From Patescibacteria group bacterium (GTDB lineage Bacteria > Patescibacteriota > Dojkabacteria > J137), in assembly GCA_963169855.1 (NCBI GenBank), contig CAUJCN010000002.1, positions 69,508 through 133,507 of the forward strand: a stretch of 64,000 nucleotides of DNA, given 5' to 3'. The position numbers were made by a program, and so were the translations under genes. Under the pieces are notes generated by a model. That model had not been told where the DNA came from. It ran no database searches and saw only the letters and a list, made by a program, of their open reading frames with translations. This document shows, one piece after another, positions 1 to 64,000 of this stretch. The number at the start of each line of letters is the position of its first letter. Within the stretch, counting starts at the first letter, position 1.

Positions 1-120
1 TAATTTTAGAAGAAGGGATTCAATTCTACTTTGGAGATACTCAAATCTGCTATCGTTTATTCCTGGTATTAATTCTGTTGTTTCTCTATATTCCACATGT
101 GCATTTTAGCACAGAAAGGA

Positions 121-873
121 CTATTCAGTCTTGAGAGGAGTTCTTGCATACAAAAAGAAGAACTTTAAAAGTAAACTGATTATTAAGAAGAAAATAACTG
201 CGAAGATCGCGATATCTTCAGGATTTCTAATCCAAATTCCTACTGCTGCCCAAACAATTACAAGATAATATGCCTTATCTTTAAATCTACTCAGCATATA
301 CCAACCTAGTAAAGTCGCTACTATAAGCATTGCAGTTGTCCAACTGTGTTGAGAAATTCCAAATCCATCCCACTGAAAAGTATTTAAAACAATAGCGACA
401 TTAGCTATGGTAGCTACAGAAATCCAACCTAAATATACAGAAAAAACGAGTTTAATTACCCTAGAAACAGTCGAAAGTATAAAAAATTTGTATAGATACC
501 CTAAGCTGATCAAAAGTAACACCATAGGGATTATACTCACTTTGATATATTCGTAATGCCAAGTCACTAGCCAAATACAATTTAAAGCTGCTGCAGAAGT
601 ATAAAGTAGTAACGATTTATCAATAATTTCTTTATTCTTTGCATAAGTTAACACCGACCAAATTGCGAAGATTCCAAGCAGTACGTAAATTAAACCCCAA
701 ATTGAGAAGATAATCCCAGCAGGTGTAAACATTGTTGAATACTTATCCGAAATCGTATTTGTATAAATGTTGTTTAATGGCAAATACGAAGCTAGAAGAT
801 TGAATCCTATAACAAATACGGTTGATAGTACTATGAAAATTGGAACTATATTATTCTGAATCTTTTTGAACAT
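121..873 (-). CDS. polytopic membrane protein, Trp-rich (possible TspO/MBR-like); function unknown
   Basis: 250-aa ORF with multiple hydrophobic helices and many Trp residues; no catalytic motif recognised. Confidence 0.35.
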   Translation of the reverse strand: MFKKIQNNIVPIFIVLSTVFVIGFNLLASYLPLNNIYTNTISDKYSTMFTPAGIIFSIWGLIYVLLGIFAIWSVLTYAKNKEIIDKSLLLYTSAAALNCIWLVTWHYEYIKVSIIPMVLLLISLGYLYKFFILSTVSRVIKLVFSVYLGWISVATIANVAIVLNTFQWDGFGISQHSWTTAMLIVATLLGWYMLSRFKDKAYYLVIVWAAVGIWIRNPEDIAIFAVIFFLIISLLLKFFFLYARTPLKTE

Positions 874-911
874 AAAACTATACTAAATATCTTATTATAT
901 ATAGAATCCAA

Positions 912-958
912 ATAATAAGAAACCCCCCTACGTAGCCTTGGCGGTTAGCAAGGGGGTT
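912..958 (-). terminator. rho-independent terminator downstream of the giant surface-protein gene
   Basis: 7-bp GC stem aaccccc/gggggtt (921-928 / 952-958); on the minus strand it is followed by a T-rich run. Confidence 0.45.
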
Positions 959-979
959 AATTCTTATATTAAACTATTA

Positions 980-3900
980 TTATTCGTCTCGTCTTCCAGC
1001 GTATAGATATACACCAGTTCCTCCTCCGATAACAATAATTATTAGTAATAGAATCCACCAGTTAAATCCATTTCCTCCGTTATCTTGAACCCCAAGAACG
1101 AAGTTGAAGTTTTCGACAGCGTCATCAGTAATGCTAACTTCTTTATCAGAAGCTCCTAATACCGAGAAGTTGTCTGGAATATCATTTCTATCGATTCTGA
1201 TATTGTAATTTCCAGGACAAATTTCGAATTCATAAGATCCGTCTGCAGCAGTAGTTTCCTCTGCAACAATTACTTCATCTCCGTTTTCGATATAGTAAAC
1301 CTGAACTAGAACTCCAGCAATTCCTTGCTCTCCAGATTCCTGAGTATTGTTTTTATTAATATCATCGAATACTGATCCAGATAGTGTGAATCTTTCGTCA
1401 CAAGTCTGAACTCCGCTTCCTAAGATATCTTGTTCATCATCCTCTTCTTCAGAAGGTTCTGGTGTCTGAGGTCCGCTGTTTCCAACTCCTAGAACAGATC
1501 CTACAATCACTGGAACTGAAGCAACTGCTACATCAGCATCGCTATCAGAAACTGTTACAGTACATACATAGTTTCCAGCAGTTAAATTCATTGCGTTAGA
1601 TACAAAGATTGATGATCCAGTATTTACTACAGATCCTGCACATACGCCTCCAAACGTGAAGTTGTAGTTTGGATTTCCTAAGTTGTTTAGACTTGCTGTA
1701 ATTGTAAAGCTACTTCCAGCTGTTACGTTTACTGTTCCAGAATTATTAGTTGCTGGAGAGTTTCCAAATAATACTACTGTTGGTAGCAAATCTGTTATAA
1801 CCGCAGGATTAACAACTACAGTCTTTTCTGCAGTCGCTGTATCTCCATCAAAGTCTTCAACAGTTACTTTACATGTGTATGAACCTGGAGTTGCTGGTGT
1901 AACAACAAACTCAGCATTTCCTGTACATCCTGCAAAGTTTCCATCAGCCCAAGTGTAAGTAAATGGTGCGTTTCCTCCTAATACATTAGCGTCCATTGTG
2001 ATCGCTTCTAGAGTTGTTGAGTCTCCAGGTGTAGTAGCAATTGACACCGAAGGTGCATTGTTTGTTACTGTAACTGTTACAGAATCACATCCGCACATTC
2101 CCTCGCCGTTTCCTGTTGCATAGAATTCAACAACTTCTTCATAATCCTCTGTTAATAGATCATAAACTGGCTCTTCTTCTTCGATTTCACACATAACTGG
2201 GTGACACCAGTCTCCTTCCCATCCATAATCAACAAAGTCAGCTAATGCCGCAAATGATGCTACCTTAGCATACTTATAGAATGATTCGCTTTCACAAACC
2301 ATTAGAGTAACTTCGTATTCTCCTTCATGAGTGTAAGTATGACTTGGAATTGTAATGTTTCCAGGTGTTGATTGAGAGAATGTTGTGCTTGATCCGTCTC
2401 CGTAATCAACTACAATTACCCAATCAGAATCGTCAGGAGTTTCTCTGTTATCGCAGTAAACCTCTGATTCAGAAATGCTAAGCAATGTGAATCCTTCTTC
2501 GTATTCTGTCTCGCTCTCACCTTCTATACAACTTGGATCTGAGAACCAACCTGTAAATATTGCTTCTTCACCTTCTGTTATAGTTTGATCACTTTCAATA
2601 TCTACAGATGGAATTACATTTTCAATATAGTAATTTACTGAATATATTTCACTTTCATTTCCTGCTTCATCTACAACATAATAAGAAACTTCGTAAGCTC
2701 CTTCGTGAAGGAATGAAGTATCCCAATGTGTAATTCCAGCATCAGCTAACAATTGAGCAATATCCCATGTATATTCTGTGTTTTCAACTAATGAATCAGC
2801 GTAACATCCTAAGTCAGTCTCTCCTATTGGTGACCAAGTCAGATAGAAGCAAACTTCAGCGATATCAAAATTATCGTTTGCAGTCAGATCCCATAGTGTT
2901 GGAATTGAATCGCCTTCGTAGAATGTTGCATCTTGCAACTGATTTTCTTCAGCAACAGTAGGAGCTGTTGTGTCGATTATAAATGGTCCGTAGTGAGCTG
3001 TACTTGTCCAGTTTCCAACGTTGTCCACTGTGCTTAAATTGAACCACCAAACTCCGTCAGCTAAAGGTGTACTTGTAGCTTCGTTATCAGTTTCTTCCAA
3101 ATCCTTTACTTGATCTGGTGTAGAAGGTGCAGGTGTAAAATCGTATGAATATCCATCAACTCCTGATTTATTATCAACGCCTCCGTTTAACCATGATACC
3201 CAAACAGTATTATCGTTTGAAGGTGTGTTAATTGCAGGATCAGATGTAAATCCTGACGGATCTGCTGAAGGAATCTGAGAATCAACTCTTAAATTGTAGA
3301 TTACATTACTTTCTTCCCAGTGACCTGCAGAGTCTTTGACTCTCATTTGGAAATCATAAACAGAATTGTGTGTTAATCCTGAAAGATTTACTACACAAGT
3401 TGCGTCTAATCCAACTGGTGTTAATACTCCGTTAATCCAGCCTGACCATAGTAATCTCTTGTATCTAGCCTGACATTCTGTGATAGGACTTACAGTATCG
3501 GAAACTGTAGATGTTAAAGTAGGCGAACCATTCGTGTAGTTTCCCGAAACCGGAGTTACATTAAATGTATTAAAATCTGGATCTCTACTATCAGCAATTC
3601 TTTCGATAAATTCTCCATATCCGATGTTTCCAACATTGTCCTCAACTCTTACATTAATTTCTAATTCATCTCCATCAGTTTCGAATAAACTTCCAGATAC
3701 GCATCTTCCGAATAAGTATAACCCTGGAGTCCAATCTGAGCTTTCTGGGTTTGATACGTTGAAGTTTGTAGTTACTGCACAAGTGAATGGATTAATTCCC
3801 GCAACTGCATCAGAAACGTTTGCTCTGATTAAGAATGCGATTCCATTAACGTATGGGTCATAATCTGCAACAACCTCGATAGGTCCAACTGTAGGAGCTG

Positions 3901-5923
3901 TGTTATCTACAACAATTGTTCTTGAAGTAGCTTTTGTGTTTCCAGCTTCGTCTGTAGCAGCAGTTCTTAAAGTATAAGTTCCATCTGCTAATGTAGTTGT
4001 ATCAATATCACAATTGAATGTGAATGATGTTCCCCCGATTGATGAGTCTGCAGGAGTTGATCCGCAAGGCATTAAGAAAACAGTATTAGTATCGTTGTAA
4101 ACATTTACAGCAACTCTTTTCAACATCATATTATCTGTAGCGTGAACTTCAACGTTGTACGTTCCACCAACAATCATTCCATCTGAAGAAGGATCTACAA
4201 ATGAAATTCCTGGCTTAGTATTATCAACAAAGAATGTGTTTGTATCCATGCCCCAGGCGATGTCTTCGTCTAGAAACTGAGCTGAGAATACATACATTCC
4301 ATCTGGGTTTGTAGTTGTATCATAAGCACAAGTTACATCAAGTGAATCTCCTAAAAGATCTGCTCCTGGTGCTTCCTGACAATTTCCTACCAAGTTAGCA
4401 GGTCCGCTTTCGAATGCATCTTTCCAGAATCTTAAGTAGTAGCTGCCCATTCCAGAGTCATCGGTTGCTAAAGCTCTTCCTGTGATCGATCCTCTAACAT
4501 AAGAGTTTTCTACAGGTGTAACGATTGTTACAGATGGAGCTTCGTTAGGGATAACTGGGTCCTGTTCGAAGTCGTAAGTAATGTGATTAATCTGAACTTT
4601 GTCTACAACGATGTTCCATGAAGGATTCCAGTTTCCTAATCCAACACTTACAGCTCTTACAACTGCTGAAGGTGTAACACCAGGAATTGAGCTTAGAGGT
4701 TGATTTGAGTCATATCCTCCAGCTGGGTTCCATGAACCCCAGAATAAACCTCCATCAACATCCCATGTCTGCCATACATTATCTAAAACTGTTTCGTTGT
4801 AATAAGGTTCGTAAACAATATATTGATCAATAGATCCGTTTCCTTCATTGTCGATTCCTAATCTGAATGCTGCTCCAGCAAATTCAGGACCAGATACTTT
4901 CTTAGCGTCGAAACTTAAATTTGTAATTTCGCTTAGAGGAATTTCTACCGATAAAGTAGTTCTGCTTCTAGAAGCTGTAGTTTCGTCTGTAATTAGTTCT
5001 AATGCTCCAACCGGTAATGGTGAATCTGGTTGAGAAATGAAATTCACTTGAGCTCCACTTTCTGCAACAACAGACCATCCCTGCATTTCTGAAGGTCTAA
5101 CAATGTATGTTACTGGATCAGGAGTAGTTGGATTCGAGTAAGTAATAGAACATTCTGCTGACCATCCACTAACGTAAGGTGCAGTTGCTCTAACTTTAAA
5201 TGTATACGTTCCTTCACCTTCTGTGAATGCTCCAACGTAAGAATTTGTTCCTACTGTTGTTGTCCATTCTGGGAGACCAGGTGTTGTAACATGATATTCA
5301 TATTGAGTAGCTCCATCAAATGCATCCCATTGAGCTGTAACATCATAACTTTCTGTTGTAGATCCACAGGCTAATGTTTCTGGAGTTGGGATTTCCCATC
5401 TTAGATTCTGAGGAACACCCTGACAAGCAAATGAATTTAGGCTTGTAACAATATTATAATTTAGAGTATCTAAATTACCGATTGGAGTCATAGTTGCATC
5501 AACAACTCTAACTTCCCATCCTGCTAAACCTGCTGGACTATCTCCGCTGTTATCTAAGAAGATATTTGCGTTGATTCCTGATACATTAAGAGTTCCTAGA
5601 GTTGCAAGGTTGAACCAAGAACTGAATGAACCACCGTTAATAAAGTATCTTCCCTCTAAAGTATATTCGTCGTACCAATTTTGTACGCTTACTTCAAGAC
5701 CATCATTTGCAATCGCAGAACCGATTCCGCAAGCATTTCCTCCCACAAGCTGAGATGTAGATTCAACAATATCTACAACTGGTGCTGCAACAGGAAAACT
5801 TACTGGTAGTGGTTCAGCCTTTACATAGCTAATGAAAACCATTGGGTTAATCTGAAGTAAAAGTAGGGATGCGAGAACGGTAGATATGATTACACGCCTC
5901 AATCTAGTGGATTGAAAATTCAT
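980..5923 (-). CDS. giant multi-domain surface protein (adhesin-like) with N-terminal signal peptide and C-terminal TM anchor
   Basis: ORF 980..5992. Likely start at Met24 (5923) giving signal peptide MNFQSTRLRRVIISTVLASLLLLQ. Repeated Ig-like junctions (VDNTAPTV, IDTTAPTV, VDNTKPG), a PKD-like motif (VVDYGDGSS...HTYTHEGEYEV), a Cna-B/SdrD-B-like C-terminal domain (SGSVFDDINKN...GNYNIRIDRNDIPDNF), an acidic linker and a C-terminal hydrophobic helix with RRDE tail. Confidence 0.8.
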   Translation of the reverse strand: MNFQSTRLRRVIISTVLASLLLLQINPMVFISYVKAEPLPVSFPVAAPVVDIVESTSQLVGGNACGIGSAIANDGLEVSVQNWYDEYTLEGRYFINGGSFSSWFNLATLGTLNVSGINANIFLDNSGDSPAGLAGWEVRVVDATMTPIGNLDTLNYNIVTSLNSFACQGVPQNLRWEIPTPETLACGSTTESYDVTAQWDAFDGATQYEYHVTTPGLPEWTTTVGTNSYVGAFTEGEGTYTFKVRATAPYVSGWSAECSITYSNPTTPDPVTYIVRPSEMQGWSVVAESGAQVNFISQPDSPLPVGALELITDETTASRSRTTLSVEIPLSEITNLSFDAKKVSGPEFAGAAFRLGIDNEGNGSIDQYIVYEPYYNETVLDNVWQTWDVDGGLFWGSWNPAGGYDSNQPLSSIPGVTPSAVVRAVSVGLGNWNPSWNIVVDKVQINHITYDFEQDPVIPNEAPSVTIVTPVENSYVRGSITGRALATDDSGMGSYYLRFWKDAFESGPANLVGNCQEAPGADLLGDSLDVTCAYDTTTNPDGMYVFSAQFLDEDIAWGMDTNTFFVDNTKPGISFVDPSSDGMIVGGTYNVEVHATDNMMLKRVAVNVYNDTNTVFLMPCGSTPADSSIGGTSFTFNCDIDTTTLADGTYTLRTAATDEAGNTKATSRTIVVDNTAPTVGPIEVVADYDPYVNGIAFLIRANVSDAVAGINPFTCAVTTNFNVSNPESSDWTPGLYLFGRCVSGSLFETDGDELEINVRVEDNVGNIGYGEFIERIADSRDPDFNTFNVTPVSGNYTNGSPTLTSTVSDTVSPITECQARYKRLLWSGWINGVLTPVGLDATCVVNLSGLTHNSVYDFQMRVKDSAGHWEESNVIYNLRVDSQIPSADPSGFTSDPAINTPSNDNTVWVSWLNGGVDNKSGVDGYSYDFTPAPSTPDQVKDLEETDNEATSTPLADGVWWFNLSTVDNVGNWTSTAHYGPFIIDTTAPTVAEENQLQDATFYEGDSIPTLWDLTANDNFDIAEVCFYLTWSPIGETDLGCYADSLVENTEYTWDIAQLLADAGITHWDTSFLHEGAYEVSYYVVDEAGNESEIYSVNYYIENVIPSVDIESDQTITEGEEAIFTGWFSDPSCIEGESETEYEEGFTLLSISESEVYCDNRETPDDSDWVIVVDYGDGSSTTFSQSTPGNITIPSHTYTHEGEYEVTLMVCESESFYKYAKVASFAALADFVDYGWEGDWCHPVMCEIEEEEPVYDLLTEDYEEVVEFYATGNGEGMCGCDSVTVTVTNNAPSVSIATTPGDSTTLEAITMDANVLGGNAPFTYTWADGNFAGCTGNAEFVVTPATPGSYTCKVTVEDFDGDTATAEKTVVVNPAVITDLLPTVVLFGNSPATNNSGTVNVTAGSSFTITASLNNLGNPNYNFTFGGVCAGSVVNTGSSIFVSNAMNLTAGNYVCTVTVSDSDADVAVASVPVIVGSVLGVGNSGPQTPEPSEEEDDEQDILGSGVQTCDERFTLSGSVFDDINKNNTQESGEQGIAGVLVQVYYIENGDEVIVAEETTAADGSYEFEICPGNYNIRIDRNDIPDNFSVLGASDKEVSITDDAVENFNFVLGVQDNGGNGFNWWILLLIIIVIGGGTGVYLYAGRRDE

Positions 5924-6339
5924 ATAAATGAATATAAAAATTACACAGTAAAATAATTCAATTATAGCATCAAGATTTTTTTTTGCAGGCAAAATACACT
6001 ATAGGAAAAAAGTCTATATATGAATGAGCTTTGCTATTCTGTTTCTAATCGTGTAAACCTAGCAATTTGTTTTCCATTAACTGTTAGTTTCTCTAAAAAG
6101 TTTTCGATAGTTCTAACGAAGTTCACTCCTTCAAATTCTACGTAATCTGGAGAATAGACTACCCCAACTTCTTCTGTAGATTCAATAATTACGATATCAC
6201 TTATTGTATAGGTCTTCTCAACGCTTTTATAGTGAACATATTTATCACCTATATTGATAAGCTTTTTTGCATCTGCAATTTTAAGTTTTCTTCAGGTGAG
6301 TGCATACGGTTTAAAGTCGTTATAAAATAATAGTAATTA

Positions 6340-6771
6340 TTGCAGAAAAATATGCCACAAGCAAAATTAAAAACTCAAACAACTTCAGATGACCCAATAA
6401 AATTCATTGACTCTGTTGAGGATTTAGAGAAAAAAGAGATGAGCAAAATGATTTTAAAAATGATGGAAAGAGCTACTAAATCTAAGGCGAAGATGTGGGG
6501 AGAAACTATAGTTGGGTTTGGTGATGTCCATCTAAAGTATGAAAGCGGGAGAGAACTTGATTGGTTTAAAATGGGATTCTCACCAAGAAAAGGGCAAATG
6601 ACTTTGTACATCTTGAATGGATCTAATGAACAGAAAAAGCATTTGGACAAACTGGGTAAGTTTACAACTGGAAAAGGTTGTCTTTACATTAAGAAACTTG
6701 AAGATATAAATGTTGATGTTCTAGAAGATCTGATCAACGTTTCCGCAGATAAGGCTTACGGTCAGCAATAA
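6340..6771 (+). CDS. DUF1801 (YdhG-like) family protein
   Basis: 143 aa; WGETIVGFG...YESGRELDWFKMGFSPRKGQMTLYIL matches the DUF1801 signature as I recall it. Confidence 0.55.
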   Translation: MQKNMPQAKLKTQTTSDDPIKFIDSVEDLEKKEMSKMILKMMERATKSKAKMWGETIVGFGDVHLKYESGRELDWFKMGFSPRKGQMTLYILNGSNEQKKHLDKLGKFTTGKGCLYIKKLEDINVDVLEDLINVSADKAYGQQ

Positions 6772-6846
6772 AACGATTTAATACATGTCTTGGTGAGGCT
6801 CTCGAACCACACATGTATTTACTACAAATACACAGTAAATCACTAG

Positions 6847-6866
6847 ATTCCTGCATACGCAGGAAT
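6847..6866. terminator. bidirectional hairpin between convergent genes
   Basis: perfect inverted repeat attcctgc-atac-gcaggaat between the DUF1801 stop (6771) and the ABC exporter stop (6898). Confidence 0.45.
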
Positions 6867-6897
6867 GACGTTGTTAGGTGAAATTGAGTGTTAGGTT

Positions 6898-8703
6898 CTA
6901 CGAGTTTTTCTTTGTTTGGTTGATCAGTTCCAATGCCTGTTTATAATTTACCGGTTCGCTGATTTCTCCGTTTGCGATAAAGAAGATTTCATCTGCTTTG
7001 CTGATTGTATTTAATCTATGAGCAATAATGATCTTTGTTGTTTGTTCTGGTAACTTATCAAGAATTTCTTGTAACAGAGCTTCTGTAACCGTATCGATGT
7101 TTGCTGTTGCTTCGTCTAAGATTAATAGTTCTGGCTCTCGTAAGATAACTCTCAAGAATGCAATTAGTTGTTTTTGACCTAACGAAACGCTATCACTTGC
7201 ATTAGCCACTTCTGTCCCTAATCCATTTGGGAATCTTTCAATTAAACCTTCTAATCCCTTTTCTTTAAGAAGTGTTGTTAGTTTCTCTTCATCATATCCC
7301 TGGTACTTATCGTTTGAATAAAGAATATTATCCATGATTGTTCCCTGGAATAAGAATGGTTCTTGTAAAATGAATCCAACTTTTTTAGCCAATGACTCTT
7401 TATCGTAACTTTTGATATTCTTTCCATTCAAAAGAATTTCTCCTTCAACTGGATCGTATAATCTAGAAACCAATGCTGCCGTTGTGCTTTTTCCTCCTCC
7501 TGTTGGTCCAACAAGAGCATAAATTTTTCCCCTTTGTAGTTCTAAGTTCTCTTTCTTTAATATCATTTGTTCCGGATTGTACCCAAAACTAACATCTTTA
7601 AACTGTATTATTGGAGCCGATTTATCTTCATTTCTTGAATCTTCGATTACAGTTAAATTACTTTCTAGTTTCAATAAGTGAGAAATTCTTGCCCAGGCAG
7701 CTAAAGAAACTTGAATTGATGAAAAAAGTTGAGCCATAATTCTGAGTGGAGAATAGAATCTGTCAACGTATAGTGCGTAACTAACAAGTGTTCCGAACTC
7801 TAAAGCGCTAGTGAAGCTAATTCCTAAGAAGGAGAACACTCCGGTTAAAATCAAATTAATTCCTACGAAGTAAACTGAGAATAAAGCTAGGTTTCCAGCC
7901 ATATCGTAAATCGGAGTAAGAATATTATTTAAAATCCCAGCTTTTGTGTTAGCTTGTTTGTTTTCTTCGTTTACGTCTTTGAAGGATTCCCGGAAGTAAT
8001 CTTTTCTATTGAATGCTACTACAACTTTATAATTTGTTAAGCTCTCTTGAATTTCTGCTGATAGATTTCCAGTAGACTTCAAAGCCGATTTATTTGCTCT
8101 ATTAAGCATTCCACCTACAAAAGTAGTAATTACAAAAAGAATAATTGAAAAAGATAGACTGAAAATTCCTAGAATTGGATTAATTACTAACATTGCTCCT
8201 GCAACTCCGATCATCACAAATACATTTCCTATAAATCTCAAAAGAGTTTCTGAGAATGCCTGATTTAGCTTATCTGTATCGCTATTAATTCTGGAAATCA
8301 AATCCCCTGATTTATTTTCATTAAAGAATGCCAATGGTAGTGATTGAATTTTTTCGAAGATTTTTGCTCTAAGTTTCGCCAGTAGTTCTTGACCGATGAA
8401 TCCCATCAAAAGAATTTGAAAGTAACTAGCAATACTTGCTCCAATAAATAAAACCAGTATTCCAATAACTGCCTGTAAAAGTGCGTCCTTATCTCTATTT
8501 GCTAGAGCAGCTTGAGAAGCGTCTCCAATCATATTTGGAGTAACAATGTTAATTACAGAACCTAACAATACAAAGAATAGTGCAATTGCTGCGAGAAGAA
8601 GAATTCTTTTACCAAACCCTCCTGTAAACTGATTTAATTCTCTAACTAGAGTAATAAATGATACTCGCTTTTCGTTGTTTTCGTCGCTTAATTTGTAGTT
8701 CAT
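6898..8703 (-). CDS. ABC exporter subunit (fused TMD-NBD), heterodimer partner B
   Basis: 601 aa; six N-terminal TM helices; Walker A GPTGGGKST; signature degenerate (VSLGQKQ); Walker B LLILDEATANID. Confidence 0.85.
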   Translation of the reverse strand: MNYKLSDENNEKRVSFITLVRELNQFTGGFGKRILLLAAIALFFVLLGSVINIVTPNMIGDASQAALANRDKDALLQAVIGILVLFIGASIASYFQILLMGFIGQELLAKLRAKIFEKIQSLPLAFFNENKSGDLISRINSDTDKLNQAFSETLLRFIGNVFVMIGVAGAMLVINPILGIFSLSFSIILFVITTFVGGMLNRANKSALKSTGNLSAEIQESLTNYKVVVAFNRKDYFRESFKDVNEENKQANTKAGILNNILTPIYDMAGNLALFSVYFVGINLILTGVFSFLGISFTSALEFGTLVSYALYVDRFYSPLRIMAQLFSSIQVSLAAWARISHLLKLESNLTVIEDSRNEDKSAPIIQFKDVSFGYNPEQMILKKENLELQRGKIYALVGPTGGGKSTTAALVSRLYDPVEGEILLNGKNIKSYDKESLAKKVGFILQEPFLFQGTIMDNILYSNDKYQGYDEEKLTTLLKEKGLEGLIERFPNGLGTEVANASDSVSLGQKQLIAFLRVILREPELLILDEATANIDTVTEALLQEILDKLPEQTTKIIIAHRLNTISKADEIFFIANGEISEPVNYKQALELINQTKKNS

Positions 8704-10412
8704 TCTGTTGTTTGTTGAGAATTATAAATTTGTTGGTATTCAAAACTGTTCTTTAACAATTCTTCGTGCGTTCCTTTTGCAATAAGCTCTCCCTCCATAA
8801 TTAACAAAATCTGATCGTAATCTTTAATTGATTCAATCTTTTGAGTAATTGAAAGTAAAGTGATATCAGGATAATTTTTATCCAGGTTATCAATAATGTT
8901 CTTTTCTGTTTTGATATCGACTCTTGCTGTAAAGTCATCTAGCAATAGTACTTTTGGGTTAATAGATAGTGCTCTAGCGAGCGTTAGTCTTTGTTTCTGT
9001 CCACCAGATAATGATGAGCCTCTCTCAGTAATAATTGTTTCTTCTTTTTTATCTTGAGCCGCTACGAAGTCACTTAATTCTGCTGTACTAATTGCTTTGT
9101 TTAGATTCGATTCGTTAACTTCAGAATTAAATAGAATGTTCTCTTTAATTGTTGTATTGAAAATAACACTATCTTGGAAAACTAAAGCTACTTGTGAGTA
9201 AAAGTTTTCTATTTCGAATTCTTTAATATCAATTCCATCAATCGAAATCTTTCCTTCCGTTGCATCCTGCAGTCCTGCAATTATATTGAAAATTTGAGTT
9301 TTTCCTGCAGCTGTTGGTCCTACAATCGCATTCTTAGTGCCTGCTTTGATTTCGAAGGAAATATTATTTAAAATCTTCTTATTGTTAATCTCGTACGATA
9401 CATTCTCAAATTTAATTGCTCCTCTGATTTCAGCCTTTGTTTTTCCCAAGTCCTCTTTCTCTTTAGTATCTAACGTTTCTTTTATTCTTTTAATTGATGT
9501 GATAGATCTTCCAATTGTACTTGCAATGAATCCCATAAAGATTATTGGACCAATGAAAGTTCCTACGTAACTAAAGAAGGCTGTGTAGTCTCCAGGAGAC
9601 ATCCCTTGCCCACCTAGAGAGTTAATAAAATCAATTACCTGTTGACCTCCAAAATATACAACTGCAAGCAAAGCTAAGTTTGCAAGAATCGTAATTACTG
9701 GAATAAGTCCAGCGAATCCTTTTGTAATCTTCATTCCTACTTGTCTATTAAGCTCGTTTATATGAGAAAACTTTTCAATTTCTGTTCCACCGGCATTCAA
9801 AACTTTCGTTAAAGATGATCCTACAATGTTCTCGTTAATAACCAAGTTCATTTTGTCTAGATTCTTTTGAGCTTGTTCGAAGAATTTTCCAATAAAACTG
9901 AAAATCACTCCAAATGAAACCAACAGTAATGGAATCACAAGCATTACAATCAAACCTAGGTCTCTATTAATTGAAAGCATGGAGATTGAAGCTCCAATAA
10001 TCAATACTAATGAAGAGAAAACTGTAATAATGCTTTGATTGAAAAGCATTTTTACTGCATCTACATCGCTTGTAAGATTAGTTAGTAATTTTGAAGAAGT
10101 CAGTTCGTTAACACTCTTATATGATAAGAATGAAATTTTATTAATGATTCTTTTTCTAACATTCGCAGCAAAGTTCTCTGTAACTACATTAGACATTACT
10201 GTTATGACTACTGCAAAAATGAAAATGAGTGAAATCAATCCTACATATGTCAAAGCAAATTGATTTAAGTCTGATTCTCCGGTAAAAATCTTATTCAGCT
10301 CGACGGAAGCTACCCTTGGAAGAGCTAGTGCTAATAAGTTTTGACCTAATGAAAAGGCCAATACTATAATGATTCCAATGATTGTGGTTCTTTTAATAAT
10401 TCGATTATCCAT
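8700..10412 (-). CDS. ABC exporter subunit (fused TMD-NBD), heterodimer partner A
   Basis: 570 aa; Walker A GPTAAGKTQ; canonical signature LSGGQKQR; Walker B LLLDDF with Asp in place of the catalytic Glu; 4-bp ATGA overlap with the downstream partner. Confidence 0.85.
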   Translation of the reverse strand: MDNRIIKRTTIIGIIIVLAFSLGQNLLALALPRVASVELNKIFTGESDLNQFALTYVGLISLIFIFAVVITVMSNVVTENFAANVRKRIINKISFLSYKSVNELTSSKLLTNLTSDVDAVKMLFNQSIITVFSSLVLIIGASISMLSINRDLGLIVMLVIPLLLVSFGVIFSFIGKFFEQAQKNLDKMNLVINENIVGSSLTKVLNAGGTEIEKFSHINELNRQVGMKITKGFAGLIPVITILANLALLAVVYFGGQQVIDFINSLGGQGMSPGDYTAFFSYVGTFIGPIIFMGFIASTIGRSITSIKRIKETLDTKEKEDLGKTKAEIRGAIKFENVSYEINNKKILNNISFEIKAGTKNAIVGPTAAGKTQIFNIIAGLQDATEGKISIDGIDIKEFEIENFYSQVALVFQDSVIFNTTIKENILFNSEVNESNLNKAISTAELSDFVAAQDKKEETIITERGSSLSGGQKQRLTLARALSINPKVLLLDDFTARVDIKTEKNIIDNLDKNYPDITLLSITQKIESIKDYDQILLIMEGELIAKGTHEELLKNSFEYQQIYNSQQTTE

Positions 10413-10840
10413 ATGAGTTTTGGCAGATGAACACTTTAAGTGCCAGAAGGCAGTGTAACTCCGAATAGAGCCTGTGTCAATGGCATTTGACTACTTTAAA
10501 CATCGTGTTTAACTCGGCTTAATTGCACGGATACTCTCAATTAGAAACCTTTCACTGAGACGCTTTTTCTAAAGAATGCAGGTAAACTGCGAATTTCTAG
10601 ACTAGAAGCAGTTTTAGAAACTCTCGACTATTTGCTTCAGGAAAAGAGAAAATTGTAGCCTAGAGAACCTACATTCGATGCGTTTGATAACAAGACCATA
10701 CACAATATGAAACTAGAAATGGAAGAACTAGTTAGAGACCGATTCTCCAAAATATTAAAAGGATATTTTTCAGACTTTGTATCGCAGGAAAGTTAAAATG
10801 AGCATTTAGTTCAAATTAAATTTCAAGTAAAGTATATTCA

Positions 10841-11773
10841 ATGGACACAATATTTGAAGTACCTCTACTTTCTCAATTCCCTCAAGCAAAGATGGAGAAA
10901 TTCTTAACTTTAGTAGAATCCTACAGTCCTTCGCAAGAGGATTTAGAAACAAAAGCATTTCCAAACAGGGTAACTCAATTGCGCGTGGGAAACACTTCTG
11001 TAACAGTTGGCCTTCATGGAATAGAATATCCTCAGAAGAGCTTCGATCAAATGAGAAGAAACTTAGGATCAATATTTAGAATTGTCTTTTCAGACAAGGC
11101 TTTTATCCATAATTGCCTGAGTTATCAAATTTCCCAACTCAATTCCTCTAGTTCTAGATCGACTTTAAGTGAAGTTGTGAAGTCGTATAAAGAAGCGAAA
11201 CAAATTGTTAGATTACCAGAACTAGAAGAGCAGAGACAAAAATACGCTAATCAGTTAGGTGATAGGGTTCAATTTGGCGTTGCTTATAAACATGTAGATT
11301 CAAAAGAGTTTCTTAGAAAATATCCAGAAGTATTGTTAGCAACGTTTCTTTTTCAGAATGTGTTTGCTTATGCATTTGAAATTTTCGTAAACTCACTTTC
11401 TACGACCTCCGCTGCTAGAGACCTAATTGATGATTTAAGAAAAATCATCCCTGGGTTTACTTCGGGGAATGTAGTTGATGAATATTTAGGCTATGCTTTG
11501 CTTAGATTTAAAGAATCAGGTTCAGTCATCGTAATCTTTGACGATATTGCGAAAGAAATGAATGATCTAAAAGCTTTTCACAATTCTTACACTCTCCCAA
11601 GTGGTGAGCTACTCAGAACAATGTGCCTAGCTAAATCATTTCTGACCGAACAGACTGGCGGCGTACAACGAAATCAGAGAAACGTTCTTGCCGATACCTT
11701 GGAGTACATCAAAAGCCATCGCGCAGACTTTGCAGAACCACTCGGTTTCATTTCTTCTGAACTGTCTTATTAA
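10841..11773 (+). CDS. hypothetical protein
   Basis: 310-aa ORF with no recognisable motif. Confidence 0.45.
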   Translation: MDTIFEVPLLSQFPQAKMEKFLTLVESYSPSQEDLETKAFPNRVTQLRVGNTSVTVGLHGIEYPQKSFDQMRRNLGSIFRIVFSDKAFIHNCLSYQISQLNSSSSRSTLSEVVKSYKEAKQIVRLPELEEQRQKYANQLGDRVQFGVAYKHVDSKEFLRKYPEVLLATFLFQNVFAYAFEIFVNSLSTTSAARDLIDDLRKIIPGFTSGNVVDEYLGYALLRFKESGSVIVIFDDIAKEMNDLKAFHNSYTLPSGELLRTMCLAKSFLTEQTGGVQRNQRNVLADTLEYIKSHRADFAEPLGFISSELSY

Positions 11774-11829
11774 TTTCTTCAGTTGTCTATTTTAAACTTT
11801 TTGATATAATTCTTTAGATCTTTGAAAAT

Positions 11830-11901
11830 GCAGGTATAGTATAGTGGTTATTATTTCGGTTTTCCAAACCGCGGACGGGGGTTCGAATCCCCCTACCTGC
11901 T
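11830..11901 (+). tRNA. tRNA-Gly (anticodon TCC)
   Basis: Hand-folded cloverleaf: acceptor GCAGGTA/TACCTGC, anticodon loop TTTCCAA, T-arm GGGGG-TTCGAAT-CCCCC, 72 nt, no encoded CCA. Confidence 0.8.
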
Positions 11902-12007
11902 TTCAAGATTTAAACTTCAAATTACAATTTCCCAATCATTGCAATATTTCTCCATTTTCTTTATCCTAACCTTATAGAAGTATTTTATTTAAGTTATATT
12001 TACTTAT

Positions 12008-12352
12008 ATGAAAACACTCATAAGTTTAGTTGTAAGCGCTGTGGCTGTTTTAATTGCTGCTTATGTAATTCCTGGTGTAACTGTTAATGGTTTCTTTACA
12101 GCTGTAGTTGTAGCAGTAATCTTAGGTTTAGTAAATATGTTTATAAGACCAATCATTTCTCTGCTTACTCTTCCACTGAATATACTCACGCTTGGATTAT
12201 TTAGTTTCGTAATTACTGCTTTAATGATTATGTTAACAGGTGCTATTGTTCCAGGATTCACTGTTTCTGGATTTTTAACTGCATTGATTTTTGGAGTTGT
12301 TCTGTCACTTGTTAACGGATTACTATTCTCCTTAATGGGAGACGATAAATAA
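12008..12352 (+). CDS. DUF360 / phage-holin-4_2 (YvlD-like) family small membrane protein
   Basis: 114 aa, 4 TM helices; IPG...LGLVNMFIRPIISLLTLPLNILTLGLFSFVI motif pattern. Confidence 0.55.
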   Translation: MKTLISLVVSAVAVLIAAYVIPGVTVNGFFTAVVVAVILGLVNMFIRPIISLLTLPLNILTLGLFSFVITALMIMLTGAIVPGFTVSGFLTALIFGVVLSLVNGLLFSLMGDDK

Positions 12353-12374
12353 TTTTACTAATTAACAGAAATTT

Positions 12375-12740
12375 ATGGGAGTTCCTCAAAAGTACGCAGA
12401 TATCGATGACTATATTAAGAATTTCTCTCCTGAAGTTCAGGATGTATTAGAAAGAATTCGAAAATTAGTTCATAAAATTGCACCTGATGTAGAAGAGTCA
12501 ATTACTTACCATATGCCAACATTCAAAGTTGCGGGGAAAGGAATCATATACTTTGCTGCTTGGTCAAAACACGTTGCTTTTTACGCGCTCCCAGTAGATT
12601 TACCAGAATTCAAAGAAGAGTTTGCACCCTACATCCAGTCGAAAGGAACTGTTCAGTTTAAATTCGATGCACCAATGCCTTGGGACTTAATTGAAAAAGT
12701 AATTAAATATAGAGCTAAAAATCCAATTGATTACCAATAA
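12375..12740 (+). CDS. DUF1801 (YdhG-like) family protein, second paralog
   Basis: 121 aa; IDDYI...VQDVLERIRKLVHKIAPDVEESITYHMPTF...GKGIIYFAAWSKHVAFY pattern. Confidence 0.55.
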   Translation: MGVPQKYADIDDYIKNFSPEVQDVLERIRKLVHKIAPDVEESITYHMPTFKVAGKGIIYFAAWSKHVAFYALPVDLPEFKEEFAPYIQSKGTVQFKFDAPMPWDLIEKVIKYRAKNPIDYQ

Positions 12741-12743
12741 TTT

Positions 12744-13169
12744 ATGAAGGAAGTAAAGTTAGTACTTTTTAAATTTACGAAATACCTAGTAATAATAGGT
12801 TTCTTTTTAACATTTGGTTCTTTTATTATTGCAGGAAATTACGAAATAGCATTCACTGCTATTTTCGTTACAGGAACAATCATTCTAACTATTAGCCAAG
12901 GAGTTCTAAGTTATTCACCCTCGATTAAAAACGATTCATTACAAGATGAATTTACTAATTCGGGCAAGTCACTGTTTACATCATCAATTTGGCTTTTAAT
13001 ATCAGGGATATTTGTTTTCTTATACTTGGGAGTTATTCTTTTTTCTCAACTACAACCTGTTGTTTTAGAATCCATTAAAATAATTGTGCTGCTTCTTTAT
13101 AGTATTTCTTATCTATTTTTCGCGGAATCCTTTGTAAAAGGAATCAAAAAAGTAGAAGATATATTATAA
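12744..13169 (+). CDS. hypothetical membrane protein
   Basis: 141 aa, four predicted TM helices. Confidence 0.4.
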   Translation: MKEVKLVLFKFTKYLVIIGFFLTFGSFIIAGNYEIAFTAIFVTGTIILTISQGVLSYSPSIKNDSLQDEFTNSGKSLFTSSIWLLISGIFVFLYLGVILFSQLQPVVLESIKIIVLLLYSISYLFFAESFVKGIKKVEDIL

Positions 13170-13176
13170 TCATTGA

Positions 13177-13602
13177 ATGACGAGACGAATCACAGTTGTA
13201 AAACCTTCTGAAATGTTCAGACTAATGAACGACAACCTTACTTTAGGTGATTCTACATTTTCTTCACTTATTGAAAACAAATCAAGTTTAAGAATTAACA
13301 TTGAGAATATGTCTGATAAATTTGTAGTTACTGCAGTTGTACCAGGTTATAAAAAAGACGAAATTAGTATTTCTTTTAGAGATAACGAACTTCTTTTAGA
13401 AGCTCAGAAGGAGGAACAAAATGAGTCTTCTGATTCAGAAATAATTTTAAGAGAGTATTCTATTGAATCACTTAAAAGAAGAATCACTCTTCCAGAAAAA
13501 GTTGATGTAGAAAATGCCGAGGCAGAACTAAATGATGGTATTATGACCATAACGGTTCCAAAAATGCCTGAAATATTACCAAAGAAAATTAGTATTAAGT
13601 AA
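13177..13602 (+). CDS. Hsp20/alpha-crystallin family small heat-shock protein
   Basis: 141 aa; alpha-crystallin-domain pattern including the C-terminal AELNDGIMTITVPK. Confidence 0.75.
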   Translation: MTRRITVVKPSEMFRLMNDNLTLGDSTFSSLIENKSSLRINIENMSDKFVVTAVVPGYKKDEISISFRDNELLLEAQKEEQNESSDSEIILREYSIESLKRRITLPEKVDVENAEAELNDGIMTITVPKMPEILPKKISIK

Positions 13603-13702
13603 TATTAAGTTCTAAGCTCCAATATCAAAATTCCAGAATTTAGAATTTGGATATTAGATATTAGAATTTTCAGTTTTCTTATTTCAAATTTAAGATTTTG
13701 AT

Positions 13703-14665
13703 ATGATTCCAGTAATAATTCTCACAGGATTCTTAGGTAGTGGAAAAACCACTCTTTTGAACAGAATTCTCGAAAATAAGAAAGATTACAAAATCGGTGT
13801 TGTCCTGAATGAATTTGGAAATATCAGTCTTGAAAGCCAATTCGTAAAAGCCGAAGATGAGAAAATCGTCGAAATCTCTGCCGGCTGTGTTTGCTGTGTT
13901 GCTAGAGGTGATATTTTAAAGGCACTAAATAGCATTGTTGACTATCAGCCAGACACAGAAATAGTTATTATGGAAGCTTCTGGACTTTCCGATGCACTTT
14001 CACTTTCGCTTACAATGTACTCTCCTTCAATCGCTGATAGATTTATTCTGGATTCAATTGTCTGCGTTGTTGATTGTGTCAATTTCGAAAAAACGTTAGA
14101 CGAAAACGAAATAGTTCGTGACCAAATAATTGCAGCTAGTTCGATCTATCTTGCGAAAACAAAAGATGTTGGTGAACAGCAAATCAAACAAATTTCAGAA
14201 TTGGTCAAAGATTTGAATCCAAAAGCTCTTATCCACAGAGACTCCGACTCAATCAATTTTGATTTAATATTAGGAACAAACTTAGATAGAACAAAAGTAA
14301 AAGATCATGGACATTCAGAACACGATCATGATGAATTTGAAACATTTACATTCGAAACTAACGAGGCTATCGACTACAATAAATTTGAGAATTTCATTAG
14401 AACTTTGCCTTCAAACGTCCTTAGAGTAAAAGGTTACTTGAACTTCAAGAATGCACCGATTAAGGACAAACAATACCTTATTCAATATGTTATGGGAAGA
14501 AGAGATTATGTTCTCAAAGATTCCAAGAATCAATCAACACACATACTCTTTGTAGGGAAAGACTTGCAAAAAGAGAACATAAAGGACGTCATGTCTAGCA
14601 TCATGTTCAGCAATAATATTATCTACAATACCATCAGTAAGCTTTTCAATATTTTCCACTCCTAA
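13703..14665 (+). CDS. COG0523 (CobW/YciC/ZigA) family metallochaperone GTPase
   Basis: P-loop GFLGSGKTTLLN; GCVCC metal-binding motif; His-rich stretch HGHSEHDHDE. Confidence 0.8.
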   Translation: MIPVIILTGFLGSGKTTLLNRILENKKDYKIGVVLNEFGNISLESQFVKAEDEKIVEISAGCVCCVARGDILKALNSIVDYQPDTEIVIMEASGLSDALSLSLTMYSPSIADRFILDSIVCVVDCVNFEKTLDENEIVRDQIIAASSIYLAKTKDVGEQQIKQISELVKDLNPKALIHRDSDSINFDLILGTNLDRTKVKDHGHSEHDHDEFETFTFETNEAIDYNKFENFIRTLPSNVLRVKGYLNFKNAPIKDKQYLIQYVMGRRDYVLKDSKNQSTHILFVGKDLQKENIKDVMSSIMFSNNIIYNTISKLFNIFHS

Positions 14666-15420
14666 AACTTCACAATCCAAAACCTATTCTTACCAAACTC
14701 GTCTTCAACTGCATTAGCATCAATTCCAAGTTCCGATATCTTTTCCTGAGTATGAGTATCGTCGACTTCCAAAATCAAAACTCCATCTTTTGCTAAATAT
14801 TCTCTAGATTGTTCAATTAGCTTTTTAATCAAATCTAGACCATCTACTCCACCATCCAAAGCTAAATGTGGCTCGAAATCTTTTACAGATCTAGCTAATT
14901 GAGTAATTCTAGCACTTGGAATATAAGGTAAATTTGAGAAAATAAGGTCGAATTTTTTATTCTTTGGGTAATCCGAAAGTAAGTCTGATCTTATTACCTT
15001 AAGCTTTGAATCGTTAATTCCGTTTGTAAAACAATTCAAATGTTTCGGATCTAAGTGTTCGTCAAGGTTCTGTTTTGCAACCTCAATTGCTGCATCAGAA
15101 ATATCGCTCAGATAACCATCAAATGTTACTCCCCTTTTATTTAGTTGCTCTGCAAACACAATTCCGATCACCCCAGATCCTGTTGCAACATCAGCAAATG
15201 AAATACTTTTTCTATCGATAATATACTCAAGACCAAGCCTGATTATCTGTTCGGTTTCTATTCGTGGAATAAGAACATTCGCATTTACATTGAATAAATG
15301 ACCATAAAACTCTGCTTTCCCAAGCACATATTCAACTGGCATTTCAGTTTGAAATTTGGGATCGAAAGGATCTTGCCCAGCTTTAATAATTAGATTTATT
15401 TCGGCTGGACTTAAACTCAT
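14662..15420 (-). CDS. prmC: release-factor glutamine N5-methyltransferase PrmC/HemK family
   Basis: SAM-binding DVATGSGVIG; NLPY variant of the NPPY motif. Confidence 0.7.
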   Translation of the reverse strand: MSLSPAEINLIIKAGQDPFDPKFQTEMPVEYVLGKAEFYGHLFNVNANVLIPRIETEQIIRLGLEYIIDRKSISFADVATGSGVIGIVFAEQLNKRGVTFDGYLSDISDAAIEVAKQNLDEHLDPKHLNCFTNGINDSKLKVIRSDLLSDYPKNKKFDLIFSNLPYIPSARITQLARSVKDFEPHLALDGGVDGLDLIKKLIEQSREYLAKDGVLILEVDDTHTQEKISELGIDANAVEDEFGKNRFWIVKF

Positions 15421-15800
15421 GCAGATTTCTTAGTTAAGTTATTGTCGTCTTTTCCTTCTTTAACAATATAAACAAGTTTAAGTTTTCTTCCATCTTTTTT
15501 AACTTCTTCTTTTCCTGAATCAATTAGATCAATTCTGATCATTTCTTTTAGAAGATCCATTCTTTCCTTCAACATAGAAATCTTTTCGGACATTTCATGA
15601 ATAGTTTCGTCAGCCTTTAGCTTATCTCTAAGTTCTCTAGCTTTCTTTCCGATTTTTTCCATCTCGATAAAATCATCCATTTGTGTTTTGATGTCTTTAA
15701 GATCACCTCTCATTGTTTTTAATTGAGATTTTGTCTTGAAGTATTCTTCAACTTTGTCTAAGTTTGAATCGTCGAGTATATCTGAATTATCATTTGCCAT
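15417..15800 (-). CDS. hypothetical coiled-coil protein
   Basis: 127 aa, highly charged and helical; 4-bp overlap with prmC suggests co-transcription. Confidence 0.4.
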   Translation of the reverse strand: MANDNSDILDDSNLDKVEEYFKTKSQLKTMRGDLKDIKTQMDDFIEMEKIGKKARELRDKLKADETIHEMSEKISMLKERMDLLKEMIRIDLIDSGKEEVKKDGRKLKLVYIVKEGKDDNNLTKKSA

Positions 15801-15994
15801 AAATAAGATTAATAATAAATAGTTGCAAAAAATATCATAGGTAGTATACTTTATTAAGAGAAGCTTCTCAAACGGAATTTAAAATTGAATGAATCTCGAA
15901 ACTTAGCTATTGCTAGTTTTTAGATAATTGAAGTTAGGAAACTAACATCAAATGAGCCGCTTGTTACAAGAGGAAAGGAGATTTTATTTGTTAA

Positions 15995-16306
15995 GTGACC
16001 GTGATGAACTACTTACTCGTTGCGCCTACGTTATCAGCGCCAACTCTAGATACTGTAAAAGAACTGTCGTCGAAAGTTTTTACCAAAATTGAAAAACTAC
16101 TAAAAAAGTTTGGACAAGAAGGATGTGTCGTAAAGATTTCGGTTCTCAGAGATGGCAATTCTTATAAAGTAAATGTAGAACTTTTAAACCATAACCTGTA
16201 CAAACCATTTATTGCTTTTAGGGACTCAGATTTAAGAAGAGCAATTGGAATGTCTGCTGTTAAATTAAAAGCTCAACTCCTCAACTTACATAATAAAAAT
16301 AAATAA
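15995..16306 (+). CDS. hpf: ribosome hibernation factor (HPF/RaiA, S30AE family)
   Basis: ~100 aa; VKISVLRDGNSYKVNVEL and AFRDSDLRRAIGMSAVKLKAQLLNLHNK resemble the YfiA/HPF beta-alpha-beta-beta-beta-alpha pattern; true start may be ATG at 16004. Confidence 0.6.
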   Translation: MTVMNYLLVAPTLSAPTLDTVKELSSKVFTKIEKLLKKFGQEGCVVKISVLRDGNSYKVNVELLNHNLYKPFIAFRDSDLRRAIGMSAVKLKAQLLNLHNKNK

Positions 16307-16318
16307 TAAGTTATCTTC

Positions 16319-16352
16319 ACTCCCCCTAGCAATGCTTTGGGGGAGTTTTTTG
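16319..16352 (+). terminator. rho-independent terminator after hpf
   Basis: actccccc-N12-gggggagt followed by TTTTTT. Confidence 0.65.
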
Positions 16353-16403
16353 TTGATATTTTAAAGCATTTCAATTAAACTCGAAGTAGTTATTATTATC
16401 ATA

Positions 16404-16979
16404 ATGAAAAAAGTTAGAAACGCTGTCTTAGCCTCTTTTGGCTTACTTACACTTTTTGCTCCTGCTGTTAGTGCTCAATATTACTATTACTACGAAAGTT
16501 CACCAGAAGCTGGTGCATTTTTAGCTGGATTCGGTGTTTTATACCTTATCTTGTGCTTATGTGGAGGGTTAGTTGCTTTAGTTGCATATATCTTTACATC
16601 TATGCAGTATGCAAAGATTTTCGAGAAAAATGGAATGGCTGATAAGAAAGTATTGGCATTTATTCCTATCGCACAGAACTATTACTTAGCTAAAGCTGTG
16701 GGTGAAGATGAATACGCTTGGGTTCAAGTTGCAGTTCCATTGGGAATTTTAATCTCTATCCCACTTACATTCTTTATAATTGGATTCTGCATTCTTTTCC
16801 CTTTGGCAATTGTTGGTATTGTGTTCGGAGTTAAGCTTTGGTTAAAAGCTGCTGAAAGAATGGGACAAGACCAAATTTGGGGAATCGCTGCTTCTTTAGC
16901 AAGTTTCATTCCACTTGTTGGATATTTCATTCAACTTTATGCAATTTATGTAATTGCGGAAGGAACTGTAAAGAAATAG
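16404..16979 (+). CDS. secreted/membrane protein of unknown function (signal peptide plus 3-4 TM helices)
   Basis: 191 aa; signal peptide with AVSA|QYYYYY site; conceivably a pilin or VirB2/VirB3-like secretion component given the neighbouring VirB4-like gene, but no supporting motif. Confidence 0.45.
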   Translation: MKKVRNAVLASFGLLTLFAPAVSAQYYYYYESSPEAGAFLAGFGVLYLILCLCGGLVALVAYIFTSMQYAKIFEKNGMADKKVLAFIPIAQNYYLAKAVGEDEYAWVQVAVPLGILISIPLTFFIIGFCILFPLAIVGIVFGVKLWLKAAERMGQDQIWGIAASLASFIPLVGYFIQLYAIYVIAEGTVKK

Positions 16980-17003
16980 AAATCTAAAAGATTTAAATAC
17001 GAG

Positions 17004-17040
17004 AAGACTAGAAGATTAAAATTCTAGTCTTTTCAATTTT
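17004..17040 (+). terminator. rho-independent terminator
   Basis: 10-bp stem aagactagaa / ttctagtctt with 8-nt loop, followed by ttcaatttt. Confidence 0.5.
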
Positions 17041-17121
17041 CAAACTATTCTTAAGCAACCTTTCAACTACTTTTGCACTACCCATATTCACCTTGATTTC
17101 TGATTATGATAGACTGATTGC

Positions 17122-17793
17122 ATGGGAATTTTTGACTCAAGAAAAATTAGTACTCAAGACCATTTAGACATTGCTGATATTCGTGACGACTTAGTTGTTC
17201 TAAAGAACGGAAAAGTTGCAGTAGTTTTAGAAACATCTTCTTTAAACTTTGAACTGTTAGACCCAAAAGAACAGGATGGGAAAATAGGTTCATTTGCAGC
17301 ATTTTTAAATGCTATCAATTTTCCTATTCAAATTGTAATTAGAACTCAAAGAACTGACATTGCTAGGTATCAGAAATTGCTCGAAGAATATAAAGCAAAG
17401 ACAGCAACTCAGAAGGTTGTTCAACAAATTAATAACTACCAGGCTTTTGTGAACGAATTGACACAAACAACTCAAATTCTAGATAAAAGATTCTTTGCAA
17501 TAATTCCTACAATAAAGCTTCCTGTTATACAAACAAACATTATTAAGCAAATACTTGGAAGAGAAGAAATTCTAGAAAATATTCCTTCGATTGTCAGAAA
17601 AGCAAAAGAAGAGCTTTATCCTAAAAGAGATCATGTACTTAAACAGTTCGCAAATATGAACATCGCAGCAAAACAGTTAACTAACGATGAATTAATAAAA
17701 CTCTACTATTCTGTCTACGAACCTGATAAATTAGGTATTGAGGTACTTAACTTAAAGGCCGAAGATATCGGTAGTTCAATGGTAACTTCTTAA
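17122..17793 (+). CDS. virB4: VirB4/TrbE-family ATPase, N-terminal segment (ends at an in-frame TAA)
   Basis: 223 aa; DIADIRDDLVVLKNGKVAVVLETSSLNFELLDPKEQDGKIGSFAAFLNAINFPIQIVIRTQR resembles the VirB4/TrbE N-terminal region; same reading frame as the next ORF. Confidence 0.55.
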   Translation: MGIFDSRKISTQDHLDIADIRDDLVVLKNGKVAVVLETSSLNFELLDPKEQDGKIGSFAAFLNAINFPIQIVIRTQRTDIARYQKLLEEYKAKTATQKVVQQINNYQAFVNELTQTTQILDKRFFAIIPTIKLPVIQTNIIKQILGREEILENIPSIVRKAKEELYPKRDHVLKQFANMNIAAKQLTNDELIKLYYSVYEPDKLGIEVLNLKAEDIGSSMVTS

Positions 17794-17796
17794 ATT

Positions 17797-19638
17797 ATGG
17801 GATTATTTAGTTTATTATTTCCAAAATCAGATACAAAACCTGCAGTTAGCAAGGAAGAGGCTGCTATCCTGGATCAGGAAAGGAAGTCAGTGGAAAAATT
17901 TGCAAAAGGTTTGGTCGATGTAAAAGACATCATTGCACCATCAGCGATTGAGGTGAATTTCAACAATATGATTATCGGAAATAAATTTTTCAGATCATAC
18001 TTTGCAATTGGATTCCCTACTTTTGTTTCTCCAAGTTGGCTTGGACCACTAATCAATTTTGAATATCCTATCGATATTAGTACCTATTACTATCCAAACG
18101 ATACAGGTGATGTATTGAAACTTTTGAAAAGAAAAATTGCGGAACTTCAGGCAACAATTAATATCGAAATGGATGCTGGAAGACCAGCGGATCCAATTAT
18201 TCAAGAACAGTTGAAAAGTGCGATTTTGGTTCAAGAACAACTTGCTGCTGGGAATGAACAATTCTTTCAATATGCTTTATACATGACTGTTAGAGCTGAT
18301 ACGTTAGAAGAACTAGATAGAATTTCAAAGAACTTGGAATCTACTATGGCAACAATGGGCGTTGTTATTAAGGTAGCGACTCTTCAACAAGAAGAAGCTT
18401 TCCAAAGTACAATTCCTTACGGAATGGACAAGATTAACATGACTAGAAATCTTGATACCACAGCCATTGCTACAACATTCCCATTCGTAAGTTCGGAACT
18501 GACCATGGAAAAGGGAGTTTTGTATGGAATTAATTTACACAATAGTTCGTTAGTTATTTTTGATAGATTCTCTTTACCAAATGCAAATTCAGTAATTCTC
18601 GCTACTTCTGGAGCTGGTAAATCTTACGCAGTTAAACTAGAAGCAGTTAGATCTTTGATGCTTGGAACAGACATTATTATTATCGACCCCGAAAAAGAAT
18701 TTGATAGATTGTGTGCCGCTGTTGGAGGAGAATACATTTCTTTCTCTCAAGATGGTGCTCAAAAGTTGAATCCATTCGAATTATCAGGTGTTTACAGTCC
18801 AGATGAAGATGAGCTTAGATTCAAAATTCTTACACTTTCTGGTTTAATTAGAATTATGCTTGGAGGAAGCGTAACTGCAGAGGAAGGAGCGATCTTAGAT
18901 AGAGCTTTGATTTTGACCTATAAAGAAAAAGGAATTACTCCAGATCCATCGACGCATACAAAAGAAGCTCCTTTATTAGAAGACTTGTATAAAATTTTGA
19001 ACGCCATGTCCGAAGAGGAAGCACATTCGATGGCACGAAGATTGGAAAAATATATTCGAGGTTCTGCTGCTGGAGTTTTTGATCAAAAATCATCAGTGGA
19101 TATTAAAAATAATTTTACAGTTTTCAGTATTAGAGACTTGGCAGACGATTTAAGACCAATGGCCATGTACGTTATGTTGGATTTTATCTGGACAAAGATT
19201 AAACGAGATAAGAAAAAAAGGCTTCTACTTATCGACGAGGCTTGGATTATGATGCAGTATCCTGATGCAGCTAGGTTTGTATATTCAATTGCGAAAAGAG
19301 CTAGAAAATATGGGCTAGGTTTAACAACAATTACACAAGATGTAGACGACTTCCTAAGTTCAGATTTTGGAAAAGCAATCGTAAGTAACTCATCTATGCA
19401 GTTACTTTTAAAACAGTCTCCTTCAGCAATCGAAAAGATTCAGAAAGTTTTCTACCTGACAGAGGGAGAAAAAGAATTCTTAATGAGTGCTGGAATTGGA
19501 CAAGGATTATTCTTTGCAGGTGCAAACCATGTTGCTATGCAGGTTGTAGCAAGTGAAGATGAACATACTTTAATTACAACCAACCCTCAAGAATTACAAA
19601 GAATCCAAGAAGAAGAGAACGGTGGAATTACCTCTTGA
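17797..19638 (+). CDS. virB4: VirB4/TrbE/TraC-family secretion ATPase (main body)
   Basis: 613 aa; Walker A ILATSGAGKSY; IDPEKEF...GGEYISFS...LNPFEL; Walker B LLLIDEAWIMM (the VirB4-specific DEAW); TTITQDVDDF. Confidence 0.8.
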   Translation: MGLFSLLFPKSDTKPAVSKEEAAILDQERKSVEKFAKGLVDVKDIIAPSAIEVNFNNMIIGNKFFRSYFAIGFPTFVSPSWLGPLINFEYPIDISTYYYPNDTGDVLKLLKRKIAELQATINIEMDAGRPADPIIQEQLKSAILVQEQLAAGNEQFFQYALYMTVRADTLEELDRISKNLESTMATMGVVIKVATLQQEEAFQSTIPYGMDKINMTRNLDTTAIATTFPFVSSELTMEKGVLYGINLHNSSLVIFDRFSLPNANSVILATSGAGKSYAVKLEAVRSLMLGTDIIIIDPEKEFDRLCAAVGGEYISFSQDGAQKLNPFELSGVYSPDEDELRFKILTLSGLIRIMLGGSVTAEEGAILDRALILTYKEKGITPDPSTHTKEAPLLEDLYKILNAMSEEEAHSMARRLEKYIRGSAAGVFDQKSSVDIKNNFTVFSIRDLADDLRPMAMYVMLDFIWTKIKRDKKKRLLLIDEAWIMMQYPDAARFVYSIAKRARKYGLGLTTITQDVDDFLSSDFGKAIVSNSSMQLLLKQSPSAIEKIQKVFYLTEGEKEFLMSAGIGQGLFFAGANHVAMQVVASEDEHTLITTNPQELQRIQEEENGGITS

Positions 19639-19687
19639 CACGGATATCGAAAAATTATTTAATAGTGCTAGATATTAATATAAAACT

Positions 19688-20518
19688 ATGTTTGGAACAG
19701 AAAGTTTAAGAAATGCTTTACAAGATAATCTTGATTCAAAGAATAGATCTAGAACAGCAAAGATTACTAAAGGATTAATTGGTCCTGGATTAATGGCGTC
19801 TGGAGGAGGTGCAATGGTTGCTGGAGGAGCATTGGCAGCTACAGGAATGTTAGCTCCTATTATTCCATTTGGAGTACTTACTGCTGGAGCTGGAGTATTT
19901 ACAGTTGCAACAGCTAAAACCGTTTGGAACACAGGATGGGGAGTATTAGAAAGATTGAGAGAAAAAAGACAAGGTGTAGATGTCAGAAAACAAGCTGATG
20001 AGTACAAAAGACAAATGGATGCACTGGAATCAAAAATTGGATCTTCAACAAACCAGAAAGTAATTGATAAGGCAGAAAGAGCAAAAGACAGATTGATTGG
20101 ACAAGTAGAGCGAATGAATGTAAAAGCAAGTTCAAAAGAAATCGATGCTATTAGAACTGGGAATTTACCTGCCCAAAAGAACTTTGGCTCTGCAGCAAGA
20201 ACTACAGATAGAATAAGAAACACTTACGATGCTGGTCAAAGAGCAGAACTAGTTGCAGCAGCTAAAGAGGAGTTATCCGCAATTATTCAGTCGAATGTTA
20301 TGGATACAAGCGCAATAGCAGCAGAAATCAAAAGAATAACTAAACTTGATCAAAAGTTCACAGAAGCTGAGGCACAGGATTTAATAACGTACGCTAAGAA
20401 TGAAATCGCAGACAAAAAAGCATATGACAAAATGATAGCTGATTTGAATGACGATTTTAAAAAAGGAGCTGATCTTATTGATGCTGTTGACTGGGAAGAT
20501 GAGCTTACAAAACCTTAA
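19688..20518 (+). CDS. membrane protein with two Gly/Ala-rich TM helices and a long coiled-coil domain; unknown function
   Basis: 276 aa; N-terminus GLIGPGLMASGGGAMVAGGALAATGMLAPIIPFGVLTAGAGVFTVATA; rest is charged and helical. Confidence 0.45.
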   Translation: MFGTESLRNALQDNLDSKNRSRTAKITKGLIGPGLMASGGGAMVAGGALAATGMLAPIIPFGVLTAGAGVFTVATAKTVWNTGWGVLERLREKRQGVDVRKQADEYKRQMDALESKIGSSTNQKVIDKAERAKDRLIGQVERMNVKASSKEIDAIRTGNLPAQKNFGSAARTTDRIRNTYDAGQRAELVAAAKEELSAIIQSNVMDTSAIAAEIKRITKLDQKFTEAEAQDLITYAKNEIADKKAYDKMIADLNDDFKKGADLIDAVDWEDELTKP

Positions 20519-20538
20519 TTAACATTTAACTTCATGAT

Positions 20539-20886
20539 ATGGAAGAACTATTAAGAACATTAGTAAACACAATTTTAAATGAACAATCAGATGAGGACAG
20601 AGCTAAAGCATTAGAAGTGCTAATGAGTAATTCTGCAAGAACTCTGGTTGATAAAGTTGCAGGAAGTGCAAACGAAGACCAGCAAGCTCAACTCGATCAA
20701 ATCGAAGAGGAAGATATTACTTTAGGTGATGTTGTTAGAATCTTTTCAATTGATGCTATTAGAGATAGTATGACTGATGCAGTTGTAGAAGAAGCTGGAA
20801 AGTTCATCGAAGAAAACTCTGCTCTTGTTACTGACGAAAAGATTCAGCAAATTGAGTCTGTAGTTAATCAACTCCAAACTGTATAA
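20539..20886 (+). CDS. small acidic hypothetical protein
   Basis: 115 aa, D/E-rich. Confidence 0.4.
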   Translation: MEELLRTLVNTILNEQSDEDRAKALEVLMSNSARTLVDKVAGSANEDQQAQLDQIEEEDITLGDVVRIFSIDAIRDSMTDAVVEEAGKFIEENSALVTDEKIQQIESVVNQLQTV

Positions 20887-20896
20887 GAATCTGTTA

Positions 20897-20924
20897 AAAT
20901 GCAGAGTTTATACTTTGCATTTTT
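20897..20924 (+). other. hairpin (aaaatgca / tgcatttt) immediately upstream of the tgt start
   Basis: 8-bp inverted repeat ending 3 nt before the ATG at 20928. Confidence 0.3.
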
Positions 20925-20927
20925 CAG

Positions 20928-22001
20928 ATGATTAAACCAAAATTTCCCATATTCCTACCTGACGCCACTTACGGTTCTGTTAAATCTACCACTTTTAATG
21001 ATTTAAAAGAGATTGGAACTCCTGGTGTTGTAACAACTACTCTTCATATTGAGAATGCCATTGGAAGCGAGTATATCAAGGAATTTGGAGGTATTAAGAA
21101 GTTCTTTGGTTGGGAGAATTTATTATTGACTGATAGCGGTGGATGGCAGGTTTTTTCTCTAATCAATTCTAAGGGTGCATCATCTAAAAACAAAGCTACC
21201 GAAGCTGGATGTTCTTTTGTTGATGAAAAAACTGGTAAACAAAGACTCTTAACTCCTGAGTCCTCAATTCAAATTCAATATAATTTAGACCCCGACATCC
21301 TGACTGTGCTGGATTTCCCAATCTTAGGAAATGCAACATTTGCTCAGAGAAAAGAATGTGTAAGAATAAACACAGTATGGGCTAAGAGAGCCAAGACTGC
21401 ATATGTAAATACTTATGGAGATTCGTCAGGTAAATTACTGGGGGCAGTTATTCAAGGAGGAAACGATTTCGAGTTAAGAAAGCAATCTGCTCAGGAACTT
21501 TTGGAATTGGACTTCGATTTATACAACTTTGGCGGGTTACCTCTACATACCCCAATTACTTGGAAAACTAAGTCCGAAGAAGGTTTCTACCACGAAATGC
21601 TTCAATATGTTTCCGAACTTATCCCATCAAGTAAAACCAAGTACGCAATGGGGGTTGGACAACCAACGGATATTGCATTCTGTGTAGATGTTGGTTGGCA
21701 AATTTTTGACAGTGTCCTGCCAACAAGAAATGCAAGACATGGATATTTATATGTATCCGAAGGGCAAGGAGAAGAGACGAAATCATACAAAAATCTTTCT
21801 CACGATATTTTGAGAGTTAAAAAAGAGGATTATAAATTTGATGAAAAACCTGTTGATGCCAATTGTAAATGCGAATGCTGCACCACAGTCTCTCGAGCGT
21901 ACTTAAGACACTTAATTAGAATCAACGAACCAGCAGGTTTTAGACTGGCAACAATCCATAACCTATGGTTCTATCAGAGATGGATGGAAAAACTAAACTA
22001 A
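20928..22001 (+). CDS. tgt: tRNA-guanine transglycosylase family protein (Tgt homolog) with an atypical substrate-pocket motif
   Basis: LLTDSGGWQVFSL, LTPESSIQIQ, AVIQGG, YAMGVGQPTDIA, VLPTRNARHG, zinc site CKCECC...SRAYLRHLIRINE all align to bacterial Tgt; the canonical GGLAVGE is replaced by GGLPLHT. Confidence 0.8.
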   Translation: MIKPKFPIFLPDATYGSVKSTTFNDLKEIGTPGVVTTTLHIENAIGSEYIKEFGGIKKFFGWENLLLTDSGGWQVFSLINSKGASSKNKATEAGCSFVDEKTGKQRLLTPESSIQIQYNLDPDILTVLDFPILGNATFAQRKECVRINTVWAKRAKTAYVNTYGDSSGKLLGAVIQGGNDFELRKQSAQELLELDFDLYNFGGLPLHTPITWKTKSEEGFYHEMLQYVSELIPSSKTKYAMGVGQPTDIAFCVDVGWQIFDSVLPTRNARHGYLYVSEGQGEETKSYKNLSHDILRVKKEDYKFDEKPVDANCKCECCTTVSRAYLRHLIRINEPAGFRLATIHNLWFYQRWMEKLN

Positions 22002-22009
22002 ACTAAACT
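21990..22009 (+). repeat. pentanucleotide microsatellite (AAACT)x4
   Basis: aaact repeated four times plus a partial unit; the tgt stop codon TAA (21999-22001) lies inside the repeat. Confidence 0.7.
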
Positions 22010-22230
22010 AAACCCTTGTTTCTTCTCTGAGACAATTTTAGAATAACTAGATTAATAAAGATATATGGCAAATTCAGATAATTTCTTTGATGTTTTTGTT
22101 CCTGAATCACCCACTCCATATACAGAAACTCTGTACTTAAACAATCCTATAGATTTGACCATGATGTTTCTTCCAGAAATTAAGGAAAGAAAACAATCTT
22201 TTACATGACTAATTATTTTCAATATTAAAT

Positions 22231-22626
22231 ATGAATGAATCCTCCTTAATGCCGCTTCCAAATATTATGGAATATAAGTATAGAAACGCTCTTATCGCCT
22301 GTCATATACTTTCTGAATCTGCTCAAAACGACATTGGAAACAGAATTCATTCACCAAAACCATATCTTAAAATTATATTAAAGGCACTGGCTTTGCTAAG
22401 CGAACGGTCATATAGAACAATTCCTGGAGAAATTGATAGTTTAAGATATGTTCGCTGGAATGACGAAGACTTGGCAAGGCGAGATCATAACAATTTGTGC
22501 GACATTAGAGATTTTTTTAATCAAACTATCCAACAATATCCCGATGTTTGCGCAGAACTATTTGAAGAAGAAAAATGCTTATTTCAAACAAGAGAAGGCC
22601 ATGACGAAAAGATGCTAGAAAGTTGA
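22231..22626 (+). CDS. hypothetical protein
   Basis: 131-aa ORF with no motif recognised. Confidence 0.35.
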   Translation: MNESSLMPLPNIMEYKYRNALIACHILSESAQNDIGNRIHSPKPYLKIILKALALLSERSYRTIPGEIDSLRYVRWNDEDLARRDHNNLCDIRDFFNQTIQQYPDVCAELFEEEKCLFQTREGHDEKMLES

Positions 22627-22651
22627 GTAGCCATCAGATATAATCAACAGT

Positions 22652-23677
22652 ATGAATATCGAATCCAAGTATTACAATTTTAATGAAATCAAGTTTTCTG
22701 TAGACGCAGAATTACTATCAGCTGGGAATCCAGAAGAGGTTGCTGCAGTATGGAGAAAATACCTAGGAAAAGACGGTCTTGTGACTGAAATGCTAAAGAA
22801 AATTAAAGATATCGCACCTGAAGAAAGAAAGCAGTACGGGAACGATATCAACCTTTTAAAGAATTATCTTGATGAATATATAAACTCGAAAAGAGGAACT
22901 TTATTAGATACCGACAAAAATGCTTATTTTGCTCAAATTTTGGAGAATCCAGTATACGAAGCGCCAAAGGTGGGTCATTTACACCCTCTAACAGAAACTA
23001 CAATGCAAATGAACGAAGTCTTCAGAAGATTAGGGTTCAGCATTATGGACGGACCCGAACTAGAAACTGATGAATATTGTTTCCAAAGACTAAATTTGCC
23101 TTTGCATCACCCTGCAAGAGATTTACAAGATAGCATTTTCATCGAAGAACCTAATGTTCTTTTAAGAACTCAAACATCTTCAATCGAAGCTAGAGTTCTA
23201 GAAAGCTACGAACCACCATTCAAAGTTGTAATGCCTGGAAGAGTTTACAGAAACGAAAAAGTTAATAGAACAAATCATTTTACATTTCACCAATATCAGT
23301 TAACTGTTGTGAAAGAAAAAGTCAGTATGTCTGAATTGTTCTCTGTAATTGATTATCTTTTCAAATCGGTTTTCGGTGAAGATGTTAAAACCAGGTTCAG
23401 ATGTAAATATTACCCAGAAGTTGAGCCTGGGGTAGGACCAGACATGCTTTGTTTTAACTGCAAGGGAGATGGTTGCCCAATTTGCAAAAATCGAGGTTGG
23501 ATCGAGATGGGAGGAGCAGGAATTATTCATCCTAATGTTATGAAGATGGCTGGCTTAGATCCTACTAAATATCAAGGATACGCATTTGGAATGGGATTAG
23601 ACAGGTGGACAATGGCTCGACACGGAATTGACGACATCAGAACTCTTCTAGATGGAAATTTAGTTTACAAAAACTAA
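22652..23677 (+). CDS. pheS: phenylalanine--tRNA ligase alpha subunit
   Basis: class II motifs FQRLNLPLHHPARDLQDS, RTQTSSIEAR, GFAFGMGLDRWTM; CxxC...CxxC insertion before motif 3; no pheT adjacent. Confidence 0.9.
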   Translation: MNIESKYYNFNEIKFSVDAELLSAGNPEEVAAVWRKYLGKDGLVTEMLKKIKDIAPEERKQYGNDINLLKNYLDEYINSKRGTLLDTDKNAYFAQILENPVYEAPKVGHLHPLTETTMQMNEVFRRLGFSIMDGPELETDEYCFQRLNLPLHHPARDLQDSIFIEEPNVLLRTQTSSIEARVLESYEPPFKVVMPGRVYRNEKVNRTNHFTFHQYQLTVVKEKVSMSELFSVIDYLFKSVFGEDVKTRFRCKYYPEVEPGVGPDMLCFNCKGDGCPICKNRGWIEMGGAGIIHPNVMKMAGLDPTKYQGYAFGMGLDRWTMARHGIDDIRTLLDGNLVYKN

Positions 23678-24207
23678 ACCCACAGTTTTTTCAATTTGGG
23701 ATTATCCGTAAACACTCGTCCTAATCTTTCGAACGCAACTCTAATTTGCTTGGAGTGTTCATCAGTGTAGTAATTCTCTCTTCTTTCCAATACATCCAAC
23801 AGAAGATTGATAGCATTCTGAAGATTCCACCCTGTAAGTTCTAATGGGGCATCCCAGAGTTTGTTACTTTCGTATAGTTTAATATCCCCTGGATATATTC
23901 TAGAAGTGTGCTCTAGAATATATTTGTCAAAGAAACGTTTTAGATCTGTAAGAGCTTTTTTAAAAGCTCCTTCTGTTACGGTACCTAAATCAATTCCATT
24001 AAATTCACCCGAATCTCCGTTGATCCAACCAGATTCAACATCTCGAATCACTGTAGGTAAAGTATCCCAGACTTTCTTATCTTTTAAGTTCAGATCGGGA
24101 TAAAATTTCAAATTTTCTTTACTGATTAAACTACTTGAAGAGTATGCTAGCAACATATCTTTAATTCCTTGCTGTGGTTTAAAAAGTGCTGATTTTAAGT
24201 CAACCAA
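23674..24207 (-). CDS. hypothetical protein (TTG start; probably the C-terminal part of a frameshifted longer gene)
   Basis: 177 aa; its frame stays open upstream (IEDALAQPQSATDRVRIL...) into the 3' end of ORF 24218..24538. Confidence 0.4.
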   Translation of the reverse strand: MVDLKSALFKPQQGIKDMLLAYSSSSLISKENLKFYPDLNLKDKKVWDTLPTVIRDVESGWINGDSGEFNGIDLGTVTEGAFKKALTDLKRFFDKYILEHTSRIYPGDIKLYESNKLWDAPLELTGWNLQNAINLLLDVLERRENYYTDEHSKQIRVAFERLGRVFTDNPKLKKLWV

Positions 24208-24217
24208 AATTCTAACT

Positions 24218-24538
24218 CTATCTGTAGCTGATTGTGGTTGTGCTAATGCGTCTTCTATGGGCGAACAAACCTCTTATTGCGACTAAATCTGTTGCAGGTA
24301 ATTTATACTCATCTGCAATTCTGTATAGAAAACCTGTTAACTTATTAAGTTTATCGGGAAGCTTATTAAATCTATCAGAAGTAACTATTAATTTTTCGAG
24401 TTCATCAACCCATAACTGTGCTTCTTTAATAACAATTCGCCCGTTATCTATTTCTGGGAAATCTGAAGGGTGAAAGTCTTTACGTTTAGTTAAGGTAGGT
24501 CGCTCAGATCGAACTAAAGCTTCAAAAGGATGATCCAT
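24218..24538 (-). CDS. hypothetical protein (probably the N-terminal part of the same frameshifted gene)
   Basis: 106 aa, ends 10 nt upstream of the next ORF in a different frame. Confidence 0.35.
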   Translation of the reverse strand: MDHPFEALVRSERPTLTKRKDFHPSDFPEIDNGRIVIKEAQLWVDELEKLIVTSDRFNKLPDKLNKLTGFLYRIADEYKLPATDLVAIRGLFAHRRRISTTTISYR

Positions 24539-24681
24539 CTAAAGAGTTAATATACAATATTGTACACTATTTGATCCATTAATCCACAGGTTTGAATCTA
24601 CCCAAATAGTCCAATATATAATATAATTGCGAGATTCAATTTTTAATCTTTTGAATTTTTAAATTTTAGACTTTCTCAAAT

Positions 24682-25239
24682 ATGGCAATGACAATGGAAA
24701 TTTCGAGAGGAATGATTATTAAATTTAATAATGAACCTCATATTATTATAGAAAAAGAATTCTACTCACCAGGAAAAGGTGGTTCATTCAACAAGACTAG
24801 ATTAAAGAGCATCAAGACTGGAAAAATCATTGCTAATGTTTTCAAGTCAGAAGAAAAAGTAGAAGAAATTGAGGTAAATACAATGACTGTTCAATTTGTT
24901 TATATTGACGGAGAAAACGCAGTTTTCATGGATCCAAATACTTACGAACAAATGAACGTTGCTTTGAGCATGATTGAAGGTGGAATTGATTTTCTTCACA
25001 CAGAAGCAAAATACATCGCTAAGATTTACGAAGGTGAAGTTATTTTCTTACAACTTCCTCCAAAGATTACTCTTTTAGTAACAGAAACGCCTGATGCAGT
25101 AAAAGGAGATACAACTAGTGGTGCTTATAAAGATGCTACATTAGAAACTGGAGCAGTTGTAAAAGTTCCTTTGTTTATTAAAGCTGGACAAAAGATTATC
25201 GTAAATACAGAAGACAGAGCTTACTTCAGCAAGGAGTAG
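24682..25239 (+). CDS. efp: elongation factor P
   Basis: 185 aa; SPGKGGSF loop, which would carry the conserved modified Lys by alignment, and overall EF-P pattern. Confidence 0.9.
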   Translation: MAMTMEISRGMIIKFNNEPHIIIEKEFYSPGKGGSFNKTRLKSIKTGKIIANVFKSEEKVEEIEVNTMTVQFVYIDGENAVFMDPNTYEQMNVALSMIEGGIDFLHTEAKYIAKIYEGEVIFLQLPPKITLLVTETPDAVKGDTTSGAYKDATLETGAVVKVPLFIKAGQKIIVNTEDRAYFSKE

Positions 25240-25261
25240 TACATAAATCCCCACCAGACCC

Positions 25262-25326
25262 TTCGACAAGCTCAGGGTGACAGGTGGAGAATAAATCTTT
25301 AACATTGTCATATTGAGCTTGTCGAA
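25262..25326 (+). other. long hairpin between efp and epmA (13-bp perfect stem, ~39-nt loop)
   Basis: ttcgacaagctca (25262-25274) pairs with tgagcttgtcgaa (25314-25326). Confidence 0.45.
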
Positions 25327-25346
25327 ATATACAATGTTTTTTACAT

Positions 25347-26432
25347 ATGGAGAATTCAATTCCAACTTGGAAGCTTTTAAAACGGAATCCACACCTTTTT
25401 CAGAGATATTTCGTAAAGGAATATATGATTCACGCTTGTCGTGAATTCTTTCTGGCTAGAAATTATCACGAGCTTGAAAGTCCTATAATGACTCCAGCAT
25501 TACCTCAGGAAAGATATATGAGTCCTTTGCACACTACAGTTACATTTGGAGATGGTTCAACTAAGAAGTTATACATTACCCCAACTACAGAAACTTTCAA
25601 TAAAAAGATTTTAGCCGCAGGACTTGGAGAGCATTTTGTTATTACAAAAGTTGCAAGAGGTTTGGAACAAATTGGTCATAACCACAACCCAGAATTCACA
25701 ATGTTGGAGTGGTATCACCTAGATGCTACCTACAAAGATATTATGTCTGATTGCGAAGAACTTTTCAGATTTATAAAAAAGAAATTAGATGAAAAGTTTA
25801 CAGAAAATCTCCCTCACCCAGATTATGTTTTCGGTGACAAAATATTTTATGCAGGAAATGTTATCGATATTTCTGAAGGCTGGGATAGGTTATCGATACC
25901 TGAAGCTTTAAAAGACATTTGTGGAATCGATTTAGTAGAAATTCAAGATATCGAGAAATTTAGAGAAGTAGCTAGAGCAAAAGGCTACAATGTTTCAGAT
26001 ACTGACGACTGGCAGATAATCTTTGAACTTATCTTTGCTTCTGAAATTGAGCCAACATTCAGTAAAACTAATCCAACTTTTGTTTACAACTATCCTAAAA
26101 TCATGTGTCCACTAACTCAGGAAAATGCAGAGAACCCATTAGTCTGCGAAAAGGTTGAAGTTTACATTGCAGGGAAAGAACTAGGAAATGGTTATACAGA
26201 GCTTAGGGATTGGGAAGAACAGTACAAAAGATTCAAGATCGAAGAAGAAGCGAGAGAGGAGTTAGGATTAGAAAAAATAGAATTTGACCATGATCTTGTA
26301 GATGCGCTAAAAGAAGGCTTACCAAACGTAGCAGGAATCGGAGTTGGGCTAGATAGAGTTGCAATGCTATTTGCGAATGCTAAATATATTTCCGAAGTAA
26401 ATTACTTCCCTGGTTCCGACTGGAGTTTATGA
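25347..26432 (+). CDS. epmA: EF-P beta-lysyltransferase EpmA (GenX/PoxA), truncated LysRS paralog
   Basis: class II motif 2 HNPEFTMLEWY; motif 3 GIGVGLDRVAMLF; no anticodon-binding domain; adjacent to efp. Confidence 0.75.
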   Translation: MENSIPTWKLLKRNPHLFQRYFVKEYMIHACREFFLARNYHELESPIMTPALPQERYMSPLHTTVTFGDGSTKKLYITPTTETFNKKILAAGLGEHFVITKVARGLEQIGHNHNPEFTMLEWYHLDATYKDIMSDCEELFRFIKKKLDEKFTENLPHPDYVFGDKIFYAGNVIDISEGWDRLSIPEALKDICGIDLVEIQDIEKFREVARAKGYNVSDTDDWQIIFELIFASEIEPTFSKTNPTFVYNYPKIMCPLTQENAENPLVCEKVEVYIAGKELGNGYTELRDWEEQYKRFKIEEEAREELGLEKIEFDHDLVDALKEGLPNVAGIGVGLDRVAMLFANAKYISEVNYFPGSDWSL

Positions 26433-27196
26433 AAAACTCAAACGACTCAGTTTCAAAATACTACAACATAGTCAGCAATTATATTAAACCTACTGAAATT
26501 ACCAAACAGGAAATAAGTTTAATTAAAGACATTAAAGCTCCTGGAGTAAAAGTTCTAGACATTGGATGTGGAACAGGAAGGCACTCTATTCCACTTATAG
26601 AAAATGGTTACGAGGTTTACGGAGTCGAAGAAAGTGAAGGAATGCTTAATCAACTAAAGTTTAATATCAAAGATCAAAGTAGTGAAAGAGATCCCGGATT
26701 AAATCCGGGATCTGGTTACGCTTCCCATTTCCAAAATATAAGCATTTTTGATTTTCAATCTGAAGTTAAATTTGATCTGATTGTCATGTTCTGGAATACT
26801 TTCAACGAGATTGCTTTATCCGATGAAATTGCAGTAGAACTGGTTCGGAAATTAGAAACATTGTTAAGTCCATCTGGGCAGATTCTAATCAACTCCGACA
26901 ACCCAGGAACCAGAAGTTCAGATTTATACAACTACAATTACTCAATCAGTAAAGACAACGTAAACATTGATTACAGCTGGGAAGTTCTTTCTAAAGATGT
27001 AAATAATGTGACCACATCGCACGAAACGATTAACGTTACTACTAATTCAGAATCTAAATTCTTTGAAACCACTATAAAGCAAAGATGGTACAGCGTTTTA
27101 GATTATAAGAATTTGTTTGAAAAATTTAATTTCAAAGTAGAGGAGCGACACATTTCTGGAAGTGGGGAAATGTACTTACTAATCAGCAGAGTTTAA
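26429..27196 (+). CDS. class I SAM-dependent methyltransferase
   Basis: VLDIGCGTGRHS motif I. Confidence 0.65.
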   Translation: MKNSNDSVSKYYNIVSNYIKPTEITKQEISLIKDIKAPGVKVLDIGCGTGRHSIPLIENGYEVYGVEESEGMLNQLKFNIKDQSSERDPGLNPGSGYASHFQNISIFDFQSEVKFDLIVMFWNTFNEIALSDEIAVELVRKLETLLSPSGQILINSDNPGTRSSDLYNYNYSISKDNVNIDYSWEVLSKDVNNVTTSHETINVTTNSESKFFETTIKQRWYSVLDYKNLFEKFNFKVEERHISGSGEMYLLISRV

Positions 27197-28380
27197 AGAT
27201 CTAAACTACCTTCATCTCCTAATCTCCAATACGCGATCCCTTTAATTCCGTATTTTGATGCTAATTCTTTACGAGCTTGGAAACTCTGTTCGTTTGGATA
27301 AACAACCACCCTGTTCACTCCGTTAAAATTGTATCGCAAAACCATTTCCTGCCAAGAAGAATTGTATTCCTCTGTATATTCGTACTTTGATTTAATAACC
27401 TCTACAGAGTTGTTATAGAGTGGAGTTCCGGGTTCATGCTCAGTAGTTCGGCTATATGCCACAGGACTGTAAATTTCTATTTGATTTCCGGCTATTTCCC
27501 TAGAAGCCCAGTCGTATGAGTATGTAGGAACACCAAGAACAATCTTTTCCCTCGGAACTCCATTAGCAACAGCAAATTTTATAGATGATTCTAACCAATT
27601 AACTGGTGCTACAGGTCCTATAACTTGGCTATTAGTCCAGAATAGGTCGTAAGTCATTATTCTCAATTCATCTACGTATTTGGCCATCTCAGCGTAATCT
27701 TGAACCTTTCTAGTTTGAGGACTTCCTGTGTATCTTAGACTTTTGTACCAGATTGGAAGAACTGCAAATGTCAGAATTTTATTATTTTGATGAAGACGAG
27801 TAGAGAGCCTATCTAAAAATTTGAAGAAGTTCTTTTTATCTTTAAGGTAAATTACTTCGTAATCAAGATCGATTCCTCTGTAGTTATTAGTATTTACGAG
27901 ATTCATTATGTCTTCGACGTGCTTATTCATTGATTCTTCTGAGCTTAAAACAAACGAGAATTTATCAACATTCAACTGTAAAATGGAAGGAACGAGATCT
28001 ATACCTTCATTTTCAGTAAATCTTGTAATTCCAGGACCATTGGCAAGTTGAGTCTCTTTTATTTCTCCTTCTTCCTCTAACGTAAACCAAACAGGGCTAA
28101 CATAATCAAACTCAGGATTATTTTCGAGAGATTCAAGACCGCTATTCATGTCCCAATCTGGGATCCAACCACCTACAACTATGTCTGAGGGAGCTGCAGC
28201 TTGGGTAATTTTATTTATATTTTCTACTTCTATATCCAGTACAGTTTTATAACTGATTTCTAGTTCTGTGTATCTAGTTTCTGTAGTTTCTTTTACTTCA
28301 CGATTTGATGCAAGAAATATTGCCGAAGCAATAAGTGCAGGGATAAGCAGCAATTGTAATCCAATAAAGACTTTTGACAT
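27193..28380 (-). CDS. glycoside hydrolase family 18-like protein (membrane-anchored)
   Basis: N-terminal TM anchor; DxxDxDxE-type motif GIDLDYE; MTYDLF motif. Confidence 0.65.
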   Translation of the reverse strand: MSKVFIGLQLLLIPALIASAIFLASNREVKETTETRYTELEISYKTVLDIEVENINKITQAAAPSDIVVGGWIPDWDMNSGLESLENNPEFDYVSPVWFTLEEEGEIKETQLANGPGITRFTENEGIDLVPSILQLNVDKFSFVLSSEESMNKHVEDIMNLVNTNNYRGIDLDYEVIYLKDKKNFFKFLDRLSTRLHQNNKILTFAVLPIWYKSLRYTGSPQTRKVQDYAEMAKYVDELRIMTYDLFWTNSQVIGPVAPVNWLESSIKFAVANGVPREKIVLGVPTYSYDWASREIAGNQIEIYSPVAYSRTTEHEPGTPLYNNSVEVIKSKYEYTEEYNSSWQEMVLRYNFNGVNRVVVYPNEQSFQARKELASKYGIKGIAYWRLGDEGSLDL

Positions 28381-28388
28381 TGTTAGGT

Positions 28389-29534
28389 TTATTCTACAAA
28401 TCCAATCTCAGATGGTTTTTCTACTTCTGTTGAAGTTATAGAAATTACTTCGCCCGAGATTTTGTAAACGTCTTTATCTATCTTTTTGTATTCGTTTCTA
28501 GCATCGTTAAATGCACCCACTGATGTTCCGAGACTTCTTCCAAGTTTTTCCATATTTTGTTCGAAACTTGCTAAGTGTTTCTGAAGTTTCATTACGTTTT
28601 CTTTAATTTCCGAAGCTTGTTCCTCAATTTTAAGCATGTTCAAACCTTGTAAAACTGTTTGTAGATATGCCAAGAACGAAGTTGGAGAAACAATAATTAC
28701 TCCTTTTTGTTTAAATGCGTATTCAATTAAATCGTGTGTGTTCGTTTTTACAGCACCAACTTGATTAATTAGTAAATCATAGTAAATTCCTTCACTAGGA
28801 ATAAACATGAATGCAAATTGCATTGTGCCTTCGTCTGGTCGGATGTATTTCGAAGTTTCATCAATTCTATTTTTTAAGTCTTGTTTGAATATTTTCTCTA
28901 ATTTTTCTTTTTCTGCAATATTATCTTCGTTAATAATCCTATTATAATTCTCCAGCGAGAATTTAGAATCAATAGGAATAATCTTATCTTTAACTTTTAC
29001 GATTGCGTCGACAATTTCTCCATTTTTGAATTTGTATTGCATTTCGTAAGATGACGGTGGCATAACGTTTTTCAACAGTGTTTCTAGAAAGTATTCACCT
29101 AGAATCCCTCTTTGTTTAGGATTTGTAAGAATGTTCTCTAAACTTTGTAACTGACCTGCAAATCCAACCACTTGCTTGTTTGTTTCATCAAGTTTTGTAA
29201 GTTTCTCAGTAACTTCTTTAATAATTTTACTTGCAGAATCACTCGCATCTTTGGACGATTTCTGGGTCATTTGAAACTGCTGAATAAGACTTGTTTGCGT
29301 TTTATTCATTTGATCGTTTAATGTGGAATTTTGTTCCTTTAGACGATCATTCATTTCCTTGTTCAATCTATCAAGTCTTTCTGCCTGCATTTGGGAGATT
29401 GAATTGATTTGACTTTGCAAAAGTTGCATTGAATCTGTCGATGGGCCAGTACTTTTGTTTTTATTCAAAAGTGTGAATACTAATCCGATAAGGATTACCA
29501 AAAGAATTATTACAGCGATTATCAATATTTCCAT
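28389..29534 (-). CDS. rmuC: DNA recombination protein RmuC
   Basis: N-terminal TM plus coiled coil, then FAFMFIPSEGIYYDLL and VIIVSPTSFLAYL. Confidence 0.75.
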   Translation of the reverse strand: MEILIIAVIILLVILIGLVFTLLNKNKSTGPSTDSMQLLQSQINSISQMQAERLDRLNKEMNDRLKEQNSTLNDQMNKTQTSLIQQFQMTQKSSKDASDSASKIIKEVTEKLTKLDETNKQVVGFAGQLQSLENILTNPKQRGILGEYFLETLLKNVMPPSSYEMQYKFKNGEIVDAIVKVKDKIIPIDSKFSLENYNRIINEDNIAEKEKLEKIFKQDLKNRIDETSKYIRPDEGTMQFAFMFIPSEGIYYDLLINQVGAVKTNTHDLIEYAFKQKGVIIVSPTSFLAYLQTVLQGLNMLKIEEQASEIKENVMKLQKHLASFEQNMEKLGRSLGTSVGAFNDARNEYKKIDKDVYKISGEVISITSTEVEKPSEIGFVE

Positions 29535-29606
29535 ACTATTTGTTTAAAAAGTGACTTTAATAATTGTACCATCTTCATGTTTTGCAAACTTTGTAATCTT
29601 CCATAC

Positions 29607-29631
29607 AGATCCCGCACTTGATGCGGGATCT
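29607..29631. repeat. GC-rich palindromic hairpin (copy 1), likely the miaA terminator
   Basis: agatcccgca-cttga-tgcgggatct; reverse-complement copy at 56042..56066. Confidence 0.6.
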
Positions 29632-29632
29632 C

Positions 29633-30586
29633 TCACTTCATTAGAAATGTATTTACAAGTTTAGCTGCCATATCTGTGCTATTTATTTTATTCAACTCAT
29701 ATCCTCTACCCTCTCCTTCAAACCAAGTAATTTGTCTTTTTGCGTAATGCCAATGAGCGTTCTTAACCAGTTCCAAACATTGTTTTCCTGTAATTTTACC
29801 GCTTAATAAATCTAATACTTCTGAATAGCCAATTCCATGTAACGCAATACTATTTTCGCCATATTTTTCCTTTGCCTTAAGAGTTTCTTCAACTAGTCCT
29901 TCTTTAAACATCTCCTCTACTCTGTTATGAATTCTGTTACGTAAATCCTCACGATCAAAACTTGGGTATAAAAAGATCAGTTCATATTTTTGATTCTGAT
30001 TTTGAACTAATGTGATTCCCTTTTCTAATTTTGAAAGATGCATAGAAAGTCTTCGTGGATTCGATTTATCGCTTACATTTAACTGCTCGTATTCTTTAGG
30101 ATATTTTTCTTTATAAGTTTTCTGAAGTTTATCTAAATCAACATCTTCGTAAGTATTTTCAACATTATCTTGTAGATCATAATTTCGAAATATAGAATCG
30201 ATGTACAAACCTGTACCTCCTACGAGAAAAATGTTTTTATCTTTAAGTTCTTCGACTTTTGCGTCAGAGTCTCTTTTGAAATCATAAACGCTATATCGTT
30301 GATCGGGATCAATCAAATTTACTAAATGAATTGGAATGTTCTGAACAAGGTACTGATTATCTTTAAACTCCAAATCACCTTTGTTTGTACCAATATCTAG
30401 GTCTCGATAGACCTGTCTTGAGTCTGCAGAAATGATTTCCCCACCCATAGACGTAGCTAACTCTACTGCAAGTTTAGTTTTACCAGACGAAGTCGGTCCA
30501 CAAATCACTACTATCTTTTGCATAAGTTCAGCCAATTTAATATTATGTATTATATCAACTAAGGCTACGACTTTGATAAAAGTCAA
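29633..30586 (-). CDS. miaA: tRNA dimethylallyltransferase
   Basis: P-loop GPTSSGKT; ADSRQVYRDLDIGTNK. Confidence 0.85.
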   Translation of the reverse strand: MTFIKVVALVDIIHNIKLAELMQKIVVICGPTSSGKTKLAVELATSMGGEIISADSRQVYRDLDIGTNKGDLEFKDNQYLVQNIPIHLVNLIDPDQRYSVYDFKRDSDAKVEELKDKNIFLVGGTGLYIDSIFRNYDLQDNVENTYEDVDLDKLQKTYKEKYPKEYEQLNVSDKSNPRRLSMHLSKLEKGITLVQNQNQKYELIFLYPSFDREDLRNRIHNRVEEMFKEGLVEETLKAKEKYGENSIALHGIGYSEVLDLLSGKITGKQCLELVKNAHWHYAKRQITWFEGEGRGYELNKINSTDMAAKLVNTFLMK

Positions 30587-30629
30587 CCTTTTTATTTTTC
30601 AGCTTTTAGCTTCTTAGCTTTAAGCCTTT

Positions 30630-31976
30630 TTGATTATGTTTGAAACTACAATACTTTTTCGAATTCTACTTTCTACAGTTTTAGGAGCTGTAATTGGGTT
30701 AGAGACGGAAACCAGAGAAATCGAGAAAAAAGGAAATGTCGATAAAATTGATGAGAGAAGCAGAATCGGAGGTGTCAGAACTTACACTCTGATTTCTTTG
30801 TTAGGTGGAATATCAGGACTTTTCTATTACATTAACGAGAAGACAATCGCGATGATTATTTTTACTGCGATTATTCTTTTTCTTCAAGTTGCATATTATC
30901 TAAATGTTCAGTTAAAGAAAGCTTTTGGTTTAACTACTGAAATTGCAATTCTGATTACCTTTATATCCGGATTTTTGATCACAAGCGTTATTACAAATAT
31001 TGAAGTTGTCTTGTTCATTCTAGTTTTACTTTCCTTCTTCTTGTCTAATAAACGAGGCATTGGAAAGATCATAGCCAGAATTCAGCACTATGAGGTTATT
31101 GATTTAATCAAATTCGGATTGGTAGGTTTGGTTGTACTTCCACTTTTACCAAATAGAGATATTTATGTTAACGATGTTTTATCCATCTTCGCTACAGGGA
31201 CTCAAGTCTCCGAACAATCCAACCTGCTTTTAATAAATCCATTTCAAATCTGGTTGATAGTTGTAATCATTTCTGGAATTTCGATTGGAAGTTACTTAAT
31301 TTCTAAAATCTTTGGAGAAAAAAATGGATTAGTAATCTCATCATTCTTCTCTGGGCTAGTATCCTCTACTTCGTCGTTGATTGCTTTTGCAGGTAAATCC
31401 AAAGAAAATTTGAAAGCATCTTCTAGGTTCGCTGGAGCCACTTTGATTTCTAATGCAACTAGTTTTTTAAGTATAGTTGCATTAATTACTGTTACGAACG
31501 GAACTTTCAGTGCTTACTCGCTTCCTATTTTCGTAATTCTTTTTCTGAGCAGTTTGATAATGGGTTTATATTTCTTGCTAACTGATGATGGAAAAGGATT
31601 CGTTAGTAATGGACATGATTCATTTACTTTAATTCCTGCACTTAAATTTGTTTCGATAATTATAGTTTTAAAGATTTTTGTTCAAATTGTTATAAATTCA
31701 AATCTTGGAACAGGTTTATTAATATTTGGAACAGCACTTTCAGGAATTACAGGGATTGATGCCCCACTTATTGCAACAGCTACTTTGGTTTTAGATGGAA
31801 TAATTTCCCCAGACCTTGGAATACTCATAATATTCTTAACTAACTCAGTAAATTATATTGCTAAAATGTTCTATGCAAAAACAAGCGGAAGTAAGGAGTT
31901 TTTACAGAACGTCTCCTTTGGACTTATAATCTCTTTGATTTCATCTTTAATCATTTTGATCACTTATGTTTTCTAA
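30630..31976 (+). CDS. MgtC/SapB-family membrane protein with C-terminal DUF4010-like region
   Basis: LSTVLGAVIGLETETRE...GGVRTYTLISLLGG resembles the MgtC N-terminal motif; >10 TM helices. Confidence 0.5.
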   Translation: MIMFETTILFRILLSTVLGAVIGLETETREIEKKGNVDKIDERSRIGGVRTYTLISLLGGISGLFYYINEKTIAMIIFTAIILFLQVAYYLNVQLKKAFGLTTEIAILITFISGFLITSVITNIEVVLFILVLLSFFLSNKRGIGKIIARIQHYEVIDLIKFGLVGLVVLPLLPNRDIYVNDVLSIFATGTQVSEQSNLLLINPFQIWLIVVIISGISIGSYLISKIFGEKNGLVISSFFSGLVSSTSSLIAFAGKSKENLKASSRFAGATLISNATSFLSIVALITVTNGTFSAYSLPIFVILFLSSLIMGLYFLLTDDGKGFVSNGHDSFTLIPALKFVSIIIVLKIFVQIVINSNLGTGLLIFGTALSGITGIDAPLIATATLVLDGIISPDLGILIIFLTNSVNYIAKMFYAKTSGSKEFLQNVSFGLIISLISSLIILITYVF

Positions 31977-32277
31977 AAATAACGAGAGTTTTACTTGTAT
32001 AAACTGCGGAAAGAAGGTCGAAGAGCACCCAACTAGTTCAAGAGATCACTGTAATCATTGTTTAGTTGGGCTTCATGTTGATATCGATCCCGGCGACAGG
32101 TTAAATGAATGCAAAGGAATCCTGGAACCCATCGGACTCAAAACCGTGAATAATAAGGAACAAATTGTCTACAAGTGTTTAAAATGCTCAAAAACACTTT
32201 TCTGTGTAACTGCACCCGATGATAATAGAGAGAAAGTCGTAGAACTGGCTCAACTCCGTTGGGAGGACTCTCTATGA
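31966..32277 (+). CDS. RNHCP-domain zinc-ribbon protein
   Basis: CINCGKK...RDHCNHCLVGLHVD...CLKCSK. Confidence 0.5.
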   Translation: MFSKNNESFTCINCGKKVEEHPTSSRDHCNHCLVGLHVDIDPGDRLNECKGILEPIGLKTVNNKEQIVYKCLKCSKTLFCVTAPDDNREKVVELAQLRWEDSL

Positions 32278-32310
32278 AAATCACCAAAAAGTGATATCAT
32301 ATAGTTAGTA

Positions 32311-32898
32311 ATGAGAAAATATACAAAAACAACTTCATTAATAATTCCATGCGGAATTGTTTTTTTGATCTTATCGAGCCTTGTTCCTTTACACCTAGAA
32401 GCTTATTCTAATTTCACAACTGTAAGGTCTGAGAAACTTCACCCAGTAACTGCTGAAATTGTGGAGGAAATCAAAGTCCAGATGCAAGCCGATTTAGAAG
32501 TAAGAAAACAGGAAGCTTTGATCCAACAACAAATTGCAAAGGTAAGATCGTTCTTTCAATCTTATGGAGCAGTAATGCAAGGCTACGAAGAGCTTTTGGT
32601 ACGAAGATCTCACGAATGTGGTGGTGATTATAGGGTTATAGTTGGTATTGCAGGAAACGAATCTGGGTTGGGTCGAATTCCATATAAACTTTACAATCCT
32701 TTTGGTTATCTAGATGGAATGCAATATGGATCTTGGGAAGAATCACTTCACAAATTGGTTTGTGTAATTTCTCAAAGATTTATTGCACCTTGCCAATCCG
32801 ATTTACAATGTATAATTAACAAATACGGCGGTCCTGGGGATGACCAGCAAAGATGGATAAACAATGTAAGCTGGTTCATGCGACAAGTAACTTTGTAA
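32311..32898 (+). CDS. secreted hypothetical protein (possibly lysozyme/transglycosylase-like)
   Basis: signal/TM N-terminus; GIAGNESGLG faintly resembles the SLT Glu-Ser motif; weak. Confidence 0.35.
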   Translation: MRKYTKTTSLIIPCGIVFLILSSLVPLHLEAYSNFTTVRSEKLHPVTAEIVEEIKVQMQADLEVRKQEALIQQQIAKVRSFFQSYGAVMQGYEELLVRRSHECGGDYRVIVGIAGNESGLGRIPYKLYNPFGYLDGMQYGSWEESLHKLVCVISQRFIAPCQSDLQCIINKYGGPGDDQQRWINNVSWFMRQVTL

Positions 32899-33027
32899 AG
32901 AAAGGTGTTGGTTATTGGGACTTAAGTCTTAGCTTTTTCGCCTTCTAGTCTTTCAGTCTTTTCACCTTCTTTAGTAATGGTATAATTCATTTACTTGAAT
33001 CTTGTTTCTTTAATCTTTTAACCTTTT

Positions 33028-33438
33028 TTGTTTATGATAAAGATTTTTACTGATGGTGGTTCTAGAGGAAATCCTGGCAATGCAGCCTGTGCATTTGTTG
33101 TTTTTGATGAAGAAAAAGTTGTTCATTTTGATTCGATATTTTTGCACCAAGCAACAAATAATTTTGCCGAATACACTGGACTAATTAGTGGACTTAAATA
33201 CTTAGTAAAAGCAAATATCACAGAAGCGTCAGCTTTCTTAGATAGCGAGTTAGTAGTAAAGCAACTGAATGGAGAATATAGAGTTAAAGATGAAAACATT
33301 CAGAAACTTTTCTCTCAGATCGTCGAACTTAAAAAGAGTTTTAAAAGTCTTACATTTACTCACGTAAGAAGAGAAGAAAATAAACTAGCAGATAAACTTG
33401 TTAACATTGTTCTCGATGCAGTCGAAGCGGTTAATTAA
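33028..33438 (+). CDS. rnhA: ribonuclease HI family protein
   Basis: IFTDGGSRGNPGNAACAFVV...AEYTGLISGL... RNase H fold motifs. Confidence 0.7.
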   Translation: MFMIKIFTDGGSRGNPGNAACAFVVFDEEKVVHFDSIFLHQATNNFAEYTGLISGLKYLVKANITEASAFLDSELVVKQLNGEYRVKDENIQKLFSQIVELKKSFKSLTFTHVRREENKLADKLVNIVLDAVEAVN

Positions 33439-34291
33439 AATTATTCTACCAATCGCAATTGTAGTTCTTATAGGAGTAAATATCTACTTCCTTTTGAACA
33501 GAACTTCGTACTCTGTAAACTACGTTGATGAAATCACGTATAAAACTAACAACGAACTCTCCAATTTTGATACTGAACAGGGAAACTATAAAAAATTTTC
33601 TTACTCAAGAAACGATAACCTAATTAACAAAGACTATTTAGAATTTGAGAACCAGCTCATTTCTGAAGGCGATGAACTTCCAGCAGATACTAGTTCCGAA
33701 GTAATATTCGATAAAGGCTATATCAGCAGTAAAGTTAATCTGGAGACATTTACAAACAAGTCTGTAGTTCTTCCACTAAAATATAGTAAGTACTTTGATT
33801 ACTTAATCTACGGTGAGTCTGAGCCAGAATTAGCTCAAAGTTGGAATTTTACAAAACTAAAGGAATTCAAGAATTTTTACATCGATTTGACTGGTTATAC
33901 AAACGAGTTCTTTATCCTACCTGGACCGCTTTCTACATTAGAATTGATGGAGAACACCGTGGGATATTTAAAAGAAAATGGCATCGAACCTTCCAGAATT
34001 TTCTTTATAATTGACATTCGAAACTATGTTTGGCCAGATAGGTTCTTCGAGAGTAACGTTATTATGAACTATACCGATAAAGTCCAACAAGCTGAGATTC
34101 TAGACGATGACCAATATATGCAGAAGTACTCTGGAATAGAAATTTTCCGAGGAACAACCGAGGCAATAGATCCATCATATAATAAAAGTCACGTTTCTCT
34201 ATCCCTGAAATCGGATTTAAGTGATATCATAGAGCTAGCCAAAAAACTTGGGCTTCAAGGATTTACTATTCAAGATGGACGAACAATTTGA
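33398..34291 (+). CDS. membrane-anchored hypothetical protein
   Basis: 297 aa, single N-terminal TM. Confidence 0.4.
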   Translation: MLTLFSMQSKRLIKIILPIAIVVLIGVNIYFLLNRTSYSVNYVDEITYKTNNELSNFDTEQGNYKKFSYSRNDNLINKDYLEFENQLISEGDELPADTSSEVIFDKGYISSKVNLETFTNKSVVLPLKYSKYFDYLIYGESEPELAQSWNFTKLKEFKNFYIDLTGYTNEFFILPGPLSTLELMENTVGYLKENGIEPSRIFFIIDIRNYVWPDRFFESNVIMNYTDKVQQAEILDDDQYMQKYSGIEIFRGTTEAIDPSYNKSHVSLSLKSDLSDIIELAKKLGLQGFTIQDGRTI

Positions 34292-34823
34292 TTTTAAGAA
34301 AATAGAAATTATTATCGGACTTGGTAACACAGGAAACGAATACTTAAACACTCGACACAATGCTGGGTTTGAATTTGTCGACTATATGGCAAACGGAACA
34401 AGATTTGTTAAAGACGACAAGTTGAAAGCTTTTGTAGCTGATGTTTCTATAAACGGACAAAGAGTCAGACTTCTAAAACCAACTACTATGATGAACTATT
34501 CTGGCGAAACACTAGTTTTAGCTATGAATTACTTCAAAATCGACCCCTCAAAAGTTTTAGTAGTATTTGATGATTTAGATTTACCTTTAGGAGAATTTAA
34601 AATACAATTTGCTAGAGGACCAAAAGTACATAACGGATTGTTATCTTTAGAAAACCGTTCAAAAGTTAAAGATTTTTGGAGAGTAAGAATTGGAGTTGAC
34701 TCCAGAGATGAAGTAACTCGAAATAGTGTTAGTGGATCAGATTACGTTTTAGCAAAATTTAAAATTAAAGAAAGAGACCTACTTCAGGAAACATTCTTCA
34801 AAATTGTAGAAGAAATATTATGA
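34275..34823 (+). CDS. pth: peptidyl-tRNA hydrolase
   Basis: IIGLGNTGNEYLNTRHNAGF motif; start placed at Met10 of the tracked ORF. Confidence 0.8.
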   Translation: MDEQFDFKKIEIIIGLGNTGNEYLNTRHNAGFEFVDYMANGTRFVKDDKLKAFVADVSINGQRVRLLKPTTMMNYSGETLVLAMNYFKIDPSKVLVVFDDLDLPLGEFKIQFARGPKVHNGLLSLENRSKVKDFWRVRIGVDSRDEVTRNSVSGSDYVLAKFKIKERDLLQETFFKIVEEIL

Positions 34824-35992
34824 AACAAGTTTATCTAAGACCTGGGAAGGAAATTCCTGTTAAATTCAAACATCACTGGATTTTTTCTGGTGCTGTCAGT
34901 GCTCCAAAAGAAAGAATCGAGGAAGGAGAAATTGTTCAGGTATTATCTGCAAATCGGGAAGTTCTAGGTCACGGATACTTCAATAACAAAACAACAATTC
35001 AGATTAGAATGCTGAACTTTAGAAATGAAGATCCTTTGATGAGTTTAGAGAATAATATTAAAAGTGCTGTCAGATTGAGAAATTCGTTGTTCGATGAAAA
35101 CACTAATACATTCCGAGTTATTAATGGCGAAGGTGATTACATTCCTGGATTAGTTGTAGATAGATACAACGATGTTCTAGTAGTTCAAGTTGCGACAGTT
35201 GGAATTGAAAAGTTGAAGAATAGAATTCTAGATCTGCTAAAAAAAGAGACCACTGATTGGAATATAACTACGATCTACGAGAAATCCAATATGCCTGCAA
35301 GAATTAAAGATGGGCTTGAAAGTTTTTCGGGACATTTGTGGGGAAATGAAATCGAAGAAACTAATGTTTTGGAAAATGGTATTAAATTTAAAGTGAACTT
35401 TGTTAAATCTCAAAAAACAGGATTATTCCTAGATATGAGAGAGATGCGAAAGTTGGTAGGTGAATATGCAAAAGGACGAAATTTGTTGAACTGCTTTAGC
35501 TATACTGGAGGATTCTCTCTTTACGCTGCTAAAGGTGGAGCTACAAAGGTGACTTCTGTAGATTTAGATAAAGATGCGATTGAAAATTGTAACGAGAACT
35601 TTGCTCTAAATGAAATCACTTCCCCAAACGAAGCAATTGCAGTTGATGCATTCAAATTCTTAAACGACGACAAACTAAATTACGACTTTGTTATTCTTGA
35701 TCCACCAGCGTTTGCAAAGAAAAAAGAAGATATTCCTAACGCTAAAAGAGGTTACGGACAAATCAATAGAATGACTTTATCAAAAATTCCTTCAGGGTCG
35801 TTCCTTTTAACTTGTTCATGCTCTTATCATTTGAGCTTTGAAGAGTTCGAAACAGTTATTAAAAAAGCTGCTAGCGATGCGAGAAGGGAGCTAAAAGTGT
35901 TGGCGAAGCACCATTTAGCTCCGGATCATCCTATCAATATAAACCATAATGAAGTAGACTATCTGAAGAGTTTACTTTTATATGTCGAATAA
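34820..35992 (+). CDS. RlmI/RlmK-like class I SAM-dependent rRNA methyltransferase (PUA + MTase)
   Basis: GLFLDMRE, FSYTGGFS, ILDPPAF, CSCS motifs. Confidence 0.7.
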   Translation: MKQVYLRPGKEIPVKFKHHWIFSGAVSAPKERIEEGEIVQVLSANREVLGHGYFNNKTTIQIRMLNFRNEDPLMSLENNIKSAVRLRNSLFDENTNTFRVINGEGDYIPGLVVDRYNDVLVVQVATVGIEKLKNRILDLLKKETTDWNITTIYEKSNMPARIKDGLESFSGHLWGNEIEETNVLENGIKFKVNFVKSQKTGLFLDMREMRKLVGEYAKGRNLLNCFSYTGGFSLYAAKGGATKVTSVDLDKDAIENCNENFALNEITSPNEAIAVDAFKFLNDDKLNYDFVILDPPAFAKKKEDIPNAKRGYGQINRMTLSKIPSGSFLLTCSCSYHLSFEEFETVIKKAASDARRELKVLAKHHLAPDHPININHNEVDYLKSLLLYVE

Positions 35993-36890
35993 CGCTCCTT
36001 TTGAACAACCACAAATAGTTGAGGATAGATTTGAAACACCTGAATTTCTGTACCTTAATATTCCACAGCAGTTTTTAGGAATCTGGGCTACTTTACCACT
36101 CCAAAGCAAACTCTCAGCAACTGCACTAGGAGGAATCGGCTTAATGACAATTAAATCTATAGAAGCAGAAGAAGACTTACAAATCAAATTCAGAAATGTG
36201 TCTGGAAGAAAAAAATTTGCTGAACCTAAAACTCCACAGGAATTTATTAATATTCTAAAAACAGGTAACACAATTGTTCAAAAGGCTATTCCAACAATCC
36301 AGTATGTTATTGATTTGTGTGCTATTAAAAACAAGTTACACGAACTTACAAGCGAGGTTCTTTACCAATTGCTAGTGGCGATTTTGAAAACAAATGGAAT
36401 CGAGGAATCGTTTATAGGGGATTTAGAAAAGCGCTTAAAAGGACACTTAATGACTACACAGGAAACAGATGAAGTTGAGATTGAGAGTATTACGTATCAA
36501 GGAAAAACATTTACTCCTCAAGAGTTTGAAATTGAACAACAAGCGTTACTTGAAAAGATGAATCAAGTCCCAGCAACTGTTACCAAAGGAAGCTACCTTT
36601 ATAGAATGCCTAGGTCTAACGAATTCAAAGAAATGAGACAAAACAAAGGAATGTGGTTAATGCCGTTACGAACAAACTTTGTTGACGAAAAAGCATACAC
36701 TAGTGGTCCTAGCTTTATAGACATCTTTCAAGATGAGGATGACTATGCTGGTGTGAGCATTAGACTACAAGTTAAGTTCCAAGGATTCCAGTATAGATTT
36801 ATGAGTGGAGTTGTTGAAAGTTTTACTCCAATGTTTGTAGAAACTGAGTATTTAGATACGGAAACTGGTGAATGGAAGAAATTTGATTAA
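35982..36890 (+). CDS. hypothetical protein
   Basis: 302 aa, no motif recognised. Confidence 0.4.
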   Translation: MSNNAPFEQPQIVEDRFETPEFLYLNIPQQFLGIWATLPLQSKLSATALGGIGLMTIKSIEAEEDLQIKFRNVSGRKKFAEPKTPQEFINILKTGNTIVQKAIPTIQYVIDLCAIKNKLHELTSEVLYQLLVAILKTNGIEESFIGDLEKRLKGHLMTTQETDEVEIESITYQGKTFTPQEFEIEQQALLEKMNQVPATVTKGSYLYRMPRSNEFKEMRQNKGMWLMPLRTNFVDEKAYTSGPSFIDIFQDEDDYAGVSIRLQVKFQGFQYRFMSGVVESFTPMFVETEYLDTETGEWKKFD

Positions 36891-37531
36891 TAAATAGCCG
36901 TTCCTCTGGAATTAAAGATATATCTGAAGAAATCAAAATCTTGTCTTTTTACAGCAAGATCAAATTCTTTTTCTCCAGGATCAACAAATTCAATATATTC
37001 TCCCTTCTCGTCTGTTCCAATATTTTGAATTATAACTATGTGGCTTTCTCGAGTTCTTAATGAATGTATAGATGCTAGAAAATATTTGTATTTACCACTT
37101 TTGAAATCTGCAACTAACTCATCAAAAGGATAATCAAGCTTAGTTTCTGCTTTAATTCCGTAATCATTCATAACTTGAGGAATTCCACGATGATCGATTC
37201 CGTTGATTAATCCAAAGACTGGATTATATTCTTGATTCTCATCTTTAATTACATCGTGTGGTTGAATGTTTTTAACTTTTGACTGCTGTCCTACAGTAAT
37301 CAGAGAATCCTTCCCATTCAATATATATGGTCTGTAAACGGTCGGTCCTGAATTCTTGTGCATTTCAACTAATTTTGAAAGAAACTCCTCAAGACTACCG
37401 TTTTCGACAACTCTATTATTGGACAACTGCTGAATTATCATTGCTACACAAGTTACACCACAAGTTGACCACTGTAAGTCTTTATGGGAGAAAGCTGTGA
37501 ACTGAGAAATGTAGTTTTCTTTTGTAATCAT
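36887..37531 (-). CDS. papain-like cysteine peptidase, C39-like family
   Basis: Q...CGVTCVAMI (Gln/Cys) and downstream His (SHIVIIQN). Confidence 0.45.
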   Translation of the reverse strand: MITKENYISQFTAFSHKDLQWSTCGVTCVAMIIQQLSNNRVVENGSLEEFLSKLVEMHKNSGPTVYRPYILNGKDSLITVGQQSKVKNIQPHDVIKDENQEYNPVFGLINGIDHRGIPQVMNDYGIKAETKLDYPFDELVADFKSGKYKYFLASIHSLRTRESHIVIIQNIGTDEKGEYIEFVDPGEKEFDLAVKRQDFDFFRYIFNSRGTAIY

Positions 37532-37603
37532 TAAACTATTCTAGCACTGTTGAACTCTCGTGGCACATGAAAAAACACCGTTTTCGTGCTACAATTAGAA
37601 ATC

Positions 37604-40600
37604 ATGGACAACAAAGTACGAATAAAGGGTGCTAGGACCAACAACCTCAAAAACATCGATTTAGATATCCCAAAACATAAATTAGTAGTGATTACTGGAC
37701 TTTCAGGTTCAGGAAAATCATCACTAGCTTTCGATACGATCTATGCTGAAGGGCAAAGACGATACGTTGAATCGTTATCTGCTTACGCCCGACAGTTCGT
37801 TGGTTTAATGGATAAACCAGATGTAGACCTTATCGAAGGACTTTCTCCAGCAATTTCAATTGATCAAAAGACATCAGGTCATAATCCTCGATCTACAGTT
37901 GGAACAGTAACAGAAATCTACGACTATTTAAGACTTTTGTTTGCTAGAGTTGGTCACCCAAGAAGTCCCGTGTCTGGACAGAGATTGGAGAAGCAATCTG
38001 TTTCACAGATCGTTGACTCTATTTTAAGTTACCCTGAAGTTTTTGGAGAAAGCGTAAAAATATTAGTTCTTGCCCCTGTAATCAAAAATAGGAAAGGAAC
38101 TTACGAAGAACTATTCACCAGATTCTTTTCTCAAGGATACGCCAGAGTTAGAGTTGACGAACAAGTATATTCACTTGAAGAAGAAATTAAACTTGATAAA
38201 TTCGTCAAACATAATATCGAAGTTGTAATAGACAGATTAGTAATTGAGAAATCAAAAAAAGATGAAAAGGAATTTGTGAAAAGACTTACTGACTCAATCG
38301 AGTTAGCAATCAATTTAGGCGAAGGTGAAGTTTTAATCAATTTGGTAGATGCAAAAGAACTCGATACTAAGAAACTTAAAGCAACTTTAAGAGCAAATGG
38401 AGACGTTTTCTATTCAGAAAAGTTAGTTGATCCTGCTACAGGAACATCATTCTCAGAAATCGAACCACACTCATTCTCATTTAACTCTCCATTTGGAGCG
38501 TGTCCTGTTTGTAATGGACTCGGATCTATAAAAGAAGTTGACGAGTCTTTGGTTTATAACCCCAGATTAACAATTTCAGAAGGCGGAATTTACCCAATGG
38601 CTCGAACTATAGAGAATGAAGATTCAGCTACTTTCAAAATTCTTTTACAGGTTGCAGAGAAACAGAAAATCGATTTAAAGAAACCAATAGGACAACTGTC
38701 AGACAGAGAAAGAGAAGTAATTTTCTACGGAACTGGAGAAACATCTTATCCAGTAGAATATTTCGACTCAAGTGGAAACAGAAAAGTCTGGAATGCAAAG
38801 TACGAAGGGGTTGTTAATAACTTACTAAGAAGATACCAGGAAACAGATTCAGACTTTATAAGATCCGAAATCGAAGAATACATGGTAGAAAAACCTTGTG
38901 CAGAATGTAAAGGATATAGATTGAAGAAGGACGTTTTAGCAGTAACAATCGAAGGATTCAACATTGTAGACGTTGGAAACATGAGCATTTTAGACGCTCA
39001 CAAATGGATAGAATGGATTCAAAAACCAGATGAATCATTCAAAACTGAAAACATCTCTACTCTGTTCGATATTTTTGCCGTGCCTGACGGCAGGCAGGGA
39101 ATTAAGCCGGAAGACATCAAGGATGACCATCTAAGTAATCAAGAAAAGGAAATTGGAAAACAAGTATTCAAAGAAATTGCTACCAGATTAAACTTTTTAA
39201 ATTCAGTAGGATTGGATTATCTAACCTTGAACAGAACAGCAAAAACGCTATCTGGAGGAGAATCTCAAAGAATCAGACTAGCTTCTCAGATCGGAACTGG
39301 ACTTACAGGAGTTATGTACGTTTTAGATGAACCTTCAATTGGTTTACATCAACGAGATAACGATAAACTTCTGACAACCTTAGAAAGACTAAGAGACTTA
39401 GGAAACTCAGTTATTGTTGTAGAGCATGACGAAGACACAATCAAAAAAGCTGATTATATTGTGGATATCGGACCTGGAGCTGGAGAACACGGGGGACAAG
39501 TTATTGGGGCAGGAACATTAGAAGATATTGTTAAAGTAAAAGATTCATTAACAGCTAAATACCTATCTGGCGAAATGGTAATTACAAAAGAAAATGTTGA
39601 TAAAGATCTAAAAGAATTAGGTTTAAAGAAAGCGAAGACAAGTAGTAAAGGAGAAATGATTAGACTTTATGGGGTTACTCATAATAATCTTAAAAATGTT
39701 GATTTAGAAGTTCCATTATCAAAATTCGTAGCCATTACAGGAGTTTCGGGAAGTGGAAAATCATCTTTGATTAATGATGTTTTATACAACGCTTTAGCAA
39801 AACATTTCTACGATTCAAAAGAAATGCCTGGTCATTATTCAGAACTTAGAGGTCTTGAACATATCGACAAAGTAATCAATATGGATCAGTCTCCAATTGG
39901 ACGAACTCCTAGATCTAACCCAGCAACTTACACTGGAGTTTTCAATTTGATTAGAGACATTTTTGCTTCTACAAAAGAATCTCAAGTTAGAGGATACAAA
40001 GCAGGAAGATTCAGTTTCAACGTAAAAGGCGGACGATGCGAAAAATGTGAAGGAGCTGGAGTTATCAAGATTTCAATGCAATTCTTACCAGATGTTTACG
40101 TAACTTGCGAAGAATGTGGCGGAAAGAGATACAACAGAGAAACTCTTCAAATTGATTACAAAGGAAAGAATATTTCCGAGGTTCTGAACATGACAATTGA
40201 AGAAGGTGCTCAGTTTTTTGAGAATGTAACTGCAATTTCTACAAAATTGCAAACTTTAATGGATGTTGGACTTGGATACATTAGACTTGGTCAAGCTGCA
40301 ACAACACTATCCGGAGGAGAATCCCAAAGAGTTAAACTTGCTTCAGAACTTGCTAAACGATCAACAGGAAAAACATTCTACATTCTTGATGAGCCTACAA
40401 CTGGACTTCATTTTGAAGATGTTAGAAAACTTTTGATTGTTCTACACGGACTTGTTTACAAAGGAAACACAGTTCTGGTTATCGAACATAACTTGGATGT
40501 TATAAAAACTGCTGACTGGATCGTTGATTTAGGCCCAGAAGGTGGAGCAAAAGGAGGAGAAATTCTAGTAGAAGGAACTCCAGAAAAGGTCGCGAACACT

Positions 40601-40642
40601 AAAGGAAGTTACACTGGAGAATGGCTTAAAAAGATTTTATAA
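37604..40642 (+). CDS. uvrA: excinuclease ABC subunit A
   Basis: two ABC ATPase modules ([20 protein letters not shown]; two LSGGESQR signatures); zinc-finger CxxC pairs; start placed at ATG 37604. Confidence 0.95.
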
Positions 40643-40643
40643 T

Positions 40644-40880
40644 TTAGATCCTAAGCTGAGCATCGGACTGAGGTCTCTTACTCTCAACTACTTCTATAAT
40701 ATCGTTAATTAGTTCCCCTATAACAGGAACAGTAACAAAAGGTCTTAGTAAAAGAACCCCTATAGCAATTACCACTGTTGAACCTACAATGAATCCTATT
40801 CCGCTAAAGATTCCATTAACTAAAGATGCTTTGATGTTAGGACTTCTGATTTCTTTTAGAATTTTTTCTGTATCGTTCAT
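40644..40880 (-). CDS. small membrane protein
   Basis: 78 aa, two TM helices. Confidence 0.35.
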   Translation of the reverse strand: MNDTEKILKEIRSPNIKASLVNGIFSGIGFIVGSTVVIAIGVLLLRPFVTVPVIGELINDIIEVVESKRPQSDAQLRI

Positions 40881-41092
40881 ATAAATATTCTACTTCAAAA
40901 AAGCGGTTATTAAAAGATCTGGCAGAATAGTATGCATCCTGCAAGCCTCTATACTTACAAGTAAGAGATAGAAACCCATAGATACTGTTTGATGGATCAG
41001 ACCAAAATCAGTGATACATGTATGGTTCCAATGAGATCATGATCTACACCTGGACCCCAATCTTTAAATCTGAAAACCGTCCGATATTTAAG

Positions 41093-41734
41093 CTAGAATG
41101 ATTTAGAAAAAGTTGATAGTTTGATTCCAAAAGCATTTACAAAGAAAGCTAAACCAATCATTTCCAAGAATTCCTCAATCCCTACTTCGATCAAATACAA
41201 ATCAGATACTCCATAAAGTCGACCCCCAATTAGTTCCAAAACTGCCACTAGCACAAAACAAATTAATCCAAGGAACATGAATTTTCTTACGTCGCTCTTT
41301 TCTTTTAGTGTTCCATAAAGCAGGAAAGCAAAAAAAATTGCTACGAATACCCCCAGAGAGATTACCCAGGAAAAATTAGCCGCGTCAGAAAGAAACGAAA
41401 CATTACTTTTTATAAAATCATTTAGAGCATCTCTAAAACTAAAAGCTTCTTCAAGTCCGAATAGAATAAATACTCCACTGTACAAAAAATACAAAATTGA
41501 TTCTGATTTTTTTGTTGATACCAAAGCAATCTTACCTGCATATACAAACGCCGAGAAAGCGATGCATGTAGTTATAATTGATCCAATCGAAAAGCTCTCA
41601 TCTAGGTAAAAAATGCTGTAACTATATTGCAGAATTCTTACCGAGTGTAAAAGGAAATGCAAAATTAAAACTATGAAAGATACAAATGTTATTAACTTGA
41701 ATTCTGGAGTTAGTGTTTTTGCTAAATTTCTCAT
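41093..41734 (-). CDS. hypothetical polytopic membrane protein
   Basis: 213 aa, ~6 TM helices. Confidence 0.45.
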   Translation of the reverse strand: MRNLAKTLTPEFKLITFVSFIVLILHFLLHSVRILQYSYSIFYLDESFSIGSIITTCIAFSAFVYAGKIALVSTKKSESILYFLYSGVFILFGLEEAFSFRDALNDFIKSNVSFLSDAANFSWVISLGVFVAIFFAFLLYGTLKEKSDVRKFMFLGLICFVLVAVLELIGGRLYGVSDLYLIEVGIEEFLEMIGLAFFVNAFGIKLSTFSKSF

Positions 41735-41805
41735 AAAATTTCTTAACTTAAGGGGGAGAGTGTCTTCAAACTCTTCCTTTATATATTTGGTTAAGAATAT
41801 ACACC

Positions 41806-41817
41806 CGGAGGAGACAG
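41806..41817 (+). repeat. 12-nt direct repeat of the tRNA-Ser 3' end (candidate att remnant)
   Basis: cggaggagacag is identical to 43919-43930 within tRNA-Ser. Confidence 0.35.
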
Positions 41818-41989
41818 ATCAACTTCGCCAAAGGCTACTTTGCTCTCCTTGCCTTGAAAGATATTCTCGTACCAGATCTACGAAGCTTTTGCGTAGTAGA
41901 TCGGGACCATCCGAGTCTGGAACCCTTTACCCTAATCTCATTATATAAAAATGAGACAAATAAGACACCTAAAAAAGGAGTATCAAAAA

Positions 41990-42415
41990 TTAAGTCTCGT
42001 TTTTAACAGGCTCAAATAGCTGCTTAGCTTCCTCGATAGTTTCTGATGTCTTTGTATTATGGCGAGTTAATTTGAGTTGTCCTGCACCTTTTCTATCTGT
42101 GAAATACGATCCTGAAAGTTCTCGAACTGGGTCGCCAATAATATCAAGTGTCACAGCTCCGTCATGTGGACGGTTATCGCCTCTTTTCCCATGAGGTGCT
42201 TCACTTTTGTAAAGATAGTAAAGTTGTAGTTTGTTTTGGTAACTTTTGGTTATCTTTGCTGTTATTGAGTTTGATTCTGAAGGTTTTTCGAAAAAGGAGC
42301 GAATATGAATTGAAGTAAGTGTTTGGTGAATACAAACATAGATATCTACATTGCCTTTCTTTCCATCTTTATCACTCTCATAATAAAGGTTACCTTTCCA
42401 AGTTCCATGCATTAC
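41990..42415 (-). CDS. hypothetical protein in a GC-richer segment (start placed at internal Met)
   Basis: the N-terminal 60 codons of tracked ORF 41990..42601 look like antisense read-through; MHGTWKGNLYYESDKDGKKG... onward looks protein-like. Confidence 0.35.
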   Translation of the reverse strand, partial: VMHGTWKGNLYYESDKDGKKGNVDIYVCIHQTLTSIHIRSFFEKPSESNSITAKITKSYQNKLQLYYLYKSEAPHGKRGDNRPHDGAVTLDIIGDPVRELSGSYFTDRKGAGQLKLTRHNTKTSETIEEAKQLFEPVKNET

Positions 42416-42433
42416 TGGGATCTGGAAGTAGTG

Positions 42434-42709
42434 ATGCGATATACAGAATTTATGTGGCAAAGATTCGAAGATGACATTAAACGACTTAACCACCTGAGAG
42501 GCGTAATGAATCAAAAAGCCGATGAGATTAGACCTACACCGCACAATACTCAAAAGAGTAAAGCTGAGATTACCGAAGAAGAAAATCAGATGCTCAGACA
42601 ATATCTAGTACACATACTTCAATACGGTACGCCTGAGGAGAGGAAAAACATACTAGGCGGTATCAAATCAAAGTTTGAACTAACAGACAGGAGATTAATC
42701 CTTAAATAA
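42434..42709 (+). CDS. small hypothetical helical protein, divergent from the previous gene
   Basis: MRYTEFMWQRFEDDIKRLNHLRGV...LTDRRLILK; codon usage slightly GC-richer than neighbours. Confidence 0.35.
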   Translation: MRYTEFMWQRFEDDIKRLNHLRGVMNQKADEIRPTPHNTQKSKAEITEEENQMLRQYLVHILQYGTPEERKNILGGIKSKFELTDRRLILK

Positions 42710-42732
42710 TTTTTAAAATATCTCTTGACAAA

Positions 42733-42759
42733 TTAGCAGTTAATGCATTAGACTGCTAA
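42733..42759 (+). promoter_or_regulatory. CIRCE-like inverted repeat (putative HrcA operator) in the hsp20 leader
   Basis: TTAGCAGTT-AATGCATTA-GACTGCTAA (9-N9-9 geometry like CIRCE); TTGACA hexamer 3 nt upstream. Confidence 0.55.
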
Positions 42760-42886
42760 TAGATAAATAACTAAGGACTTTCATCTGAGGTTTCTGAAAT
42801 TATTTACAACCTCTTTTGAATTCCCCAATATTTATCAAGTCTTATATTACTTAATTAATTTTAGGTATTATGAACAATACATTTAC

Positions 42887-42912
42887 TTAGCGATTTATAG
42901 TCATGTCGCTAA
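42887..42912 (+). promoter_or_regulatory. second, weaker CIRCE-like palindrome in the hsp20 leader
   Basis: TTAGCGA-N12-TCGCTAA. Confidence 0.3.
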
Positions 42913-43095
42913 AACAACTTTACAATTTAATACAATCTTGTTTAGTTAGGTAAAACCTAATTTGTACTGAATATCTTTTCAGTAGGACTAATTAAAATGT
43001 AAAGAAAGCCAAGTTCCCCGGCTTGTAAAAGATAGGGGAACCATTAATACAATACACTGCTATAGTTATTATTTAATTTATTAAAGGAAGATATT

Positions 43096-43566
43096 ATGAA
43101 AATTACAAAAAGAAACAATAATGACAACACGCAACTTGCAACAACATCTTACTCACCTGTGAGAAGTATGTTTGATGATTTCTTTAGGATGCCATCATTA
43201 ATTGACGAAATGTTTAATAGATCGGTTATGCCAAGTTATAGTAGTCTTTCTGCTGATGTTTGGGAAGAAGACGATAGCTTCTTTGTGAAAATGGCTTTGC
43301 CTGGAGTAACTAAAGATGATGTCGAGATTGAGGTTGACGCAGATGTAGTTAGAATCAAGGGTGGGAAAAAGGTAGAAGAGAAAGAAGATAATAAAAAGAA
43401 GTATTATTATCGAAGCCTTGATACTCAATTTGAGCAGGCATTTAATCTACCTACTGTAGTAGATGCAGAAAAAGTAGAGGCTAAGTTTAAAGATGGTGTT
43501 CTTGAAGTAAAGTTACCAAAGGCTGAACAATATAAGCCGAAAAAAATCTCAATAGAAGGTGAATAA
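43096..43566 (+). CDS. Hsp20/alpha-crystallin family small heat-shock protein (paralog 2)
   Basis: 156 aa; alpha-crystallin-domain pattern (DGVLEVKLPK). Confidence 0.8.
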   Translation: MKITKRNNNDNTQLATTSYSPVRSMFDDFFRMPSLIDEMFNRSVMPSYSSLSADVWEEDDSFFVKMALPGVTKDDVEIEVDADVVRIKGGKKVEEKEDNKKKYYYRSLDTQFEQAFNLPTVVDAEKVEAKFKDGVLEVKLPKAEQYKPKKISIEGE

Positions 43567-43585
43567 AGAGAGTATATCAGCAAGA

Positions 43586-43617
43586 AGAAGGCGGACGCAA
43601 GTCCGCCTTCTCTTTTA
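43586..43617 (+). terminator. rho-independent terminator after hsp20
   Basis: gaaggcggac-gcaa-gtccgccttc followed by tcttttaat. Confidence 0.7.
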
Positions 43618-43915
43618 ATACACAACTTTAGTCAGGGCAAACCTGTTACTTGGTACTTAAAATTATCAATATATAACAATTTTTTTGTTTATATTTCAAG
43701 ACAGAAACAGGACTGCAACGGATATTTAGGCACCAGAAATGCAAGCCCAGCAACAAAAAAGCTTAGAACCACAGAGTTGTAAATTTCATCGGTTTTGGAA
43801 GAATTTCAGAAGATTTAGGCTCATTTCGGATTTCGAGAAGAATTTGGGCTGATTTAGCAAGCAGTATAAGCGTTTCTAGCGTCGAGAAACGGGTCTTATA
43901 AGAACATTAAGAAAA

Positions 43916-44005
43916 TGGCGGAGGAGACAGGATTTGAACCTGCGTCAGCCAGATGGCTGAACAGTCTTTCCAGGACTGCGCACTAGACCACTATGCGACT
44001 CCTCC
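43916..44005 (-). tRNA. tRNA-Ser (anticodon GGA), CCA encoded
   Basis: Hand fold: acceptor GGAGGAG/CTCCTCC, anticodon stem CAGTC/GACTG with loop CTGGAAA, long variable arm (CAGCC/GGCTG), T-arm GCAGG-TTCAAAT-CCTGT, 3' GCCA. Confidence 0.85.
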
Positions 44006-44245
44006 AGTTTGTAGTCTTCTTTTTAAATAGGCTCGACCATACCCAGTTTTTAACTGTTTCTCTCTTAGAATTGCCGACTTCCGATTTAAACATGCTTCGA
44101 AATAAATTAAAGTCAAAGGTCTCCTGTATTTGGTAGATGTGACTTTACCTAATTCATGTTCTTGCAATCTCTTGCTCAGATCCTCTGTAAAACCAATGTA
44201 CAGCTTTCCGTCTTGTGATTGTAAAACGTAGGTATAATATAGCAT
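43991..44245 (-). CDS. small GIY-YIG nuclease family protein (YhbQ-like)
   Basis: MLYYTYVLQSQDGKLYIGFTEDLSKRLQEHELGK; the tracked ORF extends upstream into the partial tRNA copy, so start placed at Met28; 3' end overlaps the tRNA-Ser 5' end by 15 nt. Confidence 0.65.
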   Translation of the reverse strand: MLYYTYVLQSQDGKLYIGFTEDLSKRLQEHELGKVTSTKYRRPLTLIYFEACLNRKSAILREKQLKTGYGRAYLKRRLQTGGVA

Positions 44246-44268
44246 TACTTTTTTAATATTCAAATAGA

Positions 44269-44324
44269 CACCACTACCCGCCTGCAACGCTTTGCGTAGC
44301 AATGCGGGCAGGTGCGACTCCTCC
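44269..44324 (-). repeat. partial duplicate of the tRNA-Ser 5' end with an inserted GC-rich hairpin
   Basis: minus strand reads GGAGGAGTCGCA + 36-nt GC-rich insert + TAGTGGTG; tRNA-Ser begins GGAGGAGTCGCATAGTGGTC. Confidence 0.5.
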
Positions 44325-44421
44325 ATTGGATTGACTGTAGATTATACCAAATCACATTAGTTTGCAGTATTCTTAAAAATACAACTATAATGAAATAAAC
44401 TTTACTTTTTACTATTATTTT

Positions 44422-44793
44422 ATGAATAGCGTAGTACACTTCGAAATACCAGCTGATGATTTAGAAAGAGTTCAAAAATTTTATAATGAGGTATTCAATT
44501 GGCAAGCTACAGAAACTATGGAAGGAGCAGTAATGGTAAATACAACAGAAACTCATGATAATGGCATTCCGAAAGCAGCCGGAGCAATAAATGGAGACTT
44601 CTTCAAAAGAGATGATAACTTAAAGCATCCACTTATTGTGTTAACAGTTGATAGCATAGTTGAGAAATTTGAGACTATTAAAAATGCAGGTGGTTCAGTT
44701 GTTGTAGATAAAATGCCAGTTGGAGATATGGGATTTTGTGCTTACTTTAAGGATTCAGAAGGTAATGTAATGGGATTGTGGGAAAATCCTTAA
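44422..44793 (+). CDS. VOC (glyoxalase/bleomycin-resistance) family protein
   Basis: 123 aa; HFEIPADDLERVQKFY...FKDSEGNVMGLWEN pattern. Confidence 0.65.
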   Translation: MNSVVHFEIPADDLERVQKFYNEVFNWQATETMEGAVMVNTTETHDNGIPKAAGAINGDFFKRDDNLKHPLIVLTVDSIVEKFETIKNAGGSVVVDKMPVGDMGFCAYFKDSEGNVMGLWENP

Positions 44794-45137
44794 TTCTGAT
44801 ATTCTGAATTTAAAACTTGCCCAAATTCCAACAGAGAATCAGATAGTGGAATGTTCGCATGAATAAGTGTCATTGCCAAAATACCTAAAAAGAACGCTGT
44901 TTTGATAGCGTCTATATCAGACTCTTTTAACTGATTCAATTTACTATCTAGTATATTTTTCTTTTCCTCAACTGACACATCATCTGCAATTGCAAGATCT
45001 ACTCCCATGGCTGAAAATAAACTCTGCAATATCTCGTAAACAGTTAGAGATTTAAATGATGTTTTCAGGAATAAAAAGCTTGGATCTAACCCGCCTACAG
45101 CGTCTTTCGCGATCTTCAAAAGTTCAAATTTCTCCAT
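44790..45137 (-). CDS. hypothetical protein
   Basis: 115-aa ORF. Confidence 0.35.
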   Translation of the reverse strand: MEKFELLKIAKDAVGGLDPSFLFLKTSFKSLTVYEILQSLFSAMGVDLAIADDVSVEEKKNILDSKLNQLKESDIDAIKTAFFLGILAMTLIHANIPLSDSLLEFGQVLNSEYQN

Positions 45138-45182
45138 AAAATGCTATAATGTTTATATAATTATACCGTATTGTATTAATCG

Positions 45183-45950
45183 ATGGTAGCTAAAACTGAC
45201 TTTAAAACTAAGTATGTTAAAACTCACTTTGGGCATCTAGCTTATCACCAGATTGAAGCCAAAAACAACGAATTTTGCATTTTTGTTCACGGGCACATGG
45301 ACAGTGGGCTAGATAGATTTAGCTATAGGTTAATAGAAGATTTTGAAGGAGCTGCATCGTTAATTTTATTGGACAGCCGAGGTCACGGTAGCTCAACCAG
45401 ATTAGAAAACTACCCTAGTTTGAAAGAGCGAGGTGAAGATCTAAAAATCCTAGTTCAACATTTAATTGAAAACCATAACCCCACTACAGTAACCCTTATC
45501 TCCTACTCTATTGCCTCTGGGATTATTCTGAATGTTCTATCTGAAGTTGAAACAATTCATTCTTCGACAAAATTTAAAGCTGTATTAGTCGCGCCTCTTT
45601 TAAAACTCTCGAAACACAAAGAATGGTTCAAGGAAAATATAAAAACATTAAAAAACACCTCTGCAAACTTTATCCAGAAGGTTTATAGAAGCAAGGGAAT
45701 TTTCAATATAAACAGGGATTACTTTAAGGACTTGTCAGTAAATTTTTACAGAAAGAATGCTTCTAAGATCAAATCAAAACTAAGCATTGTATTTGGAGAG
45801 CAAGATAATAGAACATCAGTTGCCGATGTATTGAGGTTTAAGAACGAGATTTTACCTAAAGCGAAGGTTTATTCTTATAAATCACTTGGGCATGTTTTTA
45901 ACGAAAAGGAATATGCCTTAATCAGTAAAAAGATTTCCCAAATAGCCTAA
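45183..45950 (+). CDS. alpha/beta hydrolase
   Basis: IFVHGHMDS...; nucleophile elbow ISYSIASG. Confidence 0.6.
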   Translation: MVAKTDFKTKYVKTHFGHLAYHQIEAKNNEFCIFVHGHMDSGLDRFSYRLIEDFEGAASLILLDSRGHGSSTRLENYPSLKERGEDLKILVQHLIENHNPTTVTLISYSIASGIILNVLSEVETIHSSTKFKAVLVAPLLKLSKHKEWFKENIKTLKNTSANFIQKVYRSKGIFNINRDYFKDLSVNFYRKNASKIKSKLSIVFGEQDNRTSVADVLRFKNEILPKAKVYSYKSLGHVFNEKEYALISKKISQIA

Positions 45951-47125
45951 ACAATTCTTGCTTCTTCGAATTTATTAACTGCAGACTGGATTACCGAAAG
46001 CATCTTCGCACAAACTAAATCTGTCTTAACTTGAGCTCTAATGTTGTTAATCTTTACTTTAGAAACTTTTCTTCCGCATAATTTCTTAATTTTAGTGATG
46101 ACTTCATCGTGATTTTTAAAGTCAGCCACCATGTTTTCTAACCCTGCATCAATCAGTAATTGAGCACAGCCAACCGTATGATTAACAAGAACAGGAACGC
46201 CAACGCAAATCGCTTCAACTGGAACATATCCAAATGTCTCGAAATATGATGGACAAACAATCAAACCTTGACTCTTATAGAAATCAAGAAGTCCTTCTGC
46301 AGACATCGGCGGAACTAATTCCATAGTTTCAGGAAATTTTGTATTAGCATTGCTGATATCAGAAACAAAAGTTGCTTTGTGCTTCCATCCATCCCCAAGC
46401 AAATCTCTGTGTATATTGAAAAACGCATCAAAATTTTTCACTCTTGCATATCTTCCTACCGCAGCAATACTTTTTTCTACAACTGTATCACCGACCTCTG
46501 CTTCAGTAAAAATATCATTTACTGGATTAGGTATAACGTAGTTATCAGGAAGTTTTCTTCTAGAAAATATTTTCTTAACTGTGTCTCTACAGATTTCTGA
46601 GGGGTAAATAATCGCTTCTGCTCCTAGCGTAATATCTTTTTCCATGATTTTGAAAACCTCCTTGAACTCTTTGTCATAATGCTCGACTTCTTTTGAAAGT
46701 ACACCTGCATACCAAAGTACATACGGGATATCTAGTTTCTTTGCAGCTTCAGAGATAATCCATGGAATATAGTAAGTACCATTCAAAAGAATTACATCAG
46801 GACGATTTTTATTCAAAAGATCTTCAACTGTCTGAATAACTTTTTTATATTTTTTTCTGATCTTATCAATGTCTTTAGTTTTTTTAATAACATCCATCAC
46901 ACCCAAGTCATGAATATTAATTACGTAGTGATCAAATCTATCTTCTTCGTATTTATCATAAATACGTGTATGTTTAGAAACTAATCGACCATTTAATTCA
47001 ATTCCTAGAAAATCGTGACCCTCTTCATAAAGATAGTCTATTAATGCCATATTGGCAGAAGTAATACCTCCTAACGGCTCTCTTGTAAGATTCAATCCTA
47101 GCTTCATATGAGTCAAATTAACCAT
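45947..47125 (-). CDS. glycosyltransferase family 4
   Basis: C-terminal ETFGYVPVEAICVGVPVL (E-x7-E motif). Confidence 0.75.
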   Translation of the reverse strand: MVNLTHMKLGLNLTREPLGGITSANMALIDYLYEEGHDFLGIELNGRLVSKHTRIYDKYEEDRFDHYVINIHDLGVMDVIKKTKDIDKIRKKYKKVIQTVEDLLNKNRPDVILLNGTYYIPWIISEAAKKLDIPYVLWYAGVLSKEVEHYDKEFKEVFKIMEKDITLGAEAIIYPSEICRDTVKKIFSRRKLPDNYVIPNPVNDIFTEAEVGDTVVEKSIAAVGRYARVKNFDAFFNIHRDLLGDGWKHKATFVSDISNANTKFPETMELVPPMSAEGLLDFYKSQGLIVCPSYFETFGYVPVEAICVGVPVLVNHTVGCAQLLIDAGLENMVADFKNHDEVITKIKKLCGRKVSKVKINNIRAQVKTDLVCAKMLSVIQSAVNKFEEARIV

Positions 47126-47273
47126 TACATTATATCAAAAATATATATCCAGATCTATACCCTTAACATACTGCAAACTTTATCTACTAACTACACTTTA
47201 ACTTTAGTTTGAAAGAAAATAAAGAAAAGCCTGGCAATTTTCTTACCAGGCTTTCAAATAATTTATATTCTTT

Positions 47274-49157
47274 TTATCTACTCAATTCTGCCCATGCATA
47301 AAACGCTGCTCCATTAAGATCGATACTTTCTGGATCAACATTCTTATTTAACTTAGAAACAATTTCCTTATTCATTTGAGCTGGAGTATATCGAACATCC
47401 TTTCCAAGTTTTTTACCCTCTCTTAAAATTGCAGCGGTATTTTCGCCTCCACCATACGCAGAAATTACATCACTAACCTCCAAGAAAATCTTTGTAGTTT
47501 CTGCTAATCTATCTGTTCCAGGAACTTTTCCTCCCCAGTATGGGTCATTTGCTATATAAATTCTATCTACAAATCTAGAAAATCTACCACTGTATTGCAA
47601 TGCAAGAGTAGATGCGACTCCAATCGTCATGAATCCCATTTCCTTTGCAATTTCGTATGCAGCTCCAATACCTTCTTCAGTTGCACCAATATTAATTATT
47701 GTTGTCTTAGGATCTAAAGTTTTTAATTCCTTTTTAATTTGCTTCATTACAGCATCTTTATCCTGATATTCAAGTTGAGAGTATCCAAATAAGGTAAATA
47801 CATTCTTCTCTAAAGCCTTGATTTGTTTAACTATACTTTCTGCAGATGTTGGTTCTGTCGCGAATTGCTCCATAACATCTGGATCGTCTGACATAAGACT
47901 CTTGTATACGAATTTTTCTTCCGAACCTTCTTTCGAAGTAATCAACTTCATGATTTCTTCGTCGCTAGGATAATCAGTGTAGTTCAATATTTTGAATACC
48001 TGTTTTGCTGCTTGAAGTAACCATTCTGGAGTTCTGTACTTAATTGCTACCAGTCCATCACCAGTATTTTCTGGATCATCGTAGAATCCATAATTAAGTT
48101 TGTTATAAACGTTTGAAAGCAAAGATAATGCTCTGTCATGGAAGAACCGAACTGTGATCGCTCCTCTTGTTCTAGTATTTGAAATTCCACTTTGAATATT
48201 TCCTGTTGGAGTTCGCAGATCCTCGATATCTTGCGGAGCATCGCTTTCTGGATAAATCATATGCTCAAATGGTTGAGGCATGTTTGGTCTTAAAATTTCT
48301 TCAATGACTGATTCTGGTTCGGCAGTTAATGCTGATTCGTGGAAAATTTCAAACATAATAACTCTTACCAATCTTCTTACGCCATTCTCATCTTCAGGAG
48401 TACCTTCTGGAGATTTATCGATGTTTGGAAAAATAACTTCTTTTAGGAAATTATCCATATGTCTGTATAAATTTATTTTCTGAACATCAAACGTATAACC
48501 CAAAGCTCTTTCCCTCATCATTGTGTAACCTTGCATTCTTCGAACATGATTAATATCGTGATACCAGAAATCTAATGGTGATTGTTGGTGTCTATCAACT
48601 CTAATTGTTCTAGAAACAACACCTATAAATCCTATAGGTACAGATCTTACTCGGATTAGATCATCCATTTTAAGTTCTGTAATTGTTGGGTAAACAATCA
48701 CATTTGGATCTGAAATTAATGCATGTCTATGATATGCGTATCTGTCAAAGTGATAAAGAGGAACTGCTTTGTTTCCTGGTTCCAGTCTATTCAACTTATC
48801 TAGAAGTCTTAGACCAGCTTCGATTGCGTCGATTGTTGGTCTGTATGGGAAAGGTCCGTTGAATGGTCTTGGATATGGATACTTTTCTTCATCCTCAAAC
48901 TGAAAGTTTAGATTAATATGAGCGAACAAAGTTTTAACTTCCTTTAGTTCATACGCTAACTGTTGATGATCTTCCAAAATCTTTGAGAATTCAGGGGTAT
49001 CTAGTTCATCCAAAATATAATTTACAGTAGGTTCGAATTCGGGGAAGCAAGCATTGAAGCCGTCTTTCTTGATTCTACAATAGAAATCAACGTAACAATC
49101 AATTGGATTTTCTATGATCTTTTGAACGAATATTTTATCTTTTTCTATGTTCGTCAT
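47274..49157 (-). CDS. large protein of unknown function; C-terminal Rossmann domain resembling LOG/DprA (SLOG-like)
   Basis: 627 aa; last ~150 aa TIINIGATEEGIGAAYEIAKEMGFMTIGVAS...ISAYGGGENTAAIL resemble the GxGxxG-type and PGGxGT-like elements of TIGR00730/DprA-type folds; N-terminal 450 aa not recognised. Confidence 0.45.
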   Translation of the reverse strand: MTNIEKDKIFVQKIIENPIDCYVDFYCRIKKDGFNACFPEFEPTVNYILDELDTPEFSKILEDHQQLAYELKEVKTLFAHINLNFQFEDEEKYPYPRPFNGPFPYRPTIDAIEAGLRLLDKLNRLEPGNKAVPLYHFDRYAYHRHALISDPNVIVYPTITELKMDDLIRVRSVPIGFIGVVSRTIRVDRHQQSPLDFWYHDINHVRRMQGYTMMRERALGYTFDVQKINLYRHMDNFLKEVIFPNIDKSPEGTPEDENGVRRLVRVIMFEIFHESALTAEPESVIEEILRPNMPQPFEHMIYPESDAPQDIEDLRTPTGNIQSGISNTRTRGAITVRFFHDRALSLLSNVYNKLNYGFYDDPENTGDGLVAIKYRTPEWLLQAAKQVFKILNYTDYPSDEEIMKLITSKEGSEEKFVYKSLMSDDPDVMEQFATEPTSAESIVKQIKALEKNVFTLFGYSQLEYQDKDAVMKQIKKELKTLDPKTTIINIGATEEGIGAAYEIAKEMGFMTIGVASTLALQYSGRFSRFVDRIYIANDPYWGGKVPGTDRLAETTKIFLEVSDVISAYGGGENTAAILREGKKLGKDVRYTPAQMNKEIVSKLNKNVDPESIDLNGAAFYAWAELSR

Positions 49158-49184
49158 AGTTAAATATAATAAGTTAAATATTAA

Positions 49185-50285
49185 TTAAGCTTCGCCTCTT
49201 TTTGATAAAGCTTTATTCTGTATATCTAATACAGTTTGGAATGCTCCTGGATTTGCGTCCATACCTACAATTCTGATCATTATCTTTAAAGCATCTTGGA
49301 CTGCATACCTTCTAGTTATATCACCTACGTCTGTTGCCAACAAGCTATTTAAGTAGTAACAAATATTTACAATCAACATAAAAGTGTCTACTGCTGCAAC
49401 TTCTGGATTTTTTTCGTAGTTAGCTCTAAACGCCTTAATTGCTGTAACTACATCATTAGCTGTTAAGTTATCGAAATCACTTAGAAGTGTTTTTAAAGTG
49501 TGATTAAGATCTGTGAATATATGTGGAGGAGTTGTTCTACCAGCTACGGATTGAGCTGAGTAATCTTGTTTTATATTTTCCAATTTATAAGCAGTCTTTC
49601 TCCAATTCTCGTGAGCTTTTACCATTTCATTTACAATTCCAAACTCTTCTGCAATACCCAAGTGCAGGGTTAATCCGTCAATTGTTGTTTCTCGATTCAA
49701 ATTAAGAACTGCATAGTATATTTCCTGAACAAGCTGCCTATCTGTTTTGCTCAGTTTACCTTCTACAAGATCGCTAAAATCAATATTATTTTGAACTAGA
49801 AGGTTTTTAACGAAATCTATCCAATGTGTATTTCCAGTTAATATTCTTTCTTGAGCTGAAATGATCCAATCTCTAAATTCTTGAGAAGTTAATTTATCTA
49901 GATAATCAAAATATGAAGCATTCGCTTTGAAAGCTAAGGAAAATTCAGCCTTGAATGTTGCTAAATCTTGTCTATATTGACTCTCATATTGATAAGGATT
50001 TTGAGCAATACGATGCATTAGTGGGAACAACGAACTTGGAATCATTACTGGGTGACCATCTTTTCCAAGTTCTTCAACTCTATCTCTTGTTGGCCAAGGA
50101 GTTCTTGTGTCGAATTGATGCTCTAACCAACTTTCGTGAGTATCAATAATTACTTGTTGAGATATCAAACTTAGTGCTTCAGCATCTGACATAGATTCCG
50201 ACTGCACAGCTTTGTAACGCATAAACTCAGGAGTAGCTCCCGAATCTGGTTCAGACATTGGATTTAACGATGCTGTACTTCTCAT
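49185..50285 (-). CDS. hypothetical helical protein, first gene of the operon
   Basis: 366 aa, no motif recognised. Confidence 0.4.
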   Translation of the reverse strand: MRSTASLNPMSEPDSGATPEFMRYKAVQSESMSDAEALSLISQQVIIDTHESWLEHQFDTRTPWPTRDRVEELGKDGHPVMIPSSLFPLMHRIAQNPYQYESQYRQDLATFKAEFSLAFKANASYFDYLDKLTSQEFRDWIISAQERILTGNTHWIDFVKNLLVQNNIDFSDLVEGKLSKTDRQLVQEIYYAVLNLNRETTIDGLTLHLGIAEEFGIVNEMVKAHENWRKTAYKLENIKQDYSAQSVAGRTTPPHIFTDLNHTLKTLLSDFDNLTANDVVTAIKAFRANYEKNPEVAAVDTFMLIVNICYYLNSLLATDVGDITRRYAVQDALKIMIRIVGMDANPGAFQTVLDIQNKALSKRGEA

Positions 50286-50421
50286 ATAAAATAAATTAAT
50301 TTAATAAATAACTATAGCGATTGTAATTTCCTTTACCTATATAGTTTTGACAAATAATGTCTAAATTGATGCCAATTCTGACAACTACCAACTAAATGTT
50401 AAAAACTGCTAAAATTTAGCT

Positions 50422-51549
50422 ATGAATAAGTTGAAAGAAGATGTAATCGGACTCTTGAACATGGGACTCAACCCTACAGTGGTGGGTTTCCAAGATGATG
50501 GGCTTTTTTACCTGTTCGACTCCCTTTTGAAAGGTAAACTGAGTTCTAATGGATACGATCCTACATTTACATTCACTCATGTAACTTTAGATTCAGGGTC
50601 AAAAATCACTAGTGAAAATTTAGAATTAGAAATAAATCGTGGATTAGAGTCTGATCCGTTTCCTGGGAACACTATTTACGAAACAATAGCTAATCAAATT
50701 GAAGTTGTTTGTGTAATGGATAATATTGCTGATTTGCAAAGTATCGAGACAATTATAGAAGTTTGCGATAATTTGATAAAGAAGTACCGAGAGAAACTTA
50801 GATTTGTTTATATAGTAGAAGACCCTAGCCTGTTGAGTAAGCTAAAAAACAAAATTTTCGCTCAATCTAGCTTCTTCGATGCAGTTGTATATCAAAAAAT
50901 TGGAGTAAATTGGGATGAAGAAAGTTTATACGAATTTTTAAAACCTCAGTTTAAGAAAGAATTGACTGCTGATCAGCTAAATCTATTAAAAGAGATTTCT
51001 GGAAATCATTTTGGAACTTACAAACGCTTATACAAAGATTGGGTTTTGAACCTAGAAACAACACAACGATACGTAGAGTTGTTGATTGAGAATTTTGATC
51101 CAGCAACGCTAAATACCTTCAGGAAAGTAATTAGAAATGAGCAATTGAATTCTGATGAGGAGAAAATTGCTTCTGATTATTCTAAAGTAAATTTACTTAA
51201 AGGAAATAAGATTACTATTCCAATTTTAGAATCTGCAATTAAAAATTCAAAAGTTCCTAACAAAATTTTTATAGATACGACTGATAAACTTTCTGGATTA
51301 GATTTAAATCTACTTTCCAAAACTGAGAGAGACATTACGGAAGCGTTAATGAAAACTAATGAAATTATTTCGAAAGAAGAAATGGGAAATGTAATTTGGA
51401 AAGATCGCGCAGGAGAAATGTTCTCTGTTTGGGCTGTAGATCAAAGAATATCGCGACTAAGAAGGAAGTTTATGGATCTTGGTTTAGAATATGATATTCA
51501 AACAGTTTATGGGAAAGGGTTTAAATTGGTAAAATTTGGAAATAACTAA
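50422..51549 (+). CDS. transcriptional regulator with C-terminal OmpR/PhoB-type winged-helix domain and non-canonical N-terminal region
   Basis: LSKTERDITEALMKTNEIISKEEMGNVIW...VDQRISRLRRKF...IQTVYGKGFKLV matches trans_reg_C; N-terminal 280 aa lack a recognisable receiver. Confidence 0.55.
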   Translation: MNKLKEDVIGLLNMGLNPTVVGFQDDGLFYLFDSLLKGKLSSNGYDPTFTFTHVTLDSGSKITSENLELEINRGLESDPFPGNTIYETIANQIEVVCVMDNIADLQSIETIIEVCDNLIKKYREKLRFVYIVEDPSLLSKLKNKIFAQSSFFDAVVYQKIGVNWDEESLYEFLKPQFKKELTADQLNLLKEISGNHFGTYKRLYKDWVLNLETTQRYVELLIENFDPATLNTFRKVIRNEQLNSDEEKIASDYSKVNLLKGNKITIPILESAIKNSKVPNKIFIDTTDKLSGLDLNLLSKTERDITEALMKTNEIISKEEMGNVIWKDRAGEMFSVWAVDQRISRLRRKFMDLGLEYDIQTVYGKGFKLVKFGNN

Positions 51550-51550
51550 A

Positions 51551-53317
51551 CTACATTCTCTCCACTTGAAGCTTGTATGCTTCGGCATAAATTCCATTCT
51601 TCTTCATCAGATCATCGTGTGTTCCTTCTTCTGCAATTTCACCGTCAGACATTACGATAATCCTGTCCGCATTTTTAACTGTAGAAAACCTGTGAGAGAT
51701 TATCACAACAGTTTTATCTTTAAAGAATTCATAAATATTGTTAAAGATTTTGAATTCTGATTTAGCGTCAATCGCAGATGTTGGTTCGTCGAAAATTAAA
51801 AGGGGAGCATCTTTGTAAAAGAAACGAGCAAGTGCAAGTTTTTGACTCTGACCTCCAGACAATCTTATCCCTCCTTTAAATCTTTCGGATGGAATTGTTT
51901 CGTATTGATTTGGTAACGCTTCAATGAATTCTGTTGCATCAGCTAATTCCACAGCCGCACGAACTTTCTCCATGGAAATTTTTTCATCTTGATCTAGTGC
52001 AATATTTTGTTTTATAGAAACTGATTCATAATTAAAGAAATCTTGAAAGATTACACCCATGTTTTCGAAATGATCTGCATAGCTTATCTCATTTAAATTA
52101 ACGCCATTTACAAGAATCTCGCCTTTCTCGACATCGTAAAGTTTAGAAAGGAGTTTGATCAGGGTCGTTTTCCCAGCTCCGTTTTCTCCTACAATCGCAA
52201 TCTTCTCACCCTGCTCTATTTTGAGGTTTAAATTCTTAATAACTTCTTTTTCCGAGCGAGCGTAATTAAAACTTAAATTATTAATTTCTATTTCTGGTGC
52301 TCTTCCCGTTACAAATGTTCTAAAGTTTTTCTCCTGAGGTTTAAGCTCCAAGAATTTCCTAAATTCATTTATATCAATTGAGAATTGTGAAAGAAAACTC
52401 ATCTCATCGGCAAGTGCAGAAACAGCAGTATTAAATCTAGTTAAACTTGCAAAACGAAAAGTCATTGTACCCAAAGAAATAAAATTCTCGATGTAAGCTA
52501 TGACCGTTGAAACATATCCGAAGAAGTACACTATTTGCATTGGAAGGCCTGAAAGAAATTCAGCAATTTCCCAGCTTCTTACAATTCTTAAATACCCATC
52601 AAGATATTTTATTCTGAACGATTTAAAGAGACCATCAAAGAAATTGAACGAATCGTTAATTTTAATATCCTTTAAATAAAGTGACTCAGATAGATACGTT
52701 TTAGTTGTCCAAGCTCGTCTTTCTTCTTCGGTCCATTTTCTTCTGAATTCGAAATCTTTTCTTATAAATCGTCTGATAGAAAAGTAATATAAAAGCGAAC
52801 CAAGAATGTACGCCAATATATAGAAAGGAAGAAAGGCAACAATTATCAAAAGATCTGCTACAAGTCCAGTAAAGATAGAAATTACATGAACAACACTTCT
52901 GAAAAGGTCTAAAGATTTTCTTACACTTTCAGAAGCACGCATCATTAGATTGTTAATTTCAGGGTTTTCTAGTTGTTCTAAAGTTAAATCTGCGGCCTTT
53001 TGGTAAATTCGTTCTGTACCAAAAAATCTTATATTCTGAGAAAGGTAAGTAGAAGAATAGGCGTTAATATGAATGGATATTCTTTCTGAAACTATGATTC
53101 CAAATAGAATAAGAATATTTGTAATCACCAAAGAAATTTTCTGTTCTTTTGTAACATCTCCTAACAAAAGAATATCGATAATTCTTGCACCCTGAAGTGT
53201 TAGAGCAATTGGAACAATTTTTCTAAAGACAGAAGTAAGTATGAACAAAAAGGTTCTCGATTTCGAAATTCCAAATACAAAACTTATAGACCAAAGTGCG
53301 TTAGAGAAAATGTTCAT
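51551..53317 (-). CDS. ABC exporter (fused TMD-NBD)
   Basis: Walker A GENGAGKTTL; signature LSGGQSQK; Walker B LLIFDEPTSAID. Confidence 0.85.
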   Translation of the reverse strand: MNIFSNALWSISFVFGISKSRTFLFILTSVFRKIVPIALTLQGARIIDILLLGDVTKEQKISLVITNILILFGIIVSERISIHINAYSSTYLSQNIRFFGTERIYQKAADLTLEQLENPEINNLMMRASESVRKSLDLFRSVVHVISIFTGLVADLLIIVAFLPFYILAYILGSLLYYFSIRRFIRKDFEFRRKWTEEERRAWTTKTYLSESLYLKDIKINDSFNFFDGLFKSFRIKYLDGYLRIVRSWEIAEFLSGLPMQIVYFFGYVSTVIAYIENFISLGTMTFRFASLTRFNTAVSALADEMSFLSQFSIDINEFRKFLELKPQEKNFRTFVTGRAPEIEINNLSFNYARSEKEVIKNLNLKIEQGEKIAIVGENGAGKTTLIKLLSKLYDVEKGEILVNGVNLNEISYADHFENMGVIFQDFFNYESVSIKQNIALDQDEKISMEKVRAAVELADATEFIEALPNQYETIPSERFKGGIRLSGGQSQKLALARFFYKDAPLLIFDEPTSAIDAKSEFKIFNNIYEFFKDKTVVIISHRFSTVKNADRIIVMSDGEIAEEGTHDDLMKKNGIYAEAYKLQVERM

Positions 53318-53354
53318 TAAGTAATAATAAACTAAAGAATTTGAGATTTAAAGA

Positions 53355-54115
53355 CTAGAATATTAATCTCCAGGGAACAAATTTTACAAAGAATGTGATT
53401 GCAATCCAATAAGGTAAGCCAGGAATGACAACTGCCTTGTTACGCCTAAAACCCTTGTAACCTCTTTTCGCTACAAATTCTGTTGAGTAACTAATTGCTT
53501 TGTAGAAAGTTGAAAGTTTGTAACCAGTATTCGCACGACTAAAGAATTGTGTTCTAGTAACTGGTGGACAAAGAACTGTTACGCCAACCCCACGTTTGCG
53601 TAATTCACCTCTCAAACCTAGAGAAAAGTTATAAATGTATGTTTTAACTGAGGAGTAAATATTTAATGTTGAGCTTGGTATAAACGCTACTACAGAAGAT
53701 ACGTTCATAATTTGCCCAGAATTTCTTTGCAGATTAGGAATAAAAAGGTTCACAATTTTTGTAAGATTCATCACATGGACTGTAATGACTTCATTTATCT
53801 GTTCTTGAGTAGTATCTGCGACATCTTCGTCTAAACCTTCACCAGCGTTATTTACTAAAAAGCCGATTTCAAGATTATTATTGGTTACAAATTCGTACAA
53901 TCTTTGTGGTGCATCAGATTCAGAAATATCTAATTTCAAAGTTCTAATATCCAAATCCTGTCGTCCAGATTCATTTCTAATTTCATCGGGGTAAAGCTTC
54001 CAATTTAGCTTCGTTTCTTCCAACAATAATTAGATTTACTCCATCCTTAGCAAAATGCCTTGCGAGATCCAATCCCTGAAGTGCTACCTGTAATTAGTGC
54101 ATATGAATTTGTCAT
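53355..54115 (-). pseudogene. short-chain dehydrogenase/reductase disrupted by two +1 frameshifts near the 5' end
   Basis: Frame A MTNSYALITGSTSGIG; frame B LARHFAKDGVNLIIVGRNEAKLEAL; frame C (tracked ORF) continues ...LVNNAG...YSSVK. Concatenation gives a canonical SDR. Confidence 0.6.
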
Positions 54116-54180
54116 ACTACAATATACCATCTTGGAATTAGTTAATTAATATGAGATACTTCAGTAGTTAAAACTGATAC

Positions 54181-55509
54181 ATGAATTTTACTAAAACCAT
54201 GGAATTCGAAGGCGTTGCAATGAAACCTGTTGTTCAACCACAGCTTTTAGCAGGACAGACTCAAGAAGCTTTTTTTCGATACCCAGATACTATTGTGACT
54301 TTGCCATACGGTAGAAACCAGGCTGGCGAAATCGTACTAGGAAATTTCTCTTTTGAAGAAGCAGACACAACTAATAAGAAAACATCCCAACCATTTCCTA
54401 AATACATTCAAAATTCAACTGCATTCAACTTTCCAGAACAAACAGAGATTACCCAAGGAATGACTTTCAAAGATTTCTTCCATTCAGTTATAGTAGGAGA
54501 AGAAACAGATATTCGAAAAATTACTGCAGTTACTGAACTCATGATTTCTCAATACCCTAAAATTTTCGAAAGAATTTTCAACCCTGAAGTTATCAAATCT
54601 GTAAGAAACAAGTACTATTCAGTAATGATAAATACATTGAAAAAATATTCAGCAGATCCAAAGGTTTCGCAGCAAATGCAAGACTACATTCAAATATTCG
54701 AACACAACGGGCTAGAAGGATTAACAACATCAATGTCACAAATCGCTAGTATGTCAGGTAAATATGCAGATAAAATCCATGAAGATCCATGGATGAAAAC
54801 CGATGAATACGGAGTATACACTGGTGGGCAAGAGGTTCTATCTTTCACACATACAGGAGATCTTGTTAAAAATGATATTCCTGATTTAAGAAATGTAAAA
54901 ATTGCGCTGAATTTCGAATATGTTCCGGCTGCACAGAGTTTACAAGTGATTCTAACTGGAGGAGGATTGCAAAGATTTAATGATCCATCAAGACACGCAA
55001 AAATTTTTAAAGGAAAAGATGGATTAATTGATGAACCCCTAAAAGATAGAGTAATGAATTTCTATAATTACTTAACTTCAGCATTGATGTTTGTTTATCA
55101 AGGCGCTGGTGTAGATCAGGATGATATTATCCAAGTTGCCAATAATGCGTGTACAGTTATTATGGAAGTTATTCAGGAAACAGGGAAATCATTAATTCCC
55201 GAAAATTTCCCTGTTTTAGAACAAAAGAATCTACGTGAGATTTCTAAATTTATTCAAAACTTTTTCCCTTTGGATTTTAAACCTAACCCAGAAATCACAA
55301 CTGTAACTACTTCCATCATGTTTCCTAAGATTGTAGGTACAGTTGCAGAAAATGCAACAAATACAGCAGACGAGGTACTAGAACCAGTTGCGTTAAACAT
55401 GAGCTTGGAAGATCTTCTTGTGTTGATTCAACAAGGACTTATTCAAGACCAAAGATTAATAGCTGCAACTGGAACTTTTATTGCAAAAGAAATTTTCAAC
55501 TTAAACTGA
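54181..55509 (+). CDS. hypothetical protein
   Basis: 442 aa, no motif recognised. Confidence 0.4.
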   Translation: MNFTKTMEFEGVAMKPVVQPQLLAGQTQEAFFRYPDTIVTLPYGRNQAGEIVLGNFSFEEADTTNKKTSQPFPKYIQNSTAFNFPEQTEITQGMTFKDFFHSVIVGEETDIRKITAVTELMISQYPKIFERIFNPEVIKSVRNKYYSVMINTLKKYSADPKVSQQMQDYIQIFEHNGLEGLTTSMSQIASMSGKYADKIHEDPWMKTDEYGVYTGGQEVLSFTHTGDLVKNDIPDLRNVKIALNFEYVPAAQSLQVILTGGGLQRFNDPSRHAKIFKGKDGLIDEPLKDRVMNFYNYLTSALMFVYQGAGVDQDDIIQVANNACTVIMEVIQETGKSLIPENFPVLEQKNLREISKFIQNFFPLDFKPNPEITTVTTSIMFPKIVGTVAENATNTADEVLEPVALNMSLEDLLVLIQQGLIQDQRLIAATGTFIAKEIFNLN

Positions 55510-55512
55510 TAA

Positions 55513-55959
55513 TTATTTCTTTAAAGAATCTCTAATTTGTTTTAGAACTTTTAATTCCTCTGAATCTGGAACAACAGTTTCTTTAATTTTTTCGTCTTCT
55601 TTGATTTCTTCTTTCTTTTGCTCTCTTTTAACTCGATTGATTACTTTGACAAACAGGAAAACTGATGCTGCAATTATTAAAAAGTTGAAAGTAATTTGAA
55701 GAAAGTTTCCATATCTAACTGATACTTCAGGCATTAACTTCTCACCCTCCGTGTATGCTTCCCTAATTACTACTTTCAAATCAGTAAAGTTTACATTACC
55801 AATCAAAACCCCAACTGGAGGCATGATAATATCTTCAACAATTGAAGTTACTATTCTTCCAAACGCAGTTCCTAAAATAACTCCAACTGCTAAATCGATT
55901 ACGTTTCCTCTAGATATAAATTCTTTGAATTCTTGGATTAGTGATTTATTTTCTGCCAT
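55513..55959 (-). CDS. mscL: large-conductance mechanosensitive channel
   Basis: EFKEFISRGNVIDLAVGVILGTAFGRIVTSIVEDIIMPPVG. Confidence 0.85.
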   Translation of the reverse strand: MAENKSLIQEFKEFISRGNVIDLAVGVILGTAFGRIVTSIVEDIIMPPVGVLIGNVNFTDLKVVIREAYTEGEKLMPEVSVRYGNFLQITFNFLIIAASVFLFVKVINRVKREQKKEEIKEDEKIKETVVPDSEELKVLKQIRDSLKK

Positions 55960-56041
55960 AACTGTATAAAAGTTTCAAAATTTAAAGCTAAAAGATTAAA
56001 AATAATCTGACTAAATTTTATCACAACGTTTAATCTAAAGC

Positions 56042-56066
56042 AGATCCCGCATCAAGTGCGGGATCT
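56042..56066. repeat. GC-rich palindromic hairpin (copy 2), likely the dnaK terminator
   Basis: agatcccgca-tcaag-tgcgggatct; exact reverse complement of 29607..29631. Confidence 0.6.
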
Positions 56067-56087
56067 AATAATCAAGTTGTTGTAACC

Positions 56088-58022
56088 TTAGTTGTTGTCT
56101 TTTTCTGGATCGATAACCTCGCTTGGTTCAGCTGGTTCATCGTTTGTTGGAGTTGGAACTCCAGATCCATCATTTGGTTGTGCTTCTGGTTGAGAATTGC
56201 TTTGATATAAAGTTGCATCTACGCCTTGCAAAGCTTCCATTAATTCCTTAGTAGCATTTTCTAAATTAGCCAATTCTGCGCTATTAGAATCTTTTACAGT
56301 CTTAAGTTCAGTTTTTGTTTTTTCAACACTTTCCTCAAGCTTCATCTTATCCTCTTCCTTCACCTTGTCTTTATTTTCAGATAAAAGTTTTTCTGTTTGA
56401 TAAATTACAGTTTCAGCTTCGTTTATAGCTTTTAATCTTGCGAGTTCTAACTGATCCTTTTGTGCATTCTCAGCAGCTTCTTTTACGAATTTATCGATTT
56501 CAGCCTGATCTAATTGAGTAGATGCTGTAATTGTAATCTGTTGCTCTTTCTGAGATTTAAGATCTTTAGCTTTAACATTCAAGATTCCGTTTGCATCTAG
56601 TTTAAATGTAATTGCAAATCTTGGTGTATTTCTTGGTGCTGGATCAATTCCATCCAATCTAAAGTTTCCTAAAACCTTGTTATCTCTTGCCAAAGGTCTT
56701 TCTCCTTGGAGAACTTTTACATCGATTGCTGGTTGATTATCCACGGCAGTTGTAAACATATCTTCAGTTTTTTCAGTTGGGATTGTTGTGTTTCTTGGAA
56801 TTAATACGTGCATTTCTCCAGCATTAACTTCTAAACCTAATGATAACGGTGTAACGTCCAATAAAGTAATGTCTTGAACAGAAGAATCTCCTGCAAGAAC
56901 TGCAGCCTGTAGAGATGCTCCAACAGCTACAACTTCATCTGGGTTAACACTTAGGTTTGGTTTCTTTCCAAAGAATTCTTCCACTTTCTTTAAAACCAAA
57001 GGCATTCTTGTCATACCTCCAACCATAATTACTTCTTGAATTTCTGATTTAGAAATTCCTGCGTCTGTAATAGCCTTATTTACTGAATCAAAAGTTCTTT
57101 CGATAAGATTCATTACTAATTTCTCGTAGTCTGCTTTCGATAAAGTCATTCTGAAATGCTTAGGACCTTTTGCATCAGCAGTGATGTAAGGTAAGTTCAC
57201 TTCTGTAGATTCTGCACTAGACAATGTAATCTTTGCTTTTTCTGCAGCTTCTTTTAATCTTTGTAATGCTGCGGGATCTTCTTTCAAATCAATTCCCTGA
57301 TCTTTCTTGAATTCAGCAATCATGTGGTCGATTAATACTTGGTCGAAGTCGTCTCCTCCTAAGTGAGTGTCTCCAGATGTAGATTTCACTTCGTAAACAC
57401 CATCTCCAATTTCTAAGACAGAAACATCGAATGTTCCTCCTCCTAAGTCGTAAACAATTATTGTTTGATCTCCTTGTTTATCAAGACCGTACGCAATTGC
57501 TGCTGCTGTAGGTTCGTTAATAATTCTTAGAACTTCTAGTCCTGCGATCTGACCTGCATTCTTTGTTGCCTGTCTTTGTGCATCATCAAAGTAAGCTGGA
57601 ACAGTAATTACTGCTTGATTTACAGGCTCACCTAGATAAGCTTCCGCGTCGGCTTTAATTTTTGCTAAAACTTTAGCAGAGATAACTTCTGGTGCAACCC
57701 ATTGATCACCAAATTTAATTTCAATTCCGTCTTTTGCACTCTTTCTAATTTCGAAAGGTAAAAGACCTACATCTTTCTGGACAGCAGCATCGTCGAAACG
57801 TCTACCGATTAATCTTTTGATTGAATAAAATGTCTGCTCAGGATTTGTAACCATTTGGTTTTTTGCTGTGATTCCAACAATTTCTGATTGAACGTCTACA
57901 GCTACAACAGATGGAACTAGTCTAGATCCTTCTTTACTCGTAATAACTTCAGGTTTTCCTGCCTGTACGAAGGCAACTACTGAGTTTGTTGTTCCTAAGT
58001 CGATTCCTACAACTTTTGCCAT
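56088..58022 (-). CDS. dnaK: molecular chaperone DnaK
   Basis: IDLGTTNS, DLGGGTFD, VGGMTRMP and other Hsp70 motifs. Confidence 0.95.
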   Translation of the reverse strand: MAKVVGIDLGTTNSVVAFVQAGKPEVITSKEGSRLVPSVVAVDVQSEIVGITAKNQMVTNPEQTFYSIKRLIGRRFDDAAVQKDVGLLPFEIRKSAKDGIEIKFGDQWVAPEVISAKVLAKIKADAEAYLGEPVNQAVITVPAYFDDAQRQATKNAGQIAGLEVLRIINEPTAAAIAYGLDKQGDQTIIVYDLGGGTFDVSVLEIGDGVYEVKSTSGDTHLGGDDFDQVLIDHMIAEFKKDQGIDLKEDPAALQRLKEAAEKAKITLSSAESTEVNLPYITADAKGPKHFRMTLSKADYEKLVMNLIERTFDSVNKAITDAGISKSEIQEVIMVGGMTRMPLVLKKVEEFFGKKPNLSVNPDEVVAVGASLQAAVLAGDSSVQDITLLDVTPLSLGLEVNAGEMHVLIPRNTTIPTEKTEDMFTTAVDNQPAIDVKVLQGERPLARDNKVLGNFRLDGIDPAPRNTPRFAITFKLDANGILNVKAKDLKSQKEQQITITASTQLDQAEIDKFVKEAAENAQKDQLELARLKAINEAETVIYQTEKLLSENKDKVKEEDKMKLEESVEKTKTELKTVKDSNSAELANLENATKELMEALQGVDATLYQSNSQPEAQPNDGSGVPTPTNDEPAEPSEVIDPEKDNN

Positions 58023-58205
58023 AATAATAAAAGTTTAAAAATAAAAAGGTCTAAAGATTAAATTAAGCTCGAAATTCAAAGATTGAAGTTCGAAAATTAA
58101 TTAATCTTACACTTTATTCCTAATGTGAGCCACTAGGTGGCTTGTCGAACCATCAAGGTAATTTCACATTTCGACTTCGCTCATGTGACACCTTTGCTGC
58201 TCGAA

Positions 58206-58232
58206 TTAGCAGTATAAGTATAAGCCTGCTAA
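58206..58232. promoter_or_regulatory. CIRCE-like inverted repeat ~180 bp upstream of dnaK
   Basis: TTAGCAGTA-TAAGTATAA-GCCTGCTAA; same TTAGCAG-N13-CTGCTAA core as 42733..42759. Confidence 0.55.
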
Positions 58233-58439
58233 TTTATTGTGTCAAGAATTAATATGTTACAAAATGGGATTTTATAGTTCTACTAACTGTTTTTTTAACT
58301 CTTCAATTAATTCATCAATAATTGTATGTAATGATTCAATTCCTGCGACAATCTCGATAGTTATGTTTAGCTCCCTTTGTAGATAATTCTTTTGTACTAC
58401 TAGGGAAGTTACGAAAGTGAGATGAAAGTTGCACAGCGA

Positions 58440-59693
58440 TCAAATTGCCGAAATCAATGCGTTAAGTTCAGGAAAGTTCTGGTTGAAAACCTCTACAATC
58501 TCGGATCTGAATACAGGACAAGTTTTATTGTAAATTTCAGTAATGCCAGCTTGATATGGATGTGAATCATAGTTTGGGTATTCTAGATCAAATTGCTCAC
58601 CATTATTACTTTCTGATTCTCGAATTTTATCTTGGGGCATTCTAACTGCAACTGCTTTATAGTGGGCAAAAGATCCCACAACTTTTCCAGTTGGGTCAAT
58701 AATTGTCACACATGATAGAAAAGGTAAATGAACAGGAAGTCCTCTGGCAGCTAATGATTCAACCCAACCTACAGCGTTGTAATATCCTGTTTTTTCAACA
58801 ATTGAGTATCCTAAAGCTATCAACTTCTTAGCTGTTTCTGACCCAGTAAAGTCAAAGAATGGTTCTTCAAAGACCTCGTTGTTTTTCATGTTTTCTACAA
58901 GTTCGCTTTCTGGAGTTTCCGAAACAATTTTATGTTGGAGTTTGAGAAATTCGCTTAAGTAACCGACATTAGCATCTGGTTGAACCCAATGACCTGCAGT
59001 TTGTATAGATTTTGTTGGAGAAAACCCCTTGGTCATCTGACCCAAAACTCGAGCGTATTCTTCGTAAGAACCGAAATATTTAAGCAAATACTGTCTAAAA
59101 ACATTAACTGGTAAATTTGCTGAGTATTTTAAAGATAAGATTTGCAGCGTTTTTATTGAAAAGCTGTACGAATCTAATGCTGTATTTAACGGAGGTTTCA
59201 GCTCTTGAGATTGAATATCGTAATAGTCTTCTTCGAAATGTTTTAAAACTGCTTCTAGCTCTTGTTTATCTGTTGGTAGTTCTGAATTTAAGTAGTTTTT
59301 GAAAATGACTTCCAGTACCTTTCGGATATCTGGATTATCGCTTACAACAAATAATTGTTTTCGACCAATTAATTCAGCGATTAGACTTCCAGCGTTTAAA
59401 TCTATCTGAGTATCTCCTTCCTTCGAAACGATTTGATCGAATAATGAAGATATAGCTATTTTTGCGATACTTGCTAGATAAACAGGTTCAGAAGGCTCCT
59501 GTATTAAAATATTTTCACCTTTGATAACTGAACTTGCAGTCTCGCTAGGTATTTCTAGAAATTCAGCTTCTTGGTATTGAGAAAATAGTTTTTGCTCACT
59601 TTCAGCATATGCCGAATTTACTTGTTCAATTCTTGCTTGAAGTCTTGATCTTATTACTTCTGTTTCTGGCGATAGTTCCCTAGGTTTATCCAT
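58440..59693 (-). CDS. hypothetical protein inside the heat-shock operon
   Basis: 417 aa, no motif recognised; 18 bp downstream of grpE. Confidence 0.45.
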   Translation of the reverse strand: MDKPRELSPETEVIRSRLQARIEQVNSAYAESEQKLFSQYQEAEFLEIPSETASSVIKGENILIQEPSEPVYLASIAKIAISSLFDQIVSKEGDTQIDLNAGSLIAELIGRKQLFVVSDNPDIRKVLEVIFKNYLNSELPTDKQELEAVLKHFEEDYYDIQSQELKPPLNTALDSYSFSIKTLQILSLKYSANLPVNVFRQYLLKYFGSYEEYARVLGQMTKGFSPTKSIQTAGHWVQPDANVGYLSEFLKLQHKIVSETPESELVENMKNNEVFEEPFFDFTGSETAKKLIALGYSIVEKTGYYNAVGWVESLAARGLPVHLPFLSCVTIIDPTGKVVGSFAHYKAVAVRMPQDKIRESESNNGEQFDLEYPNYDSHPYQAGITEIYNKTCPVFRSEIVEVFNQNFPELNALISAI

Positions 59694-59711
59694 AAAAATA
59701 GTATATCAGGA

Positions 59712-60674
59712 TTACTTTCCCACTACTACTTTTGCTGGTTTAAAAACGCCTTCTCGATCTTTGTACTTGTAAGCTGAGCTGATTACAGCGATTACTTTTC
59801 CTTTCTGAGATTCGTCTGGAACAGGAATCATAGAAACTGCTTCCATCTTTTCTTTGTCAAAAATATCTCCAACATTAACAGCAATTGTCTCAACTCCAGC
59901 AGAAGCTACAGTTTGAACAATTTTATCTTTTGCTGATCTGATTGAAGATTTTGCATTTTCGATGTCTAGATTCTCATCATTCAGAGCCAGATTGATATCA
60001 TCGTGAATTTCTAAGATAGACCTGATTAATCCCATGTTTGCCATTGCCCCGAATAATGCTTTTTCTCCCTCAACTCTTTTCTGATAATTCTGAAAGTCAG
60101 AAATTAAAGTTATTCTTTTGCTAGTCTCGTCTTTTAATTTAGCTTCCAAATCAGCGATTTTTGCTGATTCACCTTTGTGTTCAATTTTTTCTGTTTCTCC
60201 AAATGAGTTTGCTAAAACTTTTTCCAAAAGACTGAATTCTCTTACTACAATGAAGTAATCTGCATCCTTATCTTCAAGAGTTACTAATTTTATACTCTCT
60301 GAGTCACTGGACACACTAAAGTAATCGCTACCTGAATATTTAGTTAAAAATCCTTGGAAATCGTTAGAAAAATAGTTCACATTTCCTATGTCTTCTCTGC
60401 CTGCGCTAGGTTTTCTAATTTTAACTACATCGACTCCTCCTAAAGAAGTATTTAGAATTCTATCTAGCTTAATAAAAATACCAGTTGAACTTTCTGCAAA
60501 AAATGAACCTTCTTTCAAAAGTTCTTCAGAAAATTGTTCGTATTCTTCTGTAGATTGAGCGAAAATAGAAATAAACTCTAGATTTTCCTCTCCAAAGTTT
60601 AGTTTATCTAAAAAGCTCGCTGCTTTATCTGCAATTTCGATGATTAATGCTGATGCTGACTTCATAATTTTCAT
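59712..60674 (-). CDS. grpE: GrpE with ~165-aa N-terminal extension
   Basis: C-terminal 155 aa carry LISDFQNYQKRVEGE, HDDINLAL, AGVETIAV, FDKEKMEAV, FKPAKVVVGK; N-terminal part unrecognised. Confidence 0.8.
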   Translation of the reverse strand: MKIMKSASALIIEIADKAASFLDKLNFGEENLEFISIFAQSTEEYEQFSEELLKEGSFFAESSTGIFIKLDRILNTSLGGVDVVKIRKPSAGREDIGNVNYFSNDFQGFLTKYSGSDYFSVSSDSESIKLVTLEDKDADYFIVVREFSLLEKVLANSFGETEKIEHKGESAKIADLEAKLKDETSKRITLISDFQNYQKRVEGEKALFGAMANMGLIRSILEIHDDINLALNDENLDIENAKSSIRSAKDKIVQTVASAGVETIAVNVGDIFDKEKMEAVSMIPVPDESQKGKVIAVISSAYKYKDREGVFKPAKVVVGK

Positions 60675-60780
60675 TCTTAACTTGGGATATTATAACACTT
60701 GAAAACTAATGCCAGAATATACCTTACAGTTAATCAAAGCTTGAAAAGTGAAGATAGAAGATCGAAAAAATTACTCTAGA

Positions 60781-61119
60781 TCATCTCAGTGTTTTCTGGA
60801 TACTACCTAATATTAACCCCAACTCTCTAGCCTCTGAGCGGAAATCTTGGAATCTACTATCAGAGGTCACCGCGCTAAGTATATCCAACCAGTAAACAGT
60901 TTCTGCAGCTTCCTTTTTTGCTATTTTAACCCTCATTTTAAAGTCCTTAGGACCAATATGCTGGTTAGCCTCTATATAATTGGCACCTATAGAACCTGAT
61001 GAACGAATTACCTGTCTGAAATCGTCAATTAGTAGAGAGTTGTACTTGAATGTCGCTAGGTGCTGTCTTACGTTTATGGAAAAATTTTTGGCTCGATCTA
61101 CTAAATCAAATGTTTTCAT
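60781..61119 (-). CDS. four-helix-bundle protein (TIGR02436-like)
   Basis: 112 aa; QVIRSSGSIGANYIEAN...KIAKKEAAETVYWLDIL pattern. Confidence 0.55.
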   Translation of the reverse strand: MKTFDLVDRAKNFSINVRQHLATFKYNSLLIDDFRQVIRSSGSIGANYIEANQHIGPKDFKMRVKIAKKEAAETVYWLDILSAVTSDSRFQDFRSEARELGLILGSIQKTLR

Positions 61120-61237
61120 AAAGCTATTCTATGAAATCTATAAACAAGACACCATGTTTTGCAATACAATTTTCGATCTTTAAGTTTCTGATTTCGAACT
61201 TAACTTTGAATTAGTTGAAGAGACCTAAGTTTGTCAG

Positions 61238-61972
61238 TTAGCGAATTACCAAAATCTTTCTAATTGCTTCGATAGTGAATTGAAGAAGAGGAATGATTCT
61301 ATTGTATCTCATTCTATTTGGACCAATAATTGCTAAGTATCCATGATTTTCGCCATTTATTCTCAATTCGTTGAAAACAATCGCATATTCACCAAACATA
61401 TCTTGACCGGATTCTTCGCCAATTAGAACATTTGTATCATGATCTTTGACTTCTCTGTTCATCATTTCGGATAAAACGCTGTAATCTTCCAAAATTGTTA
61501 AGATTCTTTTTAGATTGTCTGTATCTCTAAATTCTGGGATATTTACTAATTCTGAAAGTCCTGAATACATTACTTGACCGTCTACAACAGCAATCGCTGC
61601 GTTTCCGCTAAACTTGCTCAGCATCACTACACTTTTTCTAATAACCTGTTCTGAATCTTCGTTGACTTTGTGAAGAACATTTTGAATTTCGTCTTGAGTT
61701 CCAGTATCGATATCGTCAAATCCTATTGATTCTAAGTAGTCTACAAAGAACCTCCATCCTTTAGTCGTAGGTATTCTTCCACTACTTAGGTTCTTTTGAT
61801 AAAGATATCCTAGTAGTCCCAAATTCGACATCTCATTTCTAATTGTTGCTGGACTTAAGTCAAAATCGTATTTATTTTGAAGGCTGATAGAACCAACTGC
61901 TTCTGCAGTTTCTATAAACTCTTTGATTATTGTCAAAAGTAGCTCTTTTTGTCTCTCTGAGAACTTATCCAT
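61238..61972 (-). CDS. hrcA: heat-inducible transcription repressor HrcA (short form)
   Basis: N-terminal wHTH LSERQKELLLTIIKEFIETAEAVGSISL...LSPATIRNEMSNL...SSGRIPTTKGWRFFVDYL. Confidence 0.8.
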   Translation of the reverse strand: MDKFSERQKELLLTIIKEFIETAEAVGSISLQNKYDFDLSPATIRNEMSNLGLLGYLYQKNLSSGRIPTTKGWRFFVDYLESIGFDDIDTGTQDEIQNVLHKVNEDSEQVIRKSVVMLSKFSGNAAIAVVDGQVMYSGLSELVNIPEFRDTDNLKRILTILEDYSVLSEMMNREVKDHDTNVLIGEESGQDMFGEYAIVFNELRINGENHGYLAIIGPNRMRYNRIIPLLQFTIEAIRKILVIR

Positions 61973-62042
61973 GTTTGTAGTATACCATATATTCTAGAGC
62001 TGAAATCGAGCTTATACTATACATCTATGATATAATTAATAC

Positions 62043-62714
62043 ATGCAAAACAAGGTTAGTATAATAATAAAAGTCATAGGTTATATCGGAGTATTTCTGA
62101 TGATTCTGCCTATCGGAATTTTGGGTTACTCTGTAATTGTTCCAGAGAAATCTGCTGTACAGGCTGAGGAATTCAATTCAGAAAAGGAAAATGACATTCT
62201 ATTAAAACCTATTTTCACAGAAAAAACTGCAACGAAATTCAAAGACCCATTCTTGAACATTAATAACGAAGAATTGAATGAATTACCTCTACAATTCGAA
62301 GTTCCTGTTGATTCAGTAGTTACAACAGGAGCAACAATAAGAATCCCTTCAATCGGAGTTTCCACAACAATTTATGAATCGCAGGATGCCGAAAAAGCTC
62401 TTGAATACGGAGTTTGGAGAGACCCAACAATGAGTACGCCAGACAGATACGGGAAACCTATTGTTATGGCAGCCCACAGATGGGGATCAGAGAGCTTATC
62501 TTGGGAATGGAGGTATCAGAATTTATTCAATAAATTTGACCAATTACAACCAGGTTCTACAGTTGAAATCACTTGGAATAACAAGATATACACTTTCAAA
62601 ATCAGATCAATTGACCAGAACTTTGTTGTGGAAGAGTACGCTGACTTGATCCTATACACTTGCGTGTATTACGGATCTCCAGAAAGATACATTGTTTACG
62701 CTGATAGAATCTAA
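62043..62714 (+). CDS. sortase family transpeptidase
   Basis: N-terminal TM; IRIPSIGVSTTIYES; His in VMAAHRWG; catalytic Cys in LILYTCV; Arg in RYIVYADR. Confidence 0.75.
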   Translation: MQNKVSIIIKVIGYIGVFLMILPIGILGYSVIVPEKSAVQAEEFNSEKENDILLKPIFTEKTATKFKDPFLNINNEELNELPLQFEVPVDSVVTTGATIRIPSIGVSTTIYESQDAEKALEYGVWRDPTMSTPDRYGKPIVMAAHRWGSESLSWEWRYQNLFNKFDQLQPGSTVEITWNNKIYTFKIRSIDQNFVVEEYADLILYTCVYYGSPERYIVYADRI

Positions 62715-62773
62715 ATGACTTTGAGGTTATATATATATTGAAAATATACTATTTCGTGATATAATCTGCAGGT

Positions 62774-63091
62774 ATGAAAAACTTTTTAGTAAAAGCATTA
62801 CAAATCACAATAGCATCAGGAGCAATTTTCGCTTCAGGTTTCTTATCTACAGCTACACCAGTTTACGCTGCTAATGGATGTGGGAAGGGAAACTATTTCG
62901 ACTATAACCATAACAGATGCTTACCATGTCCAGTTGGACCTTACGGGGTTTCAATTTGTCCAGACACAGGTATCATTTTTGACGATAACGGTAATTTACA
63001 AACTGGAAACCTTATAGCACTCTCCGCTTTATTTGGATCCGGAGCTTTGATATTCTTAGGAAGTAAGTACAACTTATCAAAGTTACAATAA
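62774..63091 (+). CDS. small Cys-rich secreted protein with C-terminal tripartite anchor (candidate sortase substrate)
   Basis: signal peptide ...TPVYA|AN; C-terminus LQTGN + hydrophobic LIALSALFGSGALIFLG + basic tail SKYNLSKLQ. Confidence 0.5.
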   Translation: MKNFLVKALQITIASGAIFASGFLSTATPVYAANGCGKGNYFDYNHNRCLPCPVGPYGVSICPDTGIIFDDNGNLQTGNLIALSALFGSGALIFLGSKYNLSKLQ

Positions 63092-63108
63092 TTCGTCTTT
63101 AATAAACT

Positions 63109-64000
63109 ATGCAAGGTTTAATTGCAGGGGTTTCAAGATTAATTTCAAATATAGCACCACTTTTCTTGCTGTTTGTTTTTACGAAAACATCCAGCCTAGA
63201 AGATATTGGACTAATCAACTATTTCATTGCTTTAATCACGATCATCGGTGTTCTTACTGACTTTGGCTTACCAGAAGTAGTTCAAAGTTTTCTACCAAAA
63301 ACTCAGAACAAAAAAGCAGTTGTTTCTAAGTCATTTTTCTACGAAATTGCTATAGTTTTGCTTGCTGGAGGCGCGATTCTATTAATCGATACTTTAACTG
63401 GACTATCAATCAGCAAAGGCTTTCCTTTCATTCTTTTAGCAATAATCATTTTCTCTAGTAGCAATACTTTCATTCTGATTTTCAATGGATTAAAGAGAGA
63501 AAAACTAGTTTCTACTTTCTACCTAGGATCAGCAGTACTTTTCATTGGCATTTCGACCATTTTGAATATAGTTTTCAAGATTAACGCAGTAGAAGCATTC
63601 CTTTACGGAAGATTAATTTCTTGGGTTATTTTCTGGATCTTACCTTTAATAGTTCTATTTAAAGACAAGTTGATTTCGATCTCAGGAATAAGATCAGGAG
63701 ACAAAATATTACCTTTTGCAATTAACGCCTTCCTAGCTTCAATCGCCTATGTAATTGCTGGGCAACTTGATTCGATTTTGATCACGAATCATTATGGATT
63801 AGAGGCAAATGGCATCTTTAAATCTGCAGTTTTCGCAGGAACTATTCCAATCGCCCTAGCTACAATCTTACAAACAAAGCTTATCCCTGAGTTCTCAGAA
63901 AACTTATCGAAGGCATACTCCTCTTTAAAAAAGTACCTAAAGCTAGTCATTGGGTTGTCATTTGGATTATTAATAGCCGGCTTATTACTGGGTAACCTGG
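63109..64000 (+). CDS. polysaccharide biosynthesis/flippase (Wzx/MOP family) membrane protein; runs off the window end
   Basis: ATG at 63109 followed by >290 codons of multi-TM sequence with no stop before position 64000. Confidence 0.55.
   Translation, partial: MQGLIAGVSRLISNIAPLFLLFVFTKTSSLEDIGLINYFIALITIIGVLTDFGLPEVVQSFLPKTQNKKAVVSKSFFYEIAIVLLAGGAILLIDTLTGLSISKGFPFILLAIIIFSSSNTFILIFNGLKREKLVSTFYLGSAVLFIGISTILNIVFKINAVEAFLYGRLISWVIFWILPLIVLFKDKLISISGIRSGDKILPFAINAFLASIAYVIAGQLDSILITNHYGLEANGIFKSAVFAGTIPIALATILQTKLIPEFSENLSKAYSSLKKYLKLVIGLSFGLLIAGLLLGNL

What the first reader, a model, noticed from the sequence alone, without database searches (positions are those of the whole stretch)
43916..44324. 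tRNA-Ser preceded by a small GIY-YIG nuclease gene and a partial copy of its own 5' end
The minus strand reads: partial tRNA 5' end (GGAGGAGTCGCA, a 36-nt GC hairpin insert, TAGTGGTG), then the GIY-YIG ORF whose 3' end overlaps the real tRNA, then intact tRNA-Ser(GGA). A duplicated tRNA 5' segment bracketing a nuclease gene suggests the GIY-YIG cassette inserted into or next to an ancestral tRNA copy, i.e. a homing-type or tRNA-associated mobile GIY-YIG element. Alternatively it is a decayed tandem tRNA.
Basis: partly seen in the sequence, partly recalled or inferred. Interest (0 to 1): 0.55.

Follow-up and report, generated by a model that had tools for sequence, protein, structure and literature searches.

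The report
Nuclease-plus-palindrome cassette inside tRNA gene
A tiny nuclease gene has lodged itself inside a serine-tRNA gene while carrying a spare copy of the tRNA's first 20 bases so the tRNA still works, and the GC-rich hairpin next to it is one copy of a 36-base palindrome that turns up in many uncultured bacteria, even inside essential genes; the pair looks like an undescribed kind of selfish DNA.

Summary
On the minus strand lie tRNA-Ser nt 1-12, a 36-nt GC hairpin, tRNA nt 13-19, an 84-aa GIY-YIG ORF whose stop codon sits inside the tRNA, and then an intact tRNA-Ser(GGA).

This layout is the rule for the family. In 63 of 80 homologous loci (mostly Patescibacteria) the ORF abuts a same-strand tRNA of about 10 amino-acid specificities. 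About 53 loci, the window included, carry a 5' stub of their own tRNA split by the same hairpin. Verrucomicrobia show the mirror image.

The hairpin ("P") is a conserved 36-bp element. Covariation shows it folds identically on both strands. It occurs in both orientations, flips in place, and nests at the centre of other copies. Most copies found by searching for P itself are solo, inside ORFs (for example alanyl-tRNA synthetase), 23S rRNA and terminator loops.

A second GIY-YIG subfamily has the same architecture with a different hairpin. The protein resembles Slx1/YhbQ structure-specific nucleases, not I-TevI, and is under purifying selection.

Best reading: a promoterless selfish nuclease gene riding the tRNA promoter, paired with a cognate mobile palindrome, analogous to REP-RAYT. 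How it moves is inferred, not shown. No description was found in the searchable literature.

The parts
43916..44005 (-). Intact tRNA-Ser(GGA), with its long variable arm and an encoded CCA end
   Evidence: ARAGORN; Rfam tRNA 55.3 bits, full-length match
43991..44245 (-). Promoterless 84-aa GIY-YIG nuclease ORF (MLYYTYVL...YLKRRLQTGGVA). The last 4 codons and the stop codon TAG lie inside tRNA nt 1-15.
   Evidence: ORF list; Pfam GIY-YIG E = 5e-14; 207 homologues, most listed at 78-90 aa; AlphaFold model pLDDT 91.9; closest folds are UPF0213 and Slx1; dN/dS 0.04-0.45 among homologues
44246..44268 (-). Short AT-rich spacer between the end of the stub and the ATG (GTCTATTTGAATATTAAAAAAGTA region). 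It may hold 2-3 more diverged tRNA-derived bases.
   Evidence: Sequence. In other loci this gap is mostly under 20 nt, and the ATG often overlaps the last tRNA-derived base.
44269..44276 (-). Stub part 2: TAGTGGT(G), equal to tRNA nt 13-19
   Evidence: Sequence; junction model gives n = 12 and m about 19-21
44277..44312 (-). Palindromic element P, 36 bp, here reading CCTGCCCGCATTGCTACGCAAAGCGTTGCAGGCGGG on the gene strand
   Evidence: Unique in the window. Its plus-strand sequence is identical, 36 of 36, to the copies in L020 and L028. Both strands fold to the same shape. Covariation supports both slipped registers. More than 120 exact-pattern copies in metagenome contigs.
44313..44324 (-). 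Stub part 1: GGAGGAGTCGCA, equal to tRNA nt 1-12
   Evidence: Exact second copy of the 12-mer; 0.08 expected by chance
44341..44349 (-). Extended -10 promoter-like box TGGTATAAT, 16 nt upstream of stub position +1. Probably the native tRNA promoter, now driving stub, P, ORF and tRNA as one transcript.
   Evidence: Read from the sequence. The same motif class lies mostly 8-29 nt upstream of the stub in 25 of 53 loci, against 2.35 expected. The consensus promoter scan did not flag it because there is no -35 match.

Best explanation
The locus is a minimal selfish cassette embedded in the tRNA-Ser(GGA) transcription unit. It has two partners.

(1) A promoterless 84-aa nuclease gene of the standalone Slx1/YhbQ (UPF0213) branch of the GIY-YIG superfamily.

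(2) A 36-bp element, P, whose two strands each fold into the same hairpin: a 4-nt 5' tail, then 5+3+4 base pairs and a triloop.

The gene sits between the original promoter-proximal start of the tRNA gene (the stub, nt 1-19, now split by P) and a complete tRNA. The inserted DNA came with, or created, a replacement copy of the first 20 or so tRNA bases. The essential tRNA therefore survives, and the nuclease is transcribed from the tRNA promoter. This is the same logic as tRNA-targeting genomic islands, but applied to the 5' end and without an integrase.

P also behaves as a mobile element in its own right. It inserts without target duplication, in either orientation, into hairpin loops, ORFs (in frame, 12 codons), rRNA and tRNA-derived DNA.

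The proposed working (inferred, not shown) is as follows. The nuclease recognises the P hairpin or cruciform through its structure plus its sequence and nicks or cuts there. This drives copying or relocation of P, and recombination that carries the adjacent ORF into other tRNA genes. The conserved tRNA sequence on both sides (stub and intact tRNA), together with P, would supply homology that works in any genome.

P stays next to the gene because the pair must travel together. It sits in the stub because the stub is the only dispensable DNA between the promoter and the ATG.
For: Shown:
- Tight, oriented linkage of the ORF family to tRNA genes. 63 of 80 loci have a same-strand tRNA starting -47 to +128 nt from the stop codon, mostly within about 15 nt. 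Nine others (eight Verrucomicrobia with tRNA-Val, and L014 with tRNA-Ala) have the tRNA 11-59 nt upstream.
- A stub of the locus's own tRNA, split by P, in 53 loci including the window. P sits after tRNA position 4-20 (36 in L041). Stubs end at about positions 9-30 (41 in L041) and the duplication starts at about +1.
- Verrucomicrobia are the mirror image: intact tRNA-Val, then the ORF, then a 3' tRNA stub split by P, with about 20 nt of 3' flank also duplicated.
- Tandem units occur (L059, L029, L025, L035).
- P is present within about 130 nt upstream of the ATG or just after the stop in nearly every locus; L065 has none and L064 only a truncated copy.
- P is far more conserved than the ORF's synonymous sites. 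dS is about 1.8 between most loci, yet P is 36/36 identical between the window, L020 and L028. L021 and L029 differ by dS 0.52 but share an identical P downstream of the ORF.
- Covariation supports hairpins on both strands: 94.8% and 93.5% Watson-Crick pairing in the two slipped registers with compensatory changes, against 72% for the simple symmetric palindrome. The predicted fold is the same on both strands.
- P flips orientation at the same site, and nested copies lie at the dyad centre of the outer copy.
- P is mobile on its own. Only about 7 of 81 metagenome copies have the nuclease gene within 700 nt. 39 of 81 lie inside long ORFs. One is an exact 12-codon insertion in AlaRS relative to E. 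coli. One lies at the apex of a 23S rRNA hairpin. Others lie in terminator or hairpin loops.
- Density is roughly 10-20 P copies per Mb, against the one or two nuclease cassettes seen per 6-kb locus or per genome where two loci came from one genome.
- Nuclease subfamily and hairpin type co-vary. A second subfamily has the same architecture at tRNA-Ser and tRNA-Ala with a different hairpin, CCC(C)GAAGGG-N-CCCCTT(C/T)GGGG, in 5 of 6 loci. A third hairpin goes with a third ORF type (L003, L061).
- The protein is closest to UPF0213 and Slx1 by sequence and by fold (TM 0.69). dN/dS is 0.04-0.45.
- A tRNA-type promoter lies upstream of the stub.
Against: - No cassette-free orthologue of this exact locus was found, so mobility rests on patchiness, multiple targets and independent insertions rather than on an empty site.
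- Nuclease activity, its substrate and any action on P are untested. A hydrolytic nuclease cannot rejoin DNA, so host functions must be assumed.
- The way the 5' tRNA duplication arises is not explained by any single simple model. P itself usually makes no target duplication, and the tRNA-derived bases between P and the ATG do not fit a contiguous P-ORF element.
- Genome-level co-occurrence of solo P copies with the nuclease gene could not be tested.
- An intact tRNA, and therefore any target site within it, persists in cassette-bearing genomes. That is awkward for classical homing.
- A few loci have stubs that do not match the adjacent tRNA (L015, L039) or have no stub (L009, L074, L080).
Confidence: 0.55

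Rival explanations
1. Classical free-standing homing endonuclease. The nuclease cuts cassette-free tRNA alleles in the 5' (D-arm) region, and the cassette is copied in by break repair. P is either a hitch-hiker or an 'immunity' insertion that destroys the target site retained in the stub.
For: - GIY-YIG homing endonucleases next to or targeting tRNA genes are known; T4 SegB is an example (PMC2330249, found).
- Cassettes sit at defined places in tRNA genes and recur at the same position in one tRNA type. For example, tRNA-Gln position 10 accounts for most of the 13 loci with P at position 10.
- P is almost obligatory in the stub. That is what one would expect if a stub without P were cleaved.
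Against: - The protein is 84 aa with no DNA-binding domain, and it falls in the Slx1/UPF0213 branch. I-TevI scores only E = 0.5.
- The intact tRNA remains in the same genome.
- Any disrupting mutation would give immunity, yet a single 36-bp sequence is conserved across phyla. Its fold is conserved too, it is dispersed on its own, and different hairpins go with different nuclease subfamilies.
- About 10 amino-acid specificities of tRNA, and several positions within one tRNA type, would demand very relaxed site specificity.
Confidence: 0.2
2. A domesticated host gene. On this view it is a YhbQ-like housekeeping DNA-repair or RNA-metabolism nuclease that is simply co-transcribed with tRNAs. P would be a regulatory or stabilising RNA hairpin (mRNA 5'/3' protection, an RNase III site or an attenuator), and the stubs would be by-products of local rearrangements.
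For: - The ORF is under purifying selection.
- It is consistently co-oriented with a tRNA and sits behind its promoter.
- P lies 5' of the ORF in Patescibacteria and 3' of it in Verrucomicrobia, where a stabilising hairpin could act.
- A published analysis noted a fusion of a prokaryotic Slx1-like domain to a tRNA methyltransferase (PMC1564403).
Against: - A housekeeping gene would not sit at about 10 different kinds of tRNA gene in different genomes, form tandem arrays, or be replaced at the same tRNA by another subfamily.
- P occurs in both orientations relative to transcription, and its fold is selected on both strands.
- P inserts into ORFs, rRNA and other P copies far from any nuclease gene.
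- The gene's distribution is patchy.
Confidence: 0.15
3. A decayed tandem duplicate of tRNA-Ser, with an unrelated ORF and an unrelated GC hairpin that happen to lie between the copies.
For: Tandem tRNA duplication is common. The stub is only 19 nt long.
Against: - The same arrangement of stub, hairpin and ORF recurs in more than 50 loci at about 10 amino-acid specificities of tRNA.
- With two exceptions (L041, L068), stubs lack everything beyond tRNA position 30 or so. 43 of 53 are mismatch-free over the part before P, which is not the pattern of decay.
- The hairpin is a conserved element.
Confidence: 0.03

Closest known systems
REP / REPIN elements and their RAYT transposases
   Same: - One or a few copies of an enzyme gene are flanked by the short GC-rich imperfect palindromes that it is thought to mobilise.
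- Most palindrome copies lie far from the gene.
- The palindrome is a 4-nt tail plus a hairpin.
- Each enzyme subfamily has its own cognate repeat.
   Different: - The enzyme here is a hydrolytic GIY-YIG (Slx1-like) nuclease, not an HUH/Y1 transposase.
- P folds on both strands. It lacks a terminal GTAG.
- P is low-copy (about 10-20 per Mb), and about half of the sampled copies lie inside coding sequences or rRNA rather than between genes.
- The gene is embedded in tRNA genes.
Free-standing GIY-YIG homing endonucleases of phage T4 (SegB in the tRNA gene cluster; PMC2330249) and I-TevI
   Same: A selfish GIY-YIG nuclease gene is associated with tRNA genes. Spread by break repair is plausible.
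   Different: - Seg proteins and I-TevI are much larger and carry C-terminal DNA-binding modules (from established knowledge); this protein is the bare 84-aa catalytic domain.
- It belongs to a different branch of the superfamily.
- In the known cases there is no duplicated tRNA stub and no partner palindrome.
Genomic islands and prophages that integrate into tRNA genes through tyrosine integrases
   Same: The element carries a copy of the displaced part of the tRNA. Insertion therefore leaves an intact tRNA plus a partial direct repeat.
   Different: - There is no integrase.
- The inserted DNA is essentially one 250-bp ORF.
- In Patescibacteria the duplicated part is the 5' end rather than the 3' end.
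- The repeat is split by a palindrome.
Rickettsia palindromic elements, and the very small dispersed repeats of cyanobacteria (Elhai et al. 2008). Both are recalled from memory and were not read here.
   Same: [quoted passage not shown]
   Different: - There is no known sequence relationship.
- To my knowledge, no mobilising enzyme has been assigned to those elements (also from memory). Here a specific nuclease family is physically linked to the element.
Slx1 / bacterial UPF0213 (YhbQ, BH0048, EF2693) structure-specific nucleases
   Same: These are the closest matches in both sequence and fold: 1zg2 at E = 3e-10, and Slx1 at TM 0.69 with rmsd 1.9 Å. All are the minimal GIY-YIG domain.
   Different: - Slx1 acts together with Slx4 and has a RING domain.
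- The searched literature reports no link of UPF0213 proteins to tRNA genes or palindromes.

Membership tests
GIY-YIG nuclease superfamily (Pfam PF01541) | Sequence match to the GIY-YIG catalytic domain above the curated threshold | tested here: met
   52.7 bits against a cut-off of 22.6, E = 5.3e-14
GIY-YIG nuclease superfamily (Pfam PF01541) | The beta-beta-alpha-beta-alpha-alpha fold, with conserved Tyr (GIY/YIG), Arg, His and Glu residues | tested here: met
   AlphaFold model pLDDT 91.9 with element order E-E-H-E-H-H. Y16, G18, R26, H30, E50 and E62 are invariant among 37 homologues.
Slx1 / UPF0213 (YhbQ) branch | Closest relatives by sequence and by structure are UPF0213 and Slx1, and the C-terminal Asn motif of the UvrC/I-TevI lineage is absent | tested here: met
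   PDB profile search: 1zg2 at 3e-10, 1ywl at 6e-8, SLX1 at 1e-3, UvrC at 0.14, I-TevI at 0.5. The Foldseek top 7 hits are all UPF0213 or Slx1. The statement that the Asn motif is absent from the Slx1 family comes from PMC1564403.
Slx1 / UPF0213 (YhbQ) branch | Structure-specific cleavage of branched or hairpin DNA | not testable with these tools
   Needs biochemistry
GIY-YIG homing endonucleases (I-TevI / Seg type) | A catalytic domain joined to a C-terminal DNA-binding region | tested here: not met
   The whole protein is 84 aa, and the Pfam match covers residues 3-71. Most listed homologues are 78-90 aa.
GIY-YIG homing endonucleases (I-TevI / Seg type) | Encoded in a group I intron, or free-standing in a phage genome | tested here: not met
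   Rfam finds no intron family in 43000-45000 at E <= 1. No PHROG family matches. The context is a cellular tRNA gene.
GIY-YIG homing endonucleases (I-TevI / Seg type) | Cleaves the cassette-free allele at a specific site, with presence/absence polymorphism at that site | tested here: inconclusive
   No empty orthologous site was found. The nearest relative has the same tRNA occupied by another cassette. Cleavage cannot be tested here.
REP-RAYT system | The enzyme is an HUH/Y1 (IS200/IS605-like) transposase | tested here: not met
   The only clear domain is GIY-YIG, with a weak sub-threshold match to T5orf172 (17.5 bits against a cut-off of 20)
REP-RAYT system | The enzyme gene is flanked by its cognate short palindromes, and most copies are dispersed elsewhere | tested here: met
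   P is adjacent to the ORF in about 78 of 80 loci. Only about 7 of 81 copies found by searching for P are near the gene.
REP-RAYT system | The repeats are extragenic, high-copy, and tagged with a 5' GT(A/G)G | tested here: not met
   39 of 81 copies lie inside long ORFs. Density is about 10-20 per Mb. The tail is CCYG.
tRNA-integrating islands (tyrosine integrase) | A partial tRNA direct repeat brackets the insert and the tRNA is regenerated | tested here: met
   Stub nt 1-19 upstream and the intact tRNA downstream
tRNA-integrating islands (tyrosine integrase) | An integrase gene lies within the element | tested here: not met
   The insert is one 255-nt ORF. The neighbouring genes encode a glyoxalase and an Hsp20.

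The most novel reading that the evidence does not exclude
P together with its GIY-YIG partner is a new class of prokaryotic mobile DNA. On this reading a bare, Slx1-like structure-specific nuclease, with no transposase, recombinase or reverse transcriptase, propagates a 36-bp element that folds on both strands and is tolerated inside essential genes, rRNA and terminators. The nuclease gene persists by nesting in tRNA genes with a built-in replacement of the displaced tRNA end. Several nuclease subfamilies would each have their own hairpin, making tRNA genes of Patescibacteria a battleground for such cassettes.
Probability: 0.35. Interest if true: 0.85.

Novelty: new variant of a known kind. 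Interest (0 to 1): 0.72.

Why it matters
If the pairing is functional, four things follow.

- It gives an enzyme to a class of very small palindromic insertions. As far as I recall, such insertions have been seen in several bacterial groups without any assigned mobilising protein.
- It shows how a 250-bp gene can colonise an essential tRNA gene without killing it.
- It explains a recurrent mis-annotation: N-terminal extensions such as LPALLRKALQAG on small GIY-YIG proteins, and 12-residue inserts such as PARNATHSVAGG in conserved proteins of uncultured bacteria.
- It offers a compact nuclease of about 80 aa with a defined 36-bp structured DNA partner, which could be tested directly in vitro.

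Separately, a published survey reports GIY-YIG ORFs inside non-intron insertions in rRNA genes of the Candidate Phyla Radiation (CPR, the group that includes Patescibacteria) (PMC11270868). Whether those belong to the same system was not examined here.

Tried and rejected
1. Empty-site search. I took the flanking glyoxalase gene and searched for homologues. The nearest relative is only 65% identical. Its tRNA-Ser(GGA) is itself occupied by a cassette of another subfamily, so no cassette-free orthologue was obtained.
2. Target-site duplication as the general mark of P insertion. Only 18% of solo copies have flanking direct repeats of 5 nt or more (control 3%), mostly inside tandem-repeat tracts, and about 75% have none. 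Rejected as the rule.
3. P as a simple symmetric palindrome. Only 72% of pairs are Watson-Crick in that register, against about 94-95% in the two slipped registers. Rejected.
4. An RNA-mediated origin of the duplication, suggested because the duplication starts at tRNA +1 in most loci. Rejected. The Verrucomicrobial duplications include about 20 nt of 3' flank, and some loci include 6-10 nt of 5' leader.
5. P as the two terminal inverted repeats of a longer element containing the ORF, as in the usual origin of miniature inverted-repeat elements. No half-P was seen at the far end of the ORF in the sequences inspected.
6. A group I intron or any known RNA family at the hairpin. Rfam gives nothing at E <= 1.
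7. NCBIfam, PHROGs and PADLOC gave no informative match.
8. Literature. I ran nine full-text searches, including one for the P sequence itself, and read passages in three papers. No description of this architecture turned up.
9. The first attempt at search for related loci, with a broad alignment, failed because no column block was conserved enough. It was repeated with closer sequences.
Full report
**1. The observation**

Read on the minus strand, the region holds the following, in order:

- an extended -10-like box, TGGTATAAT, at 44349-44341;
- 16 nt later, GGAGGAGTCGCA at 44324-44313;
- a 36-nt GC-rich hairpin at 44312-44277;
- TAGTGGT(G) at 44276-44269;
- a 23-nt AT-rich spacer;
- an ORF from the ATG at 44245 to the TAG at 43993-43991;
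- tRNA-Ser(GGA) at 44005-43916.

ARAGORN and Rfam (55.3 bits) confirm the tRNA. The 12-mer occurs exactly twice in the 64 kb, against 0.08 matches expected by chance. With the hairpin removed, the stub equals tRNA nt 1-19.

The hairpin is unique in the window and folds well. The RNA fold of the 71-nt segment that holds it has z = -2.97. DNA folds of the 36 nt alone give -12.0 and -11.4 kcal/mol on the two strands.

The ORF is a GIY-YIG domain protein (Pfam E = 5e-14). It is the only one in the window. Its last four codons and its stop codon lie inside the tRNA.

The 111-aa gene call in public data (P0001) starts at 44326 and translates the stub and the hairpin. Homologues start at MxYYTYVL, so the true product is most likely 84 aa.

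**2. The arrangement is the rule for this protein family**

A protein search found 207 homologues. Most of those listed are 78-90 aa, and the few that carry a source name are from Patescibacteria.

I fetched 80 genomic loci encoding relatives from species-representative genomes and scanned them for tRNAs.

- In 63 of 80 loci, a tRNA on the same strand starts between -47 and +128 nt from the stop codon, mostly within about 15 nt.
- The tRNAs are Gln (most often), Lys, Leu, Ile, Val, Thr, His, Ser, Asp and Glu.
- Nine loci have the tRNA 11-59 nt upstream instead: eight Verrucomicrobia with tRNA-Val, and L014 (Gottesmanbacteria) with tRNA-Ala.

In 53 loci, the window included, the 130 nt upstream of the ATG hold the first bases of that locus's own tRNA. 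These bases are interrupted by the same GC-rich element and followed by the next 3-18 tRNA bases.

- The element sits after tRNA position 4-20, with a mode of 10. L041, another tRNA-Ser(GGA), is the exception: there it lies in the anticodon loop.
- The stub ends at about positions 9-30, most often 20-27 (41 in L041).
- The ATG follows within about 20 nt in most loci, and often overlaps the last tRNA-derived base.
- The duplication starts at tRNA +1 in most loci, and extends 6-10 nt upstream in four.
- 43 of 53 stubs have no mismatch over the part before the element.

The DNA that does not derive from the target is therefore essentially the bare ORF plus the hairpin.

An extended -10 motif lies mostly 8-29 nt upstream of the stub in 25 of 53 loci, against 2.35 expected. 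The cassette therefore sits inside the tRNA transcription unit and has no promoter of its own.

Verrucomicrobia show the mirror image: an intact tRNA-Val, then the ORF, then tRNA nt ~44-52, the element, and tRNA nt 53-76 plus the same 20 nt of 3' flank.

Tandem units occur. L059 and L029 have two ORF units. L025, L035 and L004 have a second stub-element-stub unit without an ORF.

**3. The hairpin is a conserved element, P**

Its consensus is CCCGCCTGCAACGCTATGCGTAGCATTGCGGGCAGG.

In the 80 loci seeded by the nuclease gene (436 kb), true copies of P lie almost only next to the ORF. 67 pattern matches lie within 130 nt upstream of the ATG, and about 20 lie just after the stop codon. Only L065 lacks P, and L064 has a truncated copy.

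- P occurs in both orientations relative to the gene.
- The same tRNA site carries opposite orientations in different genomes (L048 versus L053; L020 versus L073), and even within one genome (L029).
- Nested copies sit at the dyad centre of the outer copy: exactly at 18|19 in L043, L061, L071 and L054, and at about the centre in L011.

P is much better conserved than the neighbouring ORF.

- Synonymous sites are saturated between most loci (median dS 1.8), yet the window's P is 36/36 identical to the copies in L020 and L028.
- L021 and L029 differ by dS 0.52 but share an identical P downstream of the ORF.
- Two cassettes in one genome are about 78% identical in the ORF but 35/36 identical in P.

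Covariation among 27 distinct 36-nt copies rejects a simple symmetric palindrome, in which only 72% of pairs are Watson-Crick. It supports two slipped registers instead:

- 94.8% Watson-Crick, with compensatory changes at 7·34, 16·26 and 17·25;
- 93.5% Watson-Crick, with compensatory changes at 7·25 and 11·21.

These two registers are the same fold viewed on the two strands. ViennaRNA accordingly gives an identical shape for both strands: a 4-nt 5' tail, then 5+3+4 bp and a triloop. Selection for the same hairpin on both strands, together with use in both orientations, points to a function at the DNA level (a hairpin or cruciform) rather than to one particular RNA.

**4. P is also a mobile element on its own**

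Viral contigs gave two hits, both solo copies in one GC-rich phage.

- Of the 81 P copies in metagenome contigs, only about 7 have this GIY-YIG family within 700 nt.
- The host contigs span 31-62% GC.
- 39 of 81 copies lie inside long ORFs. The 36 nt make 12 codons. Translating the consensus by hand, two of the three frames on each strand are free of stop codons; the TTT-loop variant in this window is open in all three frames on the gene strand.

Examples of solo insertions:

- In L121, P is an exact 12-residue insertion (PARNATHSVAGG) in alanyl-tRNA synthetase relative to the E. coli enzyme, directly before the conserved VDTGMGLER motif.
- In L089, it is a 37-nt insertion at the apex of a small 23S rRNA hairpin.
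- Other copies lie in loops of terminator-like or other hairpins (L122, L135, L143, L157), or at the centre of another P (L094, L109).

About 75% of solo copies have neither a flanking direct repeat nor a flanking inverted repeat. 18% have direct repeats of 5 nt or more, against 3% in controls, mostly within short tandem-repeat tracts that are often heptameric.

About 12% lie within 100 nt of a tRNA gene, or inside a tRNA-like fragment. I estimate roughly 1% would be expected by chance, assuming about 45 tRNA genes per Mb.

The density of extra copies is about one per 50-80 kb, which is roughly 10-20 per Mb. The loci studied carry one or two nuclease cassettes each.

The relationship therefore resembles REP elements and their RAYT genes: the gene always has the element beside it, while most copies of the element are elsewhere.

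**5. Other nuclease subfamilies have their own hairpins**

The closest available relative of this genome region is L086, whose glyoxalase is 65% identical to the window's. Its tRNA-Ser(GGA) gene reads as follows: tRNA nt 1-15, a different double hairpin (CCCCTAAGGGGAGCCTTCGGCT), tRNA nt 16-25, a 12-nt spacer, an 86-aa GIY-YIG of a different subfamily, and then the intact tRNA.

I looked at five more members of that subfamily.

- L209 and L211 (tRNA-Ser), L214 (tRNA-Ala) and L215 (tRNA-Ser, two tandem units) all have a stub split by CCC(C)GAAGGG-N-CCCCTT(C/T)GGGG.
- L213 has no stub, but it carries tRNA-Ser copies split by this hairpin downstream.

A third hairpin, TCGCCTCTTCGGCGACCTGCCGATGAGGCAGG or a close variant, splits tRNA-Gln at position 21/22. 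In L003 and L061 it goes with a third ORF type; in L071 it splits a second tRNA-Gln copy.

Further GIY-YIG subfamilies sit directly downstream of the same tRNA-Gln genes (L012, L026, L056, L071).

Hairpin type and nuclease subfamily therefore co-vary. This is the strongest indirect argument that the hairpin is the nuclease's cognate DNA.

**6. The protein**

- The AlphaFold model is confident, with pLDDT 91.9.
- By sequence, the best solved relatives are the UPF0213 proteins BH0048 and EF2693, followed by SLX1. UvrC and I-TevI are marginal.
- By fold, the top seven hits are all UPF0213 or Slx1, with TM 0.69 and rmsd 1.9 Å to 7cq3.
- It is the bare catalytic domain, with no DNA-binding module.
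- The GIY/YIG tyrosines, Arg26, His30 and Glu50/62 are invariant.
- dN/dS is 0.04-0.45.
- There are no matches in PHROGs or NCBIfam, and only two weak, uninformative ones in PADLOC.

**7. How it most likely works**

Shown:

- the architecture, its generality and its mirror form;
- the promoter context;
- P's conservation, its fold on both strands, its orientation flips and nesting, and its independent insertions;
- the co-variation of hairpin type with nuclease subfamily;
- the protein's affinity to the Slx1/YhbQ branch, and purifying selection on it.

Inferred:

(a) The cassette entered the 5' part of the tRNA gene together with a replacement copy of tRNA nt 1 to about 20. The tRNA therefore stays intact, as happens with islands that integrate into tRNA genes.

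(b) The ORF is expressed from the tRNA promoter. Because its stop codon lies inside the tRNA, RNase P cleavage would leave the mRNA without a stop codon. Only unprocessed precursor could then yield full-length protein, which may limit expression.

(c) The nuclease acts on the P hairpin or cruciform, and this drives both P's own spread and recombination that moves the ORF between tRNA genes. Formally, the structure equals the insertion, at the position of P, of a unit made of P, a few tRNA bases, the ORF and tRNA nt 1-n. P and the tRNA sequence could then serve as homology arms in any genome.

(d) P lies in the stub because the stub is the only dispensable DNA between the promoter and the ATG.

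Unexplained:

- how the duplication arises each time a new kind of tRNA is colonised;
- how a purely hydrolytic enzyme achieves insertion;
- why tRNA-Gln is favoured.

**8. Comparison with what is known, and novelty**

The closest known systems are:

- REP/RAYT, which has the same gene-and-repeat logic but an unrelated enzyme;
- T4 SegB, a GIY-YIG homing endonuclease among tRNA genes, which is a larger protein of a different branch with no stub and no palindrome (PMC2330249);
- tRNA-integrating islands, which use the same replacement-of-the-displaced-end logic but have an integrase and target the 3' end;
- small in-frame palindromic elements such as those of Rickettsia and cyanobacteria (recalled from memory), for which I know of no assigned enzyme.

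A survey of rRNA insertions in the Candidate Phyla Radiation (CPR, the group that includes Patescibacteria) noted GIY-YIG ORFs in non-intron insertions. The passages I searched make no mention of tRNA genes or palindromes (PMC11270868).

The GIY-YIG phylogenomic survey describes prokaryotic standalone Slx1-like domains without linking them to tRNA genes or palindromes (PMC1564403).

A full-text search for the P sequence found nothing relevant, and no paper links GIY-YIG to REP- or MITE-like repeats.

I rate this a new variant of known kinds of selfish DNA. There is a real chance, about 0.35, that it is a distinct class.

**9. Verdict**

The 'decayed tandem tRNA' alternative is rejected. The mechanism remains inferred. 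Interest is 0.72.

Noticed in passing
window 43584-43652 (-): A strong GC hairpin followed by a T-rich tract (GAAGGCGGACTTGCGTCCGCCTTCTTC) lies about 260 nt downstream of the tRNA, next to the end of the convergent hsp20 gene. It gives a weak, sub-threshold match to the Rfam family STnc40 (33.7 bits against a threshold of 45). It is probably a bidirectional terminator.
   Followed up: no
window 41990-42412 (-): A gene call of 140 aa here carries a Pfam Cap15_CD_rec hit, a domain I associate with CBASS anti-phage effectors (from memory). No other defence gene is visible in the few kb listed around it.
   Followed up: no
window 43991-44005 (-): The nuclease ORF's stop codon is tRNA nt 13-15. RNase P processing of a co-transcript would therefore remove the stop codon and leave a non-stop mRNA. 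This may act as a brake on nuclease expression. In other loci the overlap ranges from -47 to 0 nt.
   Followed up: partly
window 44246-44326 (-); also proteins P0020, P0025, P0035 and P0056: Public gene calls extend the small GIY-YIG proteins at the N-terminus by translating the stub and P (for example LPALLRKALQAG). This is a recurrent annotation artefact. It is also a convenient way to find such cassettes in protein databases.
   Followed up: yes
L121 (metagenome contig Ga0265296_1000285), P at 5246-5281: P is an exact 12-codon in-frame insertion (PARNATHSVAGG) in the catalytic domain of alanyl-tRNA synthetase, immediately before the conserved VDTGMGLER motif. 39 of 81 solo P copies lie inside long ORFs.
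   Followed up: partly
L089 8700-9529 (-): The 23S rRNA gene carries P at the apex of a small domain I hairpin. It also has two other insertions, of about 93 and 117 nt, in neighbouring hairpin loops. These were not examined.
   Followed up: partly
L006 3372-3512: Just downstream of tRNA-Lys lies a full-length tRNA-like gene with a 48-nt variant of P in its D-loop, a further insertion in the T-loop, and an unusual anticodon loop (ACTTAGT). It could be a pseudogene, or a tRNA that needs its insertions removed.
   Followed up: no
L071 3320-3425; L003 about 3322-3410; L061 about 3253-3320: A different 32-nt double hairpin (TCGCCTCATCGGCGACCTGCCGATGAGGCAGG and close variants) splits tRNA-Gln sequence at position 21/22. 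In L003 and L061 it is followed by a third type of GIY-YIG ORF.
   Followed up: partly
L012 3401-3679, L026 about 3370-3646, L056 3411-3650, L071 3523-3756: Other GIY-YIG subfamilies, with a ...KGWxRxKK... C-terminus, lie directly downstream of the same tRNA-Gln genes that carry the main cassette upstream. In L012 a structured GC-rich spacer and what may be a T-arm fragment lie in between.
   Followed up: no
L091, L100, L104, L110, L115, L129, L161, L168 (flanks of solo P copies): Solo P copies are often embedded in short tandem repeats, frequently heptamers (catccaa, ctgacta, ggaattt and others). These may be footprints of repeated insertion and excision, or simply a preferred kind of target.
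   Followed up: partly
L087 4113-4148 and L088 10444-10479 (IMG/VR viral contigs): A solo P copy sits between genes of a GC-rich phage, with no GIY-YIG gene within 700 nt.
   Followed up: partly
L015 about 2930-3000 and L039 about 2930-3000: The stub in front of the ORF does not match the adjacent tRNA (Thr-CGT and His-GTG respectively). It looks like the 5' end of a different tRNA, which suggests that stubs can travel with the cassette.
   Followed up: no

Follow-up and report, generated by a model that had tools for sequence, protein, structure and literature searches.

What do two large neighbouring proteins, neither of which belongs to a recognisable family, do in the window (the whole 64-kb stretch of DNA that was analysed), and do they form one system with the glycosyltransferase gene that lies close by on the same strand? 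The first-pass annotation had read the three genes as a minus-strand operon faced by a divergent regulator, and the reading frames themselves are all present, encoding proteins of 366 (49185-50285, minus strand), 627 (47274-49157, minus strand) and 392 amino acids (45947-47125, minus strand; GT4-type, with a GT-B fold), as is the regulator, a 375-aa Trans_reg_C protein encoded at 50422-51549 on the plus strand. All three are genuine genes, but they are not one system. A spacer of 27 bp separates the 366-aa from the 627-aa gene, and the stop codon of the latter lies 148 bp from the start of the GT4-type gene, not 116 bp as first given. Within this gap we find a strong intrinsic terminator (47255-47225, minus strand; 13-bp stem with 5 GC pairs and a T-run) and, downstream of it, an extended -10 element (TGATATAAT) immediately upstream of the GT4 ATG. 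The operon can thus contain no more than two cistrons, the 366-aa and 627-aa genes, which may be functionally coupled, and the GT4 gene is a separate transcription unit. Rfam models detected two tRNAs and no other RNA element in the window.

The GT4 protein matches Glycos_transf_1 (4.7e-11) and Glyco_transf_4 (1.7e-7) in Pfam and stays far under every NCBIfam equivalog cut-off. A match to the GT4-conflict family (PF20706), weaker than that to Glycos_transf_1, is not full-length but spans residues 284-335 only (52 aa; profile positions 280-335 of 385), in the shared GT-B nucleotide-sugar motif; PADLOC detected no conflict-system neighbours, and the terminator separates the gene from those upstream. 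We surveyed the neighbours of about 37 non-redundant loci encoding homologs of the 627-aa protein by unbiased clustering of 270 ORFs, and a GT4 gene of the window type was found beside none of them, the closest relative (L003) holding GT2/GH57/GT5/GT2/RimK in its place. The GT4 gene is an independent neighbour, and the trio that had been proposed as a unit does not stand.

The 627-aa protein ends in a domain (residues about 448-605; 47343-47816, minus strand) for which a LOG/DprA/SLOG-like Rossmann fold had been proposed, and the AF2 model of the whole protein (pLDDT 92.1, pTM 0.88) together with Foldseek bears this out. The Gly-rich strings quoted earlier are all present (IGATEEGIGAAYEIA at residues 490-504, TIGVAS at 511-516, AYGGGENT at 567-574), and the Gly-rich loops are GYS, GATEEGIG, TIGVAS, WGG and GGGENT, with near-invariant positions at G458, G491, T493, G496, G513, G542, G543, G569 and G570. 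The best PDB match is the Moco carrier protein 2iz5 (E 1e-4, TMt 0.61, 20-23% identity), and others are MHR1/2 of TRPM2/4/5/8, DprA 3uqz, TM1055 1rcu, YgdH/PpnN 9us2 and LOG 1ydh/5its/5zbl; Foldseek probability was 1.00 for 2iz5, 1rcu, 9us2, 1ydh, 5its, 5zbl, 3uqz and many TRPM chains, in every case through the C-terminal domain. With a three-layer alpha/beta fold around a parallel five-stranded sheet, Gly-rich loops and a GGxxT-type loop after strand 5, the modelled domain is a Rossmannoid of the SLOG superfamily. The catalytic LOG motif PGGxGTxxE (PMC4979012), searched for as GG.GT..E, is present in 0 of 98 family members; GGGxNT replaces it in 87 of these, and the position of the catalytic Glu is taken by Ile, Thr or Val. 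Neither the Pfam nor the NCBIfam LOG (Lysine_decarbox) models matched the window protein or any of 65 members, DNA_processg_A of DprA/Smf was likewise unmatched in both collections, and the structural resemblance to DprA has a low TM score (TMt 0.35). The model thus points to a domain that is non-catalytic in the LOG sense and is predicted to bind nucleotides.

The N-terminal domain (residues 1-430; 47868-49157, minus strand), absent from the earlier description, is the probable catalytic module of the protein. Modelled alone it reaches a pLDDT of 93.9 and consists of a helical subdomain A (12-125) and a conserved core (132-425). We scored invariance in 65 homologs and then in 13 diverse sequences including giant-virus relatives, and two motifs were invariant in both sets: HDINHVRR (H200 D201 N203 H204 R206 R207; 48537-48560, minus strand) and FEIFHESALTAE (E270 H273 E274; FExxHE; 48318-48353, minus strand). 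The residues kept in bacteria and giant viruses alike are H136, D188, H200, D201, N203, H204, R206, R207, H273 and E274. Together with Arg/Tyr, these His, Asp, Asn and Glu residues resemble an active site that binds metal and phosphate, and the HD[I]xH pattern may resemble the class I PDE signature; "hydrolase" is a label suggested by this residue pattern. Searches of Pfam, NCBIfam, PADLOC and the sequences of the PDB found no match to the N-domain, no Pfam family was hit consistently across the 65 aligned members, and Foldseek of the model against the PDB returned no fold match (best E 1.2), leaving the fold undescribed and HD/PDE, metallophosphoesterase, kinase, ART, Fic and histidine-phosphatase folds unsupported. 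Profile searches of the PDB yielded spurious matches only; the one to Csx28 (E 1.3e-3) was set aside, as it lies in a tail that is not conserved. The N-domain also occurs without SLOG (P0093/94/96/97/98 and L048-L055), and a profile search seeded with such members recovered no further relatives. Because its invariants span bacteria and giant viruses and it exists in this free-standing form, conservation suggests an autonomous catalytic module to which a regulatory or binding module is optionally joined.

The 627-aa protein has 98 full-length homolog clusters (E<=1e-85, 36-85% identity), none containing a Pfam domain. With few exceptions the family is limited to epibiotic Saccharibacteria and predatory Bdellovibrionota; it comprises about 100 clusters of two corresponding kinds, and the identity of about 53% across phyla suggests horizontal transfer. 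About 26 Bdellovibrionota-type members carry an N-terminal hydrophobic segment, which is found neither in the window protein nor in about 63 Saccharibacteria-type members. These signal-peptide-like N-termini, called with a Kyte-Doolittle scan heuristic and by inspection, are coherent within the clade and extend to the operon partners, and the hydrophobicity points to probable export of the Bdellovibrionota-type proteins. A tblastn search against phages gave no match for the 627-aa protein, and against plasmids it yielded no full-length copy, only a SLOG-only homolog (40% identity) on a Rhizobium plasmid.

Across the 37 loci and 270 ORFs, only two recurrent partner sets accompany the 627 homologs. 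The first is NrtR (NUDIX plus NrtR_WHD), which represses NAD genes in response to ADPR (Rodionov et al. 2008, PMC2330246). Its gene is directly divergent from that of the homolog in three loci (L034, L038 and L056) and lies nearby in L035 and L040, together with NAPRTase/pncB, an ADP-ribosylglycohydrolase and a nucleoside-deoxyribosyltransferase-like gene. This link is seen in two or three lineages only (the L056/L034/L035/L038 clade, L040 and partly L012), and nrtR, pncB and the ADP-ribosylglycohydrolase (ARH) gene are absent from the 64-kb window. In L035, L038 and L056 the shared intergenic region contains a 21-mer with the GT-N7-AC core of the NrtR box, a 21-bp palindrome; these candidate boxes come from related genomes and are imperfectly palindromic (6-7 of 10). 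No RNA elements were found by Rfam in the nrtR loci. In L056, a kinase-like neighbour of 625 aa was checked as a possible paralog of the 627-aa protein and is not one, nor does it have detectable homology with the APH-like partner of the Bdellovibrionota. That partner belongs to the second set, found in Pseudobdellovibrionaceae, where genes for an APH-like kinase and a HAD IIIB acid phosphatase share an operon with the homologs. A DSP-PTPase fusion, including PTP-NADK and PTP-SAK matches, and adjacency to SurE also occur; kinase, phosphatase, DSP-PTPase and SurE all represent phospho-nucleotide chemistry.

The 366-aa gene adjoins the 627-aa gene only in the closest relatives of the window among these loci, a narrow clade, and their adjacency could be accidental. 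Conservation ties the 366-aa gene to the divergent regulator and not to the 627-aa gene, the divergent pairing being kept in L021, L022/L023, L029 and L003. The regulator carries a C-terminal OmpR/PhoB-type wHTH (Trans_reg_C, 2.5e-8, residues 298-369) and lacks a receiver domain, its N-terminal 290 aa have no Pfam match, and a Nudix gene akin to the Nudix domain of NrtR lies beside it in L021, L023 and L029. The intergenic region that it shares with the 366-aa gene contains a block kept in five loci (CAATTTAGACATTATTTGTCAAAA; 50345-50368, minus strand), putatively face-to-face -35-like hexamers or an operator.

Like its neighbour, the 366-aa protein matched nothing in Pfam, NCBIfam, PADLOC or PDB sequences, so that the statement that both large proteins lack a curated family holds, and tblastn against phages gave nothing meaningful. 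Its family is small and fast-evolving (about 20 representative relatives), and the protein is laid out as an N-terminal RyR (R12)-like module followed by a helical C-terminal region with the invariants N152, W155, H225, W228, R229, D343 and N345. The RyR-like segment (residues about 36-115; 49941-50180, minus strand) was picked out with a family profile, whose matches in the PDB include the RyR1 R12 domain 5c30 (E 3.1e-5, a modest 26.6 bits), 11 of its 14 matches being RyR-domain chains; the Pfam RyR model (PF02026) leaves the window protein below threshold, and the member P0116 scores 20.4 bits against a cut-off of 27.4 bits. The segment contains THESW (H50, W53) and KDGHP (H78), which by analogy may correspond to the ligand-contacting H75/W78 and the phosphate-contacting H100 of RyDEP (PMC13232231). 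Most members of the family keep the Trp and GHP, and about half of them have Gln in place of the first His. Phage proteins with an R12 domain either bind 2'/3'cADPR or cleave it, and they feed the resynthesis of NAD (2026 preprint, PMC13232231), and by this analogy the 366-aa protein looks like an ADP-ribose-binding protein of RyR type. An internal repeat was not supported, hhalign of the RyR-like segment against the HENWRK region giving a probability of 1.4%.

The theme of nucleotide signalling or processing raised by the first-pass annotation fits this evidence, to which the enzyme-like N-domain, the RyR-like module, the link to NrtR, pncB and ADP-ribosylglycohydrolase and the probably exported forms in predators were added here; of its other claims the real genes, the SLOG domain and the uncurated families stood, and the gap size and the trio as one unit did not. 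We tentatively favour, with somewhat less than even confidence, the reading that the 366-aa and 627-aa proteins are a pair processing NAD/ADPR nucleotides in a host-dependent bacterium, probably one of the Saccharibacteria. The 627-aa protein would be a stand-alone enzyme of two modules that hydrolyses or remodels an NAD-derived nucleotide, which could be NAD(P)+, ADPR, a cADPR isomer or NMN/NaMN, with the SLOG domain as its substrate-capture or allosteric site, and the RyR/R12-like module of the 366-aa protein would handle ADP-ribose-based nucleotides. The pathway would serve NAD turnover and salvage in bacteria living off other cells, the family acting in the cytoplasm of Saccharibacteria and presumably outside it in Bdellovibrionota. 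More doubtful is the broader proposal that the N-domain represents a new fold of NAD+/ADPR-nucleotide enzymes, cytoplasmic and NrtR-controlled in epibiotic CPR, exported with kinase and phosphatase partners in Bdellovibrionota and present in giant viruses, and that in the window it works with a cellular RyR/R12-type ADPR-binding protein.

Several of the same observations would suit an effector directed at host or prey, which we nevertheless consider unlikely. The N-domain would then be toxin-like (e.g., a new NADase or nucleotide-degrading enzyme) and would be activated by the SLOG domain when this meets nucleotides of the host, and nrtR, pncB and ARH would shield the producer's own NAD pool. 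A family nearly limited to epibionts and predators, the signal-peptide-like N-termini and kinase/phosphatase partners of its Bdellovibrionota-type members, the cross-phylum identity suggestive of horizontal transfer, homologs in giant viruses of protists, and one fusion that matches a DSP-PTPase model of polymorphic-toxin type (Tc-R-P) are all consistent with this. However, the Saccharibacteria-type proteins, that of the window included, lack a signal peptide and any recognisable signal for secretion, and stand among metabolic and regulatory neighbours, no immunity-gene pattern was found, and the high and uniform conservation is unlike that of diversifying toxins.

Still less probable is a defence system resembling ThsA of Thoeris, in which the SLOG domain would sense a cADPR-type alarm, the N-terminal effector would abort phage infection and the RyR-like protein would buffer or reset the signal. 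The order of effector and SLOG indeed parallels the SIR2-SLOG arrangement of ThsA, RyR-domain proteins act on Thoeris signals, the SLOG-only homolog of the Rhizobium plasmid is located 4.4 kb from a CAP12/Pycsar-type TIR protein amid IS elements, and the window has a Cap15_CD_rec ORF at a distance of about 5 kb. Yet the defence context that had been offered as an option finds no counterpart among the PADLOC models, which matched none of the four proteins, and a TIR or other signal-generating gene adjoins the 627 homolog in 0 of about 37 loci. ThsA structures were outside the top 50 structural matches, exported versions would be unable to sense cytoplasmic signals, the full protein turned up in neither phages nor plasmids, and the family is strongly conserved rather than patchy at strain level as typical defence islands are. 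That the two large proteins are accessory to the GT4 enzyme in modifying a surface polymer of the cell envelope is very improbable, since the closeness of three genes on one strand and the GT2, GH57, GT5 and GT2 genes in the same slot of L003 are set against a terminator and a separate promoter, the lack of the window-type GT4 beside any other 627 homolog, the different families in L003, which indicate a variable slot rather than a conserved partnership, and the lack of a glycan-related domain in either large protein.

Other bacteria supply the cofactors and nucleotides on which Saccharibacteria and Bdellovibrionota depend, and the ways in which these groups acquire or manipulate NAD are poorly understood. 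The 627 family offers a concrete and testable candidate for a step that is missing from NAD/ADPR turnover or from host exploitation, because a strongly conserved orphan domain is combined with a SLOG sensor, with an ADPR-responsive regulator in some lineages and with probable export in predators. The broader proposal, if true, would reveal an unseen branch of the NAD/ADPR network in organisms living off other cells, and the preferred reading would carry the recently discovered binding of nucleotides by RyR/R12 domains over from phages to the genomes of cells. Should the link to NAD fail, the N-domain would still be a well-defined orphan fold with an apparent active site, common to bacteria and giant viruses.

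Among known systems, ThsA (SIR2-SLOG, type I Thoeris) resembles the 627-aa protein in that a module of known or presumed enzymatic function precedes a C-terminal SLOG domain, which in ThsA binds an ADPR-derived ligand, and NAD-centred chemistry is suspected in both. However, the N-domain, which has no PDB fold match, is not related to SIR2, a ThsB/TIR partner is lacking, many 627 members are predicted to be exported, and the SLOG domain is structurally nearer to the Moco-carrier, LOG and TRPM forms. With LOG/PpnN (YgdH) and the Chlamydomonas Moco carrier protein it has in common the Rossmannoid SLOG fold, in which Gly-rich loops follow strands 1, 2 and 5, but PGGxGTxxE is missing from all 98 members, Lysine_decarbox is unmatched, and the domain is fused to one of 430 aa. 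The MHR1/2 region of TRPM2 is similar in structure (many TRPM matches, E 1e-3 to 1e-2) and in being a non-catalytic, ligand-sensing SLOG joined to another module, although it belongs to a eukaryotic ion channel and has no sequence similarity to the SLOG domain described here. The phage RyDEP/R12 proteins (PMC13232231) resemble the 366-aa protein in its N-terminal segment, which matches RyR repeat profiles and has H/Q-x-x-W and G-H-P at what may be the positions of H75/W78/H100, whereas that match is weak (E 3e-5, family profile), an unrelated helical region of 250 aa follows, the gene is cellular and not phage-borne, and the catalytic His is unconserved in close homologs. As in the NrtR regulon (PMC2330246), some 627 homologs are divergent to nrtR beside pncB and ADP-ribosylglycohydrolase, with a candidate site of GT-N7-AC type in the shared promoter region, but the window has the Trans_reg_C wHTH regulator in place of nrtR, and in its relatives the regulator is followed by a separate Nudix gene. 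The N-domain's only structural relative found is the uncharacterised protein E3T4D9 of Cafeteria roenbergensis virus, which, although it has no SLOG domain, shares the whole N-domain fold (BFVD, E 2.9e-25, TMq 0.81, rmsd 3.0 over 436 columns, 27% identity), and GVMAG relatives keep the motifs HDINHIRRM and FEITHE.

The first-pass annotation had proposed a three-gene system of two unannotatable proteins and a GT4 glycosyltransferase, faced by a divergent regulator, and its ORFs were confirmed in position and size. On the minus strand, ORFs of 366 aa (49185-50285) and 627 aa (47274-49157) precede the gene of a 392-aa GT-B glycosyltransferase (45947-47125), while a 375-aa regulator with a C-terminal Trans_reg_C winged helix is encoded on the plus strand (50422-51549). 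Neither of the two large proteins has a match in Pfam, NCBIfam, PADLOC or the PDB sequences, and the GT4 assignment was borne out by Glycos_transf_1 (4.7e-11) and Glyco_transf_4 (1.7e-7); since the protein scores far under every NCBIfam equivalog cut-off, it is a generic GT4. The gap in front of its gene, previously put at 116 bp, measures 148 bp and harbours an intrinsic terminator (13-bp stem and T-run, 47255-47225 (-)), after which an extended -10 element, TGATATAAT, lies immediately 5' of the GT4 start. As this terminator is strong and the 366 and 627 genes are separated by 27 bp, the transcription unit comprises at most these two genes. The GC content is ~34% across the region, without a compositional break. 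About 5 kb from these genes, a 140-aa ORF (41990-42412 (-)) has a precomputed Pfam match to Cap15_CD_rec (PF18153), which in the CBASS effector Cap15 is the receptor domain for cyclic dinucleotides; an unassigned 213-aa ORF (41093-41734 (-)) adjoins it, and no cyclase was seen nearby. A tRNA-Ser(GGA) gene (43916-44005 (-)) shares 15 bp with the 3' end of a 111-aa GIY-YIG ORF (43991-44326 (-)), a longest-ORF call whose start or extent may therefore need correction.

Homologs of the 627 protein form 98 clusters, all full-length or nearly so (36-85% identity), in which precomputed Pfam domains are absent except for one N-terminal phosphatase fusion. When an AF2 model based on a 65-sequence alignment (pLDDT 92.1, pTM 0.88) was compared with the PDB by Foldseek, only the C-terminal ~160 residues matched, and every match was a member of the SLOG superfamily: the best was that to the Moco carrier protein of Chlamydomonas (E 1e-4, TMt 0.61), and others were MHR1/2 of TRPM2/4/5/8, DprA, TM1055, YgdH/PpnN and plant and bacterial LOG. 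The LOG/DprA/SLOG-like fold guessed earlier was thus right, and a predicted ligand-binding SLOG is the reading that suits the domain best. An identity as a LOG enzyme was rejected: the family-defining motif PGGxGTxxE (PMC4979012) occurs in 0 of the 98 members, GGGxNT standing in its place in 87 of them, and no LOG model matches the protein or any of 65 family members. The existence of a SLOG-only protein on a Rhizobium plasmid, 40% identical to the SLOG of the window, indicates that the domain is a mobile module. This 301-aa hypothetical protein of Rhizobium leguminosarum (plasmid CP050566.1, L028:5629-6534) has an unassigned 120-aa head and is encoded 4.4 kb from a CAP12/Pycsar-type TIR protein (L028:320-1231), and IS4 and IS6 transposases occupy the DNA between the two genes and on their flanks.

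Most of the 627 protein is taken up by its N-terminal 430 residues, which are also better conserved than the rest. Invariant are H136, D188, H200-D201-x-N203-H204-x-R206-R207 and E270-x-x-H273-E274, hallmarks of a putative metal- and phosphate-binding active site, as are R171, K353 and several Tyr; we infer that the domain is catalytic. Modelled on its own it reached a pLDDT of 93.9, and Foldseek, the one fold search made against the PDB, returned no match (best E 1.2, TM ~0.1). A single match was obtained in BFVD: E3T4D9, an uncharacterised protein from Cafeteria roenbergensis virus that has the same fold (E 2.9e-25, TMq 0.81). Distant relatives lacking the SLOG (23-34% identity) are found in metagenome contigs and two giant-virus MAGs (L054:5776-7500 and L055:5416-7377, 23-24% identity), and keep both motifs, in the latter as FFVHDINHIRRM and LFEITHED. 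Some bacterial members also lack the SLOG, and others have the first helical subdomain duplicated or an N-terminal DSP-PTPase added (Y_phosphatase2, PTP-NADK and PTP-SAK models). Given the SLOG-less forms, the well-modelled isolated domain and its conserved residues, we consider it an autonomous module. A Terrestrivirus "Ankyrin" protein matches it weakly. In a 1132-aa exported relative (L049:942-4340), the core motifs recur in degenerate form (…EHDLFHAF…, …FHLTHESG…) after the N-terminal domain, suggesting an internal duplication of the putative catalytic core.

Among 49 loci with a 627 homolog (~37 non-redundant), unbiased clustering of 270 neighbouring ORFs recovered two recurrent gene sets. 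In Pseudobdellovibrionaceae, a ~900-aa form with the first subdomain duplicated is followed by two overlapping genes, which encode an APH-like kinase (676 aa) and a HAD IIIB/DUF2608 acid phosphatase (328 aa) (L016:5884-11550, also L018, L020 and L045). A surE gene neighbours one further homolog: in a Pseudobdellovibrionaceae MAG (L015:5122-8986) the homolog has surE on one side and a LysM/M23 (NlpD-like) gene on the other, the place usually taken by pcm in the proteobacterial surE-pcm-nlpD cluster. The second set, on Saccharibacteria-type contigs, centres on an NrtR regulator (NUDIX and NrtR_WHD), whose gene is directly divergent from the 627 homolog at L034, L038 and L056 and nearby at L035 and L040. 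It is accompanied by NAPRTase/pncB and an ADP-ribosylglycohydrolase gene (the latter also at L012), and at L035 a nucleoside-deoxyribosyltransferase-like gene lies immediately upstream. NrtR is an ADPR-responsive repressor of NAD genes whose sites share a GT-N7-AC core (PMC2330246). The shared intergenic region contains a 21-mer with this core at L035, L038 and L056, and none was found upstream of pncB; since these loci come from related genomes and the palindromes are imperfect, these candidate NrtR sites at 627-homolog promoters are suggestive only. A conserved, near-perfect GC-rich hairpin, GGAGGAGGCTCnGCCTCCTCC (L035:1969-1989, L038:3379-3399, L056:4771-4791), precedes pncB at L035 and L038 and the ADP-ribosylglycohydrolase gene at L056; it had no match in Rfam and may act in termination or as a regulatory RNA. 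Also recurrent near the 627 homolog in several Saccharibacteria-type lineages are genes for a PP2C phosphatase, for a protein-kinase-like protein of 625 aa with the G-loop IGSGGEADIY…AYKIFK, and for two proteins without assignment (~360 and ~262 aa; L056:31-4728, L038:4-3343, L012:599-4988, L040:3476-4871). The high-GC contig L056 additionally encodes a large protein (16283-17860) in which the vault-protein domains Vault_3 and MVP_shoulder are found.

The 366 protein evolves much faster than the 627 protein (42% vs 85% identity in the same relative). A profile of 19 sequences of its family matched, through residues ~36-115, RyR repeat (R12) structures, among them RyR1 (5c30, E 3.1e-5), insect RyR, full RyRs and the bacterial "putative ryanodine receptors" 3nrt/4n05/6uag, and one family member gave a sub-threshold match to Pfam RyR. 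The segment retains H/Q-x-x-W and G-H-P motifs, and its assignment to RyR is probable, not proven. Phage proteins with an R12 domain (RyDEP) have been shown to bind 2'/3'cADPR or hydrolyse it, contacting the ligand through H75, W78 and H100, and to feed NAD resynthesis (May 2026 preprint, PMC13232231). The ~20 representatives of the 366 family are consistently divergent from the 375-aa regulator, a pairing that is accompanied by a conserved intergenic block and persists without a 627 homolog (L022/L023, L029); in relatives, a Nudix gene related to the Nudix domain of NrtR follows the regulator. Of the claimed association between 366 and 627 genes, there remain the window's own copies, the 85% relative (L003/L007) and L021, where the 366 gene and regulator are adjacent; it fails at all other loci. 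The independence of the 366/regulator pairing indicates that the 627 gene came to sit behind this module in the lineage of the window.

Six independent lines, namely the SLOG fold, the RyR-like partner, the nrtR/pncB/ADP-ribosylglycohydrolase neighbourhoods, the Nudix neighbour, the NADK-type phosphatase fusion and the HAD acid-phosphatase/SurE partners, point to NAD/ADP-ribose-type nucleotides. The most economical model, which we favour tentatively, is that the 627 protein processes NAD-derived nucleotides. The N-terminal domain would be catalytic and the SLOG a binding or allosteric domain, and bacteria that depend on other cells for their living would use the enzyme to turn over and salvage NAD; in the lineage of the window, it would be co-transcribed with an ADPR-type binding protein, the 366 protein, and the GT4 gene would be an unrelated neighbour.

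In a set that represents each GTDB species by a single genome, seven Saccharibacteria MAGs, six Bdellovibrionota MAGs and one "Gammaproteobacteria" MAG carried the family. The nearest relative of the window's 627 protein (85% identity) comes from a Saccharibacteria MAG, and the window's protein itself is also encoded on an 818-kb contig; with the low GC content, these observations suggest that the window may be of Saccharibacteria origin. About 26 proteins have a positively charged, hydrophobic, signal-peptide-like N-terminus, and ~63 of Saccharibacteria type (610-637 aa) lack any N-terminal extension, a split that is clade-coherent in a neighbour-joining tree. From N-terminal heuristics, export is inferred for the Bdellovibrionota-type members; their co-operonic partners likewise have signal-peptide-like N-termini, as do all three proteins of the kinase/phosphatase operon, which looks like an exported one. 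An effector directed at host or prey could be read from these forms, and the protein of the window is of the type without extension; we regard this explanation as unlikely. A ThsA-like, signal-gated defence effector would be compatible with a ligand-binding SLOG, the PADLOC search is negative and phage records contained no copy of the 627 protein, and we hold such a role to be distinctly improbable. A glycan system of 366, 627 and GT4, as their adjacency in the window might suggest, is highly implausible: across the 49 loci a GT4 of this type adjoins no other 627 homolog, and at L003 GT2, GH57, GT5, GT2 and RimK stand in its place, with the same alpha/beta-hydrolase as in the window beyond them, so that the slot downstream of the 627 gene is a variable one. 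What probability remains goes to something else.

The N-terminal domain, its distribution, the exported forms and the cellular RyR-like partner appear to be new, no description of them having been found in the searched libraries or literature, whereas the architecture of an effector joined to a SLOG and the NAD/ADPR theme are of kinds already known.

What the first reader, a model, noticed from the sequence alone, without database searches (positions are those of the whole stretch)
58206..58232. Same CIRCE-variant upstream of dnaK, implying dnaK has its own HrcA-controlled promoter separate from hrcA-grpE
TTAGCAGTA-N9-GCCTGCTAA lies ~180 bp upstream of the dnaK start, between dnaK and the unknown 417-aa gene. 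The same 7-nt half-sites (TTAGCAG / CTGCTAA, spacing 13) at two heat-shock genes, ~15 kb apart, are unlikely by chance. No such element was found upstream of hrcA itself (61973-62042).
Basis: seen in the sequence. Interest (0 to 1): 0.55.

Follow-up and report, generated by a model that had tools for sequence, protein, structure and literature searches.

The report
HrcA operator on the dnaK promoter
The inverted repeat upstream of dnaK is very probably a binding site (CIRCE operator) for the heat-shock repressor HrcA, lying on top of dnaK's own promoter in a tiny uncultured Dojkabacteria-like bacterium; this is a well-known kind of switch, so the finding is correct but ordinary.

Summary
TTAGCAGTA-N9-GCCTGCTAA lies at 58206-58232, 183 nt before the dnaK ATG. 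An identical-arm copy lies at 42733-42759, before hsp20. The CIRCE core TTAGCA-N15-TGCTAA is expected 0.01-0.03 times in this window and occurs twice. A matrix built from relatives scores these two sites 25.4 and 22.7 bits; the next site scores 10.8.

The dnaK repeat overlaps the best sigma-70-type promoter of the region, TTGACA-17-TATACT, with the -10 inside the spacer. The same -35/operator/-10 layout precedes dnaK in four of the five Dojkabacteria-like relatives examined; the fifth (L003) keeps the repeat without a consensus -35. It also precedes hsp20 in all eight orthologues examined. Across 943 kb of fetched loci, 66 of 67 exact cores precede hrcA, dnaK or hsp20.

The window encodes HrcA, with the recognition helix and wing conserved. 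The most likely mechanism is therefore HrcA occluding an independent, monocistronic dnaK promoter.

The missing site at hrcA is real and looks like a lineage-specific loss, because five more distant relatives keep one.

This is a new member of a known kind. The more unusual items are side observations: a short HrcA lacking about 100 residues, and long structured leaders on dnaK and hsp20.

The parts
58206..58232 (.). CIRCE-like inverted repeat, the putative HrcA operator of dnaK. On the gene strand it reads TTAGCAGGC-ttatactta-TACTGCTAA.
   Evidence: 22.7 bits. Conserved before dnaK in L002, L003, L096, L097 and L098.
58240..58245 (-). -35 hexamer TTGACA of the dnaK promoter
   Evidence: best promoter-like site, 11 of 12. 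TTGAC(A) is kept in L002, L096, L097 and L098.
58217..58222 (-). -10 hexamer TATACT, inside the spacer and inner right arm of the repeat
   Evidence: TATACT or TAGAAT sits at the same place in the relatives.
58023..58205 (-). dnaK 5' leader. If the start site is near 58210 it is about 185 nt long. About 155 nt are extra relative to the closest relatives, and it includes a hairpin at 58054-58108.
   Evidence: Alignment with L002. Folding z-score -3.66. Hairpin and related repeats. No Rfam match. The start site is inferred, not mapped.
56088..58022 (-). dnaK (644 aa)
   Evidence: Pfam HSP70, E 4.5e-233
56041..56067 (-). Terminator-like GC hairpin 21 nt after the dnaK stop codon
   Evidence: The same hairpin family occurs at 26688 and 29606.
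42733..42759 (.). Second CIRCE-like repeat, the putative HrcA operator of hsp20: TTAGCAGTT-aatgcatta-GACTGCTAA
   Evidence: 25.4 bits. Present before all 8 hsp20 orthologues fetched.
42725..42754 (+). hsp20 promoter TTGACA-18-TAGACT, overlapping the repeat
   Evidence: The conserved block starts exactly at TTGACA in alignment A4.
43096..43566 (+). hsp20 (156 aa), preceded by a 336-nt leader (42760-43095)
   Evidence: Pfam HSP20. Leader folding z-score -5.35. Leader conserved in relatives.
61238..61972 (-). hrcA, short form (244 aa), the presumed repressor
   Evidence: Pfam HrcA C-terminal domain. 1STZ N-terminal match, E 2.6e-15. Structure model TMq 0.82 to 1STZ.
61973..62042 (-). hrcA upstream region without an operator. 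An extended -10, TG-g-TATACT (61979-61987), ends 6 nt before the ATG.
   Evidence: The relatives L002 and L096 carry TTAGCAA-N13-CTGCTAT here.
59712..60674 (-). grpE (320 aa), with no operator. It has its own extended -10, TGTTATAAT, at 60689-60697.

Best explanation
The 27-bp inverted repeat is a CIRCE-type operator for the HrcA repressor encoded 3 kb away. It covers the spacer, the -10 hexamer and the probable start site of a sigma-70-type promoter that belongs to dnaK alone. HrcA, presumably as a dimer, binds the two TTAGCA/TGCTAA half-sites through its winged-helix domains and blocks RNA polymerase. When HrcA is inactivated, dnaK is transcribed as a monocistronic mRNA with a long leader. 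Inactivation could follow heat or protein-folding stress, either through intrinsic thermolability or through loss of chaperone support, as in studied species. The same repressor controls hsp20 through an identical-arm operator. In this lineage hrcA and grpE carry no operator.

Shown here: the sequence, its rarity, the promoter overlap, conservation in relatives, and the presence and conservation of HrcA.

Inferred: binding, repression, the start site, and the inducing signal.
For: - The core is expected 0.01-0.03 times and is seen twice, both times at chaperone genes.
- Matrix scores are 25.4 and 22.7 bits, against 10.8 or less elsewhere.
- The repeat overlaps TTGACA-17-TATACT, the best promoter match of the region. 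The hsp20 site overlaps TTGACA-18-TAGACT.
- The operator precedes dnaK in all 5 Dojkabacteria-like relatives, at 23-131 nt from the ATG; four of them also keep the TTGAC(A) -35.
- All 8 hsp20 orthologues examined have TTGACA followed by CIRCE. In the 5-sequence alignment A4, conservation starts at the -35, and the arms are more conserved than the spacer.
- In 943 kb of fetched loci, 66 of 67 exact cores precede hrcA (55), dnaK (7) or hsp20 (4).
- Among 80 unique sites (up to 1 core mismatch; most beside short CPR hrcA, some beside long-form hrcA of other bacteria), 21 carry TGnTAnnnT inside the repeat on the gene strand, against 1 on the other strand.
- The HrcA helix SPATIRNEM and wing SSGRIPT are invariant between short and long forms.
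- The CIRCE consensus and the steric-occlusion mechanism are described in PMC7464140.
Against: - There is no experimental data: no transcript mapping and no binding assay.
- The inner arm positions 7-9 match the canonical CTC/GAG at only 2 of 6 positions.
- This HrcA lacks about 100 residues of the canonical protein. From memory of the 1STZ paper, that is the main dimerising domain, so how a dimer forms on a palindrome is unclear.
- hrcA itself has no operator here, which is atypical.
- Only 64 kb of a roughly 818-kb genome could be scanned, so groESL and other expected targets were not seen.
- No terminator was found between the upstream ORF and the dnaK promoter, so read-through transcription is not excluded.
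Confidence: 0.85

Rival explanations
1. The repeat is a conserved operator, but for a regulator other than HrcA, or it is a decaying relic that HrcA no longer uses in this lineage. The lineage has already lost the site at hrcA.
For: The inner arm positions differ from canonical CIRCE (one search finds the dnaK site only beyond 3 mismatches). The hrcA operator is lost in the window and in L001. This HrcA scores just under the NCBIfam equivalog cutoff, 193.4 against 197.2.
Against: Both outer hexamers are perfect at both genes and are kept across relatives whose flanks have diverged. The same core precedes hrcA itself in 55 loci, which ties it to HrcA. No HAIR (HspR) or CtsR boxes occur above chance. 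The HrcA DNA-binding motifs are invariant.
Confidence: 0.07
2. The repeat acts as an RNA hairpin: a terminator for the upstream 417-aa ORF, or a stability or processing element in a read-through grpE-to-dnaK transcript.
For: No other terminator was detected between the 417-aa ORF and dnaK. From memory, CIRCE has been reported to influence mRNA stability in Bacillus.
Against: The stem is only 7 A/T-rich pairs with a 13-nt loop and no following T-run, and it is not listed by the terminator scan. With the -10 inside the spacer, the dnaK transcript would start inside the right arm and could not form the hairpin. At hsp20 the same element follows a convergent gene rather than a co-directional one. 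The spacer sequence varies while it keeps a -10-like hexamer on the gene strand.
Confidence: 0.04
3. Two palindromes fell near heat-shock genes by chance.
For: The motif with G at position 7 was defined after seeing the two sites.
Against: Using only the pre-defined CIRCE core, 0.0075-0.03 sites are expected and 2 are observed. The sites are conserved in orthologous positions in 13 other loci.
Confidence: 0.01

Closest known systems
CIRCE/HrcA system of Bacillus subtilis (dnaK and groE operons)
   Same: An inverted repeat with 9-nt arms and a 9-nt spacer, TTAGCA...TGCTAA outer hexamers, placed at a vegetative-sigma promoter of chaperone genes. An HrcA gene lies next to grpE and dnaK. The consensus is taken from PMC7464140.
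   Different: Arm positions 7-9 are not CTC/GAG. dnaK has its own operator and promoter instead of being transcribed from the hrcA promoter. hrcA and grpE have no operator here. hsp20 belongs to the regulon. HrcA is about 100 residues shorter.
CIRCE-like operators and HrcA of Campylobacter jejuni and Helicobacter pylori
   Same: Degenerate CIRCE-like repeats that overlap the core promoter and start site, and repression by steric hindrance (PMC7464140). The NCBIfam model for that group (NF003033) is only 264 positions long, so short HrcA proteins already exist among studied bacteria.
   Different: There HrcA acts together with HspR, and no HAIR boxes are found here. The window protein matches NF003033 only in its N-terminal 70 residues (44.9 bits against a cutoff of 248), so it is a separate short lineage.
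Thermotoga maritima HrcA crystal structure (PDB 1STZ)
   Same: The predicted structure (pLDDT 91) superposes with TM-score 0.82 normalised to the query. The N-terminal winged helix aligns with E 2.6e-15.
   Different: About 100 residues, roughly 140-230 of 1STZ, have no counterpart. From memory of the 1STZ paper this is the inserted dimerising domain; the paper could not be retrieved here.
Other CPR (candidate phyla radiation) hrcA-grpE-dnaK loci
   Same: The same short HrcA and the same core operator. Arms with G at position 7 are frequent.
   Different: Most have a single operator before hrcA and none before dnaK. A second operator at dnaK is seen in the Dojkabacteria-like loci and in L057, L063, L064 and L070.

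Membership tests
CIRCE operator (HrcA binding site) | Inverted repeat matching TTAGCACTC-N9-GAGTGCTAA | tested here: met
   14 of 18 arm positions match, the outer hexamers are perfect, and the spacer is exactly 9 nt. The inner triplets are divergent, within the range seen at hrcA promoters of relatives.
CIRCE operator (HrcA binding site) | Located at or overlapping the promoter of a chaperone gene | tested here: met
   Overlaps TTGACA-17-TATACT before dnaK and TTGACA-18-TAGACT before hsp20. The promoters are consensus matches, not mapped.
CIRCE operator (HrcA binding site) | hrcA gene present in the same genome | tested here: met
   hrcA is at 61238-61972.
CIRCE operator (HrcA binding site) | Conserved at orthologous promoters in related genomes | tested here: met
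   5 of 5 dnaK loci and 8 of 8 hsp20 loci.
CIRCE operator (HrcA binding site) | Bound by HrcA, with heat-inducible derepression | not testable with these tools
   Needs EMSA or footprinting, and transcript measurements.
HrcA repressor family | Passes curated family thresholds | tested here: inconclusive
   Pfam HrcA C-terminal domain scores 78.8 bits against a cutoff of 22.2, a pass. NCBIfam TIGR00331 equivalog scores 193.4 against 197.2, just under, matched in two stretches because the middle of the model is missing.
HrcA repressor family | Three-domain architecture: winged helix, GAF-like domain, inserted domain | tested here: not met
   A clean gap of about 101 residues between residues 130 and 131, relative to 338-350-aa forms. 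The model aligns to 1STZ over the winged-helix and GAF-like parts only. All close homologues are 233-261 aa.
HspR/HAIR and CtsR heat-shock operators | CTTGAGT-N7-ACTCAAG, or tandem RGTCAAA heptads, at heat-shock promoters | tested here: not met
   Matches occur at chance frequency and none lie at dnaK, hsp20, hrcA or grpE.
Known RNA leaders or thermometers (Rfam) | Covariance-model match in the dnaK or hsp20 leader | tested here: not met
   Only hits with E above 2 to unrelated families.

The most novel reading that the evidence does not exclude
In this Dojkabacteria-like lineage the HrcA circuit has been rewired. A minimal HrcA, with the winged helix and GAF-like domain but without the roughly 100-residue inserted domain, is no longer autoregulated. 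It controls only stand-alone dnaK and hsp20 promoters. Each of those is followed by an unusually long, structured leader that adds a second, RNA-level layer of control. The hsp20 leader is conserved, shows compensatory changes and holds a 6-codon mini-ORF.
Probability: 0.3. Interest if true: 0.45.

Novelty: new member of a known kind. Interest (0 to 1): 0.27.

Why it matters
It shows that the most widespread bacterial heat-shock switch (HrcA and CIRCE) operates recognisably in ultra-small, uncultured CPR bacteria, and it defines three probable parts of the regulon: dnaK, hsp20 and, in relatives, hrcA. No paper in the searched library links HrcA or CIRCE with CPR bacteria. This is useful for annotation: several of these short HrcA proteins are labelled 'hypothetical' in public records. 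It is also useful for reading metatranscriptomes. It does not change how the system is understood. The short HrcA and the long leaders are the items that might repay further work.

Tried and rejected
- Canonical CIRCE search with up to 3 mismatches found only the hsp20 site, so the dnaK site needs the relaxed core.
- Rfam at gathering threshold over the whole window gave only two tRNAs. Permissive searches of both leaders and of the 10.4-10.9 kb spacer gave only chance-level hits.
- BLAST of the two leaders against the window found no repeat family beyond short A/T-rich words.
- HAIR and CtsR box searches gave chance-level results.
- The idea that TTCGAA-type motifs are a general intergenic signal was rejected, since there is no overall intergenic enrichment. 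However, 10 of 25 intergenic TTCGA/TCGAA occurrences fall in the hrcA-to-dnaK spacers.
- A search for GroEL genes in the window and in the CPR loci, to test a groESL operator, found only thermosome-like genes beside long-form hrcA in non-CPR loci.
- The weak third matrix hit (10420-10446, 10.8 bits, before an ABC transporter) was treated as unproven.
- Papers giving the domain boundaries of 1STZ could not be found in the library.

Full report
**Observation**

The stretch 58206-58232 reads TTAGCAGTA-TAAGTATAA-GCCTGCTAA. dnaK occupies 56088-58022 on the minus strand (Pfam HSP70, E 4.5e-233), so the repeat ends 183 nt before its ATG.

Upstream on the same strand lie four ORFs:
- an ORF of 417 aa with no family match (58440-59693)
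- grpE (59712-60674)
- a 23S-rRNA-intervening-sequence-family ORF (60781-61119)
- hrcA (61238-61972)

The only other TTAGCAG-N13-CTGCTAA in the window is at 42733-42759, 336 nt before an Hsp20-family gene at 43096-43566.

**Is it more than chance?**

TTAGCA-N15-TGCTAA is expected 0.03 times from dinucleotide shuffles and 0.0075 times from base composition. It occurs twice. TTAGCAG is the only 7-N13-7 arm that recurs in the window, and only 2 of 200 shuffles gave any recurring arm.

A position matrix built solely from 80 sites in other genomes gives 25.4 bits (hsp20 site) and 22.7 bits (dnaK site). One weak site scores 10.8 bits (10420-10446, before an ABC transporter). Nothing else exceeds 1.1 bits.

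**Anatomy**

On the gene strand the dnaK region reads TTGACA caataaa TTAGCAGGC ttatactta TACTGCTAA. The consensus scan ranks TTGACA(58245-58240)-17-TATACT(58222-58217) as the best promoter-like site in 55.4-62.8 kb, at 11 of 12. The repeat therefore spans the promoter spacer, the -10 and the expected start site near 58210.

The hsp20 site has the same logic. TTGACA (42725-42730) lies 2 nt before the repeat, and TAGACT is the -10.

A terminator-like GC hairpin follows dnaK at 56041-56067, so dnaK looks monocistronic. No terminator was detected between the 417-aa ORF and the dnaK promoter, so read-through from upstream cannot be excluded.

**Organism and relatives**

HrcA relatives in reference genomes are uncultured Dojkabacteria/Saccharibacteria-labelled MAGs (metagenome-assembled genomes), with 89%, 81%, 58% and lower identity. 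The window therefore comes from a CPR (candidate phyla radiation, Patescibacteria) bacterium. Identical Hsp20 and HrcA proteins occur on a contig of 817,811 bp.

*dnaK.* All five Dojkabacteria-like loci that reach dnaK carry the element there:

| Locus | HrcA identity | Distance to dnaK ATG | Sequence |
|---|---|---|---|
| L002 | 81% | 28 nt | TTGACAcattaaaTTAGCAGTCttatacttaTACTGCTAA |
| L096 | 80% | 28 nt | same architecture as L002 |
| L097 | 62% | 23 nt | TTAGCAGGTttatacttaGAGTGCTAA |
| L098 | 57% | 131 nt | TTAGCAGGGgtagaattaGAGTGCTAA |
| L003 | 58% | 73-84 nt, depending on the start codon | TTAGCACTCaaccttaccTCTTGCTAA |

L003 keeps the repeat but has no consensus -35 (cctgac in place of TTGAC). 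In all five, grpE and one to three unrelated, variable ORFs lie between hrcA and dnaK. That fits dnaK needing a promoter of its own.

*hsp20.* All eight orthologues fetched (59-87% identity) carry TTGACA, then 0-2 nt, then CIRCE. In the alignment of the window with four of these orthologues (A4), conservation begins exactly at the -35. The arms are better conserved than the spacer.

*All fetched sequence.* In 943 kb (the window plus 98 loci) there are 67 exact cores. Of these, 55 precede hrcA, 7 precede dnaK, 4 precede hsp20, and one sits 74 nt from a contig end. The loci were chosen for hrcA or hsp20, so the enrichment there is partly ascertainment. The informative part is the absence of sites elsewhere.

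*Strand bias.* The 80 unique sites (up to 1 core mismatch) come from the hrcA loci, most beside short CPR hrcA and some beside long-form hrcA of other bacteria. Of them, 21 contain an extended -10 (TGnTAnnnT) within the repeat on the gene strand, against 1 on the opposite strand. In 42 there is a TTGAC within 30 nt upstream. Operator-promoter overlap is thus common in these loci.

**The repressor**

The 244-aa HrcA matches the T. maritima HrcA structure 1STZ over its N-terminal winged-helix region (E 2.6e-15). The motifs SPATIRNEM and SSGRIPT are invariant between the short CPR forms and 338-350-aa forms.

Relative to the long forms it lacks one contiguous block of about 101 residues, between residues 130 and 131. 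That corresponds to roughly residues 140-230 of 1STZ. An AlphaFold model (pLDDT 91) superposes on 1STZ with TM 0.82 normalised to the query and 0.63 normalised to the target. All 120 listed homologues are 233-261 aa.

From memory of the 1STZ paper, the missing block is the 'inserted dimerising domain'. I could not retrieve that paper. The protein scores 193.4 against a cutoff of 197.2 on the NCBIfam hrcA equivalog model. This probably explains why several relatives are annotated as hypothetical.

Short HrcA proteins are not unprecedented: the NCBIfam model NF003033 is 264 positions long. From memory, that model covers epsilonproteobacterial HrcA proteins such as those of Campylobacter and Helicobacter.

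**Mechanism**

The best-supported reading is the classical one (PMC7464140). HrcA binds the palindrome and sterically blocks RNA polymerase at a promoter dedicated to dnaK. Stress inactivates HrcA and releases transcription.

Because the -10 lies inside the repeat, the transcript would start within the right arm. An RNA-hairpin role is therefore unlikely. The stem is 7 A/T-rich pairs with a 13-nt loop and no T-run, so it is not an intrinsic terminator. No HspR or CtsR boxes are present above chance.

**The missing site at hrcA**

The best match near 61973-62042 has 4 core mismatches and scores -12 bits. But five relatives carry a site before hrcA:
- L002 and L096: TTAGCAAatatggtatacTACTGCTAT, overlapping the -10 and the ATG
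- L003, L097 and L098
- L008, which has an exact core

The three-way alignment shows that the window and its closest relative L001 keep the extended -10 (TGgTATACT, 6 nt before the ATG, suggesting a leaderless mRNA). Both half-sites, however, are mutated. The likeliest reading is a lineage-specific loss of autoregulation. L004-L007 also lack a recognisable site. grpE has its own extended -10 (TGTTATAAT, 60689-60697) and no operator.

**Side observations**

- The window's dnaK leader is about 155 nt longer than in L002 and L096. It folds better than shuffles (z -3.66). It contains a 26-nt-arm hairpin (58054-58108) related to imperfect inverted repeats that flank the intervening-sequence-family ORF (60737-60768 and 61170-61201). 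This suggests small insertion events remodelled the locus.
- The hsp20 leader (z -5.35) has nearly invariant blocks in four relatives. It shows two pairs with compensatory changes, and a 6-codon mini-ORF whose start and stop columns are kept in 5 of 5 sequences. Neither leader matches Rfam.
- The 417-aa ORF ends at a TGA that is followed in frame by 55 sense codons.

**Comparison and verdict**

This is a CIRCE/HrcA operator in a lineage where, within the searched library, it has not been described. A chaperone gene with its own CIRCE, apart from hrcA, is not new in kind. From memory, dnaK, clpB and lon in mycoplasmas, and dnaK-sHSP in Thermotoga, are reported examples. The inner-arm divergence is within what is tolerated in studied systems such as Campylobacter.

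I therefore classify it as a new member of a known kind. Interest is modest.

The main limits are the lack of any experimental data and access to only 64 kb of the genome, so the expected groESL site could not be checked.

Noticed in passing
window 61973-62042; L001 9900-10003; L002 9976-10002; L096 5507-5533: The hrcA promoter (extended -10 TGgTATACT, ATG 6 nt later, possibly a leaderless mRNA) carries a near-perfect CIRCE in L002 and L096. In the window and L001 both half-sites are mutated. This looks like a lineage-specific loss of HrcA autoregulation.
   Followed up: yes
window 61238-61972 (-): HrcA is a short form of 244 aa. It lacks one block of about 101 residues, roughly residues 140-230 of the T. 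maritima structure 1STZ. All 120 listed homologues are 233-261 aa, and the metagenome hits suggest the form is widespread in CPR bacteria. It scores just under the NCBIfam hrcA cutoff, and several relatives are annotated as hypothetical.
   Followed up: partly
window 42760-43095 (+); L092, L093, L094, L100: The long hsp20 leader has nearly invariant blocks (TAAGGAATTTC..., TTTTGAATTCCCCAAAGTTTA, TTACTTAATTAATTTTAGGTA) and two pairs with compensatory changes. A 6-codon mini-ORF (window 42860-42880, MNNTFT*) keeps its start and stop columns in 5 of 5 relatives. There is no Rfam match. It may be an undescribed cis-regulatory leader.
   Followed up: partly
window 58023-58205 (-), hairpin 58054-58108; 60737-60768 and 61170-61201: The dnaK leader is about 155 nt longer than in the closest relatives. 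It contains a hairpin whose arms resemble the imperfect 32-nt inverted repeats flanking the 23S-rRNA-intervening-sequence-family ORF (60781-61119). This suggests a small cassette with terminal repeats and a MITE-like remnant. In addition, 10 of 25 intergenic TTCGA/TCGAA words in the window lie in the hrcA-to-dnaK spacers, and the L098 dnaK leader is also rich in TTCGAA.
   Followed up: partly
window 58273-58442 (-): The 417-aa ORF between grpE and dnaK has no family match and no homologue in any fetched locus. It ends at a TGA that is followed in the same frame by 55 sense codons (…ELIEELKKQLVEL*) up to a TAA at 58273-58275. This may be a recent nonsense mutation or read-through. If it is translated, the gene ends only 27 nt before the dnaK -35.
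   Followed up: partly
window 10413-10840: A 428-nt spacer with no ORF and a visibly higher G+C content. It holds a weak CIRCE-like site (10420-10446, TTGGCAG-N13-GTGCCAG, 10.8 bits) 8 nt before a divergent ABC-transporter gene. There is no Rfam match, so an unrecognised RNA gene is possible.
   Followed up: partly
window 26688-26713, 29606-29631, 56041-56066: A GC-rich palindrome, AGATCCCGC-N5-GCGGGATCT, occurs three times in an A/T-rich genome. One copy is the terminator-like hairpin just after dnaK. It may be a shared terminator or REP-like element.
   Followed up: no
window 41990-42601 (-) and 42323-42709 (+): An ORF with a Cap15 cyclic-dinucleotide-receptor domain (E 7e-18), which is a CBASS-type defence effector domain, ends next to the hsp20 promoter. 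A 128-aa ORF on the other strand overlaps it by about 280 nt.
   Followed up: no
window 13177-13602 (+): A second, distant Hsp20-like ORF (29.5% identity to the first) sits at the end of a run of four small ORFs (12008-13602). It has no CIRCE-like site upstream.
   Followed up: no
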